From Chiloscyllium plagiosum (lineage: Eukaryota), in the NCBI RefSeq assembly GCF_004010195.1, contig NC_057754.1:4239937-4303936 (forward strand): a stretch of DNA of 64,000 bases, given 5' to 3'. The translations under genes were made by a program, and so were the position numbers. The notes beneath the pieces are model-generated. The model did no database searches. It saw only the letters and a list, made by a program, of their open reading frames with translations, and was not told the DNA's origin. This document shows positions 1 to 64,000 of the stretch, in pieces; positions within the stretch are counted from its first letter, which is position 1; every line of letters begins with the position of its first letter.

Positions 1-1015
1 GGTGGTAGTAGATGGAAAATATTCAACCTGGAGCTCAGTGACCAATGGTGTTCTGCAGTGATCTGTTCTGGGACCTCTGCTCTTTATGATTTTTATAAAT
101 GACTTGGATGAGGAAGTGGAAGGGTGGGTTAGTAAGTTTGCCAATAACACAAAGGTTGGTGGAGTGGTAGATAGTGTGGAGGGCTGTTGTAGTCGCAACA
201 GGACATTGACAGGACCCAGAGCTGGGCTGAGAAGTGGTAGATGGAGTTCAACTTGGAAAAGTGTGAAGTGATTCATTTTTAAAGGTCAAATTTGAATACA
301 GATTACAGGGTTAAAGGCAGTGTGGAGGAACAGAAGGATCTTGGGGTCCACGTGCATAGATCCCTCAAAGTGTCAAGTTGATAGGGTTGTTAAGAAGGAG
401 TATGGTATGTTGGCTTTCATTAGCAGGGGGATTGAGTTTAAGAGCCTTGAGGTTATACTGCAGCTCTATAAAGCCCTGGTTAGACCACACTTGGAATATT
501 GTGTTCAGTTCTGGTCGTCTCATGATATGGAGGATGTGTAAGTATTAGAGAGGGTGCAGAGGAGATTTACCAGGATGCTGTCTGGACTGGAGGGGCATCT
601 CTTATGAAGAAAAGTTGAGCGAGTTAGGGCTTTTCTCACTGGAGCAAAGAAAGATGAGAGGTGACTTGTTAGAGGTGTACAAGATGATGAGAGACTTAGA
701 TAAAGTGGATAGCCAGAGACTCTTTCCCAGGGTGGTAATGGTTATCATGAGGGGGCATAATTTTAAGATGATTGGTGGAAGGTTTGAGGAGATGGAGAGG
801 TAGGTTCTTTACACTGAGAGTGGTGGGTACATAGTATGCACTGCCAGCAGTGGTAGTACAGTCAGATAAATTCAGGACATTTAAGCCAATCTTGGATAGG
901 CACATGGATGATAGTAAAATGAAGGATATGTAGGTTAGTTTGATCATAGTGTAGGATAAAAGGTTGGCACAACATTGAGGGCCGAAGGGCCTGTACTGTG
1001 CTGTACTGTTCTATC
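1..1015 (+). mobile_element. CR1-clade LINE (HER1-like) 3' fragment, frameshifted
   Basis: RT C-terminal motifs FINDLD..SKFA, LVRPHLEYCVQFWS and LFSLEQR.MRGDL; 3' tail gggccgaagggcctgtactgtgctgtactgttctat. Confidence 0.9.
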
Positions 1016-1108
1016 ATCAGTGCTTGGGTCCCAGCTATTCACAATATACATTAACACACTAAACGAGGGATGCAAAACTTTGTCCTGAATTTTGCTGGTG
1101 CAGTAACT

Positions 1109-1433
1109 ATAACAAGGTCAGCCAGGTGGACCTCACAGAATAGGAGTTCCCTGACTGGGGTCGTTAACCTGGTCCAATCAGGGAGCCATGGCTGACAAAG
1201 ATCAACAGGAGCGTTAGGGGGTAAACAAAACCAGATGTTGCTGGAAAAGCTCAGCCACGTCTGGCAGCATTTGTGAAAAGAAATCAGCATTTACATTTCG
1301 GGTCTGGTGACCCTCCCTCAGAACAGCGTCAGGGGTTCTGTGCACTCTGTGAGCTGGTTCTTAGGAAGCCAGATCTGCATCAATGACAATGCACTTGAGG
1401 GTGACAGGATACTAGTTTCTGTGGAGTTATTTC
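1109..1433 (+). mobile_element. Putative solo-LTR-like repeat, interrupted by a half palindromic element at ~1225-1325
   Basis: Similar to ~10997-11221; both end in agttatttca. LTR identity is inferred only. Confidence 0.4.
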
Positions 1434-1479
1434 AGCTGACAACACCAAACCCCAGGAGACTGAGAGTAGTTAGTTTGCG

Positions 1480-1905
1480 TGTAAAGAGTATTCAAGGCAA
1501 TTTAGACAGTATGAAGTTAGTGGGCAAATGCAGTATTACATGGATAAGGGTGAAGTTATCCAATTTTGTGGGAAAAGCACACTGGCTGAGGATTACTTTA
1601 ATGGTGATAGATTGAGAAACGTCGACGTACACAAGAATCTGTGTGTCCTTGCACGTCAGTCACTGAAAGCAAACACATCAGTGCAACAAGCTGTTAGGAA
1701 GGTACATGGCATGTTAATCTTAATTACAAGAAAATCTGGATACAGAAGCAAGGAACTCTTACCACAGGGCTTTGGTGAGGGCATACCTGGAGTATTATAT
1801 GCAGTTTTGGTCTCCTTAGCTAAGAAAAGGTAAACTTGCATCGAGGGAATGCAAGTTCATTGAACTGAATCCTGAGATGGTAGGTTTGCAATACTGAGAG
1901 AGATT
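1480..1905 (+). mobile_element. Old degenerate CR1-like LINE fragment
   Basis: Decayed W-x-M-Q-x-N-x-x-K-C-E-V and HLEYxxQFWSP-like motifs. Confidence 0.7.
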
Positions 1906-1934
1906 GACCCCAACATTGGACAGTAAAAACGTCT

Positions 1935-2600
1935 TGGCCGAAAACAACAAATGCTGGAGATCACAGCGGGTCAGACAACCACACTCTCCATGGACAGACA
2001 GCAAGCCAACGTTTCAAACCTAGATGACTCTATATCAGAGCTGATGTGAAGTCTGGAGGGGACAATATCTTTGCAATAGTGCTGGGAGGTGGAGTGCTGG
2101 GGAAGAAAGGATGCTGATAGTTCAGATGAAGTGATCGGAGCATGAGGATGGCAGAACAATGATGTGTCTAACTGCCAGACTGGAGAGAACACACAGGGAG
2201 GGGAGAGAGAACATGGTGACAGAGAATGTAACAAGCAAAACTAAAAGAAATGGAAGGAATAGGTTCAAAATCTGAAGGTGTTAAAGTCCATATTGAGCCC
2301 AGAAGGTTGTAAAGAGCCTAGTTTAAAGATGAGATGTTGCTCCTCACTCTGCACTGTGATTCGCTGGAGCATCGCAGAGGTCAGACATATGAGAACGTGA
2401 GCAGGATACTGTGTTAAAAGTGGTCACCCAGTCCATATTTGGTTTCTCTAACGTAGGGTAGGCCACACTGGGTGCAGCGAATGCAGTACACAAGATAGGA
2501 GGAAATCCAGGTGAAATGCTGCTTCACCTGGAAAGACTGTTTAGGCCCTTGGAGAGTGAGCAGGGAGGCGGTGAAAGGGCACTCATGGAGTGGGCCCCTT
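1935..2600 (-). mobile_element. Penelope-like element remnant: GIY-YIG endonuclease fragment plus terminal repeat
   Basis: Minus-strand translation QGPKQSFQVKQHFTWISSYLVYCIRCTQCGLPYVRETKYGLGDHF resembles the PLE GIY-YIG (VYxIxCxxC..YIGET); decayed hammerhead-like core at 2038-2008. Confidence 0.8.
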
Positions 2601-3072
2601 GTGCAGTTCTCTACCATGTAAGGCAATGGAGGCCTATGGGAACATAGTGGGAGCATGGCGCTGAAATAGAGGATAGTATTGAATGGTGGAACTGACCTGA
2701 TGGGCCAAATGGACTGCTCCTACTCCTATTTTCTACATTTCCATATACACAGGTGCCACAGTGAGAGAGTTAATCAGAAATGAACACTACAGGCCCACAC
2801 TGAGACTTAATATATTGTGAGGCAAACGCAGCAGGTCGCAATGTGAGGCCTGTTACTCAGAAAGAAAAGATAAGCCTCACAGAGGGGAATAAAACAATTA
2901 ACAAAAAAGTAGCAATGTTTGTACCGATGGTTCATTTCAAAACATAAGACAAGTCAGACCAGTGTGTCACATTTACATTACTGGCTTTTCCTACATGGAG
3001 ACCAGTTTAGAGATATACCCAGGCCCCATAGAGAGGCCTATTAGTGAGGACAGCTCCGAAGGTTATAATTAC

Positions 3073-3195
3073 CTTGGCAGCTCTTTCCATCAGGTGCAGG
3101 TTTAAATCCTTTGCTACAGGTACAGCTGTATGATCCCTTTGTGTTGACACATTTTCCGTTTAAGCAGAAGGATCGGTCAAGGCACTCATCAACAT
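3073..3195 (-). CDS. LTBP3: LTBP3 exon ~16, cbEGF (DVDECLDRSFCLNGKCVNTKGSYSCTCSKGFKPAPDGKSCQ)
   Basis: cacag|AT GTT ... CAA G|gtaatt; 123 nt, phase 1-1. Confidence 0.95.
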
Positions 3196-3304
3196 CTGTG
3201 ATCGAGGAGAGACCAAGAGTATCAGTGACCGCACTGAACATAAACAAAGGCAGCAAAAAGAAAAGAAATGAACTGCGACGCTATGCCTGACCTGGGACAT
3301 GCAA

Positions 3305-4230
3305 ATGGAGCTTTACTCTGTGTCTAACCCCGTGCTGTCCCTCTCCTGAGGAGTGTTTGATGGGGGTCAGTGTAGAGGGAGCTTTACTCTGTATCTAACC
3401 CCGTGCTGTCCCTGTCCTAGGGTGTGTTTGATGGGGGATAGTGTAGAGGGAGCTTTACTCTGTATCTAACCCCGTGCTGTCCCTGTCCTGGGGAGTGTTT
3501 GATGGGGTACAGTATAGAGCGAGCTTTACTCTGTATCCAACCCTGTGCTATCCCTGTCCCTGGGAGTGTTTGATGGGGGACAGTGTAGAGAGGTAGCTTT
3601 ACTCTGTATCTAACCCCGTGCTGTCCCTGTCCTGGGGAGTGTTTGATGGGGACAGTGTAGAGAGAGCTTTACTTTGTATCTAACCCTGTGCTGTCCCTGT
3701 CCTGGGGAGTGTTTGATGGGGTACAGAATAGAGCGAGCTTTACTCTGTGTCTAACCCCGTGCTGTCCCTGTCCTGGGAGTGTTTGATAGGGACAGTGTAG
3801 AGAGAGCTTTACTCTGTATCTAACCCTGTGTTGTCCTTGTCCTGGGAGTGTTTGATGGGGGACAACGTAGACTGAGCTTTACTCTGTATCTAACCCCATG
3901 CTGTCCCTGTCCTGGGAGTGTTTGTTAGGGACAGTGTAGAGAGGGAGCTTTACTCTGTATCTAACCCCGTGTTGTCCCTGTCCTGGGAGTGTTTGATGGG
4001 GGACAATGTACAGGGAACTTTGCTCTGTATCTAACCACGTGCTGTCCCTGTCCTGGGGAGTGTTTGATGGGGATAGTGTAGAGGAAACTTTACTCTGTAC
4101 CTAACCCTGTGCTTTCCTCTCCTTGGAATGCTTGATGAGGACCATGTAAAGGGAGCTTTACTTTCTGTTTAAAGGTGTAGAGGGAGAATTATTTTCTGTT
4201 TAAAAGTGTAAAGAGAGCTTTACACTACAC
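3305..4230. repeat. ~70-bp minisatellite, about 13 copies, degenerating at the 3' end
   Basis: Unit gagctttactctgtatctaaccccgtgctgtccctgtcctgggagtgtttgatgggggacagtgtagagg. Confidence 0.95.
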
Positions 4231-4443
4231 CTAGCCCATCTTGTGTGAGAATGGTTCAGTGGCCAGTATGAAAGTGGGATTCCCTCAATCCTAAAACCAT
4301 CCTATGGTTCTGAACCGTCTCCACCCACTGAAAAGACACACCCTTTTCACCTCGCCCAAGTGATTTTCCCTTGCCTCACGTTAATGAATCCACCTCCACC
4401 TCCTTCTCTTCACTGATTGGTCATTGGAGGGGCCAGTACTCAC

Positions 4444-4563
4444 CGTAACACTCTCCAGCCTGACTCCGGTATCCCTCTGGACAGGGAACACACTCATACG
4501 TTCCAGGTTTATTCTTGCATTTGCCCCGTGGACAGGTATTCGGATTGTTGCATTCATTAATAT
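4444..4563 (-). CDS. LTBP3: LTBP3 exon ~15, cbEGF ([40 protein letters not shown])
   Basis: cctag|AT ATT ... TAC G|gtgagt; 120 nt, phase 1-1; C-x-x-C spacing as in the equivalent LTBP1/3 repeat. Not in the ORF track. Confidence 0.94.
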
Positions 4564-4579
4564 CTAGGATAAAGATCAG

Positions 4580-5135
4580 AGAACGTAGAGCAGTACAGCA
4601 CAGAAACGGGCCCTCTGACCCTCAGTGTTGTGCCAAACATGACACCAAATTAAACTAGTCCCTCTGCCAGTCCTTGGTCCTTATCCTTCCATCCCTTGCA
4701 TGTTTATCTAAATGTCCCTTAAACACCTCTATCATATCTGCCTCCAACACCATGCCCAGCAGTGCGTTCCAGACTCCTACCACTCTCTGTGTAAAAAACT
4801 TGCCCCTCACACCCTCTTTAACCTCCCCCCCCTTAAATGCATGCTCCCTAGTTTTAGACATTACAACTCTGGGGGAGAACAATCCTGACCGTCAACCTTA
4901 TCTATGCATCTCATAATTTGATAGCCTTCTATCAAGTCTCCCCTCAGCCTCTGCCGCTCCAGAGAAAACAACCTGAGTTTTTCCAGCCTCCCCTTATAGC
5001 TCCTACCCTCTAATTCAGGCAACATCCTGGTAAAACTCTTCTGCACGCTCTCCAAAACCTCCATATCCTTCCTGGAATGTGGAGACCAGAATTGAACACA
5101 ATACTCGAAGTGCAGCCTCACCAAAGTCTTTGACA
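4580..5135 (-). mobile_element. CR1 LINE 3' fragment ending ~15 bp from the exon ~15 acceptor
   Basis: Minus-strand LVRLHFEYCVQFWSP...RLRGDLIE and CR1 3' UTR. Confidence 0.9.
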
Positions 5136-5267
5136 ATTTGGAATCAGTCAGATGCAAGCAAACCACTGAAATCTTTGAAAGAATCTCAATCCCACATGAA
5201 ACAGGCAAGTTACTTCCTCATCCTTTTGCTCACAGTGCTTTTATGAAATCTGACACTGAGTAACTCG

Positions 5268-5398
5268 GTGTTGGACTGGGGTGGACAAAGTTAAAAATCA
5301 CACAACACCAGGTTATAATCCAACAAGTTTATTTGGAAGCACTAGCTTTTGAGGCGCTGTCTCTTAATGAATATAACCTTGTGTTATGTGATTGTTAA
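5268..5398. mobile_element. Internally deleted palindromic element, family B (same as 44819-45030)
   Basis: gttaaaaatcacacaacaccaggttata ... tataaccttgtgttatgtgattgttaac inverted arms. Confidence 0.7.
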
Positions 5399-5489
5399 CA
5401 AACTCTATAATAGCAGGCATAACTGAATCATTCTCTCTAACACCACCCCCCTCCTCGCAGTGTGTACTGTTCATTTACACTGTCATTTA

Positions 5490-5790
5490 TTCATTTCCGT
5501 GATAGGTCATCCATTTCTAATTGACCTTGAACTAAGCAGATTGGTAGACAATTGCAGAGGGCAGTTCAGAGTCAACCACATCGCTGTGGGGGTCTGGTGT
5601 AGGCCAGGTTAGGTAAGTAGGGCAGATTTCCCTCCTTCAGCACATCAGTGAACCCAGAAGGTTTTGTGATTGCCATCCCAGAGACTAGATTTTAATTCCA
5701 GAATTTAATTAATTGAGTGTAAATATTGACCGAAATCATTAGCCTGGGACTGTGGTCCTCAAGTCCAGTGACACTATCACTGTGCCAGAG
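5490..5790 (-). mobile_element. Second tRNA-derived SINE family (SacSINE1/Deu-like, tentative), degenerate
   Basis: Shares agggcagtt-agagtcaaccacat-gctgtggg with copies at 8190, 52340 and 58680. Confidence 0.6.
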
Positions 5791-6031
5791 TCTCCCGCAA
5801 AAGAAATCCATTCATGGATACATCATCCATTCCTGAAGTGAGTTTACTAATAACCACTGTGTTCGGCTCATGTACAGGCACTGACGGGGTGTGTGTAGTG
5901 TACTGTTTTTGTACAGGCGCTGACAGTGGGTGTGTGTACTGTACTGTACATGTACAGGCGCTGACAGTGGGTGTATGTTATGTATTGAAGGGAGTTGGAG
6001 GTGAGTTGGGTAAGGTTGCAACTAGTGTTAC

Positions 6032-6154
6032 CTTCGCAGGCTGTCTGATGGCTGACTGGGCGATACCCGGATTGGCAGTGACAGTAGAAGGAGCCTTCGG
6101 TGTTCAGACATCGTCCGTTGGTGCATAAGCGACCATCCGCACACTCGTTGACAT
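6032..6154 (-). CDS. LTBP3: LTBP3 exon ~14, cbEGF (DVNECADGRLCTNGRCLNTEGSFYCHCQSGYRPVSHQTACE)
   Basis: ttcag|AT GTC ... GAA G|gtaaca; 123 nt, phase 1-1; 136-nt intron upstream. Confidence 0.95.
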
Positions 6155-6290
6155 CTGAAACAGAGCGAGAGGAGTCAACAGGCTGATGGGAACACATGCT
6201 GGGTGAGAATGGTACCGGGGTGCACATCCTGGAGGTGGCCACGTGCTGCGGGGGCGCCACTTAGTGATAGCGCTTGCCGGAGTAACTCAC

Positions 6291-6422
6291 CGACACAGAT
6301 GCTGCCCTCCGGGAGTTCCTGTAACTGGTAACCTCGGTAACAGCGGCAGCTGTAGGTACCGACGTAGTTGATGCACTCGCCTTTTCTGGCCCCACAGGGA
6401 TTGTCCTCACACTCGTTCACAT
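6291..6422 (-). CDS. LTBP3: LTBP3 exon ~13, cbEGF (DVNECEDNPCGARKGECINYVGTYSCRCYRGYQLQELPEGSICV)
   Basis: ccag|AT GTG ... GTC G|gtgagt; 132 nt, phase 1-1. Confidence 0.95.
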
Positions 6423-6504
6423 CTGGATGGGAAAGCACAGCAACTTTGCATTTACGTGGTGAGGTGCGGAAAGGCACCTCATCAGGAGCCTTGATCCCCC
6501 CACA

Positions 6505-6765
6505 ATTGCAGGTGTGACACTCGCCTGTTTACCTCCTCACTATCCAAGACCCCAGACACATCTTCCAGGTGAAGCAGCAATCCATCTGCACTTCCCCCCG
6601 TCTAGTCTACCACATTTGGGAAGATGATAACAGGCAAGAACACCTACGTTCTGTCTCCAAAAATGACCCAGAGTTTCCAGTTACCTGCCACTTCAATATG
6701 CCACCCTATTCCCTGGCCAACATCTCTGTCCCTGTCTAGTGAAGCTGGAAGAACAACATACAGTC
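6505..6765 (+). mobile_element. Penelope-like GIY-YIG remnant
   Basis: cttccaggtgaagcagcaatccatctgcacttcc...ctagtctac and ccagttacctgccacttcaat (PVTCHFN); similar to the reverse complement of 2480-2580. Confidence 0.6.
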
Positions 6766-7144
6766 AAACAGTCACAGAGTCATATAACATGGAAACTGAC
6801 CCTTCGGTCCAACCATGCCAACCCTCCGAAGCACAGGTAGAGACCTCATTCCCCGTTCCTCGACACCATCATGAACCCTCTCAGGGACCCCCGAGTTTAC
6901 AATCTCAAAGCAGGCTGGGTTGGGGGGTGGGGGTGAGTTCTCCCTGGGCCAACATTAGCCGTTCAAACAATTTCACTGAAGACAGACTGATCTCAACATT
7001 TGCCCTTTGAGTGGCAGATTGCCATGTGCACAAAAAATGGCTCTTTCCTTCACTGTGCCAGCTCGCTGCACTCCGAGAGAGCGCTCAGCAGCTGAGCTTG
7101 TGAAAGCCTCCACGCAAACACAGGTCTGTCGAGCATTCTCTTAC

Positions 7145-7270
7145 CCACGCAGTGTTTGATATGGGTATGAAGCTGGTAGCCAGTGTGGCAGACGCAGGTG
7201 TACCCGGACGGGTCATAGACACACACTCCATGCCCGCAGATCCCCTGATCCACTTTACACGTGTCCATTT
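7145..7270 (-). CDS. LTBP3: LTBP3 exon ~12, EGF-like (EMDTCKVDQGICGHGVCVYDPSGYTCVCHTGYQLHTHIKHCV)
   Basis: ttcag|AA ATG ... GTG G|gtaaga; 126 nt, phase 1-1. Confidence 0.94.
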
Positions 7271-7404
7271 CTGAAAGGCAAGAGAGGAGAACGTGACAAA
7301 AATGAGACTAAAACAAACAAAAATGCAATCAATTGTCAGCAAGGCTCTCCAGTTTAACTGATCGCTTACATGCTGGTGCCCTGTTCGATTTCTGCACTCT
7401 TCTG

Positions 7405-7705
7405 GGTTTAGATTAGATTCCCTACAGTATGGAAACAGGCCCACTGGGCCAACCAATACACACCAACCCTCCAAAGAGTAACCCACCCAGACCCATTCCC
7501 TACATTGTACCCCTGACTAATGCACCTATCACTATGGGCAATTTAGCATGGTCAATCCACCTAACCTGCACATCTTTGGACTGTGGGAGGAAACCAACGC
7601 AGACACGGGGATAACGTGCAAACTCCACACAGACAGTCACCCGAGGTGGGAATCGAACCCGAGTCCCTGGTGCTGTGAGGCAGCAGGGCTAACCACTGAG
7701 CCATC
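7405..7705 (-). mobile_element. HE1-like V-SINE
   Basis: tRNA-like head with A/B boxes, V-domain (gtgtggagtttgcacgtt..ccccgtgtctgcg), CR1-like tail and (tctaa)n end. Confidence 0.9.
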
Positions 7706-8509
7706 CTGGGTTTAGGCAAATTCATTTGCAAACACACACCCTTGCCATTCCCATCACTCCACCAGCAGCCTCTGTAGTTCTGCAGTGACACTCCCTTGGA
7801 TGCATGGGTCCTTCAGTCTCTGGAATTCCTTCTCTAAATCTCTGTGCCTCTCTCTACTCCTTGAAACCAATCCCTCCACCTGAGCATTTGGTTACCTAAT
7901 GTGGAAATCAGGTGCAGCGGTAGGCCATTCGGCCCTTTAAGTCTGCTCCAATACCATCATCCAACTCAGTCCCTGTTCCTGCTTTCTCCCCCTCCCTCGA
8001 GCCCCAAGAACTAGATCCAACTCCTTCTTGGAAACATTTAATGTTTTGGCCCCAACCCCTTTCTGTGACAGAGAATCCCACAGGCTCCCCCACTCTCTGG
8101 GTGAAGACATTTCTCCCTATCTCAGTCCGAAACGGCTCACCCTGCCTCCTTCTCCTGTGACCCCCTGGTTCTGGACTCGCCCATCATTTTTGTTCATTCA
8201 GTCCCCGGACGAGGGTGTCACTGGGTAAGGGTAGCATTTAACGTCCATCCCTAATTGCCCAGAGGTTAGTTAAGAGTTAACAACGTTGCTGTGGGTCTGG
8301 TGTCAAATGTAGACCTGACTGGGTAAGGATGGCAGTACCCCTCCCCCTAAAGGACACTGGTGAACCCACATGGATTTTCCTGACCATCAACAATTAATCC
8401 ACGGTCATCATTAGACTCTTAATTCCAGATTTATTTTTTGATTTCACTGTCTGCAATGGTGGGATTTAAACCTAGGTCCCCAGAACATTACCTGGGGTTC
8501 TGGATTAAC

Positions 8510-8730
8510 AGTCGAGAGTGTGTTGCTGGAAAAGCACGGCAGGTCAGGCAGCATCCGAGGAGCAGGAGAATCAACGCTTCGGGCCAGAACTCTTCATCAG
8601 GAATACTGATGAAGGGCTCTGGCCCGAAACGTCGATTCTCCTGCTCCTTGGATGCTGCCCGACCGGCTGTGCTTTTCCAGCTCCACACTCTCGACTCTGA
8701 TCTCCAGCATCCGCAGTCCTCACTTCCCGC
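8510..8730 (+). mobile_element. Palindromic non-autonomous element (family A) with hammerhead-like core
   Basis: 91-nt inverted arms 8510-8600 and 8606-8696 plus a short tail; direct repeat tctggattaacagtc at 8499-8513 and 8731-8745. Confidence 0.85.
8601..8640 (+). ncRNA. Putative minimal type I hammerhead ribozyme motif
   Basis: CTGATGA(8606-12)-A-GGGC tctg GCCC-GAAA(8626-29)-CG-TC(8633); palindromic ACGT in place of stem III; GAAT/ATTC could form stem I. Activity not shown. Confidence 0.6.
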
Positions 8731-9129
8731 TCTGGATTAACAGTCCAGCGGTAATGTCACAGGGCCACAACATCGCTTGGGGTCAAATTTTGTCTGATTT
8801 ACTCTCCAAATGAAATGCTTCACTGAATCAGAGACAATATACAAATCCAACTTGCTGTTGTTGTGGGTGGCAGTCATTATTATTTGGTTCTTGCCGGTCT
8901 GGAATTCTCATCTCCTGGTTTCTATTCCATTCAATGGGACTGAAACTCCACCAACACGGGTTAGAGGTGACTCAGACACTAGAGGCAAGGGAAGGGTTTT
9001 CCAGAGATCCATTCAGACACCCCGGGGTGAATCTGGCTGTTCATTGAGAACAGAGTGAGTCTCAGCCCGTGAACTTTTCTGGGCAATCTCATTGAGGTCT
9101 ATGAGACGATGGAAGTTCTGCGATCCAGG

Positions 9130-10050
9130 GTGATGGGTCCACTGCCTTTTTGTCATTTATAAAAATGAGTTGGATGTGAATAGAGGAGGAATGGTTGGTG
9201 AGTTTGCAGATGACACTAACATTGGTTGGTGCAATGGACGGTGAAGAAGGATACCTCAGAGTAACAATGGGACCCCAATCAGATGGAGTTTAATTTAGAT
9301 AAATGTGAGGCATTGCATTTTGGTAAAGGCAAATCAGGGCAAGTCTTACACATTAATGGTAGGAGTATTGCCGAACAAAGAGCCTGGGGTGCAGGTTCAT
9401 GTAGAGTCGCAGTTGGACAGGACTGTGAAGAAGGTGTTTGGTATGCTTGCCTTCATTGGTCAATGCATTGAATAAAGGAGTTGGGAGGTCATGTTGTGGC
9501 TGTACAGGACATTGGTTAGGCTACTTTTGGAATACCACGTTCAATTCTGGTCTCCCTGCTATAGGAAGGATGTTGTTAAACTTGAAAGGGTGCATAAAAG
9601 ATTTATAAGAATGTTGCCAGGGTTGGACGATTTGAGCTGTAGGGAGAGGCTGAATAGGCTGGGACTATTTTCCCTGGAGCATTGGAGGCTAAGGGGTGAC
9701 TTCATAGAAGTTTATAAAATCATGGGGGGCATGGATAGGTTCAAGGTCTTTTCCCCAGGGTAGGGGAGTCCAAAACTAGAGGGCACAAGTTTAGGGTGAG
9801 AGAGGAAAGATGTAAAAGGGACCTGAGGGGCAACTTTTTCACACAGAGGGTTGTGCATGTGTGGAATGAGCTACCAGAGGAGGTGCTGGAGGCTGGTACA
9901 ATGACAACATTTAAGAGGCATCTGGAATAGGAAGGGTTTAGAGGGAGATGGGCCAAATGCTGGCAAATGGGAGTAGATTAATTTAGGATATCTGGTCAGC
10001 ATGCTCGAGATGGACCGAAGGGTTTGCTTCTGTGCTGTACATTTCTGACT
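9130..10050 (+). mobile_element. CR1 LINE 3' fragment
   Basis: FADDT, MEFNLDKCE, LYRTLVRLLLEYHVQFWSP motifs and 3' tail. Confidence 0.9.
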
Positions 10051-10414
10051 CAAATATTCGCATCCCTGGCTCTGACCACCAGAGGGCAATGATGCACACA
10101 ATATGAAGTGCAGCCACTCGATCACAATCCCTATTTGTAATCAGAGCTGTCTGTGATTCAGAGTTGAACATTGAACTTCCCTTTGTTGGAGCAAAACAAG
10201 TGAGGTCATAATCCCTTCATTTATGGGAAGGAACTGGAGCACAAGCCCTGAACCTGTGAGAACAGATCCCGAAGCCATACTCACTGATCGTAACATGGCC
10301 CAGTAACTAAGCTACGTGACTCCTGTCTTGTCCATTAGATTCCGTGGGTCACCCTCCCATACTTGGCTCAGAATTCAAACCAGCATTCGACTTTCTTCAC
10401 TGTAACATAGCAGG

Positions 10415-10790
10415 GTCAGAGGTGACCTGCTAGAATAATGAGGGGTACAGATCGAGTTGATGGTAATTGTCTTTTCCACAGAATGGGAGATTTCAAAACT
10501 TGTAGGGCATACTTTTAAGGTGAGAGGAAAGAGATTTAAAAAAGACATGAGGGAAATTTTTTACACAGAGAGTGGCTCATGTGCGGAATGAACTTTCAGA
10601 GGAAGTAGTGGACGCGGGTAGTTACAATGTTTAAAAGACATTTGGATAAGGACATGAATAGGAAAGGGTTTGGAGGGATATGGGCCAGGAGCAGGCAGGT
10701 GGGACTAGTTTATTTTGGGATTATGGTCAACATGGACTGGTTGGACCAAAGGGTTTGTTTCCATGCTGTACGACGCTATGATTCTATATT
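10415..10790 (+). mobile_element. CR1 LINE 3' end
   Basis: RGDL..FKVRG..FFTQRV..FKRHLDK and tail ccatgctgta...ctatgattcta. Confidence 0.85.
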
Positions 10791-10996
10791 TGGATCTCAA
10801 AGCGAGTCACTAATGGTTCGGTAATATCCTTTTAGGGAAGGAAATCTGCCATCCTTACCTGGTCTGGTCTACACGTGACTCCAGACCCAATTGCATTGTG
10901 ATTGGCTCTTAACTGCCTTCCAGACTATAAGTACTAGCCTAGCCTGTGATGTTCACAGCCCATGAATTAATATATACATAAAAAGACAGAGGGAGA

Positions 10997-11221
10997 ATAT
11001 AATGATTGGACCCAGAGGGATCTCAGTGACTACGAGATCCTCGATTGGGGTTGTTAATCTGGGTCTATCAGGGTGCCCTGGCTGACAGATATAAACTGAG
11101 ATTTCAGAGTCTCCTCACTTCAGGACACTGACTTAGCTGACTGGTCACAGCCAGTGCACTGTGCTCAAATAAAAAAAGGGTGACCTGGTGACGGGATACC
11201 GACCTCTGTGCAGTTATTTCA
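10997..11221 (+). mobile_element. Putative solo-LTR-like repeat
   Basis: Paralogous to 1109-1433; contains tataaa, aataaa and ends ttatttca. Confidence 0.4.
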
Positions 11222-11474
11222 GAGAATAAATGCTTTCTTTTTGCTACAGTGGAACTTATCTGGATTCCACCTGAACTGGAAAATGTCAAAAAAAATCTCT
11301 ACCTCTTCCACGGGTTCATGGTATATTATTTCAGAATTTGGGTTGTAAAGTGAAAGAGAATGGATTTTGGTTTTCCAGTTCTGTGAAGGTCTAAGTTTGT
11401 TTTAAGAGTTGAAAAGTCATTTATTGAATTTACTTTGTTTCCAATGTTTCACCAGAAGTGTTTGGGGTGAAACT

Positions 11475-11830
11475 GCAGCCTCACATCACCAGGGACCTGG
11501 GTTCGATTCCACCCTCAGGCGACTGTCTGTGTGGAGTTTGCACATTTTCCCTGTGCCTGTGTGGGGGTTCCTCCGGGTGCTCCGGTTTCCTCCCACAGTC
11601 CAAAGATGTGCAGGTTAGGGTGGATTGGCCGTCCTAAATTGTCCCATAGTGCCCAGGGGTGTGCAGGTTAGGGTGGATTGTCCGTGCTAAATTGTCCCAT
11701 AGTGTCCAGGGATGTGCAGGTTAGGGTGGATTGTCCGTGTTAAATTGCCCCATAGTGCCCAGGGATGCGTAGGTTACGAGGATTAGCCATGGGAAATGCA
11801 GTGTGATAGGGGATGTGGGGATTCTATGAT
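11475..11830 (+). mobile_element. HE1-like V-SINE with internal 53-bp tandem expansion
   Basis: B box ggttcgattcc, V-domain, and gatgtgcaggttagggtggattg... repeated from 11605 with 53-bp period. Confidence 0.88.
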
Positions 11831-11884
11831 TCCTGTGATTTCAGCTAAATGACTAGCAAGATAGTGTTGTAGAATAGTGGGCCC

Positions 11885-12543
11885 TAGAGGTTCAGGTACA
11901 TAACGCTTTGAAGTTTGCATCACAAATAGACGGTTAAGAAGGTGTTTAGCACGCTTGACTTCATTGCTCAGTTCTTTGGGTATAGGAGTTGGGATTTTAT
12001 GTTGAGGATGTACAGGATGTTGGTGAGGCCTCGTCTGGCGTACTGTGTCCAGTTCTGGTCACCCTTTTATGGGAAGGATGTTGATAAGCTGGAGAGGGTT
12101 CAGAAGAGATTTACCAGGATGTTGCTGGGAATGGAGGGTTTGGGTTACAAGGGGAGGCTGGGACTTTTTTCACTGGAGCGTAGGAGGTTGAGGGGTGACC
12201 TTAAAGACGTTTATAAAATCATGAGGGGAATATATAAGGTGAATAGCAGGTGTCTTTTCCCTAGAGTGGGGGGGTTTCAAGACTAGGGAGCATATTTTTA
12301 AGGTGAGAGGAGAAAGATGTAAAAAGGTCATGGGGGCAATGTTCTTCCAGAGCGTGGTTAGTGTGTGTAATGAATGTAGGTACAGCTCCAACATTTAAAA
12401 ACATTTAGGTAAGTTCATGAATAGGAAAGGGTTTAGAGGGATATGGGCCGGGAGCAGGCAGGTGGGACTGGTGTAGTTTGAGATTACGGTTGGCATGGAA
12501 CTGGTTGGGCCGAAGAGTCTGTGTCCATGCTGTATGATTCTAT
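11885..12543 (+). mobile_element. CR1 LINE 3' fragment
   Basis: MLVRPRLAYCVQFWSP...LFSLERRRLRGDL and 3' tail. Confidence 0.9.
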
Positions 12544-12659
12544 ACCTGAGCTAAGATATTAGCTCATTTATCTTTTACGACAACCATACAGGGGAAGGAT
12601 CCAGGTGCAGGGTCATACAGAGAGAAGAGGCCCATAGCAGCAGAGGAACTGTCCCTAGC

Positions 12660-12975
12660 TGTGTCCAACACCTTCCAAACACATAACAGCTCTCACCGAG
12701 AAGGACATAGGCAGCAAATGCATGAATACATCACTCCCTGCAAATTCCCTGACAAGACACTCACCATCTTGACTTGGAGCTCCATCACCATTCCTCCACT
12801 ATCATCGAGTCAAAAATCTTGGAACTCTTTTCATACCGACATTATGGGTGTCCCTACCTCCTGCAGGATTGCAACGGTTCAAGAGGGCAGCTCAACACAG
12901 CCTTCTCTAGGGCTATCAGGGCTGGGTGATAAATATTGGCCAGGCCAGCAACGCCCCCTACCCCACAAACAAATA
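12660..12975 (+). mobile_element. 3' end of a second LINE family whose tail matches the SacSINE-like tail
   Basis: tggaactc...gcaacggttcaagagggcagctca...ataaatattggcc; related copies near 31950-32540 (-), 42350-42500 and 51140-51420. Confidence 0.55.
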
Positions 12976-13380
12976 ATGAGAGTGAGGAGAAAGCAGAAGG
13001 ACGAGGTGGTGTCAGAGAGGAAAACGTGATACAAGGCTGTTGACAACATGAAGTTAAGGAACCCAAATTAAGCAATAAGTGAGCTAGGTCAGCACTTAAG
13101 ATCTTAAGGTTCTTAGAATGAGACATGAACAGAAGAAAATAGCATTGGGTAAAAGCATGGACATTTGACAAAAGGAGATTGATAACAGCCATGCCAACGA
13201 GACAAGACCCCCTCAAAATATTTTAAGAAGGTAGCCTAGACCCTAATTTTCTCTTGTTTTGAAGGAACATGTAAAGTGTCAACATGACAGGTCAAACTAT
13301 TTGATGTTAAGCAAAACACAATTTATTTAAACACTGTAGTTAAAATACAACCAAAGAAAGGGGAACTTAAAATAACAACT

Positions 13381-13586
13381 GTAGTCACTTCTTCTATAAC
13401 GTGATGGGTACATTCTCATGCAACCCTGCATTATAGAAAAATCGTGCTTTAGAAACAGCGTTTAACGTGTTGGTGATGTAATCGCGTTACAGCCAATACA
13501 TGTTTTATAAGTTCACACTGTAGAAAAACCACCCCCAATTCATCAACCGTGTTGATGAAATAAGTGTTATAACGGAACGACCTGTA
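13381..13586. mobile_element. Tc1/mariner-type MITE, degenerate, nested in an older repeat
   Basis: Ends ttcttctataac ... gttataacggaacgacctgTA resemble the TIRs of 44136-45122. Confidence 0.55.
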
Positions 13587-14789
13587 TTGGAAAACTTAAC
13601 AGAATAATAGATACAGTAACTAATACTAATTAACTGTTCCAATTTAGTAAAATCCCATTAACACACCCTTTGGCAAAAAAAGAAAATTCAGACACAGAAT
13701 CTCACATGCAGTTCTCCAATCCAGGTGGAAAAAAACATCAAGAGAAAGTTCAGAGGGGGAAGCAGCCTGGAGAAATTCACTGAAGCTTCTCGCTCTGTTG
13801 AGACCCAATAGCTTCTGCTTAAAGCTAAACCTAAAACCTAAAACAAACCTGGAGAGCTGGCCACATCCAGGCTACTTCTATTGTCCCAACTTTTAAAAAA
13901 CCTAAAGGTCTCACAAGTTGTTTACGTTCTGATAGACAGCTCAGTAACTCTGCCTTACAACCTCTCTTCAAAAAAACCAAGACAAAGTAACCTCTTGAAA
14001 GTCTGACCAAGAGGTTTTAGCATGGACTTCACTGAGGACTGAGTTACCATTAGGACATTTTTGGGACAAAGGAGTTCACTCTTTCTTTCTTTGTGTTGTG
14101 ATTGTTCCATTAGTTTTTATCTCCGATAATGTAGCCTGTGTTTTTCTTTTGAGTTTTATGATCTTTTGTTAACTGTACATTGGCAGTCTCCTGCAAATAT
14201 GGTCCGTGACTGCTCGCCACAAGAAACAAAAAGGATAATTAAAACTTATGGTCTCTCAGGCCAAATCTCTCTCTGACCTGTCCTGTGTTACCATCAGGAG
14301 GATCATACCAAATTGCTGCATTTTTCAGGTTTCAGCCTCTCAATTTGAATTTATTAAGAAACAAGATTGTACAGAAGGTAAGGCAAATGGTAAATCCTCT
14401 ATATTTCTGTGCTTTATTTCGGAATATAGGAAACTAGTGCAGGAGAAGGCTGTTCAGCCTCAAGCCTGTTCCACCATTCCACTTCACATGACCTGGTGGA
14501 CCATCTATCTCAAAGCTATGTTCCTGCATTACCCCTCCACCAAACCGGAGATATTTTTAAGAGCGGAAAGTAACTGAACTCGAGGATAGGGGATTTTCAG
14601 ACTGCAGCTTTGCGAGACTAAGTGGGAACGCGGTGTTAGGGAATAAACAGAGCGAACACAAGATGGAACTTGGTTGGGGTTACATGGGGCAACTGAACTT
14701 TGGATGACCTTGGGGAATGGTATCAGGACACTAGCACTAACCAGGATATTGCCACTGAAAATATTGTAATAGTTGAAGTTACTGTAATT

Positions 14790-15122
14790 GTAGAATCCCT
14801 ACAGTGTGGAAGCAGGCCATCTGGGTCCACACCTGCTCTCCAAAGAGAATCCCACCCAGACCCCACACGCCTACCTAATCCTTGCACTTCCCATGGCTAA
14901 CTCACCCAGCCTGCACACACGGATCAAGTTAGCACGGACAATCCACCCTAACCCACACATCTTTGGACTGTGGGAGGAAACCAGAGCACTCAGAGAAAAC
15001 CCACGCAGATCTGGGAAGAGTGTGCAAACTCCACGCGGATAATTGCCCAAGGGTGGGATCGAACCCGGATCCCTGGTGCTGTGAGGCAGCAATGCTAACC
15101 ACTGAGCCACCTTACTGCCCAC
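14790..15122 (-). mobile_element. HE1-like V-SINE
   Basis: tRNA head, V-domain and tail on the minus strand. Confidence 0.88.
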
Positions 15123-15275
15123 ATCACTGGCAACATTTTGATTTGGAATGACGAGGCCCCATCCTGAAGAAGATCCTTTTGCTGCTCTGAGCTGTTGTAC
15201 TATTTGAGATGGATCCTAAGGCGAACATGCCCTACCCCGAACCCAACAAGATTTAGCAAGGAAAGGGTTACTTAC

Positions 15276-15362
15276 CGATGACTTGGGAAGGGCCAAACTC
15301 CATGGGCTGAGGCGGGGCAGGTACCTTAATTGCAGGGGTTGTAGGTCGTGTTTCCAATTCTA
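15276..15362 (-). CDS. LTBP3: LTBP3 exon ~11, Pro-rich hinge (VELETRPTTPAIKVPAPPQPMEFGPSQVI)
   Basis: ttcccag|TA GAA ... ATC G|gtaagt; 87 nt, phase 1-1; ends in a motif like the LTBP 'EIAPTQVT'. Confidence 0.87.
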
Positions 15363-15535
15363 CTGGGAAGGGAGAAAGCAAAACAAAAGGTTGAACTTTG
15401 TGGTGCTGGCATAGAGTCACATCTCAACTATCACAGAGAGACAAGAAAAGCAGTTTAATTCCCATTCTTTCATCTTCAAACCAGCTTGGACTAATCAGAA
15501 CAAATTCTCATCTCCCCTTTGGTTCTATCAGCTAG

Positions 15536-16100
15536 AACAGTGTAGAGGGAGGTTTACTCCGTGTCTAACCCCGTGCTGTCCCTGTCCTGGGGGTGTTTGA
15601 TGGGGGGACAGTGTAGAGAGAGCTTTACTCTGTGTCTAACCCCGTGCTGTCCCTGTCCTGGGAGTGTTTGATGGGGGACAGTGTAGAAAGACCTTTACTC
15701 TGTATCTAACCCCGCACTGTCCCTCTCCTGGGAGTGTTTGATGGGGAACAGTGTAGATGGAGCTTTACTCTGTATCTAACCGCATGCTGTCCCTGTCCTG
15801 GAAGTGTTTGATGGGGAACAGTGTAGAGGGAGCTTTACTCTGTATCTAACCTCATGCTGACCCTGTCCTGGAAGTGTTTGATGGGGAACAGTGTAGAGAG
15901 AGCTTTACTCTGTATCTAACCCCATGCTGACCCTGTCCTGGAAGTGTTTGATGGGGAACAGTGTAGAGAGAGGTTTATTTTGTATCTAACCCCATGCTGA
16001 CCCTGTCCTGGAAGTGTTTGATGGGGAACAGTGTAGAGAGAGGTTTATTTTGTATTTAACCCCATGCTGTCCCTGTCATGAAAGTATTCAATGGGATATT
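15536..16100. repeat. 70-bp minisatellite, about 8 copies, same unit as 3305-4230
   Basis: agctttactc recurs at 15761, 15831 and 15901. Confidence 0.95.
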
Positions 16101-16263
16101 GTATTACACTGGCTGACATAGTTCACTCAGCATGGAGTGCGACTTGTATCTAAAACTGCCCAGGTTTCAGTAGCATTGAGTGCTGCCTTTGTTCATGAGA
16201 CCACCATCTGACCAACATCAAGGGACCAGTCTATCCCCTCTGCAATAAGCAGTCAATACTCAC

Positions 16264-16333
16264 CCGGAAATCTTGATGCAAAGGGGATGAAACTGGCTGA
16301 GAACGCTTCCTCCCTGAGACTGAAAGTGGGTAA
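16264..16333 (-). CDS. LTBP3: LTBP3 exon ~10, hinge (LPTFSLREEAFSASFIPFASRFP)
   Basis: Pyrimidine tract then gagcag|TTA, donor CCG G|gtgagt; 70 nt (73 if the upstream GAG is used), phase 0-1. Sequence similarity is low, so support is from splice sites and phase. Confidence 0.75.
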
Positions 16334-16644
16334 CTGCTCGATGAAAAGAGAGAAAACCAATCTTTATAAAATCAGCACAAGTTAGTACCCAGCATGAATT
16401 AGTGAATCATGCAAGTTGCCGTCTTCTGACTGGACATACATTATGGCCTTCACTTCCAGTCCATCCTTCCTGAAAATATTGTTTCTATGGATACAGTGGA
16501 ACCCACTCAATGTGGAGGTTGATGAATAATCACAGTACCACAGTGTTGTCACGGTACAGAACGAGGCCATTCAGCTCATCATTTCTGCACTGGTTCTCTG
16601 ACCATTTTGATTTTGTATGGATTCCCTGAAAACCTGAGTCACAG

Positions 16645-17225
16645 TTGTAGAGTCATGGAGATGTGCAAACACAGAAACAGACCCTTTGGTCCAAATCACC
16701 CATGCCAACCAGATATCTTAAATTCATCTAGTCCCATTTGCCAGTATTTAGCCCATATCCCTCTAAACCCTTCCTATTCATATATCCATCCAGATGCCTT
16801 TTAAATGTTGTAATTGTACCAGCCTCCACCACTTCCTCTGGCAGCTCATTCCATTCACGCACCACCCTCTGCATAAAAACTTTGCCTCTTAGGTCCCTTT
16901 TAAATCGTTCCTCTCTCACATTAAACCTATGCCCTCTAGTTTTGGACTCCTCTATCCTGGGGAAAAGACCTTGTGTATTTAATCAATCCATGTCCCTCAT
17001 GATTTTATAAACCTCTATAAGTTCTCTCCTCAGCCTCCAATGCTCCAGGGAGACTGAGGGGAAACTTGATAGAAGTTAAATACATGCTCCTTAGTTTCAA
17101 ACATTTCAACTCTGGGTAAAAGATTCTGACCATCAACCCTATCTATGCACCTCATAATTTTATAGACTTCTACCAAGTTTCTTCTCAGCCTCCACTCTCC
17201 AGAGAAAATGACCTTTTTCTAGCCT
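16645..17225 (-). mobile_element. CR1 LINE 3' fragments (two pieces)
   Basis: Minus-strand ERFKRDLRGKVFMQRVVREWNELPEEVVEAGTITTFKRHLD. Confidence 0.88.
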
Positions 17226-17237
17226 CTCCACTTTCTT

Positions 17238-18135
17238 TGTACACAATCCCAATGGACCAAAACGCCTTCCCTTTGACTCCCATTATACACAATCCCAATG
17301 GACCCAAACCCCATCCCATTCACTCCCACTGTACACAATCCCAATGGACCCAACTCCTTCCCATTCACTCCCATTATACACAATCCCAATGGACCCAAAC
17401 CCCTTCCCATTCACTCCCACTGTACACAACCCCAATGGACCCAAACGCCTTCCCATTCACTCCCACTGTACGCAATCCCAATGGTCCCAAACCCCTTCCC
17501 ATTCACTCCCATTGTACACAATCCCAATGGATCTAAACCCCTCCCCATTCACTCTCATTGTACACAATCCCAATGGACCAAAACCCTTTCCCATTCACTC
17601 CCATTGTACACAATCCCAATGGATCTAAACCCCTCCCCATTCACTCTCATTATACACAATCCCAATGGACCCAAATCTCCCCATTCACTCTCATTATACA
17701 CAATCCCAATGGACCCAAATCCCTTCCCATTCACTCCCATTATACACAATCCCAATGGACCCAAACCCCATCCCATTCACTCCCACTGTACACAATCCCA
17801 ATGGACCCAACCCCTTCCCATTCACTCCCACTGTACACAACCCCAATGGACCCAAACGCCTTCCCATTCACTCCCACTGTACGCAATCCCAATGGTCCCA
17901 AACCCTTTCCCATTCACTCCCATTGTACACAATCCCAATGGATCTAAACCCCTCCCCATTCACTCTCATTATACACAATCCCAATGGACCCAAATCCCTT
18001 CCCATTCACTCCCATTGTACACAATCCCAATGGACCAAAACCCTTTCCCATTCACTCCCATTGTACACAATCCCAATGGACCAAAGCCCTTTCCCATTCA
18101 CTCCCAATGGATTAAAATCTCTTCCCATTCACTCC
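17238..18135. repeat. 46-bp minisatellite, about 19 copies
   Basis: Unit tgtacacaatcccaatggacccaaaccccttcccattcactcccat; source of the repetitive ORFs in this region. Confidence 0.95.
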
Positions 18136-18799
18136 AGCTGCTGCTAGGATTGGGGTTAGAGAGTCAGAGTCAGAGAGGTGTACAGCATGGAAACAGACCC
18201 GTCAGTCCAACTCGTCCATACCAGGTTGATGCTGAATCCAAATGGATTAAATTCCTTCCATTTTGGGCTGACTGGTTTGGCTTGGAATGATTTAAAGTGG
18301 GATAATTGAAAGGCAATCTGTGCTTGCAGCTCCTGGGATCCCAGTCTCATGTTGATGGCTCTTGTTGCCAACCAGCTCCCTGAAACACCTCAGGATGACA
18401 GTCACCTCTGGCCTTTCCTCCCTCTTTGCTCCAGAACCTCGCCCCGGCACGCTCACATCAAACCAGTGATGGAGAGGAGGGAGGTGTTCAAACACTCGCT
18501 CTCCGTGGTGCTGAACGGTCCAGCATTTCCCAGGATTTGGACTCTTCCCACATTCAATCTTTCCTTCCTAACCATTGCCAGCTACCTTCATGGATTCTTA
18601 TCACTTTGCCAAAGAACCTCTGTTGCTGTATGAGCACCTGTTCACTGCACTGGCATCAGATCTGAGCTCATTCAATGTTCTGCTGACTGTATGCTCACTC
18701 ACACCAAGCCTCGTTCAAATATCACTCTTCCCTCCCTCCACCAACTTCACCCATGCCTCAAGTTTCAGATTCACATTCTTGTTTTCAATTTCCTCCTTG

Positions 18800-19135
18800 G
18801 CTACACCCCCTCCGTATCTTTGTCACCTCCTCCAGTCCCTACACCCCTCTCCCCATCTCTGTAACCCCCTCCACCCCTATCCCTATCTCTNNNNNNNNNN
18901 NNNNNNNNNNNNNNNNNNNNNNNNNNNNNNNNNNNNNNNNNNNNNNNNNNNNNNNNNNNNNNNNNNNNNNNNNNNNNNNNNNNNNNNNNNNNNNNNATCC
19001 CTATACCCTCTCCCTATCTCTGTCACCCTCTCCAGCCCCCTACACCACGTCCCGATCTCTGTCACCTCCTCCAGCCCCTACACCTCCCCCCATCTCTGTC
19101 ACCTTTTCCCACCCTTACAACCCTTGTTATCTTTG
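18800..19135. repeat. C/T-rich degenerate tandem repeat spanning an assembly gap (N 18891-18996)
   Basis: Repeated atctctgtcacc..tccagcccctacacc motif on both sides of 106 Ns. Confidence 0.8.
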
Positions 19136-19846
19136 AATCCTTCTCTTCCTCCTATAAGCCTCTGAGATTTCTGTTCTCCTCCCAAATCTGGCCTCTTGTT
19201 CACTGGTACCCCTCCATTTCCCAACTTTGGGAGCTGTGCCTTCAGGCGCCTGTGCCCTACGCCCTGGAATTATCACATAAATCCCTCGGCCCTGCCATTC
19301 TCCCTTCAGATGCTCCTTCAAACCAACCTTCTGGTCCAAGTCTTCACATTACTTTGTATGTCATGCTTATCAAAGGGGTTATATAAATTCAAGTTGTCGT
19401 TGTTGTTCAACCCTCGGACAATGATGAGAAGTGGGAGGACAGATAAAGAAGAAATGGAAGAGAGAGAAAGGAACAGGAAATGAGAGAAGGAAAGGTAAAG
19501 GGAATATGGGAATGATAGAGGAAAGAACAGATGGAATGAGAAAGTGAGGGAAAAGAGGGACCTGAAGACTTGAGAGAGAATGAAAGATTGAGAGAGAAAA
19601 AGGATGAGAGAGAAAGAGATTTATAAACCGAGATCCAGGCCTCCGGCTAGTGCAAGGCTGATGAAAAGTGACCTTCTTGCTTCAGTTTCCATGGTGACCT
19701 GGCTATCATGTTTGGAACCGAGGTTCATGTCATGTTCATGAATTTCTGAATCCAACTCTTGATCCTTCACTAATTTACCGTCCCGACTGCAAGCAAGTGA
19801 ACGCAGAGGCAAGTAACAGGAAATATTTCACAGACTTTCTACTCAC

Positions 19847-19863
19847 CATCGCAACTGTGGAAG
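19847..19863 (-). CDS. LTBP3: LTBP3 17-nt micro-exon ~9 (ASTVAM)
   Basis: Strong acceptor tctctcttcttcctcttgtag|CT and donor ATG|gtgagt; phase 1-0, exactly what is needed to bridge the flanking exons. Confidence 0.8.
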
Positions 19864-19887
19864 CTACAAGAGGAAGAAGAGAGACAC

Positions 19888-21235
19888 TGTCACTACAGAT
19901 TAAAGACAGGCATCGTTACTATAGGCTATAGACAGGCACAGTTACTACAGGCTATAGACAGGCACCGTTACTATTGGCTAAAGACAGGCACAGTTACTAC
20001 GGGCTATAGACAGGCACAGTTACTACAGGCTATAGACAGGCACAGTTACTACAGGCTAAAGACAGACACAGTTACTACAGGCGATAGACAGGCACAGTTA
20101 CTACAGGCTATAGACAGGCACAGTTACTACAGGCTAAAGACAGACACAGTTACTACAGGCTATAGACAGGCACAGTTACTACAGGCTAAAGACAGACACA
20201 GTTACTATAGATTAAAGCCAGACACAATTATTACAGGCTAAACACAGGCTAAAGATAGGTGCAATTACTACAAGCTAAAGACAGATGCAGTTACTGCAGT
20301 TAAGAGACAGGCATGGTTACTACAGGTTACATACAGGCAGAGTTACTACAGGCTAAAGCCAGGTGCATTTACTACAGGCTAAAGACAAACACAGTTACTA
20401 CAGGTTAAATACAGGCAGAGTTACTACAGGCTAAGGACAGGTGCAGTTACTACAGTCTAAATACAGACACAGTTACTGCAGTTAAAGATAGGCACAGTAA
20501 CTACAGGCTAAAGACAGATGCAGTTACTACAGGCTGAAGACAGATACATTCACTGCAGATTAGAGCCAGACACAGTTACGACAGGTTAAATACAGGCATT
20601 GTTACTACAGGCTAAAGACAGATAGTTACTACAGGCTAAAGAGAGACACAGTTACTACAGGCTAAAGACAGATACAGTTACTACAGGCTAAAGACAGATA
20701 CAGTTGCTACAGGCTAAAGACAGACACAGTTACTGCAGTTAGAGGCAGGCACAGTTACTACAGGTTAAAGACATGCACAGTTGCTACAGGCTAGGGACAG
20801 ACATGGTTACTACATGCTAAAGATAGGCACATTTACTACAGATTAAAGACAGGCACAGTTACTACAGGCTAAAGACAGACACAGTTACAACAGGCTAAAG
20901 ACTGACACAGTTACTGCTGAATAAAGACAGGCACAATTACAACAGGCTAAAGACAGGTACACCTACTACAGAATAAAGACAGGCACCGTTACTACAGGCT
21001 AAAGACAGGTATACTTACTACAGAATAAAGACAGGCTCCATTACTACAGGCTAAAGACAGGTATACTTACTACAGATTAAAGACAGGCTCCATTACTACA
21101 TGCTAACGACAGATGCAGTTACTACAGGCTAGATTCAGACACAGTTACTACAGGTTGGATACAAGTAGAGTTACCTCAATCTAGGTTAAAATACTACATT
21201 TTAATAATTACTACAGACAAGAGACAGGCTCAGTT
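19888..21235. repeat. 26-bp minisatellite, about 50 copies
   Basis: Unit cagttactacaggctaaagacaggca. Confidence 0.95.
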
Positions 21236-21679
21236 CTTATAGTGCTATCACTGGGCATGCGGAATCACAGATACATCAGCCTGTCCCACTGCTGGGTGTG
21301 TGAGGGTACCATAGATATAGTTGGTTATCCCACCACGGTGTACATATGAAGCACTGACACTCCTAGCCTGTCTTGTCCTGGTGTTCTCCTGAGAACAGCC
21401 AGTGAACAGGATACAAATGGAGATCACAGTCCTTTATGGTGAGTAACTTAGAGTGAGATGCAGTTACCTTTCAGGTACATACCATGCCCTTGGTGTACCC
21501 ATTCTGGAAGAACACTCATTCAACACCACAAACATTGGAACTTAAGGTGAGGCACAGTTAGGAGACCTTAGATCCCATCTCACTGGTTCCTGAATTAAAT
21601 CTAACTTCACAACCTGCCTGGATTGAAATCTGAGATGTCCACTATTGCTGCTACACTGAGCCGAGACACACTGAATCCT

Positions 21680-21977
21680 GGCAGTGTAGAAGCAGGCCAT
21701 TCAGCCCATCAGGTCCACACCAACCCTCCAAAGAGTATCCCACCCCAGAACCAGATCCCTACACTCCTCCTATAACCCTGCATTTCCCATGGCTAGTCTG
21801 GACACCATGGGGTAACTTAGCATGGCCAATCCACCCTAACCTGCACCTCTTTGGTCTGTGGGAAGAAACCCACACAGACACCAGGAGAAGGTGCAAGCTC
21901 CAGACAGTCACCCGAGGCTGGAATTGAACCTGGGACCCTGGTGCTGTGAGGCAGCAGTGCTAACCACTGAGCCACCA
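21680..21977 (-). mobile_element. HE1-like V-SINE with partial deletions
   Basis: gtgctgtgaggcagcagtgctaaccactgagccacc is the reverse complement of the head. Confidence 0.85.
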
Positions 21978-22014
21978 GCGATGAAGCTCCAGAGATAGAT
22001 TGGTCAGTGTAGTC

Positions 22015-22385
22015 ATGGAGTCATACAGTATGGAAATAGACCCTTCAGTCCAAGCAGTCTGTGCCAACCATGATCCCGAACTAAACTAGAACCACCTGCC
22101 TGCTCCTGGCCCATATCCCTCCAAACCCTTTCCTATTCATGTCCTTATCCAAATGTCTTTTGAATGTTGTAACTGTCCCCATATCCACCACTTCCTCGCG
22201 AACCACCCTCTGCATAAAAAAGTTGCCTCTTACGTCTTTTTAAAATCTCTCATTTCTCACCTTAAAAATGTACCCCATCTTAAGATGTGCCAACCTTCCA
22301 AAGAAAAAGACAACTACCATTAACCCGATCTATACCCCTCATGGTTCTATAAGGTCACCTCTCGACCTCCTACGCTCCAGTGCAG
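22015..22385 (-). mobile_element. CR1 LINE 3' end close to the exon ~8 donor
   Basis: Reverse complement of LERRRSRGDLIE and CR1 tail. Confidence 0.85.
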
Positions 22386-22428
22386 AGGAAAGCTCTCACC
22401 CAGCAATACAATTACAGCTCTTACGAAC

Positions 22429-22620
22429 CCTCGACGTTATCCTTGGGATCTGCCTCAGGCGTGGCCGCGGGAGGCATAGTGACCGGCACTTGGACAATCC
22501 GGGCCTTGCCGTCAGGATCGATACGGAGCAGGATATTGCTGCCAGGCGGGATGCTGATCTTCTGGTGGGAGCTGGAGAAATGGTAACCCATTCCGGCCGG
22601 GCACGTCTCCTGGAATTCCG
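22429..22620 (-). CDS. LTBP3: LTBP3 exon ~8, end of TB domain and start of hinge (AEFQETCPAGMGYHFSSSHQKISIPPGSNILLRIDPDGK...DNVE)
   Basis: Acceptor tttaag|CG GAA TTC; the phase-compatible donor is GAG G|gttcgt, giving 192 nt, phase 1-1. The 3' boundary is inferred from phase. Confidence 0.85.
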
Positions 22621-23033
22621 CTTAAAGAGACAAGACGAGTCAAGGGTAAGGATTCGCAAGGATGGCAGATGTCAAAACAGACGCTAGTCCAATCCAGGGC
22701 CGGTTCCGCGGAAAATGGCAGGAAGGACATTGGGATGTTTTGGGAGTGGTTGGAGCCAATGCCACTGCAAGGGAAACTTAAATAACCATTTGAAGGGTGA
22801 GGTAGAGAGAGGAAGTGGAAATAGTTTGTGTCATGGTCACACCAAGTGACTCCTCACCTGTGAATTGTAGAAAGCTCCTTTAGCTCCCTTTGTGCTTTTG
22901 AATATTTCAATTTAAAGTAAACCAACAGCTCAGCTTTATGCCTTAAACAATATAAAGGCTAGATTCTTACGCAACGGTTGCTGCAAGTTGTTAAGTAAAA
23001 CATGATACAGTTACGAGCTAAAATATGGATACA

Positions 23034-24085
23034 TGTAGAGTACTACGACCAATGGGGGTATCCTCCATCAGTACTATTTATCAGTTACTACATGATGAAG
23101 TCTCGGGAGATATGGACAATCTGCTTAAAACATGGGATCAGGAATTGGGACTAGAAATCTCTATAGAAACGTGGAATGACATTTGGGAAAATGCCAGAAG
23201 AATCACCATCTGTAACAGAACTCAGGCTATCCAGCTGAAGATGCTTCATAGGGCCCATATAGCACCGGATCGATTGGCAAAATTTAAGGCAGGAGCATCT
23301 CCAATGTGTCCCAAATGTAAAATAGAGGTGGGCACTCTTGTACATTGCCTATGGACCTGTCATAAGATCCGTAAATACTGGACTGAAGTAGCAAGTGCTC
23401 TGACAGAAATTTTAGGAACAGAAATTAAAGTGGACCCCGTATCTCTCCTTTTGGGCTTTTCGAACTTATCCTCCCTGGATATGCACAGGAAGAGACTATT
23501 TTCTATTCTCTCTTTCTGTGCAAAGAAAAATATTTTGGTAAACTGGGTGGCTGAGAGCCCCCCTGGACTTTCAAATTGGCACAGATTAATTATGGAATGT
23601 ATTCCCCTTGACATCCTTACAAATATGGTGCACCGAAAAACCGAATTATTTTATAAAATATGGCAGCCCTTCTTGAATTATATAAATACAGATATTTCGG
23701 CTATCCTAACAAGGGCTTTTATTTAACTGAGATTGCAAACCTGGCTGGTCCGGGGCCCCTTGGGAGAGGAATCCCGCACGAATACGGGTTTTGTTACATT
23801 TGATGTTAACACATTCCGAGCGTGGATCTCACTACCCAATTTCTATGTTATCCATTGTTTTTTTTCTCTTTCTCTTATTTGAATAATGTAAGAGACTTAA
23901 TTATACACTCTGGTTAGTTGTAGGTTAGATTAGTAGTTTTTTTTCTCGGTATTTTTCTTTTGTTAAATTTTGGTTATTATTTATTTAAGATTTAATTGTA
24001 TATCAATGTTTGTACTTGAGAGTTTTGTTTATTTTTGTAATCTTGTAAAAATGTTAAATTTCTAATAAAAATATCTATTAAAAAA
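23034..24085 (+). mobile_element. 5'-truncated L1-clade LINE: ORF2 C-terminus with CCHC zinc knuckle, 3' UTR and A-tail
   Basis: Stop-free frame to 23726 with QLKMLHRAH...CPKCKIEVGTLVHCLWTC..I..YW...W.PF; T-rich UTR; AATAAA at 24064-69; direct repeat atggataca at 23025-33 and 24086-94. Confidence 0.92.
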
Positions 24086-24214
24086 ATGGATACAAAGATT
24101 AAACATACGTACGGATATTAGAATGAAAGCGAGATCAGTTTGATATGACTGCAGCTCTGACTCTCTCTTTCCAAGGTGAATGGGTTGAAAATCCCACTAA
24201 TCCCACACCCTTCC

Positions 24215-24912
24215 TGGGATTGATACAGGGCTATGGGGAAAGAATGGGGAAAGAATGGGGCAGTGGGGTTAGTTTGGGATTGATACAGGGCTATGGGGAA
24301 AGAATGGGGCAGTGGGGTTAGTTTGGGGATTGATACAGGGCAATGGGGAGGCAGTGGGGTTAGCTTGGGATTGATACAGGGCTGTGGGGAGGCAAAGGGG
24401 TTAGCCTGGGATTGATACAGGGCTATGGGGATGCAATGGGGTTAGTCTGGGATTGATACAGGGCTATGGGGAGAGAATGGGGCAGTGGGGTTAGTTTGGG
24501 GATTGATACAGGGCTATGGGGAGGCAGTGGGGTTAGCCTGGGATTAATACAGGGCTATGGGGAGAGAATGGAGCTGTTGCATTAGTCTGGGATTGATACA
24601 AGGCTATGGGGAGAGAATGGGGCAGTGCGGTTAGTTTGGGAATTGATACAGGGTTATGGGGAGAGAATGGGGCAGTGGGGTTAGTTTGGGAATTGATACA
24701 GGGCTATGGGGAAAGAGCAGGGCAGTGGGGTTAGTTTGTGGATTGGTACAGGGCTATGGGGAGAGAGTGGGGCAGTGGGGTTAGTTTGCGGATTGGTACA
24801 GGGCTATGGGGAGAGAACGTGGCAGTGCGGTTAGTTTGCGGATTGATACAGCACTATGGGGAGAGAGTGGGGCTGTGGGGTTAGTTTACAGATTGATACA
24901 GGGCTATGGGGG
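24215..24912. repeat. ~50-bp G-rich minisatellite with shorter variants, about 14 copies
   Basis: gattg(a/g)taca recurs at 24741, 24791, 24841 and 24891. Confidence 0.93.
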
Positions 24913-25477
24913 TGAACCACAGACAGTACTCCAGGTGGGGTTTCACCAGTGTTCTATACAACTGAAAAAGGTTACTTTCCTCCTGTCTCTACTCCCCTTG
25001 TGATAACAGCAAACAGGCCATTTGCTCTCCAAACTGCTTGCTGCAGATGAGGTGTAATCTCACCCTGGAGGTGAGGTGTGTATTTTCTTCACTGGGTTTG
25101 GAATCTTAGGAATTCTCTGTCCAAGGTGGTAGTTGCTGAATATATTCAATATTGAGATCACCAGGGAATCTAGTCACATAGGATAGGGAAAGGAAGGGGC
25201 ATTGAGGTTCAGCTTTACTTGCGTACTTACTGAATGGAACAGGAGCAGACTGGATGGGCCGAATATTCCACCCCTGCTCTTATTCCTTTATTTGACTTTG
25301 TTTATCCATCGGATGGGGTATCGCTAGCAAGTCCCAGCATTTGTTGCTGACCCCTAATTGCCCTTAAATGGAGTGGTTCAGTGGGCCGTTTTGGAGACCA
25401 GGCCTACATCCAACCACATTACCATGTGGTCTGGAGTCAAAAAACTAGGAAAGGGCTGCAGATTTCCTTCACTAAAG

Positions 25478-26040
25478 TACAGGCTGTACAGGACATTGGT
25501 GAGGCTACGTTTGCAATATGGCATTCAATTCTGGTGCCCATGCCGTAGAAGAGACGTTGTGAAACTTGAAAGGATTCCAAAAAGACTTACAAGGATGTTG
25601 CCAGGGTTGGAGGGTTTGAGTTATCAGGAGAGGACGGAATGAGCTGGGGCTATTTTCCCTGGAACGCCAGAAGCTGAGGGGTGACCTTATAGAGGTTTAT
25701 AAAATCATGAGGGACATGGATAGGGTGAATAGCCAAGGTCTTTTCCCTGGGGTGGGTGAGTCCAAAACTAGTGGGCAAAAGGTTTAAGGTGAGAGGGGAA
25801 AGATTTAAAAGGGATGCTTTTTTCATGCAGAGAGTGGTACATGTATGGTATGAGCTGCTAGGAAAAGTGGTGGAGGCTGGTACAATTACAACATTTAAAA
25901 GGCATCTGGATGGGGACATGAATAGGAAGGGTTTAGAATGATATGGACCAAGTGCTGGCAAATAGAACCAGATTAATTTAGGATCTCTGGTCAGTATGGA
26001 TGAATTGGACCGATGGGTCTATTTCCATGCGATACATCCC
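25478..26040 (+). mobile_element. CR1 LINE 3' fragment inserted into a SacSINE-like copy (25300-26190)
   Basis: LYRTLVRLRLQYGIQFW...; the SINE body resumes at ctaagtgaaccagatgg. Confidence 0.85.
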
Positions 26041-26476
26041 TAAGTGAACCAGATGGCTTTTAACAATGGTTAACTTTATTAAGTTGAAATCTCACCATGA
26101 CCCTTGGCGAGATTCTACCTCATACTTCCTTAAACATTAATGAGCTTCGGGATTAATAGTCCAGTGAAATTAGCATTCTGTTACCACTTCCCACCAAAAG
26201 GTCAACACTTACCCCTGAGCCTATCCAACAAACTATTTGGACATTATCACATAGCTGTGTTAGGGAGCTCGTTGTACACAAATTGGCTGCTGTCTACCCT
26301 ACATGACAACACTGACGCTATTTCTGAAAGGATAGAGCACTTTGGGAGGGCACACTGTGTGGTCAATGGCATTGTGTAAAGGTGAGACCCTGTTTATTCA
26401 ATGGGACTGAGGTTAATTCTGTCAGACATTCGCGGTTTGCTGGGTCCAGGGGAATAGGCCGGGGCTAATCACTTAC

Positions 26477-26638
26477 CAGCTCCGGGGTTAGGGCAGGGAT
26501 CACAGCTGGAACCCCAAGCCTTGCCCACTGTACAGCAACAGAGTTGTTTGGTCAGCTCCCCACGCAGAGGGTAGGTACAGCCCTCGTCAGCATTGACCAG
26601 CAGGTAACATGGTCCCTTCTCAGCAGGCTTCTCCATCA
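26477..26638 (-). CDS. LTBP3: LTBP3 exon ~7, TB/8-Cys domain (MEKPAEKGPCYLLVNADEGCTYPLRGELTKQLCCCTVGKAWGSSCDPCPNPGA)
   Basis: tgtag|TG ATG ... GCT G|gtaagt; 162 nt, phase 1-1; CCC triplet and G-x-AWG typical of TB domains. Confidence 0.94.
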
Positions 26639-26694
26639 CTACATCAGAGAGTGAAAGAGGGTTTACTTAGTCATACGCTGATTCAAAAACTGCA

Positions 26695-29600
26695 AATGTA
26701 TCCCACACCACACGTCACTCCATATATATCCCACACCCCCGACACTCCATATAATATATCCCACACCACCCATCACTCCATATAATATATCCCACACCAC
26801 CCGTCACTCCATATAATATATCCCACACTCCCGACACTCTGATTAATATATCCCACACCACCCGTCACTCCATATAATATATCCCACACCACCCATCACT
26901 CCATATAATATATCCCACACCACCCGTCACTCCATATAATATATCCCACACCCCCGACACTCTGATTAATATTTCCCACACCCCGACACTCTGATTAATA
27001 TATCCCACACCCCCGACACTCTGATATAATATATCCCACACCACCCGTCACTCCATATATATCCCACACACCTGACACTCCATATAATATATCCCACACC
27101 ACCCGTCACTCCATATATATCCCACACACCTGACACTCCATATAATATATCCCACACCACCCGTCACTCCATATATATCCCACACACCTGACACTCCATA
27201 TAATATATCCCACACCACCCGTCACTCCATATATATCCCACACACCTGACACTCCATATAATATATCCCACACCACCCGTCACTCCATATATATCCCACA
27301 CACCTGACACTCCATATAATATATCCCACACCACCCGTCACTCCATATATATCCCACACACCTGACACTCCATATAATATATCCCACACCACCCGTCACT
27401 CCATATATATCCCACACACCTGACACTCCATATAATATATCCCACACCACCCGTCACTCCATATATATCCCACACACCTGACACTCCATATAATATATCC
27501 CACACCACCCGTCACTCCATATATATCCCACACACCTGACACTCCATATAATATATCCCACACCACCCGTCACTCCATATATATCCCACACACCTGACAC
27601 TCCATATAATATATCCCACACCACCCGTCACTCCATATATATCCCACACACCTGACACTCCATATAATATATCCCACACCACCCGTCACTCCATATATAT
27701 CCCACACACCTGACACTCCATATAATATATCCCACACCACCCGTCACTCCATATATATCCCACACACCTGACACTCCATATAATATATCCCACACCACCC
27801 GTCACTCCATATATATCCCACACACCTGACACTCCATATAATATATCCCACACCACCCGTCACTCCATATATATCCCACACACCTGACACTCCATATAAT
27901 ATATCCCACACCACCCGTCACTCCATATATATCCCACACACCTGACACTCCATATAATATATCCCACACCACCCGTCACTCCATATATATCCCACACACC
28001 TGACACTCCATATAATATATCCCACACCACCCGTCACTCCATATATATCCCACACACCTGACACTCCATATAATATATCCCACACCACCCGTCACTCCAT
28101 ATATATCCCACACACCTGACACTCCATATAATATATCCCACACCACCCGTCACTCCATATATATCCCACACACCTGACACTCCATATAATATATCCCACA
28201 CCACCCGTCACTCCATATATATCCCACACACCTGACACTCCATATAATATATCCCACACCACCCGTCACTCCATATATATCCCACACACCTGACACTCCA
28301 TATAATATATCCCACACCACCCGTCACTCCATATATATCCCACACACCTGACACTCCATATAATATATCCCACACCACCCGTCACTCCATATATATCCCA
28401 CACACCTGACACTCCATATAATATATCCCACACCACCCGTCACTCCATATATATCCCACACACCTGACACTCCATATAATATATCCCACACCACCCGTCA
28501 CTCCATATATATCCCACACACCTGACACTCCATATAATATATCCCACACCACCCGTCACTCCATATATATCCCACACACCTGACACTCCATATAATATAT
28601 CCCACACCACCCGTCACTCCATATATATCCCACACACCTGACACTCCATATAATATATCCCACACCACCCGTCACTCCATATATATCCCACACACCTGAC
28701 ACTCCATATAATATATCCCACACCACCCGTCACTCCATATATATCCCACACACCTGACACTCCATATAATATATCCCACACCACCCGTCACTCCATATAT
28801 ATCCCACACACCTGACACTCCATATAATATATCCCACACCACCCGTCACTCCATATATATCCCACACACCTGACACTCCATATAATATATCCCACACCAC
28901 CCGTCACTCCATATATATCCCACACACCTGACACTCCATATAATATATCCCACACCACCCGTCACTCCATATATATCCCACACACCTGACACTCCATATA
29001 ATATATCCCACACCACCCGTCACTCCATATATATCCCACACACCTGACACTCCATATAATATATCCCACACCACCCGTCACTCCATATATATCCCACACA
29101 CCTGACACTCCATATAATATATCCCACACCACCCGTCACTCCATATATATCCCACACACCTGACACTCCATATAATATATCCCACACCACCCGTCACTCC
29201 ATATATATCCCACACACCTGACACTCCATATAATATATCCCACACCACCCGTCACTCCATATATATCCCACACACCTGACACTCCATATAATATATCCCA
29301 CACCACCCGTCACTCCATATATATCCCACACACCTGACACTCCATATAATATATCCCACACCACCCGTCACTCCATATATATCCCACACACCTGACACTC
29401 CATATAATATATCCCACACCACCCGTCACTCCATATATATCCCACACACCTGACACTCCATATAATATATCCCACACCACCCGTCACTCCATATATATCC
29501 CACACACCTGACACTCCATATAATATATCCCACACCACCCGTCACTCCATATATATCCCACACACCTGACACTCCATATAATATATCCCACACCACCCGT

Positions 29601-30180
29601 CACTCCATATATATCCCACACACCTGACACTCCATATAATATATCCCACACCACCCGTCACTCCATATATATCCCACACACCTGACACTCCATATAATAT
29701 ATCCCACACCACCCGTCACTCCATATATATCCCACACACCTGACACTCCATATAATATATCCCACACCACCCGTCACTCCATATATATCCCACACACCTG
29801 ACACTCCATATAATATATCCCACACCACCCGTCACTCCATATATATCCCACACACCTGACACTCCATATAATATATCCCACACCACCCGTCACTCCATAT
29901 ATATCCCACACACCTGACACTCCATATAATATATCCCACACCACCCGTCACTCCATATATATCCCACACACCTGACACTCCATATAATATATCCCACACC
30001 ACCCGTCACTCCATATATATCCCACACACCTGACACTCCATATAATATATCCCACACCACCCGTCACTCCATATATATCCCACACACCTGACACTCCATA
30101 TAATATATCCCACACCACCCGTCACTCCATATATATCCCACACACCTGACACTCCATATAATATATCCCACACCACCCGT
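26695..30180. repeat. Satellite array; from ~27030 an apparently perfect 58-bp (31+27) dimer, about 54 copies
   Basis: Unit ccatataatatatcccacaccacccgtcact+ccatatatatcccacacacctgacact; constant 2-nt shift per 60-nt line. Confidence 0.97.
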
Positions 30181-30540
30181 AGTGTAACACTCTCTGTTAT
30201 ACCCCACACCCCTCACTGTGACACTGTTTGGTATACCCACACCCCTCACTGTAACACTCTCTGATATACCCTACACCCCTCACTGTGACACTGTCTGGTA
30301 TATCCACACCCCTCACTGTAACACTCTCTGATATACCGCACACCTGTCAGTGTAACACTCTCTGTTATACCCCACACCCCTCACTGTGACACTGTTTGGT
30401 ATACCCACACCCCTCACTGTAACACTCTCTGATATACCCCACACCCCTCACTGTGACACTGTCTGGTATATCCACACCCCTCACTGTAACACTCTCTGAT
30501 ATACCGCACACCTGTCAGTGTAACACTCTCTGATATACTG
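30181..30540. repeat. ~34-bp satellite organised as a 168-bp higher-order repeat
   Basis: agtgtaacactctctg at 30181, 30349 and 30517; monomer ctcactgtaacactctctgatataccccacaccc. Confidence 0.9.
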
Positions 30541-30749
30541 CAGTTTATAATTCTATGCTTTCAAACAATCAGTTGCAGTAGCCCAGTTTGCTTTCTCTTC
30601 CGTTGTCCCTGTGATGTGGCCAATGGTTATCTCCAGTTCTGATCAGCAAACCTTGAACACACCAGCCCCTGAAGCAGAATCTGTCTGCTGTGACGTCCCT
30701 CACCTTGGGGGAAAGTGCATTCCCTTGCTCTGAGCCCTGGCCCTCTTAC

Positions 30750-30872
30750 CGATACAGTGCGTCCGCAATGGACCCATCACGAAGCCAGGCTTACAAGCAC
30801 AACGGAAGCTCCCCTGTGTGTTGAGACACTCTGCATTCTGGCAGACTCCCTGGATCAAGCACTCGTTGATAT
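30750..30872 (-). CDS. LTBP3: LTBP3 exon ~6, calcium-binding EGF (DINECLIQGVCQNAECLNTQGSFRCACKPGFVMGPLRTHCI)
   Basis: ccag|AT ATC AAC GAG TGC ... ATC G|gtaaga; 123 nt, phase 1-1; six Cys with cbEGF consensus. Confidence 0.95.
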
Positions 30873-30954
30873 CTGGAGGGGAGGGGGAGAGACAGGCTTA
30901 CAAAACAGAATGAGCAACAGAGGAAGATACGGGGAAGGGAAGTGGAGAAAACAG

Positions 30955-31345
30955 AGAGGTGGTTAGCACTGCTGCCTCTCAGTGCCAGGGACCAGGGTTC
31001 GATTCCATCCTCGAGCGACTGTCTGTGTGGAGTTTGCATATTCATCCCACATCTGTGTGGGGCTCTCACTGGGTGCTCTGGTTTCCTCTCACAGTCCAGG
31101 GATGTGCAGGTTAGGGTGGATTGGCTGTGCTAATTTGTCCCATAGTGTTCAGGGATGTGCAGGTTAGGGTGGATTGGCAGTGCTAAATTTTCCCATAGTT
31201 CCCAGGGATGTGCAGGTTAGGGTGGATTGGCCGTGCTAGATTGTCCCATAGTGCCCAGGGATGTGCAGGCTCGGATGGATTGGCCATGCTAAATTGTCCC
31301 ATAGTGCCCAGGGATGTGCAGGCTCGGTGGGTTAGCCGCGGGAAA
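30955..31345 (+). mobile_element. HE1-like V-SINE with about five internal 53-bp tandem units
   Basis: gatgtgcagg at 31101, 31154, 31207, 31260 and 31313. Confidence 0.88.
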
Positions 31346-31548
31346 ATTATCTCACGGGATGTGGGCAGCACTAGCCAAGGCAGAATTCATTGCCCTTCGC
31401 TGTTGGCCCAGTGGGCAGGTAAACGTCAACTTTGTTGCTGCAGGGTCTGGAATCCCATGTAATCCAGAGGAGGGTCAGGACTGCACATTTCCTTCCCTGA
31501 AGGGCATATGTGGGTTTTTTTTTACAGCAATCGACGATAATTTCATGG

Positions 31549-31735
31549 TCACCCATCACGCAACAGGGACAACCCCAGTGGAGTTGCTAATGGGGCGAAG
31601 ACTCCACACTAGGTTAAATCTGATCATCCTGGACCGGTGGGGGTGGGGGGCTTTCAGAAACACCAACGCCAGACACTAGGCTCCTCGAAGCAGAGGAGGC
31701 AGTTTACGTCAGGGGACAAAGTTTGCTGTCGAAAT
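31549..31735 (+). mobile_element. Ty3/Gypsy integrase remnant
   Basis: THHATGTTPVELLMGRRLHTRLNLI resembles the Gypsy integrase C-terminal motif TPHxTTGxSPAELLMGRxLRTxLDL. Confidence 0.7.
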
Positions 31736-32592
31736 GATTTCACCGTCACTGAATGCACTTTCAATTCCACATGGATTAACTGCACGTAAATTCCATTGGC
31801 TGATGTGGTGGGATTCAAACCCACATCAGCACAAACCTCTGGATTAATAGTCAACTGATAGTCCCCACATTCAGTCGTTGCGTTTCGAGTGCAGTGGCGG
31901 ATATAGAAACTGGGATAGCAGCTGCTCATTCTCCAGTTCCCAACTTATTCATTTCTGTGGGATGTGAGTGTCCCTGCCTGGGCCCAGCATTTATTACCTC
32001 GGACTCTAGTTGCCCCCTTGAGATAGTGGGAGTGAGCTGCCTTCTTGAACCGCTGCTGTGGGTTGACCCACAATGTCGTTAGGGAGGGAGTTCCAGGATT
32101 TTGAACTGCCGCACTAAAGGAACAGCCGACATATTTCCCAAGTTGGAATGGTGAGTGGCTCAGAGGGGAACTTGCAGGGGGTGGTGCGCCCTCGTCCTTC
32201 TAGATGGAAGTGGTCATGGGTTTGAAGATCTTTGGTGAATTTGTAGATGGTACACACTGCTGCTACTAAGCGTTGATGGTGAGGGGAGTGTGGATGTGGT
32301 GTCAATCAAGCGGGAGGCTGCTTTGTCCCTCGATGGTTCAAGCTTCTTGAGGGTTGTTGATGCCCCCCATCCAGGGCAAGTAGGGAGTATTCCCTCGCAC
32401 TCCTGACTTGTGCCTTGTAGATAGGTCAGAAGGTGAGTTACTTGCCACAGTATTCCTAACCTCTGACCTGCTCTTGTTGCCACTGTGTTTATGTGGCGGG
32501 TCTCGTTGGGTTTCTGGTCAATGATAACCCCCCTGGATGTCTAAATTAGCCCCAAAAACTGAACCTACGTCTTTCTCAGATGTCTTCAAATA

Positions 32593-32965
32593 ACATAGAA
32601 CACAGAACAATACAGCACAGAACAGGCCCTTCGGACCTGTGAACTATTCTCAGCTCGTCTCCCTACACTATCCCAAAATCATCCATGTGCTTATCTAAGG
32701 ATTGTTTAAATCTCCCTAATGTGGCTGAGTTAACTACATTAGCAGGTAGGGCATTCCACGCCCTTACCACTCTCTGAGTAAAGAACCTGCCTCTGACATC
32801 CGTCTTAAATCTATCACCCCCCAATTTGTAGTTATGCCCCATCGTACACGCTGATGTCATCATCCTAAGAAAAAGACTTTCACTGTCTACCCTATCTAAT
32901 CCACTGATCATCTTGCATGTCTCTATCAAACCCCCTCTTAGCCTTCTTCTTTCCAATGAGAACAT
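32593..32965 (-). mobile_element. CR1 LINE 3' end, relatively young subfamily
   Basis: Open frame MFSLERRRLRGGLIETCKMISGLDRVD...LDKHMD and tail ctgtgctgtattgttct. Confidence 0.9.
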
Positions 32966-33105
32966 TTCCAGCAGGAGAGGATTTCAGAGGGTTAATGCTT
33001 TGAGTCTGATAAAACACTTCTATTTCTTTCTCTTCACAAACGCTGCCAGGCCTGCTGAGTTCCGCTGGCACTTTCTGTTCTGTTTTTAATGTGAAGTCTG
33101 CTTAC

Positions 33106-33189
33106 CTTGGCAGTGGGTGCTGTTGAGTCTCTTGTAGCCTTGGGGGCATTCCACCCCACTGCTGATGCCAGTTTTTGGGTCAGCCAAGT
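33106..33189 (-). CDS. LTBP3: LTBP3 exon ~5 (LADPKTGISSGVECPQGYKRLNSTHCQ)
   Basis: Pyrimidine tract plus cttag|AC, donor CAA G|gtaagc; 84 nt, phase 1-1; N-glycosylation sequon NST. Not in the ORF track. Confidence 0.93.
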
Positions 33190-33297
33190 CTAAGAGGGGG
33201 AGAAAAATAAAACAGGTTCAATTGTGCACTAACAACCAGAAGCCTGAAGTTTGACTCACTCCCTGCAGCCAAATCTATCACACAAACTTAGGAAATG

Positions 33298-33815
33298 GCA
33301 TCAGTTCTGGTCACCCAGTTACAGGAAAGAAATTATCAAGCCGGAGAGAGTTCGGAAGAGATTTACCAGGATGTTGCCGGGTATGGAAGGTTTGAGTTAT
33401 AAAGAAAGGCTGGGACCTTTTTTCACTGGAGCGTAGGAGGTTGAAGGTGACCTTTATAGAGGTTTACAAAATCATGAGGGGGATAGATAGGGTGAATCAC
33501 AGGTGTCTTTTCCCTAGGATGGGGGCATTCAAGACTAGGGGGGCATATTTTTAAGGTGAGAGATTTAAAAAAGACACAAGGGGCATTCTTTTAACACGGG
33601 GTGGTTCACGTGTGGAATGAACCTCCTGAAGACGTGGTGGATTGCGGGGACAGTTACATTGTTTAAAAGACATTTGGATAAAGACATTAACAGGAAAGGG
33701 TTTGGAGGGATATGGGCCAGGAGCAGGCAGGTGGGACTAGTTTAGCTTAGGATTGTGGTCAGCACAGACTGGTTGGACCGAAGGGTCTGTTTCCATGCTG
33801 AATGACCCTATCTCT
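33298..33815 (+). mobile_element. CR1 LINE 3' fragment
   Basis: QFWSPSYRKEIIK..RFTRMLPGMEGLSYKERL and tail. Confidence 0.88.
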
Positions 33816-34098
33816 AAGTCGGCCACTCAGCCCCTCAAGCCTGTTCCACCATTCAATAAGTTCATGGCTGATCTGTTTGTCTCTGTTTTTAAGTTTCAGA
33901 CTTCCAGCGGACTGAGTATCTTGCTTTGGTAGTCCCGCTCTGCAAATCCTTTTGGTGCTTTACTGCAAAAACCCCGTCACTTTCATAGATTCCCTTACAG
34001 TGTGGAAGCAGGCCATTCGGCCCATTGAGTCCACACTGACCCTCTGAACAGCATCCACACAAACCCATCCCCTTACCCTGTCCCTACAACTCTGCACC

Positions 34099-34460
34099 GT
34101 GGGCGGCACGGTGGCACAGTGGTTAGCACTGCTGCCTCACAGCGCCTGAGACTCGGGTTCAATTCCCGCCTCAGGCGACTGACTGTGTGGAGTTTGCACG
34201 TTCTCCCCGTGTCTGCGTGGGTTTCCTCCGGGTGCTCCGGTTTCCTCCCACAGTCCAAAAGATGTGCAGGGTCAGGTGAATTGGCCATGCTAAATTGCCC
34301 GTAGTGTTAGGTAAGGGGTAAATATAGGGGTATGGGTGGATTTCGCTTCGGCGGGTCGGTGTGGACTTGTTGGGCCGAAGGGCCTGTTTCCACACTGTAA
34401 TGTAATCTAATCTAATCTAATCTAATCTAATCTAATCTAAAAAAATCTAATCTAATCTAA
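34099..34460 (+). mobile_element. Full-length young HE1-like V-SINE with long (tctaa)n tail, nested in an older antisense copy (~33985-34550)
   Basis: A box tggcacagtgg, B box ggttcaattcc, intact CpGs, V-domain, CR1-like tail ttgggccgaagggcctgtttcc. Confidence 0.93.
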
Positions 34461-35229
34461 TCCCTGAACACTATGGGCAATTTAGCACCCCCAATCCAGA
34501 TAATCTGCGCATCTCTGCTCTGTGGGAGGATACCCACTCAGGTATGAGGAGACTGGCTCAGGTAGACAGCTCCTCTGCCTCTGCCTTAAAACCTCTGCTT
34601 AAACAAAAAAACAGAACAAACTAACCTCTTAAAACCATAATACTGTTACATGCTGGCTGTCCTAATTGACAAGGCTAGCCTCGATAGAAAGACTGTTGTA
34701 AAGACTGGGTCTGCTTACTTTAGTGGTTTTTAAACTTGTGGACTGAAATGAGGAAGAACTATTTTAAAACCAACGTCTTTAAAGGATTGCTGTACGTTTT
34801 GAAAAGCAAGTAGCCTGACGTTGTGTAAACTGTTGATTGAACGAGCAATAGTCGAAGTTTTCGTCTGGACCCGAGGGGTTTGTATGGATGTTGCTCTCAC
34901 TGGCAACAAGAAATCAATTGGTCTATGGACTAGTGACCAGTATATTGATGAGGAAGACCTTTTGCCTGTCAACAACCGAGTGATTGGTTCTCAGGTATTT
35001 GAACAGCTTGGGGATGGGAACAAGATACAGAGAGAGACAATTTATTCACCACCAGCTCAGGAGATCTGTCTATACTCCATAGTCAAAGTCCCAAGTTAAG
35101 CCTGAAAAAAAACAGGTTATCTTTCCGTCAACAGGTATTACAAGCTGTGACTCTTAACTGATGCTTTTTTTACTTAATGTTTTGTTTCCCTCCTGGGCTA
35201 CTGAAATTGCATGTGAAATTGCCCTTTGC

Positions 35230-36070
35230 CAAGATTAGTAAGCTTGCAGACAATACAAGGATCAGTGGAGTTGTGGATAGCATGGCAGGTTGTCAAAGGA
35301 TACTAGGAGAAAGTGAGGACTGCAGATGCTGGAGATCAGAGTCGAAAAGTGTGGCGCTGGAAAAGCACAGCAGGTCAGGCAGCATCCAAGGTGCAGGAGA
35401 GTCTACGTTTCGGGCACTGTTATGCCTGAAAGGTCAACTCTCCTGCTCCTCGGATGCTGTCTGACCTGTTGTGCTTTTCCAGCACCACACTTTTCAACGA
35501 CAGCTGTCAAAGGATACTGTGGAATATAGATTAGTTGCAGATATGACAGAGAACTGGCAGGTGGAATTTAAACCCGGTAAGTGTGAGGTGCTGCACCTTG
35601 GGAGATCAAATGTTAAGGGAAAGCATACAGTTAATGGCAGGACCCTGAACAGCATTGATGCACAGAGGCTCTTGGGGTACAGGTCCATCGCTTCCTGAAA
35701 GGGGCCACGCAAGCAGAAAGAGTATTTAAGAAGGTGTATGGCATGCTTGCTTTTATTGGGAAATTGAGTACGAGAGTCAGGATATCATGTTGCAGCTTTA
35801 TCAGACTTTGGTTCAGCCACACTTGGAGTATTGTGTTCAATTCTGGTCACTATATTATAGGACGGATATGGAGGCTTTGGAGAGGGTGCAGAAGAGGTTT
35901 ACCAGGATGCTGCTTGGATTAGAGTGTAGGAGCTGTAAGGAGAGGCTGGAAAAACTTAGGTTGTTTTCTCTGGAGGCTGAGGGGAGACTTGAGAGAAGGC
36001 TATAAAATTATGAGATGTATCGATAGGGTTGATGGTCAGAATCTTTTCCCCAGAGGTGAAATGCCTAGTT
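35230..36070 (+). mobile_element. CR1 LINE fragment interrupted at 35305-35504
   Basis: KISKLADNTRISGVVDS...WQVEFKPGKCEVLHLG...LVQPHLEYCVQFWS. Confidence 0.88.
35305..35504 (-). mobile_element. Palindromic element family A with deleted centre
   Basis: Inverted arms homologous to 8510-8696; 14-bp direct repeat tgtcaaaggatact at 35291-304 and 35505-518. Confidence 0.85.
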
Positions 36071-36769
36071 CCTAATTTCCTCTGAGGTTTTGCTTATAAC
36101 AGTGTCCAGGTCGGACATGACGTTGCTGTTGCCAATGTAGGGTTGGGAAAAGGGGGGAGAATTGGTGAGACTGACCCTTGCATCCCTTTCACTGCCTCAC
36201 CTGTTCACAAAAGGTATCAAGCATTAATTGCTCAAAGGGTCTGGGCAGGTAATAGTGAGGACCATGCGTGAGTGCAGACAGAACCAAGGTCTGACATTTC
36301 CCAGTTAGGTCCCGTGTTGGCCTTTAGCACTGACAGAGGCTGTGCGTAGAACTGTGGGCCCAGCCTTACGGGTGACAAAAAAAGTAAAAACATCCGTTGG
36401 AGCCAATTAAACTGAAGGATGTTACTGCTGGGAATGGCAGGAGTCAATGGGCCGTGAAAATAGCCTTTGCAATGGCTCCTGTCCAAACCTCTCAGTTCCC
36501 AGATTCAGGCTCCCACCCACTTACTCTGGCTCCGACGGAGTTATTCTGTTATTCCAACCCAAGATGCTCTCCCCCATTTGCTTCCTTGCCTTTGGCAGAA
36601 AATTAATGCTGTTTTCATAACTGGGACCAACAGACCCCAGGCTCAGACTGTGGCCTGTCACCAGTCCAACAATGTTATTGAGTTTAGGGCTCTCCCCAAC
36701 GTTTCCACTCCTCACCTCCACTCCCATTCCAGAAAGTCGGACACAAATCCGAGTTGGCATTCCCGCTGC

Positions 36770-37290
36770 TGGGACTGAGGGAGCACCACGCTGCTGGAGG
36801 GTCAGTGCTTAGGGAGCATCACACTGTCGGAGGCTCAGTGCTGAGGGAGCACCACACTGTCGGAGGGTTAGTGCTGAGGGAGCACCACACTGTCGGACAG
36901 TCTGTTCTGAGGGAGCGCCGCACTGTTGGAGGCTCAGTGCTGAGGGAGCGCCGCATTGTGGGAGGGTCAGTGCTGAGGGAGCGCCACGCTGTCGGAGGGT
37001 CAGCGCTGAGGGAGTGTCACACTGTCGGAGGGCTAGCGCTGAGGGAGTGCGGCACTGTCAGAGGGTTGGCGCTGAGGGAGCACTGCACTGTGGGAGGGTG
37101 AGTACTGAGGGAGTGGGCACTGTCAGAGGGTCAGCGCTGATGGAGCGGACACTGTTGGAAGTGAGCGCCGAGGGAGTGCTGCACTGTGGGAGGGTCAGCA
37201 CTGAGGGAGTGCTGCACTGTCAGAGGGACAATGCTGAGGGAGTGTCACACTGTTGGAGGGTCGGCGCTGAGGGAATAGGCACTGTTGGAG
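36770..37290. repeat. 33-bp GC-rich minisatellite, about 15 copies
   Basis: Unit gtgctgagggagcgccgcactgtcggagggtca; yields an 11-aa periodic ORF. Confidence 0.93.
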
Positions 37291-37914
37291 CTGATAGTGG
37301 GACATCACCACAAAGAAAAAATCTCTTTGTGTGTCTTGCCTAGAATCTTGAGCCAGAGTCTCCTGGGCCCTGCATTGTGAGTTAATGGGAAAGGATTTTC
37401 CGATGTCTACCTCTCCTGAACTTCATGTTATGTTAGGCCTGGTGAAGGCCTTCCTCCTTTGGCCATGTTGGATTGGAACAATTGGCCCGACCTGGATGTG
37501 TTTTCTTAGGTCCACTGCTGCATTGCCTCTGAGCCCTAATCACTTCCAACGCTCGTATCAAATTGCTATGGCAACCCGGTTACTGGTTAGCTTTGGAATT
37601 CACCCCATGGCGATATGCAACCTCCCCACCCTCACGTTTGCCAGCTCTGTGCATGTGCCAATTGGAAGAGGTCTGTGGGTCCACATTGAACAAACCTATT
37701 CAACCCTCTCAATGCAATTGCTGCTCTCCTACTCCTTTCCTCCATCGGGTACAGTTCCACAGGTCTCCATTCCCCACTCTGATATCCTTTCATAGCTTTG
37801 AACTAAACTGGGCATTTTCCAACAACACCTGTAAATGGGATGTTGTTGGACCACGCTCGGAACACTATTCACAGTCCTGACAGTCATCTCTTCCAATAAA
37901 ATATATCTTCTCTT

Positions 37915-38175
37915 TCCTGTGTGTCTACGTGTGTTTTTGTGTGTGTGTCTGTGTGTGTGTCTATGTGTATGTATGTTTGTGTGTGTTTCTGTATGTGTGT
38001 GTGTGCCGGTGTCCCTGTGTGTCTACATATGTCTGTGATGTTTCTGTGTATGTCTGTGTATCTGTGTGTATGTCTGTGAGCCTCTGTGTGCATGTGTATC
38101 TGAGTGTGCGTGTGTGTATATCTTTGAGTCTGTGTGTCTGTGTCTTTGTGTGTGTGTGAGTCAATGTGTGCGTCT
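37915..38175. repeat. Degenerate (GT)n microsatellite
   Basis: Direct inspection. Confidence 0.9.
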
Positions 38176-39749
38176 GTCCAAACCCAACTTTAACAAAAAT
38201 AATAGAGTTAAATAAAAGGAAAGTCAATCAACCAAGCTCAGGGAAACGAGATGTCAAGACTATTGTTACAGATTGAGGATAATAACTCCACCAGCTTTGA
38301 TTTGGTGAGGCCTCCAGGAAAGGCCTATCCCCAGGAAGTAAAGATTTTATCTCCTGCTGTTGGCTTTATAGAGTATAGAGTCAAGCTGCACGGAAACAGG
38401 CCCTTTGGTCCAACTCTTCCATGGCCAGCCCTCTCCTCACTGAGCATCTGTCACCCGCTCACAGAGGGATGATTAAACATTGATGAGGAATCAGGGTTGA
38501 CATCTCTCCCTCACTTCCAAGCTCTGGGACTCTGGTCAGCTCAAATGTCAAGGCCTCTCATTCAGGAGGCCAGGGCTGACCCTAAACTGAGATTGCTACA
38601 CTCTGTCTTGAACGGCAAAACGGTTTCCCTATCCCACAAGCGGGGGAGACTTCAGGGAAAAGCACGGGGGGCCACAGGAAGAGGGAAAGTCACATTTGGA
38701 CTCAGTACCCCCAGGCTGGAGAAATCAAACGGGGGTATTCTGCCCAAAGTAGACCCCCCTATCTCTCTATCTTGGATGCAGTGCTCCCTGCTGCAAGTTG
38801 CCAAGGCTGTGCGGCCTAGCGAATCGAATGACCCTTTGGCCCACGCTGGATGGGAGGGAGCGGGGAGCCGCTGGCGAGAAGACTCCAGGTCGGGAAGCAA
38901 AAGGCAACAGGATCACCGCTGACAGCGGGGAAAGGTTAACCTGATCCAGCCACACACGCCTGTCTCTCAAGCCCGCTACGCCATCGATCTGGGCCACACC
39001 CAGTCAGGCTCAACATCACTGGAAAACAAACTTAACGGCTTAAATATCTCTCTCTCTCTCCCCCTTTTCATTCTTACGCAGCCCTAATGACTTGGCTCTG
39101 CTCGGTTCGAACACTGTGAGAAAACAATTTCTCCTTTCCTGACAACGACTCAAAGGGCCTTTTGTCTGGGCTGCAGGCAGCTGCTTTCCAACACTTTCCA
39201 ACTGTTTCCAACGTTGTTGTCTCTCTCTCTCTCGCCTCCTCCCACACCGAGCCCCCTCTGTCCCCCTTCCTGCCCCTGAGAGAGGCAAAGACCTCTCACT
39301 TGTTGGTGCTCCAAATGGCCTGGTTCCATCAGCGAGTTATCTCCAAGGGAGGGTAAATGCTGGGTTAAGCATTGAGTAGCGGGGGGTATGAGGACAGGGC
39401 ACAGCTCCTGCCCTTGCCTAACCCCCCCACAGGGGTGCAGATTATGGCGGGGTGGGCTCAGGTATCCCGCACATCTCAGGAGCATCAATCTGGGACCTGG
39501 ACAGACTGGTGCCCCTCTCTGCACGCAATGCACTTCCAGAGGAACGGTGGGGAGATTGCTGCGCAGTCTTAATTTTTTTCCCTCCCTGTTGTCTCCGAGT
39601 TTGGCATGGATTCTGCAGACTTTGTACTGAAGGAATCTGTCGAATTTATTTAATTGTTGTTCTTGGCAAAGGGCCTTGATATTTCATGGCGAGCAAACCG
39701 TCCAGGAATTTTTAACCATCACACTCCCCGAGACACTCTATGCGGAGCA

Positions 39750-41405
39750 GTGTAACACTCTCTGATACACCGCACACCCCTCACCGTAATACTCTGATAT
39801 ACCCCACACCCCTCACAATACAGTCTCTGATATACCCCACATCCCTCACTGTAAAACTCTCTGATATATCCCCAACCCCTCACTGTAACACTCTCTGATA
39901 TATCCCCAACCCCTNNNNNNNNNNNNNNNNNNNNNNNNNNNNNNNNNNNNNNNNNNNNNNNNNNNNNNNNNNNNNNNNNNNNNNNNNNNNNNNNNNNNNN
40001 NNNNNNNNNNNNNNNNNNNNNNNNNNNNNNNNNNNNNNNNNNNNNNNNNNNNNNNNNNNNNNNNNNNNNNNNNNNNNNNNNNNNNNNNNNNNNNNNNNNN
40101 NNNNNNNNNNNNNNNNNNNNNNNNNNNNNNNNNNNNNNNNNNNNNNNNNNNNNNNNNNNNNNNNNNNNNNNNNNNNNNNNNNNNNNNNNNNNNNNNNNNN
40201 NNNNNNNNNNNNNNNNNNNNNNNNNNNNNNNNNNNNNNNNNNNNNNNNNNNNNNNNNNNNNNNNNNNNNNNNNNNNNNNNNNNNNNNNNNNNNNNNNNNN
40301 NNNNNNNNNNNNNNNNNNNNNNNNNNNNNNNNNNNNNNNNNNNNNNNNNNNNNNNNNNNNNNNNNNNNNNNNNNNNNNNNNNNNTACCCCGCACCCCTCA
40401 CTGTAACACTCTGATATACCCACAACCCTCACTGTAACACTCTCTGATATACCCACTTCCCTCAGTGTAACACTCTCTGATATACCCCGCCTCCCTCACT
40501 GTAACACTCTCTGATATACCCCACACCCCTCACTGAAACACTCTCTGATATACCCCGCACCGCTCACAATACAGTCTCTGATATACCCCACACTGTAACA
40601 TTCTCTGATATACCCCGCACCACTCACTGTAACACTCTCTAATATATCCCAAATCCCCTCACTGTAAAACTGTCTGATATACCCCACACCTATCACTGTA
40701 ACACTCTCAGATATACCCCACACCCCTCACTGTAACACTCTGATATATCACACACCCCTCACTGTAACACTCTCTGATAAACTCCGCACCCCTCAATGTA
40801 ACACTCTCTGATATACCCCACACCCCTCACTGTAACACTCTCTGATATACCACACATCCCTCACTGTAACACTCTGATATACCACACACCACACACTGTA
40901 ACACTCTGATATACCCACAACCCTCACTGTAACACTCTCTGATATACCCACATCCCTCAGTGTAACACTCTCTGATATACCCCACATCCCTCACTGTAAC
41001 ACTCTGATATACCCCGCACGCCTCACTGTAACACTCTCTGATATACAACGCACCCCTCACTGTAACACTCTCTGATATATCCCTCACCCCTCATTGTAGC
41101 ACTCTCTGATATACCCCAAATCCCTCACTGTCACACTCTGAGAAACCCCACACCCCTCACTGTAACACTCTCTGATATACCCCGCACACCCCTCACTGTA
41201 GCACTCTCTGATAGACCCCACACCCCTCACTGTAACATTCTCTGATATACCACACACCCCTTCTCAGATATACCCCACACCCCTCACTGTAACACTCTCT
41301 GATATACCCTGCACCCCTCTCTTTAACACACTCTGATAAACCCCACACCCCTCACCGTAACACTCTCAGATATACCCCACACCCCTCACTGTAACACTCT
41401 CTGAA
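39750..41405. repeat. ~34-bp satellite array spanning an assembly gap (N 39915-40384)
   Basis: Same monomer as 30181-30540. Confidence 0.95.
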
Positions 41406-42584
41406 AGTGAACCTGAGTGTTCTATAAAAGAGGTGGCGATTGTGACAGGTGGGACAGGTTGGCACCAGGGTAGGTACTGATGCCTCGGGAGGGAACATGA
41501 AGATGACACGATGACCAGAAGTGATGATAAGTCAGCAGAGGCAGTTCACAGGGGGAACACGATAACCATAATAATGGAGCTACTGAGACACTGCTCATGT
41601 CATCAGTTAGTGGCATAGCTATTGTACATGAAGCTTGGTTGTCAAGTCCTCGTCACCCACAGCCTGTGTCCTTCCATCAATTTTATTGAACGTCTTAACA
41701 ACGGCGAGTAAAACTGGTGGAGGCCCCAGCTGGTTCGAGAAACCTGGCTGTGTTTTCGCTCATTGCTCGGACACAGTGTACATCAGGTACTCAGAGAAAG
41801 GAATGCCTTTTCACAGAGGAGCCACAGGAATGTGTTTGGCATCCGGGCTAACCCAAGGATGCCAGGAACCAGCACGTGGTAAAAGGCTAAGGCATTCCTG
41901 TGGGCGCCCGTGCACAGTTTCCCCTCAGGATCGTGATGTTGCATGTCACCATCGGCCAAGCCAGAATGGTCAAACACTGGCATTTCACAGCTCACCCCTC
42001 AATGAATGGATTTACCTCTCTCTCTCTCTCTGTCTCTCTCTCCTCCTCTGTCGTTCCCAAGCCCCATCCAATTCCTTCTCATTCCACAGAATCCCAGAAC
42101 GATCCATTTCTACTGTGCAGCCAACCTGGACAAAACTGCTGCACCCATCAAAATACGATGGGGGTGACCTCAGTGAAGACTTCCCCTCCCCTTACAGCAG
42201 CCAACCCACTCAAAGCACCGTGGTTAATGTTTTCGAGACCAACGTTCGGCAAATTCTCACATATTTATAGGGGTCCACAGCACAGGATAAGGCCCTTCAG
42301 CCCATCAAGTCTACCCCAGTCAAAGACAACCACCTCACTTTTCTAAACCTGGAACTCCCTCCCCAGTGGCATCATGGGTCAACCCAGAGCAGGTGGACTG
42401 CAGCGGTTCAAGGAGGCAGCTTACCCCCACCTTCTCAAGGGGACAACCATGGACGGGCAATAAATGCTGGCCCAGCCAGCGACACCCAAATCCCACAAAA
42501 GGTTAAATCTTTTAAAAATTTCCCAGCACTTGGCTCATAGCCTTGGCTTCACAAATTATCACCTAAATCTCTCTTCAATGTATA

Positions 42585-43060
42585 TGAATAGAAAGGGTTT
42601 AGAGGGATACAGGCCAAGTGCTGGCAAATGGGACTAGATTAATTTAGGATATCTGGTCAGCTTGGACGAGTTGAAACGAAGGGTCTGTTTCCATGCTGTA
42701 CATCTCTATAGCTCCATGTAATGATGAGTTTCTGTCTCTCTCATCCTCACAGGCAATGAGTCTCTCTCATCCTCACAGGAACTTCAAGACTAGGGAGCAT
42801 ATTTTCAAGGTGAGGGGAGAAACATTTAAAAAAGACATGAGGGGCAAATTCTTTATACAGAGAGTGGTTCGCGTGTGGAATGAATTTCCGGAGGAAGTGG
42901 TGGATGCGGTTACAATGTTTAAAAGACATTTGGATAAGGACATGAATAGGAAAGGGTTTGGAGGGATATGGGCCAGGGGGGACTAGATTAATTTAGGGTG
43001 TTTGGTCGGTATGGATGAATTGGACCGAAAGATCCACTTCCATGCTATACATCTCTATAA
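42585..43060 (+). mobile_element. Two CR1 3' ends
   Basis: FKVRGETFKKDMRGKFFIQRVVRVWNEFPEEVVD and two tails. Confidence 0.8.
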
Positions 43061-43624
43061 CTCTCACAATGTAAATGGGATTGTTGCATATTTATCAGGA
43101 GCCCTGAGAAATGGTACCTTCAAGCAGTTTATTAAACATGAAAGCTGCACTAACACCTGTCAGATGGGACAACTCTTGCTGCCTTCTGACGCGGATGCCA
43201 GACAATCCCATATCAAAGAAGAGAAAGGGGGTTCTCCAGGGTGCCCTGCAGCCAAGATGGATCTGTCTGACCCAAGATCAGGCAAGTAGGAACATCCGTC
43301 CATTAGTTCCACTTCTGGGTTCTTGCTGTGCACCGTGGTGCTTCTTACAATATGACAGCGGTAGCACTTTCAAGACTCCTTCTCTCAAAAGCGCTTCGGG
43401 ATGTCCTTGGGTTCCAAATGGCGCTACATAAATGCAAATCTTGCTTTCCTTTATGGAATTGGCGGGGGGATTCACAACTTAGACAACCTTTGTATTCCTT
43501 CACCTGCATACCTGACCTGACACGCGGAAAATTCTCCAAATCGAATCGGTGGTTTCAGTTCAGCACAAGTTCCGCCTCCCCTCGCCTTCAAGGATCTCAG
43601 TGAGACAGGCCAGTTCTGTGACAG

Positions 43625-43744
43625 GAATGAAGGGCTCCTGCCTGAAACGTCGACTTTCCTGCCTCCCAGATGCTGACTGACCTGCTGTGCTTTTCCAGCA
43701 CCGCTCTAAACTTGTCTCTGATCTCTAGCATCTGCACTTTCGCT
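43625..43744 (+). mobile_element. Single-arm (5'-truncated) family A element
   Basis: atgaagggctcctgcctgaaacgtcgac...tctgatctctagcatctgca; 14-bp direct repeat cagttctgtgacag at 43611-24 and 43745-58. Confidence 0.82.
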
Positions 43745-44818
43745 CAGTTCTGTGACAGCCAAGGGGCACGTGTGGCTGGAGTTACTGCTCGCGTTTAATT
43801 GTCTGAAACCAGTACTCACTGCTAGTCAAGCTTGGGTAACAGAAGCCAAGATGTAAGGAGCCATGGCCTTTTGGGGATTACCCAAAGTAACGATGGCATT
43901 ACCAACAATTCCAGAGAGGGGTAGGCACTGCTAAGTCACACTAGTATGCCCTAGCTGCTTTACAGAAGACAAACATTTCTGACATTGAGTCACATAACAA
44001 GGAGTTGTTTAAAGGAAGAGAGAATTGGAGTTGGAGTTGGAATTAGCCTTTATTGTTTCGTGCACTCAAATGAGTGCAGTGAAAAGTTTGCAATGTCGCC
44101 TTTTGGTACCATCTTGGATACAGAGTACCTAGGTACAGGTAGTTCTCCTATAATGTTGTTCCCCTTGCTATGTCTTGTTATAGAAAATTGTGCAACAGAA
44201 GTAATGGGGCTTAAATGCCAGGCTGGTACAAGCGCAATTTCCCAGTGTCACTGTCGTATTCCTGGCTTCTTGTGGAGTGGAGTTTACACAGAATCTGCCT
44301 CTCTGCCATTAAACTCTGTGAAACTTCCAGAAGTTGGGCAGGAATGGCTAAAGGGATGGGATGCTCTGAATGGCCAGGAGTTCTGACGGGACTCGGGTTT
44401 CAGAGAGAATGAGGCTCTCAGATCCTCCCCCTGCCCTTCAAACGGAGACTGGGTGAACGTGGATCAGGCAGAACTTGGGGATGGACTGGAGTGGGGAGAG
44501 ATGAAGGGGCTGGACACGGCTGCATTTGCACCTTCTTTTGCTCCCTATCTCTCTCTCTCTCTTCCCGCTCCTATGCCTCCCAACTCTGTGCATGATCCCA
44601 ATAAGCATTCCAGCAAATATATTCCAATGTTCGCTTCCCCTACTTTAGTTGCAGACAGAAGCAATAAAAAAACAAATACACACACACAGACGGCAACCTA
44701 TTGCAATGGATAAGCCAGCAGAATAAATCTCATCTGGCTGGTAATACAGGGGATGGAATTGCACAACAGCAAACAGGACTTCACCTTATAATAAAAATGG
44801 TGAGCTAACATAACCAGG

Positions 44819-45030
44819 TTAAAAATCACATGACACCAGGTTATAGTCAAACCGGTTTAGTTGGAAGCACTAGCTTTCAGAGTGCTGCTCCTTCCTCAGG
44901 TGGTTGTGATGAAGGAGCGTCGCTCCGAAAGCTAGTGCTTCCAAGTAAACCTTCCAAGTTGGACTATAACCTGGTGTCGTGTGATTTGTAACTTTGGCCA
45001 CCCCAGTCCAACACTGACATCTCCGAATCA
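44819..45030 (+). mobile_element. Palindromic element family B with hammerhead-like cores on both strands
   Basis: Inverted arms centred near 44903; 13-bp direct repeat taacataaccagg at 44806-18 and 45031-43. Confidence 0.85.
44868..44902 (-). ncRNA. Putative minimal hammerhead ribozyme motif on the LTBP3 sense strand
   Basis: Minus strand reads CAC-CTGAGGA-A-GGAG cagca CTCT-GAAA-GC-TA-GTG. Confidence 0.5.
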
Positions 45031-45479
45031 TAACATAACCAGGAGATTTAGAGTATCCAAAAAAATGGGTGAGCAATTCACAAATCGCATTTACGAAATG
45101 CATGTTACAGGAGAACTACCCGTACAGATACTTTAAGCGTTTGTTACAGAATTGAAAGAGTGACAGAAGTAGCTTAGCACAGGAATGCAAAGTCTTAAAA
45201 AGTTGTCAAATTAAGGGCCTTTTCACTTGAGTCTGTGTCCACCATGTTTCAGGGGTGGGGGGTGCTTGGTGGGAGGTCTATGCTTGGAAGTGTACAGCCT
45301 CAGACCCTGGGCGGCTGAATGCATCGGAATAAGTGATGGAAACCGGAGAATGCTGAAGGGATTAACACTGGAACATACACTCAGTCAGATGCAAAATCTC
45401 AGGAGCAAACTGCAGGCGCTGCACCGAGCAAACCGGTTACCTCAGGAGCAGTGCATAGACTGTCCAATCCCAAAAGGCT

Positions 45480-46122
45480 GAGCTAGTTACAGCTTAGTAA
45501 CAGCGGCCCCAGTGCAGAGAGGGGATAGTCCACGCTGATGTCATAACCACTCCCCTCCCCCCCCAAACACCCACACACACATGCACGCACACACACACAT
45601 GCATGCATACACATATAGGTTTGTGGGGTGAATTTGTACTTGCAGAATTACATTTTACTTTGCTCAAAAACTGCATGAATCCATATAAGATTCTGTAAAT
45701 CCGTTTTTTAGATCAGAATCATCCTGACCATTGTGGCACGGACAGTCTCACACAGGGCAGCTCACACCTTCAATACATTATCTGGGCCAACATGACAGCA
45801 ATTGTTAAAGTTCACTTGAGAATGTAACTTTTACAAAAGTTTTACGATTTACATAGGAAAGAAGTGAAACCACATAGTCATTCTAAAAGATGAGAGACTT
45901 AACAAACAATCCTGGTCTTATTAAATATATCATTTCAGTTACATCACACTGTAAACCTTTGCTATAAATTCTGTGTCTTATGATCTTACTCTCCACAACC
46001 ACCTGACGAAGGAGCAGTGGTCCAAAAGTTAGTGTTTCCAAATAAACCTGTTGGACTATAACCTGGTGTTGTGAGATTTTTAACTCTGTACGCCCCAGTC
46101 CAACCCCGGCATCTCCAACTCA
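45480..46122 (+). mobile_element. Longer family B (Penelope-like terminal region) copy ending ~30 bp from the exon ~4 donor
   Basis: Ends with the family B arm (cacctgacgaaggagcag...ggactataacctggtgttgtgagatttttaac...ccccagtccaac); internal (CA)n. Confidence 0.65.
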
Positions 46123-46150
46123 TGATCTGATGGGACAGCAATGTACTCAC

Positions 46151-46253
46151 GGTGCTGGTGACGACACTTGTTGCAGTTACTGAACCCCCAGGACGCTCCC
46201 ACACTTCCACAACAATCTTCCTCTTTGGTCAGACCCGGCAGTGGCTTACTGCA
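46151..46253 (-). CDS. LTBP3: LTBP3 exon ~4, hybrid domain ([34 protein letters not shown])
   Basis: Acceptor cacacag|TGC, donor CAC C|gtgagt; 103 nt, phase 0-1. Confidence 0.94.
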
Positions 46254-47934
46254 CTGTGTGAATAAAGAACAAAACCACAGAAATGGATTGTTAAAGCACA
46301 CCGCTCCCCAGTGAGCAGACACCTTGGCGCGGAGCTTTCCATTTATAAATTATAAAACTACGAGGTGAAGGGTATTCTGATGGAAACCGTAGTCAAAGTG
46401 TAAAGTGACACTCTCACCTCTCCCCCGACACACAGCCACTCTCCCTCCCTGCACCCACTATCTCTTCACCGACCCCAACCCTTACCCCACACCCCACCCC
46501 ATATTGCCCTGTAGGGCCCAGGGATGTGCAGACTGGGTTAGACCAGCCGTGGGAAATGCAGGGTTCCAAGGAAGGGGGTGGGATCTGTTTGGAATGCTCT
46601 TCAGAGGGTCGGTGCGGAATGGATGGGCCAAACGGCTCACTTCCACAACATAGGGGATTCTATGGACAGTTCGGTTGCGGAGCCAGGTCTCCCAGCCTAG
46701 ACCTGCGCCATGCTCAGCATCCAAACCACCACTCCCCCACCCTACTCCGCCTCGCACCCGGTAACCCATTCCTGGATGTATCGCTACTTGGTAAGGCAAC
46801 GGTACCATTCAAGATCGGAGACGGTTACAGGGAGTGGTGAACTCGGCCCGGACAATCACAAAGGCCAACCTCCCATCTTCAGATTCCATCTACCAGGCCC
46901 ACTGTCAGGGAAAGGCCGCCAGCATTCTAAAAGATCCATCCCACCTGGCAATGTTTTTCTACCATTAGGGAGAAGGTACAGAAGCCTGAACACACACAAC
47001 AGCCAGTTTTGAAACAGTTTCTACCCTACTGTTGTTCGAATACTGAATGGACTCACAAACTCTTAACATTCGCCTATACTGATGTTTTTTGTTTTTGCTG
47101 CTGTTTATCTATTATTTACTATCTATGCTACTTAACTCTGTGATTTGCCTGTATTGTTCACTGTGCCTCGGTACACGTGACAATCAATTTAATTCAATTC
47201 AACTTGCATGAGGGGTGAGGCACCATTTGCCCGAGTGACGCTAAGCTGGCGAGGGGCAAAATCCATCCAGCTGGTCTTTTGTTTTTTGGCCGCAGGGCAT
47301 ACCAGCTTCACCAAGGCCCCACCTCACCCCAGACCAGGAGAGGGTCTTGCAACTGCACACGTTTGCTCACAAAATGTGGGCGCCGCTCGAATTCAGTTGC
47401 ATGCCCCTAATTGTACATGGGAAGGTGGTGGCCAGCTGCAGCCCTGAGCAGGAAGTGTGGTGGTTGGGAGGGGAGCAAAGAGCGCAGGGTGGGGAGTGCC
47501 ATTCAGGGGAGGGAGTCACAGAATTCAGACCCAGTGACAGCAAAGGTAAGGCCCTTACATATCCAAGTCAGGATGGTGTGTGGCTCAGAGGGGAGGTGGT
47601 GTTCCTGTATATCCGTTGCCCTTTGCCCCAAGAGGGGATTTTGCAGACCGAAGGTGAGCTATGGGATCCTGCTCCCTTTGAGTCGGGGTGGTATTTGTTA
47701 CAAGTCCAGACCCATAGTGTTCAAGTTAAGATATGAATTACGTTAAACTAAGGTGAAATGGAGTGAGTTGAATCTGAAGTTGTTGGATGAAATAAGAGGG
47801 AAATGTTGCAACAAATGAATGTTTTGCACTGAGGATTGGCACCCAGAGCGTAAAATAAAGAAGGGTTTGTTTGTTTAAATTCTGAGTTGACTCCCAGTCA
47901 CACTTGGGAAAAGGTTTGAGTGCTCCTTTTTGGA

Positions 47935-48360
47935 GTAGACACAGAACAGACCTTTCAGTCCATGCCACCGAGAGATCCTAAATTAATCCAGTCCCATTTG
48001 CCAGTATTTGCCCACATCCCTCTAAACCCTTCCTATTCATTTACCCATCCAGATGCCTTTTTAAAAGTTGTAATTGTACCAGTCTCCACCACTTCATTCC
48101 ATACACACACCACTCTCTGCATGAAAAAGTTGCCCCTCAGGTCCCTTTTAAATCGTTCCCCTCTCACCTTAAACCTATGCCCTCTGATTTTGGACTCCCT
48201 TACCCTGGGAAAATGACCTTGACAATTCACCCTGTGCCCCCCCATGATTTTATAAAGGTCACCCCTCAGCCTCTGATGCTTCTGGGAAAGTAGCCCAACT
48301 CTATTCAGTCTCTCCCTGTAGCTCAAACCCTCCAACATCCTTGTATATCTTTTCTGAACC
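47935..48360 (-). mobile_element. CR1 LINE 3' end
   Basis: Minus-strand LEGLSYRERLNR...FKVRGERFKRDLRGNFFMQRVV. Confidence 0.88.
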
Positions 48361-48834
48361 AAGATTTCCTTTATTTTTACACTCCATTCTCTTTGAAATA
48401 ACAGTCATCATTCCATTTGCCTTCTTTAATAACTACTGAACTTGCATGCTAACAGTTTTTTTTATTATTTATGCATGAGAGTCCCAAATTGTGGCTTTCT
48501 GCAGTCTTTCTCTGTTTTATGAAAATCCAGCTTTCCTGCTGTTCTTGCCAAAGTGCACAACCTCATAATTTTCCACACTGTATTCCATCTGCCCACTCGC
48601 TTCACTGGTCTAAATCCCACTGCAGGCTGTTTGTGTTATCCTCAGACCTTGTCCTCCCACCTATTTTGTAATCTCAGCAAGAGCACATTCACTTTTCTCA
48701 TCTGCATTCCCTCTTCCACCATCGTTTCAATGAATTAAAAATATCAGGAATCTGACACATAGCTCAGATGTTTAATGGGAAACTGGACAAGCACACAAAG
48801 CAGTAAGGAACAGAGAGATAAGTTCTTTTTCATG

Positions 48835-49922
48835 GGAGCCAGGGAGAGCTAGCCATTTGGATACAAGATTGGCTTGAAGGTAAGAGAGAGAGGGTGGTGG
48901 GGGAGGATTGCTTTTTGGACTGGAGGCCTGTGACCAGTGGTGTGCTGCAAAGATCAGTGATGGGGCCACTGCTTTTCGTCATTAATGTAAATCATTTGGA
49001 TGTGAATATAGGAGGCATGGTTAGTAAGTTTGCAGATGACACCAACATTGGAGGTGTAGTGGACAGCGAAGAAGGTTATCTCTGAATACAACAGGATCTT
49101 GGTCAGATGGGCCGAGGAGTGGCAGGTGGAGTTTAATTTACATAAATGTGAGGTGCTGCATTTTGGAAAGGTAAATCAGAGCAAGATTTATACACTTAAT
49201 GGTAAAGTCCTGGGGAGTGTTGCTGAACAAAAAGATCTTGGAGTGAAGGTTCATACTTCCTTGAAGGTGGAGTCACAGGTAAACAGGATAGCACAGAAGG
49301 TGTTTGGTGTACTTGCCTTTATTGGTCAGTGCACTGACTATAGGGGTTGGGAGATCATATTGTGGCTGGATAGGCCATTGGATAGGCCATTTTTGGAATA
49401 CTGCATTCAGTTCTGGTCTTCCTGCTGTCGGAAAGATGTTGTTAAACTTGTAAGGGTGCAGAAAAATATTTACAAGGATGCTGCCAGGGTTAGAGAGTTT
49501 GAGGTATGGGAAAAGGTTGGGACGATTTTCCCTGGAATGTCGGAGGCTGAGAGGTGACCTTTTGGTGGTTTATAAAATCCTGAGAGACATGGATTCGGTG
49601 AATAGATAAGGTCTTTTTCCCAGAGTAGGGGAGTCTAAGACTGGAGGGCATTGGATTAAGGCAAGAGAAAAGGGACCGGAGGGGCAACTTTTTCACGCAG
49701 AGGGTAGTGTGTGTATGAAATGAGCTGCCAGAGAAACTTGTGGAGGCCGGTACGATTATAACATTTAAAAGGCATCTGGATGGGTACATGAAAAGGAAAG
49801 GTTTAGAGGGATATGAGCCAAATGCTGGCAAATGCGACCAGATTAATTTAGGATATCTGGTCGGCACGGACGAGTTGGACTGAAGGGTCTCTTTCCATGC
49901 TGTAAAACTCTATGAATCTATA
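48835..49922 (+). mobile_element. CR1 LINE 3' ~1.1 kb, frameshifted
   Basis: VTSGVLQRSVMGPLLFVI...SKFADDT...WQVEFNLHKCEVLHFG and tail. Confidence 0.92.
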
Positions 49923-50664
49923 AGTTGGCTGAGTGAGATGTGGTTTGTATGGAGTGCACTGAGCAGATGGACTGAATGGCCTGCAGTTTCGATGATCGGA
50001 AACCGATGCTGGGTGAGGAGGTTCTAATGAATCCCAACATACAGTGCGACTCAGGCCGGCACAGGAAGGAGCTGAGCCAGATACCCAGGAAGGGCACCAG
50101 CATTGGTGGGAACAACGAACTCCGGAAGCAACGAACCCTATCCCAGAGAGGAAGGGATGAGAGATGATCTCAGATCATGACCGTAACCCACCAGCAAATT
50201 GCAAATACTCACAGTGCAACCGGAGGAGCCATTTTGGCAAAACAAAATGGAAATTTAGAACATTCCAACAGCAAGTGTCCTCACTGTTGAGGAGATGGGT
50301 GGTAACAGATGTGTGGTTTGGAATGACATGCCGAGCATTTAACCGAGGCAGTCCCTGACATGCCTCAGTGGTGTGCGCGCACTCACCTCTGACTCAGCGA
50401 ATTGTGGGTTCGAATCACACGCAATTCCCTCACGGGCATCACTGGCTAGGCCACCATTTGTTGCCCATCCCCAGTTGCCCAGAGGAACAGCTGAGAGTCA
50501 ACCATGTCGCTTTGTGGGTCTGGGAGTATTGGAGGAACTGTGGGGGAGGGGTGGGGAGCAAGTTGATCTCGAGGCTGAGATTCTGAGATTGGGAACGTGC
50601 TCCCTGGAAAAGTGGGCATGGGCTGATCCCGCCAAGGGTTTTGGAAGGGTTGGAGTTCACCTAG

Positions 50665-50850
50665 GGTGTGTGTTTGTGTGTGTGTGTGTGCGCGCGCGTG
50701 TGCAGGTGTTGTGTTTGTGTGTGTGTGTGTGTGAGAGAAAGTGTTTGTTTGTGTGTGCGTGTGTGTTTGCATGTGTGTTTGTGTGTCTGTGTGCATTTGT
50801 GTGTGTGAAAGTATTTGTGTGTGTCAGTGTGTGTGCATGTGTATGTGTGG
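50665..50850. repeat. Degenerate (GT)n microsatellite
   Basis: Direct inspection. Confidence 0.9.
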
Positions 50851-51559
50851 TTGGGAACTCTGTGGACAGTGGGTAGGTTGTTAACTGGAAGTCATAGTCC
50901 TAATATTTCTGTGTTGGTTATGTCAAGCTAAAAACAGCAAAGAAATAAATTATCTCAACATAGGAACGCCAGATTTAGGCCATTCTGCCCCTATTAGTCT
51001 GGTTATGGCCTCAATTACACTTTCCTCACAACCTAGTGCCCCTGATGTAACCTCCCTCCTGCCATCACCAGCAGCTGATGGTGCTGCCATCTGCAGGTCA
51101 TTGGCTCAACTGAGTGTTTAAAAACCTGTTAATTAGCTCGGCAACATCCAGGACAAAGCAGTCCTATTGGATGGCGCCAACATCCACTCCCTCCACTACT
51201 GATTATCAGTTGCAGCAGTGTGTGCCCTCTGTGCAAGATGCACTCATCAAGGCTCCTTTAACAGCAAACTCTGGCCACTCCCATCTTGAAGGGCAGCAGA
51301 CAAACGGGAACACCAGCCCCCTGAAATTTCCCTTCCGAGCCACTCACCATCCTGACTTGGAAACATATCGGCCGTTCCTTCACTGTCGCTGGGTCGGAAT
51401 TCCTGGAACTCCCTCCCTACAGCCAAACCCATTTACAACCAACACACCCAGGGCTATGGCAGTATGTGGGCCTGAACTCGACCAAAGAGCCAGCCCCGAG
51501 CAGCCCGCGTGACCGCTGACCGCGCCGATTCCCATGAGAAGGAAAGGAGTGCCGCTCAC

Positions 51560-51792
51560 CATCTTTGGCAAGGTTTCCTGAAAGCAGCGGCCCAGTTTCT
51601 TCTGTGAGGTGGGGAGGGTCCTGGGTGGGTAATGGTTGACCTTCTGCACGGGTTGGTGGTGGACCAGGATCGGCTGGTGCAGTAGGTTCTTCTGCTCTCC
51701 CAGGTAGCTGCCCAGGCTGGAGACCCCGTGGATCTGCACCATGGCTTCCGCAGGATGCTTGACGTGCAGGTTTATGACAGGCTGTGGCTGTG
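51560..51792 (-). CDS. LTBP3: LTBP3 exon ~3 (QPQPVINLHVKHPAEAMVQIH...LGRCFQETLPKM), start of hybrid domain
   Basis: Acceptor attccag|CA CAG, donor AAG ATG|gtgagc; 233 nt, phase 1-0. Confidence 0.92.
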
Positions 51793-51949
51793 CTGGAATA
51801 GCGAGGGACACCATCATCAGTTATTGCCTTGGGGGAGATGGGGAAATTAAAATAGTGACGTTTCGCTCTGGTCACATTGGTGAGGCCACCCAAGTCTGGG
51901 GCACATTGCGTCTTCTTATTGAAGGAGGACTGTCTGGGTAAGGAATCTG

Positions 51950-52252
51950 TACGCTGTAGATAGAGGCTGTTCAACCCATTGAGTCTGCACAAACCCTCCA
52001 TCGGATATCTCACCCCAATAATTAGACGTTAACCGTGGCTCATCTGCCTGCACTTCCCTGGACAGGACAGGGTAACGTTTAGCATGGTCAATGCACCTAA
52101 CCTGCACATTTTTGGCCTGTGAGAGGAAACTGGAGCACCCAGAGGGCACAGACATGAGGACAATGTGTAAACTCTGCACAGATAGTAGCCCAAGGGTGGA
52201 ATTGAACTCAAGTCCCTGACGTGGTGATGCAGCAGTGCTAATCACTGAGCCA
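51950..52252 (-). mobile_element. HE1-like V-SINE, older
   Basis: Head and V-domain on the minus strand. Confidence 0.8.
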
Positions 52253-52487
52253 TAGTTCTCCTGAATTTTCAACTGAATTTATTAGCCTGTATTATATTGT
52301 CCAGAGCTCTAGTAATCAATTAACGAATCAGTTAGGGAGGTGTTGGCCCTAGTATTATCACTAGACTGTTAATCCAGAGACCTAGGTAATTAGCTGGGTT
52401 CAAATCCTGCCATGGCAGATGGTGAAGTTTGAGTTCAATTTAAAAAATCTGGACTTAAATGTCTACTGATGACCATGAAACCATTGC

Positions 52488-52695
52488 AGAAGTTGCTGGA
52501 AAAGCTCAACAGATCTGTCAGCATCTGTGAAGAGAAATCAGAGTTAATGTTTCAGGTCTGGTGACCCTTCCTCAGAACTGGAGAAGAGTCACCAGACCCA
52601 ATCATTAATTCTGATTTCCCTTCACAGATGCTGCCAGGCCTGCTGAGCTTTTCCAGAAATTTCTGTTTTTGTTTCTGTTTTACAGTATCCACAGT
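52488..52695 (+). mobile_element. Palindromic element (family A-related), its tail interrupted by an HE1 copy
   Basis: Arms gaagttgctggaaaagctca...tgagcttttccagaaatttc; 13-bp direct repeat atgaaaccattgc at 52475-87 and 53027-39. Confidence 0.8.
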
Positions 52696-53010
52696 TTAGA
52701 TTAGATTAGATTACAGTGTGGAAACAGGCCCTTTGGCCCAACAAGTCCACACCGACCCGCCGAAGCACAACCCACCCATACATTTACCCCTTCACCTAAC
52801 ACTACGGGCAATTTAGCATAGCCAATTCCCCTGACCTGCACATCTTTGGACTGTGGGAGGAAACCGGAGCACCCGACCCGGAGGAAACCCACGCAGACAC
52901 GGGGAGAATGTGCAAACTCCACACAGTCAGTCGCCTGAGGCGGGAATTGAACCCGGGTCTCAGGCGCAGTGAGGCAGCAGTGCTAACCACTGTGCCACCG
53001 TGCTGCCCAC
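52696..53010 (-). mobile_element. Full-length young HE1-like V-SINE
   Basis: Near reverse complement of 34099-34460, with (ttaga)n tail. Confidence 0.93.
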
Positions 53011-53289
53011 TTTTGGATTTTAACCAATGAAACCATTGCTGATTATTGGAAAAGCCCATCTGGGTCACTAACGTCCTTTAGGGAAGGAAACTGCCACCTT
53101 TACCTTGTCTGGCCTACATGTGACTCCAGACCCACAGCGATGTGGCTGACTTTTAACTTTGTACTGGGCAACTAGGGACAGGGCTATAAATGCTGGCCTA
53201 GCCAGTGATGTCCACATCCTGTGAGTGAATAAATTTATAAAAATGGCCACATAAGATGGGTAAAAAAACACACTTAAGAGCTACTTTGG

Positions 53290-53625
53290 ATGGTATAGTG
53301 GCTCAGTGGTTAGCACTGCTGCCTCCCAGCGCCAGGGACCTGGGTTTGATTCCAGCCTCAAACGACTGTGTGGAGTTTGTACATTCTCCCTGTGGCTGCG
53401 TGGGTTTCCTCCGGGTACTCTGGTTTCCTCCCACAGTCCAAAAATGTTTAGGTTAGGGCAGGTTGGCCATGGGAAATTGCCCCGCTGTGTCCAGGGATGT
53501 GCAGGCTAGGTAGGTTAGCCACGGGAAATGCAGGGGTACAGGAAAAGGGTGGGGGGCTGGGTCTGGTTGGGATGTCCTTTGGAGGGCTGGTGCAGAGTTG
53601 ATGGACCGAATAGCCTCTCTATGAT
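53290..53625 (+). mobile_element. HE1-like V-SINE
   Basis: tRNA head gtggctcagtggttagcactgctgcc and V-domain. Confidence 0.87.
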
Positions 53626-53820
53626 AGCTGTCCAATGGCTGCTTCACCTGTATGCATGAATTTCTAGACAAGAGAAGGACAGAGGTCTGCCCACTCTGCT
53701 TTCTATCTACCCTGCCATCACATGGTACAACAATAATGGAGGTGTTGACAATGTTGAGTCAAGAGACAATGGGGGGTGAGGAAGGCTCCAGAGGTGCATG
53801 GCTTTGGGAGCTGAGCTACA

Positions 53821-54034
53821 ATTCCCTTCTGGAGTTACAGGTTTGGGTGGGATGCTCTTCAGAGGGTTGGTGCAGACTCAATGGGCTGAACGGCCTCTTT
53901 CTGTACTATAGAACATAGAACATAGAACATAGAACAATACAGCACAGATTCCCTTCTGGAGTTACAGGTTTGGGTGGGATGCTCTTCAGAGGGTTGGTGC
54001 AGACTCAATGGGCTGAACGGCCTCTTTCTGTACT
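53821..54034. repeat. Perfect 87-bp direct repeat flanking a 40-bp antisense CR1 tail
   Basis: 53821-53907 is identical to 53948-54034; the insert is atagaac x4 plus aatacagcacag. Confidence 0.92.
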
Positions 54035-54057
54035 GTTGGGATTCTACAAAATCTGCC

Positions 54058-54278
54058 GTATGGGTTTCCTCCGGGTGCTCCAATTTCCTCCCACAGTCCA
54101 AAGATGTGCAGCTTAGGGTGGATTGGCTGTGCTAAATTGCCCCATTGTGTCCAGGGATGGACAGTGAGTTAGCCATGGGAAATAGAGGATCACAGGGAAA
54201 GGATTGGTGGCTGGTTTTGGGTGAGATGTTCTTCGATTGGCCGAATGGCCTCTTTCCGCACTGTCGGGATTCTATGAT
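54058..54278 (+). mobile_element. 5'-truncated HE1-like SINE
   Basis: gggtttcctccgggtgctcc...cagtccaaagatgtgcag and tail. Confidence 0.8.
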
Positions 54279-54511
54279 AGATTCGCTCGATCATTTCACT
54301 GACAGAGTTGGGATCTCGCTCCGTGTGCTGATCTGAGGAAACCTTTGAATACAATATTTTTGCAACATCGCTTCATGTGGGTCGACCCACTGAAGCCTGA
54401 CCTGACGGAATACTGCGGACCCTTTCCGCAAATGAGGAAAGAAAGAGAGTCCAATACCTTCCGGTCTGTGATGAGGTCCTCTAGAACTCACGATTCCGTA
54501 GCTGTACTTAC

Positions 54512-54745
54512 CCGGGGAATGGTCCCCGGGACCCTGCGAGTCCGGGGTGAGCTGGAGGGTGAAGACCGAATGTTTGTAGGCTTCAGAGGCCTTGTCTGGG
54601 AGCTGCTCGCCTGCCTGCGGCTGGTGAGGCTGGCCCTGCCCGCTGACCGCAATCTGGCAGAACTTGCCGGTGAAGTTGGACGGGCAGTGGCATCGGTTCC
54701 TGGAGCTGCATTGCCCTCCGTTCATGCAGGGGAGCGGGCACACCA
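54512..54745 (-). CDS. LTBP3: LTBP3 exon ~2, EGF-like domain (VVCPLPCMNGGQCSSRNRCHCPSNFTGKFCQ...GDHSP)
   Basis: Acceptor ttccag|TG GTG TGC, donor CCG G|gtaagt; 234 nt, phase 1-1. Confidence 0.93.
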
Positions 54746-55029
54746 CTGGAAATTCAACAGAAGAAAGAACAATTAGCCCTGAGATAACAAAATCTGATCC
54801 TTCTGTTCCTTAACGGCAGACCTCTGTTCTCTGCAGTAAAAGTGAAGAGCTACTTGTAGAAAGTCTAAAAATTAGCTTTTGGGGATGATAGCTAGACTGA
54901 GAGGGGGCTCCTTTCTCCAGACTAGGGAAGATCACAGCCTGAAAGATTTTGTTGAATTTCAAACGGGTACAGTCAGATAGACACAAGGAAGATGTAGGCC
55001 AGACCCAAACTTGGATAACATAACATTGT

Positions 55030-55285
55030 GCAGTGGTATAGTCACTGGCTTAACAATTGAGGCCAATGTTATGGGGATGTGGGTTCAAATTCTATCATAA
55101 CAAATGGTGAAATTTGAAGTTTTTTTTAAAGGAAGTTATTCTGGAATCAAAATGTTGGTAAGACAGTGACGCAAGCTGCCAACTGTTGTAAGAGAACACC
55201 CATCTGGTTCATACTCCTTTCATGAAGGTGTTCTGCTGTGACTACATGGGACTCGAAACGCACAGTAATGTGGTTGACTCTTAAC
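55030..55285 (+). mobile_element. SacSINE-like degenerate copy
   Basis: B box gggttcaaattc and cacagtaatgtggttgactcttaac. Confidence 0.55.
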
Positions 55286-55538
55286 CAAACTCAGCAAAAA
55301 CAGAAACACAGTTATATCAGTTGTACACAATGGCCCCTGAGAAAAAGTTTGAGGAGATAGAGATACAAAATCAGGTCAAGACCAGGACAAAAGAAATTTT
55401 GTCTTGTTAGGAACTCTCTAAAGTTGCAGAATAAGCGACCTTCACAATGATGAAAATACAATCACAGTACAGATACACAGAGAGGAATCTACACCCTGAG
55501 TGGAGTTAGATGTTAGACAGCGAGTGGCCCGTATCACA

Positions 55539-56172
55539 CTGAATAAACACTGACTCTGTACGGTTACACAGTGAGTGACCCTTATCCTGCTGAATAAACA
55601 CTGACTCTGTACAGTTACACAGTGGGTGACCCTTACCCTGCTGAATAAACACTGACTCTGTACGGTTACACAGCGTGTAACCCTTGCTCTGTTGAATAAA
55701 TACTGACTCTGGACAGTTACACAGTGACTGACCCTTATCATGCTCAATAAACCCTGACTCTGTACGTTTATACAGCAAGTGACACTTACCCTCCTCAATA
55801 AACACTGACTGTGTACGGTTACACAGTGAGTGACCCTTACCCTGCTCAATAAACACTGACTCTGTACAGTTACGCAGTGAGTGACCCTTAACCTGCTGAA
55901 TAAACACGGACTGTGTACAGTTACACAGCAAATGACCCTTACCCTGCTGAATAAACACTGACTGCGTACAGTTACACAGTGAGTGACCCTTAACCTGCTC
56001 AATAAACACTGACTGCGTACAGTTACACAGTGAGTGACCCTTACCCTGCTCAATAAACACTAACTGTGTACAGTTTCACAGCAAGTGACCCTTACCCTGC
56101 TCAATAAACACTGACTCTGTACGGTTACACAGTGAATGACCGTTACCCTGCTGAATAAACGCTGACTCTATA
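55539..56172. repeat. 51-bp minisatellite, about 12 copies
   Basis: Unit ctgaataaacactgactctgtacggttacacagtgagtgacccttaccctg; 17-aa periodic ORFs. Confidence 0.95.
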
Positions 56173-56174
56173 CA

Positions 56175-56900
56175 AGGTGTTGTCAAACAGGAAGACCTAA
56201 GGGCTCAGATTGATAATTCTTTGAAGTTTGTGTCACAAGTAGACAGGGTGGTTAAGAAGGTGTTTGGCACCCTCGCCTTCATTCCTCAGACCATTACATA
56301 CATGTATTTGGACGTCATGTAGTGATTGTACAGGATGGTGGTGAGGCCACTTGTGGAATATGGCGTACTGCTCTGATTGGCCTGCTTTCGGAAGGATATT
56401 ATTAAATTGGAATGGGTGCAGAATTGATTGATAAGGATGTTACCAGGACTGGAGGGTTTGAGTTATAAGGAGAGGCTGGATAGGCTGGGACCTTTTTCAC
56501 CAGAGCATAGGAGGTTGAGGAATAACCTTACAGAGGTTGAGAAAATCATAAGTGGCATGGATAAGATGAATAGCATAGGTCTTTTCTCGAGAGTAAGGGT
56601 GTTCAATACTAGAGGGTGTACGTTTGAGGTGAGAGGACAAAGGTTTAAAAGAGACCTGAGTGTAACTTTTTCACACACATGGTGGTGCGTGTGTGGAATG
56701 AGCTGTCAGAGGATGTGGTAGATGCAGGTGCAGTTACAACGTTTAAAAGACATTTGGACAGGAACACAAATAGGAAGGGTTTAGAGGGATATGGGTCAAA
56801 TGCTGGCAATGGGACTCATTTAGCGAGGGAAACTTTGTCAGCATTTGACAAGATGGGCCGTCGGGTCTGTTTCCATGCTGTATGACTCTATAACTCTATT
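56175..56900 (+). mobile_element. CR1 LINE 3' fragment
   Basis: RMLPGLEGLSYKERLDRLG...FKRHLD and tail ccatgctgtatgactcta. Confidence 0.88.
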
Positions 56901-56911
56901 AGAAATACTCC

Positions 56912-57165
56912 ATATCTAACCCTGTGCTTACCTGACCAGGGAATGTTTGATGGCGACAGTGTAGAGGGATCTTTACTCTTTTTCTAACCCCGTGCTGTCC
57001 CTATCCTGGGAGTGTTTGATGAGGGACAGTGTAGAGGAAGTTTTACTCTGTGTCTAACCCCGTGCTGTCCCTATCCTGGGAGTGTTTGCTAGCGGACAGT
57101 GTAGAGGGAGCTTTACTCTGTATCTAACCCCATGCTGCAGCTGCCCAGAGAGTGTTTGACACCTT
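56912..57165. repeat. 70-bp minisatellite, 3-4 copies (third array of this unit)
   Basis: Same unit as 3305-4230. Confidence 0.9.
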
Positions 57166-57967
57166 GCCCACGAAACGGGAAGCATTTTAGACTGAACACT
57201 GACCTCCTTCGTAACAAATCGTACAGAGTCAGGTAGCAGTCCTGCTCCCCAGTACAAGCTGCTGCTAGCTTTGAGCAGCTGTGGCCGCTTGTGGTCTGAA
57301 TCCAGAATGTTTGCGGTAATTGGAAAACATTTGTAACAAGAGCTCCTCCAGTCAGAGATGTAATCCAAGGAAGGATTCCAATGAACCAGATCATTCTTTG
57401 TCCAGCGTCTTCAATCTGTCTTGCTGATTCGGATCCAACCCTGAAGCCTCTGATCCTGATCCAAGAACAAGTTGATCTGCACTTTTTCAAGTATTTGAGT
57501 CTGAGAATGTGGGAGGGTACATTTTTCATTTTCCATTCCTTTATTCTCTAGATGGGGGCGTCACTGTGAAGGTCAGTGTTTGTAGCATGTTGTATTTAGA
57601 GCTTATACCTCTCCCCGCTTATTATGAGCTGCTGCAATCAATGTTCCATCAGTGCTGTCAAACTACGGCAGTTCCAGATTTCACCTTCCCTCCTCCCCTC
57701 CCCCCACTCCCCAATGATGACTGAATGCCAGCATCACAGGATGGTTGGGGCGCAGAAGGAGGTCAATGCATCAGTACCAGCCCCTCAAATGAGCAACGCA
57801 CCCCAGCGCCAATTTCCTGTCTTCTCACCCATCTTTTCATTTTCAAAATGGCTGCCAACACCATCTTGAATGCCTCCCAGATGTTCACCACGACCCCTGT
57901 GAACGCACATCTCCTCCTGTCTCCGTGGGAACAGTTTCACCGCTGCCTGCCCTGTCTCTACCTCTTG

Positions 57968-58305
57968 TAGAATCCCCTATAAAAGCAGGCCATTCAGCCC
58001 ATCACCGGGGCTCTGAAGAGCATCCCACTCAGACCCACACTATCCCACTAACCATGCATTCCCCATGGTTAACTCACCAAACCCGCACATCCCTGGACAC
58101 TACGGGGCAACTTAGCATGGCCAATCCACCCTAACCTACACACCTTTGGACTACTGGAGGAAACCAGAGCACCCGAAGAAAATCCACGCAGACACGGGAA
58201 GAATGTGCAAACTCTACACAGACAGTCACCCGAGGGTGGTATCAAACCTAGGTCCCTGACGGTGTGAGGCAGCAGTAGTGTCCATTGAACCACCGTGACA
58301 CCCAA
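57968..58305 (-). mobile_element. HE1-like V-SINE
   Basis: Head and V-domain on the minus strand. Confidence 0.85.
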
Positions 58306-58679
58306 AGTAGCTCTTAAGTATATTTTTTTAAATCCATCCTTAGCCTCACTTTTAAAACAAGAAGCATTGAAGGTTTCCCAGTTGTACTAGGCATTTGGAT
58401 CAAAGTCTAAGGGGTCATGTAGAATCCTATACCTATTCCTGGGGCAGCTGTCACCCTCAGGCAGCCTGCTCTAGGGGTTAGAGGTCGCGGGTTTAGAATG
58501 TGCTGTTGAAGGTGCCTCGGCCAGTTGCTGCAGTGCACCATGGGAATTGTGGGCAGTCCATCATCAGTCAGCCATTTCAAGAGCAACCTCTTTCACCTTC
58601 GCTCTGAATTAATATCCATTCTAAGAGGAAGAGCCCTTAGGAACCTTGTTAGGATCACTTGCTTCTTTTTGTCAAATCC

Positions 58680-59255
58680 ATTCACAGGATGTGGGTGTCA
58701 TTGACCAGTCCGGCATATATTACTCATCCTTAGTTGCCCAGAGGGCAGTTAAGAGCCAACCACATTACTATGGGTCTGGAGTCACAGGTAGGCCAGACCA
58801 AGTATAGGGTTCCCTTCCATAAAGGAAGTTAGTGAACCAGATAATGGGCTTTTTCTGACAATTGCCAATGGTTTCATGGTCATCATTAGCACCTTCATTC
58901 CAGATTTTTATTGAATTCAAACTCCACCATCTGTCATGGCGGGATTTGAACCCAGGTCCCCAACACATTTACCTCGGTCTCTGGATTAACCCAAAATGAA
59001 GACCTGTGGTTGCTAGAAACCTGAAGCAAAAACAGAAAGTGCTGGAGAAACTCAGCAGGTCTGGCAGCAGCTGTGGAGAGAGAAAGCAGAGTTAGTGTTT
59101 CAAGTCCAGTGACCCTTCTTCAGAAATGTTCCGGACGTCAAATGTTGACCGCTTTCTCTCCACGGATACTGCTAGACCTGCGGAGTTTCTCCAACAATTT
59201 TCTGTTTTCCGTCTCTGAATTAATAGTCTGGTTGTAATACCACTAGACCACTGTT
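58680..59255 (-). mobile_element. SacSINE-like SINE interrupted by a palindromic element at 58990-59210
   Basis: Target duplication gtctctggattaa (58977-89) and gtctctgaattaa (59211-23); insert has inverted arms aaaacagaaagtgctggagaaactc...gagtttctccaacaattttctgtttt. Confidence 0.8.
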
Positions 59256-59312
59256 CCCCCTTGTAGGTAGGTAGTTAAGTCTTTAAAGTGAAGGTGCTGT
59301 CAGATCAGGATG

Positions 59313-60050
59313 AATCACACAACACAGAAACACACCCTTCGATCCAACCAGTCCATGCCGACCATGATCCCAAACTAAACTGGTCCCACCTGCCTGCTCC
59401 TGGCCCACATCTCACCAAACATTTCTTATTCGTGAACTTATCTCAATGTTTTTTAAATGTTGTAACTGTACCTGCACCCATCATCTCCTCTGGAAGTTCA
59501 TTCTAGACATGAACCACTCTCTGAGTGAAAATTGCACCCCATGTCTTTTTAATGTCTTTCTCCTCTCACCTTAAAAATGTGCCCCTTAGTCTTCCAATCC
59601 CCCCACCGTAAGGAAAAAACACCTGCCATTCACCTTATCTATATGCCTCAGGATTTTATAAACCTCTAATAGGTCACCTCTCAACCTCCTACGCTCCAGT
59701 GAAAAAAGTCCCAGCCTATCCAGCCTCTTCTCATAACTCAAACCCTTCATTCCCGGCAACATCCTGGTAAATCTCTTCAGAACCCTCTCCAACTTAATAA
59801 TATCCTTCCTATAACAGGGCGACTAAAACTGGACACAATATTCCAGAAGAGGCCTCACCAACGTCCTGTGCATCCTCACCATGACGTCCCAGCTCCTACA
59901 CTCAAAAGGTCTGAGCAATGAAGGCAAGCGCGCTGAACACCTTCTTAATCATCCTGTCTGTAGAGATGCAAACTTCAAAGAATTATGTACCTGAACCACT
60001 AGGTTCTACAACACTATCCAAGGCCCTGTTTTTAACTGTATAAGTCTTGT
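59313..60050 (-). mobile_element. CR1 LINE 3' fragment
   Basis: Minus-strand RFTRMLPGMKGLSYEKRLDRLGLFSLERRRLRGDL. Confidence 0.9.
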
Positions 60051-61082
60051 GTTTGTTTCTGTGTTGAAAAATGCAAGTGTAGGAGGTAATGGATGAAGGG
60101 ACATGTTGTGGACTAATGAGAAGGCAGCAGAATTTGGGATCAGGCCAAGTTAATGTAAGGTGAGAGTCATAGGATACCAGAATAGTTCAATTTAAAAGTA
60201 ACAAAGACATGAATGGGTGTTCCAACAACAGAGGAGCTGAGGTAGGGTTAGAGTGAGGTGGAAATAGGCTGGAGAAGGAACTGGGGGGTTGTTAGTTGAA
60301 AACAGCCCTTAATTGGAGTCTGTTTTCAGTTTGAGAAACCTCAAGGCTGGCAGTCCCAGAAATCCAGTCAGTTCGTAGCCCTAATAAGGCAGCATTTGCA
60401 GCAAGTCAGCCATGTTGTCGCAGGCTAACGAGGCCTCCAAGAAAAAGCGATAAGGGGAAATTAGACAAATCATTACATCCTGAAAAGTGCTCTTTCAGAG
60501 ACTGCACTCCGGAAGGTTCCTCGGAGACCAGGGGCTAATGAGACCTCTGCGGCAGAAAATCTCTGACAGAAACAAAGCCATTTTCCCAACGCAGAAGTTA
60601 GCTGTAAAAAAAAAAGAGGCCTACCGAGATTCCTTTCAGTCACCCACAAAAGCGCTCACTGATCCAGGCAATGTCAAAGATCAGGCTTTCAGGTAAAACA
60701 CAGGCCAAGTTTTTTTTATATACTATTAAACACTTTCACTGTGAGGAAGTACTTAATTGACAGGAAGCAAGGGTAACTGAAAGACACACAGAGTACTTAA
60801 AGCTCTTTGTAGCGCAAATTAAAATCCATAATTTTCTGGCATTGGGACGAGGAGCAAATCTGTGCCTCAGAAAGAGTGCCTTTGAAATGAAGAACTCACG
60901 TCCCAAAATAACAAAAGGGTAAGTCAAACCCATTGACATCTCATAGCCACAAAGCAGAATGGTGAGGGAGGGGATCAATTAGGCCTGGATTCACTTGTTT
61001 AGAAGAATGAGATCTGATTATAATGCACCAATTTCTAATGGGGCTGGACAATTTGATGCAAGGAGGATGTATCCCGAGTCAT

Positions 61083-61408
61083 AGATTAGATTCCCTACAG
61101 TGTGGAAACAGGCACTTTGGCACAAGTCCACACCGACCCTCCGAAGAGTAACCCACCCAGACCCATTCCCCCACCCTATATATACCCCTGACTAATGCAC
61201 CTAAAACTATGGGCAATTTAGCATGGCCAATCCACCCTAACCTGCATGTCTTTGGATTGTGGGAAGAAACTGGAACACCCGGAGGAAACCCATGCAGACA
61301 CAGGGAGAACATGCAAACTCCACACAGATAGTTGCCCAAGGGTGGAATCAAACCCAGGGCCCTGGTGCTATGAGGCAGCAGTGCTAACCACTGAGCCACT
61401 GTGCCGCC
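61083..61408 (-). mobile_element. HE1-like V-SINE
   Basis: Full head, V-domain and (tctaa) tail on the minus strand. Confidence 0.9.
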
Positions 61409-61584
61409 ATGAATTATTTTATTTATAGATCAAAGGAGATACAGCAAGAAATGTTTTGTTGCCACAATCTGGCACCATTTTGAAATATGTAAAGATTAAA
61501 AAGGAAGTACTGAAATAGAATTCATCTTCACTGGGCCGAGACCCAAACACAGCTCCAGGGCTCCTGCAAGATGGCTCTCAAGGA

Positions 61585-62095
61585 GTCATGGAGTCAAAAA
61601 ACACAGAAACAGACCCTTCGGTCCAACCAGTCCATGCTGACTATAATCCCAGCCTAAACCAGTCCCGCCTGCCTGCTCCTGACCCATTTCCCTCCAAACC
61701 CTTTCCTATTCATGTACTTATCCAAATGTCTTTTAAACGTTGAAGTGTACCCACATCCAGTAGTTCCTCAGGAAATTCATTCTGCACACCTCTGTGTAAA
61801 AAAAGTTAAGCATTATTTCATAGAATAAGCAGAAAAATAAAGGAATAAGGTAAGTATCAAAAGGGACAACTTTTTCATACAGAGGGTGGTGCATGCATGG
61901 AATGAGCTGCCAGAGAAAATGGTGGAGGCTGGTACAACGATAACATTTAAAAGGCACCTGGATGAGTACATGGATAGGAAGAGTTTAGAGGCATATGGGC
62001 CAAACTGCAGGCAAATAGGACTAGTTCCATTTAGGAAACTTGGTCAGCATGAATGAGTTGGGCCAAAGGGCCTGTTTCCATGCTGTATGACTCTA
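61585..62095. mobile_element. Two CR1 3' ends in divergent orientation (61585-61800 minus, 61860-62095 plus)
   Basis: Both carry the FKRHLD region and CR1 tail. Confidence 0.8.
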
Positions 62096-63587
62096 AGGGC
62101 TTCCCACAGCCAGACTGTGCAACCACTCACTGAAAGTGGACATCCCCAATAACACATCTCCAACTCTCCTTTTCTGAGCTGAATACAGACATAGAGAGGC
62201 GATGCTTCAGTTACACAGGAAGACAACATCCAGAGTACAGTAATGGTCTCCACGTTGAATGCAGAATGTATATGTTGGAGACAGTTCAAAGAAGGTTGGC
62301 CAAACTACTACCCAGAACAAATGATTGGGTAGCCTTCTGAGGAAGCATTGGACAGGCATGGCTTGTCATGGCATGACATTAGTGAACCAGGCTGGCTTTC
62401 CCCAACAATCAAATCATCATTGGACTCTTAATTCTAGAGATTTTTTGCTAATTTCAATTCAAATTCCACTATCTGCTGTGGTGGGATTTGAATCCGGGTG
62501 CCCGGGCATTATCTGAGTCTCTGCATTAATAGGCCAGCAATAATACCACTAAGCTACCGCCTTCTCATATAACAAATGTCGGAGGTTGAGCTATCTCTGA
62601 ATTCCAGAAACTTCCAATAACGTTGTCACAAATGGATCCATTTGTGGATTGCCTTCTTAAGAGACACCATGTGCCTAGGTTGATCTAGTGTTAATCCTGA
62701 ATGAGCAAGGTGCTATCTGGACAGTAGATCCAAATTTCCAAATTTAATGTAGACTGTGTCCAACTGAGATTTTTTCGGCCATTTTATTTTCTATTACGCT
62801 GAGGCCCTTCTTCCTTTTGCACTCTGTTCCCAGACCAAGAGAAGCGCCCATACCTTCTTTACCTTTTAATTTGAAAATAGCAGGTCGCTACTTCCACGTT
62901 ATTTTGTCACTAGATCAAAAGATTAGTGTTTCCGATTCCTGGAAACAGGACCCAACCACATTCCAGATGGCCAACCATGAAAGAGGTTGTATTTTGGGAG
63001 GGCCGGGAGCTCTGCTAGATACATATGTGGTTGAAAAGTGGCAACAAAATGATTTAACAACATTTCTGATGCAGCTGTAAATTTCTAAACCTTCTGTGTT
63101 GAGGCCATCTGGATTCAATAAATACAATAACTGGAGCCAAATAAAATAAACAAGGTTGTGAAACATTATTTGGTATTTTGTAGGTTCCTTGACAGTGACT
63201 GAAAGGGCCATTGATGGCTCTGATGACCATTCGGGTGGTATCTTGGGGATTTGGCATGATGCACATGCACAAAGAATTAAAATTTCATGTTGGTCATGCC
63301 AGGGTACGCTGAGATGCACGCTCCGCGTTGGCCACACGGCCTGGCATGAGGTTTCCCACCAACTGGGTGTTTTATCTGATGTGGCAATGCTGATGTCATC
63401 TCCCATAACATAAGAAACGTGGCATAAACCGCATGGTATTGAAGGGTCCAACAGATATTTATTACAGTAACTACAGTGCGCAAAGCTCCCATCCCTCAGG
63501 CACATAGGTGCCAGGCTCATATAAGCTTCATGTTTACAGCAGACAAATATCCTTCCAGTGCAGTGTCATGCTTCAAGTGATCCAGGG

Positions 63588-64000
63588 GTATGTGTGAGTG
63601 TGAGAGAGATGGTGTGTGGGCGTGAGAGAGAGGGTGTATGTGTCAGTGCGAGCTTGTGTGCGTCAGTGTGAGTGTGTGTTTGAGACTGTGTTTGTGTGAG
63701 AGCATGTGTGTTTCTGGGTGAGTGTGTGTGGATATGTGAGAGAATGGGTGCAGGTTTGTGAGTGTATGAGTGTGTGAACATGTGTGTGTGTGTGTGATAA
63801 TATGTGTGTTTCTGGGTGAGTGTATGAATTTTGAGAGAGACTGTGGAAGTTTGTGTGAATGTGTGTGATAATAGTTATGTGTGTGTGAATGTGCTTCTGG
63901 GTGAGTATTTCTGTGTGCGTGTGAATGTGTGAGAGAAATTGTGTGTCCGAGTTTGTGTAAGTGTCTGATTTTGTGAATCTATGTGTGTGTGTGTTTGCGT
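63588..64000. repeat. Degenerate (GT/GA)n microsatellite
   Basis: Direct inspection. Confidence 0.9.

What the first reader, a model, noticed from the sequence alone, without database searches (positions are those of the whole stretch)
8499..8745. Mobile palindrome with a hammerhead-ribozyme core and a 15-bp target-site duplication
Seen: a 187-nt hairpin (arms 8510-8600 and 8606-8696) whose right arm starts CTGATGA-A-GGGC-tctg-GCCC-GAAA-CG-TC, flanked by tctggattaacagtc twice. Six such insertions in this window (8510, 35305, 43625, 44819, 52488, 58990) have 13-15 bp duplications and no coding capacity. Established: Penelope-like elements carry minimal type I hammerheads with a palindromic tetranucleotide stem III in their terminal repeats, and often show inverted terminal-repeat structures. 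Inference: these are ribozyme-bearing Penelope-derived mini-elements inserted by target-primed reverse transcription, which could easily be mislabelled as DNA MITEs. The copy on the LTBP3 sense strand is broken (GAAG, mismatched stem II) while the antisense core is intact.
Basis: partly seen in the sequence, partly recalled or inferred. Interest (0 to 1): 0.75.

Follow-up and report, generated by a model that had tools for sequence, protein, structure and literature searches.

The report
Hairpin stub of a Penelope retroelement
This 217-base hairpin in an intron of a shark gene is a real insertion, most likely the dead, mirror-doubled tail end of a Penelope-like jumping gene carrying that family's known mini hammerhead motif, so it is a neat example of a known kind rather than a new self-spreading element.

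Summary
8514-8730 lies between exact 15-nt duplications, forms a 91-bp hairpin and has a minimal hammerhead core (8606-8633). It is asymmetric: only the direct arm has a 34-nt extension, the Penelope-like element (PLE) 'tail'.

The six listed insertions have 13-15 nt duplications, but they belong to three sequence families. One (43625) has no second arm, and every hairpin centre differs.

PLE origin is supported. A GIY-YIG remnant in the window (2581-2280) runs into a related arm with a decayed core. The same core lies downstream of PLE protein sequence in 32 of 87 metagenome host-DNA loci, with covarying stem I.

In the hairpin RNA the ribozyme fold is predicted to be shut (stem II probability about 0; 38.8 kcal/mol penalty), and stem I's closing pair is broken.

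Inverted repeat, one-sided tail and minimal hammerhead are all published PLE features. The useful extra: in 3 of 6 hairpins neither arm can be a copy of the other, which favours two separate priming events.

The parts
8499..8513 (.). left target-site duplication (15 nt); its last 4 nt also match the continuation of the inverted arm (microhomology)
8514..8604 (-). inverted, tail-less copy of the PLE 3' end; broken hammerhead core at 8600-8573; reaches 4 nt further upstream of the core than the direct arm
   Evidence: native upstream from loose ends
8606..8696 (+). direct copy of the PLE 3' end (pseudo-LTR stub), starting exactly at the hammerhead core
8606..8633 (+). minimal type I hammerhead core: CUGAUGA, unpaired A, 4-bp stem II, GAAA, palindromic ACGU, C17; closing pair of stem I mismatched
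   Evidence: consensus in PMC4209133
8697..8730 (+). 34-nt one-sided 'tail'
   Evidence: family-wide 3' end near 8725-8731
8731..8745 (.). right target-site duplication (15 nt, identical)
8246..8775 (.). older dispersed repeat that was the target (SINE-like; that label is recalled and untested), split by the insertion; lies in an LTBP3 intron
35291..35518 (-). family A hairpin, 14-nt duplication, both arms start inside stem II, tail on the left
43611..43758 (+). family A single arm plus tail, 14-nt duplication, no inverted arm
44806..45043 (+). family C hairpin, 13-nt duplication; core variant with palindromic AGCU and 5-bp stem II
52475..53039 (+). family B hairpin, 13-nt duplication, tail interrupted by a nested repeat at about 52697-53010
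58977..59223 (-). family B hairpin, 13-nt duplication with one mismatch, inserted in the same host repeat family at an overlapping site
1940..2587 (-). longer 5'-truncated PLE: GIY-YIG remnant (2587-2271, broken by stops and frame changes), about 240 nt of 3' UTR, then a decayed core and A/B-type arm (2043-1940)
   Evidence: (E 0.0018 with a profile not trained on it)
46001..46121 (+). family C single arm; 5' end not determined
1217..1327 (-). family B single arm; no duplication found

Best explanation
The insertion is likely a dead-on-arrival stub of an endonuclease-bearing Penelope-like retroelement: two short copies of the element's hammerhead-bearing terminal repeat, joined head to head, probably built anew at this site by two separate priming events. 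SHOWN: the anatomy, the duplication, the asymmetry, the variable centres, and the link of this core and of a related arm to GIY-YIG sequence. INFERRED: the PLE protein cut both DNA strands 15 nt apart. One cut primed reverse transcription at the distal start site (arm plus 34-nt tail), the other at the proximal start site (tail-less arm). Both cDNAs ended near the hammerhead core and were joined by end-joining; filling the staggered cut gave the duplication. The template was uncleaved RNA, since both arms keep sequence 5' of the predicted cut. Once inserted, the motif is a passenger, predicted to be buried in the hairpin. My odds by step: PLE stub about 0.95; built anew rather than copied as a unit about 0.83; two priming events rather than fold-back about 2 to 1.
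For: One-sided 34-nt tail and inverted tail-less arm match published PLE insertion anatomy (PMC3846280, PMC8557442). In vitro a PLE protein cuts and extends both strands from two internal start sites that bound the tail, using uncleaved RNA (PMC11167929). Outer ends of the tail-less arms are fixed within a family (A +87/+86, C +81/+82 from the core C; B +89/+95) while inner ends vary in all six hairpins. In 8514, 52488 and 44819 the tail-less arm reaches 4-9 nt further upstream than the tail-bearing arm, so neither arm can be a copy of the other. An in-window GIY-YIG remnant leads into an A/B-type arm; its best relatives are ray and whale-shark proteins, and its full-length relatives carry RT plus GIY-YIG. 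Of 87 metagenome loci with the same core, 35 have PLE-protein hits and 32 have them upstream on the same strand; this includes the 9 loci that supplied the queries, and some loci are redundant. Stem I, not part of the search pattern, pairs in 56, 58, 54 and 36 of 66 contexts, 0 of 2000 shuffles. Hairpins there have 13-14 nt duplications in 5 cases and spacers up to 1253 nt. Stem II probability is about 0 in the hairpin and 0.998 in a lone arm.
Against: Family A itself was not joined to a PLE reading frame: the in-window link is through a B-like arm, and the family A upstream motif is absent from the window. No whole genome was available, so breakpoints were counted on six hairpins only. Later deletions at hairpin centres could create both the variable centres and the 4-9 nt asymmetries. 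In 2 of 6 hairpins (58990, 5256) the tail-bearing arm is the longer one, as fold-back predicts. Rough arithmetic on read depth at 8601-8612 leaves about a hundred reads per position over 8601-8605, so a recurrent centre type is not excluded. Hairpins collapse in assembled contigs and may be under-read in libraries. Native stem I of family A looks weak (2 pairs, a mismatch, 1 pair).
Confidence: 0.55

Rival explanations
1. Same PLE stub, also built anew at each insertion, but the mirror arm arises by self-priming or fold-back of one nascent strand (the model proposed in PMC3846280), and the uneven centres are later deletions.
For: PMC3846280 reads palindromes at inverted junctions as self-priming. 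In 58990 and 5256 the inverted arm is nested within the direct arm. Both arms of 8514 share a rare loop letter (G at 8621; about 96% of family depth has T there), so they come from one template or subfamily.
Against: In 3 of 6 hairpins the tail-less arm has upstream bases that the tail-bearing arm lacks. The fixed outer end of the tail-less arm matches a second reverse-transcription start site seen in vitro (PMC11167929).
Confidence: 0.28
2. A self-propagating non-autonomous family: a fixed hairpin master is transcribed and mobilised as a unit by PLE proteins, with the hammerhead processing its RNA.
For: Very high abundance: 59,537 of 23.6 million contigs of one DNA run lie on this arm (not a copy number). 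Most arms stop near the core, giving a fairly uniform size. Non-autonomous PLE derivatives with hammerheads exist (retrozymes, bioRxiv 10.64898/2026.07.22.740005). Some reads may share a centre like that of 8514 (rough).
Against: All six centres differ; single-arm and long versions of the same ends coexist. The dominant 5' loose end is native upstream sequence in all four runs, and no strand-switch joint with RNA-read support appears among the 15 joints shown, with 36 more not shown. The hairpin costs 38.8 kcal/mol to open into the core fold. The one pair of metagenome hairpins with the same centre proved to be the same locus.
Confidence: 0.12
3. A DNA MITE (cut-and-paste, terminal inverted repeats) whose hammerhead-like string is incidental.
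For: Short, non-coding, palindromic and flanked by duplications.
Against: The ends are not symmetrical (one-sided tail). Duplications are 13-15 nt rather than a fixed 2-10 nt (superfamily sizes recalled). Single-arm insertions carry the same duplication. The arm type follows a GIY-YIG frame, and three families keep the core with different stems.
Confidence: 0.02

Closest known systems
Insertion units of endonuclease-bearing Penelope-like elements with inverted pseudo-LTR and one-sided tail (PMC3846280; PMC8557442 Fig. 2 legend; PMC2377424)
   Same: Head-to-head inverted 5'-truncated copy, 30-40 nt tail on one end only (34 nt here; 34 bp in D. virilis, 31 bp in A. vaga), target duplication, heavy 5' truncation.
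   Different: Extreme truncation: only about 90-125 nt per arm and no reading frame. Duplications are 13-15 nt here versus 8-10 bp in the A. vaga examples read.
Minimal hammerheads (min-HHR) of metazoan PLE terminal repeats (PMC4209133)
   Same: CUGANGA, unpaired base, G10.1-C11.1, GAAA, palindromic 15.2-16.2, UH. Near-identical cores are listed for cnidarian elements in its Fig. S3. The paper notes opposite-strand pairs 100-700 bp apart and mostly solitary, truncated copies.
   Different: No cartilaginous fish among the Fig. S3 rows I read, and 0 hits for shark terms in the 2 supplement files searched. Stem II is only 4 bp and stem I is weak in family A.
Poseidon of Anolis carolinensis (PAc), in vitro mechanism (PMC11167929)
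   Same: Two internal RT start sites bounding the tail, both strands cut and extended, uncleaved RNA as template, hammerhead active only with the protein present.
   Different: In the parts read, it does not describe joining of the two products into a hairpin or report truncation clustering at the hammerhead.
Animal non-LTR retrozymes (bioRxiv 10.64898/2026.07.22.740005; PMC7229834 seen as a search listing only)
   Same: Non-coding, hammerhead-bearing, derived from PLE terminal repeats; reported in one chondrichthyan.
   Different: Retrozymes are head-to-tail tandem arrays that allow dimeric cleavage. These insertions are head-to-head or single, which blocks it.

Membership tests
EN+ Penelope-like element insertion (truncated) | Terminal sequence lies downstream of a GIY-YIG endonuclease (after RT) on the same strand | tested here: met
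   Met for the A/B-type arm at 2043-1940 and for the identical core in other animals
EN+ Penelope-like element insertion (truncated) | Family A arm joined to its own full-length RT + GIY-YIG frame | not testable with these tools
   No genome held; the family A upstream motif is not in the window
EN+ Penelope-like element insertion (truncated) | 30-40 nt tail on one end only | tested here: met
   34 nt at 8697-8730; one-sided extensions also in 35305, 44819, 52488, 58990
EN+ Penelope-like element insertion (truncated) | Variable 5' truncation with optional inverted copy | tested here: met
   Six different centres, single-arm and long copies
EN+ Penelope-like element insertion (truncated) | Target-site duplication of variable length | tested here: met
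   13, 13, 13, 14, 14, 15 nt; none found for 5256, 1217 or 1940
Minimal PLE hammerhead (min-HHR) | Core boxes, unpaired base, G10.1-C11.1 stem II, palindromic 15.1-16.1, UH | tested here: met
   8606-8633
Minimal PLE hammerhead (min-HHR) | Stem I with a paired 1.1-2.1 closing pair | tested here: not met
   A-G at this copy because the junction replaced the upstream bases. Met with covariation in other animals' copies; only 2 contiguous pairs in native family A
Minimal PLE hammerhead (min-HHR) | Self-cleavage as a dimer or with protein | not testable with these tools
   Needs an assay. No start/end pile-up in the one raw RNA run laid, a poly(A) single-cell library poorly suited to show it
Non-LTR retrozyme | Head-to-tail tandem units each with a hammerhead | tested here: not met
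   Head-to-head or single arms only
Self-propagating non-autonomous family | Fixed internal structure shared across unrelated loci | tested here: not met
   0 shared centres among 6 window hairpins; the genome-wide test is inconclusive
DNA MITE | Symmetric terminal inverted repeats abutting a fixed-length duplication | tested here: not met
   One-sided tail; 13-15 nt duplications; single-arm insertions
Rfam hammerhead families | Score above the gathering threshold | tested here: not met
   0 hits in the window; only generic hairpin (miRNA-model) matches far below threshold at 8450-8800

The most novel reading that the evidence does not exclude
The stubs are a genome-wide footprint of the unsolved step in Penelope integration. 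The protein primes twice, once on each cut strand, on the 5' terminal repeat of its own mRNA; both cDNAs run off or stall at the hammerhead and are joined head to head. The hammerhead region would then set where copying stops, rather than act by cleavage. In the window 8 of 11 direct or single arms stop within about -6 to +20 nt of the core. In D. virilis the transcript starts 125 nt (about 50 nt spliced) upstream of the core (PMC2377424 with Table S1 of PMC4209133). The many shark copies would let this be tested by counting.
Probability: 0.3. Interest if true: 0.55.

Novelty: new member of a known kind. Interest (0 to 1): 0.25.

Why it matters
As an object it is ordinary: each feature is published for Penelope-like elements, and earlier notes of this scan met the same thing repeatedly in this genome. 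It has two uses. For annotation, such hairpins are easily mislabelled as DNA MITEs or miRNA-like hairpins, and they are very abundant here. For mechanism, how PLEs form their inverted repeats and one-sided tails is still open (PMC8557442, PMC11167929), and these short, duplication-bounded copies record both start sites and both stop sites in one piece.

Tried and rejected
Whole-genome analysis: not possible, no genome held. Rfam: no hammerhead hit. Viral contigs: 0 matches to the core pattern. First protein search with the GIY-YIG remnant found nothing; the exhaustive search did. Pfam on 150 of 190 stop-to-stop frames found no PLE domain and nothing at the hairpin; the remnants appeared only by tblastn. 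Idea that the two arms came from different source copies: arms differ by 54 of 397 sites while duplications are nearly exact. Rejected as unproven, because 17 of the 54 are CpG-type, duplications were delimited by exact match, and arms are about as far from each other as from other copies, which age explains. Idea that organism B has an empty site: its contig merely ends at 8731, so presence or absence is undetermined. Selection against sense-strand ribozymes in LTBP3: no signal. Same-centre hairpins L016/L029 as proof of unit propagation: they are one locus. The first chance control (1663 of 20000) was inflated by tandem arrays and was redone. Two rows (43625, 2040) were mis-registered and are not used. 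No RNA holder of this locus was listed; reads of the family exist on both strands but none covers the unique flank 8769-8950, so expression of this copy is neither shown nor excluded. Lunse et al. on dimeric cleavage was not held by DOI and is known here only as cited in PMC6765202.

Full report
OBSERVATION. The window shows arms at 8510-8600 and 8606-8696, 89% complementary, folding at -162.3 kcal/mol with 0 of 200 shuffles as stable. An exact 15-mer flanks them at 8499-8513 and 8731-8745. The target is an older dispersed repeat. Another copy of it (52335-52420, minus strand) has the 15-mer once, so the duplication was made on insertion. The inserted DNA is 8514-8730 (217 nt): inverted arm 8514-8604, one junction base, direct arm 8606-8696, and a 34-nt tail present on one side only. 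The site is an intron of LTBP3, on the minus strand: EGF and TB exons lie on both sides, and one exon is 100% identical over 44 aa to a cluster named LTBP3 of Chiloscyllium punctatum. The host is therefore a bamboo shark or close relative (inference).

THE OTHER INSERTIONS. All six listed sites have 13-15 nt duplications, five exact and one with one mismatch. At 52488 the right copy lies beyond a nested repeat. Random anchor pairs give an exact 13-mer in 30 of 5000 trials. Profiles built from the arms sort them into families A (8514, 35305, 43625), B (52488, 58990, 1217, 33026) and C (44819, 46001, 5256). A and B cross-hit at E from 1e-11 to 1e-4; C hits neither. 43625 is a single arm. 5256-5399 is a further hairpin with a short inverted arm. 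The centres of the six hairpins all differ. The outer ends of the tail-less arms are nearly fixed per family (A +87/+86, C +81/+82, B +89/+95, counted from the core C), about 35-40 nt short of the tail end.

LINK TO PENELOPE-LIKE ELEMENTS. A search of metagenome contigs with the core pattern returned 87 loci of apparent animal host DNA, host not determined. They resemble the window only in the core. Eleven frames from 9 of these loci were scanned; 8 hit the GIY-YIG family, 7 above its cut-off. With those 11 as queries, 35 of 87 loci have PLE-protein hits, 32 of them upstream of the core on the same strand. This count includes the 9 source loci, and some contigs are redundant. The same queries found two remnants in the window, at 2581-2280 (minus) and 6536-6730 (plus). 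The first runs through about 240 nt into a decayed core and an arm that a family B profile, not trained on it, finds at E 0.0018. Its best relatives are ray and whale-shark proteins, and four long relatives carry RT plus GIY-YIG. No arm follows the second remnant. Family A itself was not joined to a reading frame. Laid reads and contigs give it a shared upstream stretch: the commonest loose end before 8606 has the same 8 letters next to the core in all four runs, not the mirror arm. A motif from that stretch is absent from the window.

THE HAMMERHEAD. 8606-8633 fits the minimal consensus of PMC4209133 (main text parts 1-2 of 4 and supplement file 2 parts 1-2 of 3 read). Rfam has no model that reaches threshold. 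The motif is real as a class. In 66 distinct metagenome contexts stem I, which the pattern did not specify, forms Watson-Crick pairs in 56, 58, 54 and 36 cases at positions 1-4; 0 of 2000 shuffles reach that, and slid controls give 19-35% against 77% (the rows are related, so this is not a probability). Families B and C keep the core with different stems, C with palindromic AGCU in place of ACGU. At this copy the closing pair of stem I is A-G. In the hairpin RNA, or in RNA made up to 8640, stem II has probability about 0, against 0.998 in a lone arm; forcing the core open costs 38.8 kcal/mol. On either strand the complementary arm is transcribed first. The motif here is therefore predicted to be inert. 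There is no sign of selective breakage on the gene's strand.

MECHANISM. PMC11167929 (parts 1-2 of 4) reports that a PLE protein cuts and extends both strands, starts at two internal sites that bound the tail, and uses uncleaved RNA. PMC3846280 (parts 1-4 of 5) and PMC8557442 (passages) describe the inverted truncated copy and the one-sided 30-40 nt tail. The window fits two priming events: fixed outer ends, variable inner ends, and in 8514, 52488 and 44819 a tail-less arm that reaches 4-9 nt further upstream than the tail-bearing arm, so neither is a copy of the other. Against this, 58990 and 5256 show the nested pattern expected of fold-back, and later deletions can reshape centres. Both arms of 8514 keep bases 5' of the predicted cut, so the template was uncleaved. 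Of 11 direct or single arms, 8 stop within about -6 to +20 nt of the core, one further in, one extends over 500 nt, and one is undetermined. Among metagenome loci, 26 of 85 contexts had an inverted arm (20 distinct insertions); 13 of the 20 have inner ends within 51 nt of the core and 7 beyond 150 nt; five have 13-14 nt duplications and one an 8-nt candidate. Run-off at the mRNA 5' end would explain the cluster. In D. virilis transcription starts at 371, the intron spans 416-491 (PMC2377424, passages) and the core is at 496. That step is inference.

SELF-PROPAGATION. Not supported in the window. Genome-wide it is not closed: depth arithmetic for the RNA run leaves roughly a hundred reads per position over 8601-8605, and hairpins are under-represented in contigs. 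59,537 of 23.6 million contigs in one DNA run and 2,686 of 12.96 million RNA reads lie on the stretch; these reflect the family, not this copy.

NOVELTY. Seven full-text searches found no paper on such stubs in sharks. The library lacks most subscription journals, one supplement file of PMC4209133 and bioRxiv supplements were not visible, and repeat databases were not available, so the families may well be catalogued there. The retrozyme preprint (parts 1-3 of 5) covers tandem, not head-to-head, derivatives. PMC8969392 and PMC6765202 were read as passages. Seven earlier notes of this scan on the same genome reach the same reading; they are leads, not evidence. Verdict: real, a new member of a known kind, interest 0.25.

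Noticed in passing
window 8499-8513 and 58977-58989; also 52475-52487: Two insertions of different families hit overlapping sites in copies of the same host repeat (both duplications contain the same 10 letters), and a third sits elsewhere in that repeat family. This could be a preferred target or only the repeat's abundance.
   Followed up: partly
window 6536-6730 (+): A second GIY-YIG remnant, with an internal deletion and no hammerhead arm after it, about 110 nt from the LTBP3 exon near 6292-6423.
   Followed up: partly
window 35499-35508: Six extra bases between the inverted arm and the right duplication form a perfect 10-nt palindrome with the start of the duplication; possibly a small fold-back at the junction.
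   Followed up: no
window 43622-43630: The first bases of the single-arm copy could be a 9-nt micro-inversion of the native upstream sequence with microhomology on both sides; two substitutions explain it equally well.
   Followed up: no
window 45540-46000: About 450 nt upstream of the family C arm at 46001, beginning after a CA-rich tract, may be that element's 3' UTR. No second copy in the window and no duplication were found.
   Followed up: partly
window 26695-30538: A 3.8-kb tandem array with a 116-nt period and very strong C-over-G skew; further arrays at 3294-4172, 15535-16103 and 56906-57159 share one 70-nt unit.
   Followed up: no
arms of families A and B, e.g. window 8651-8730: The block conserved between A and B reads in one frame as a similar short peptide starting at an ATG; it may be the start of the PLE frame. 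Not tested.
   Followed up: no
L008, L019, L027, L060, L085: The same anatomy (head-to-head arms, one-sided extension, 13-14 nt duplication) occurs with an identical core in unrelated animal DNA, so the duplication length may be a conserved property of this endonuclease group.
   Followed up: partly
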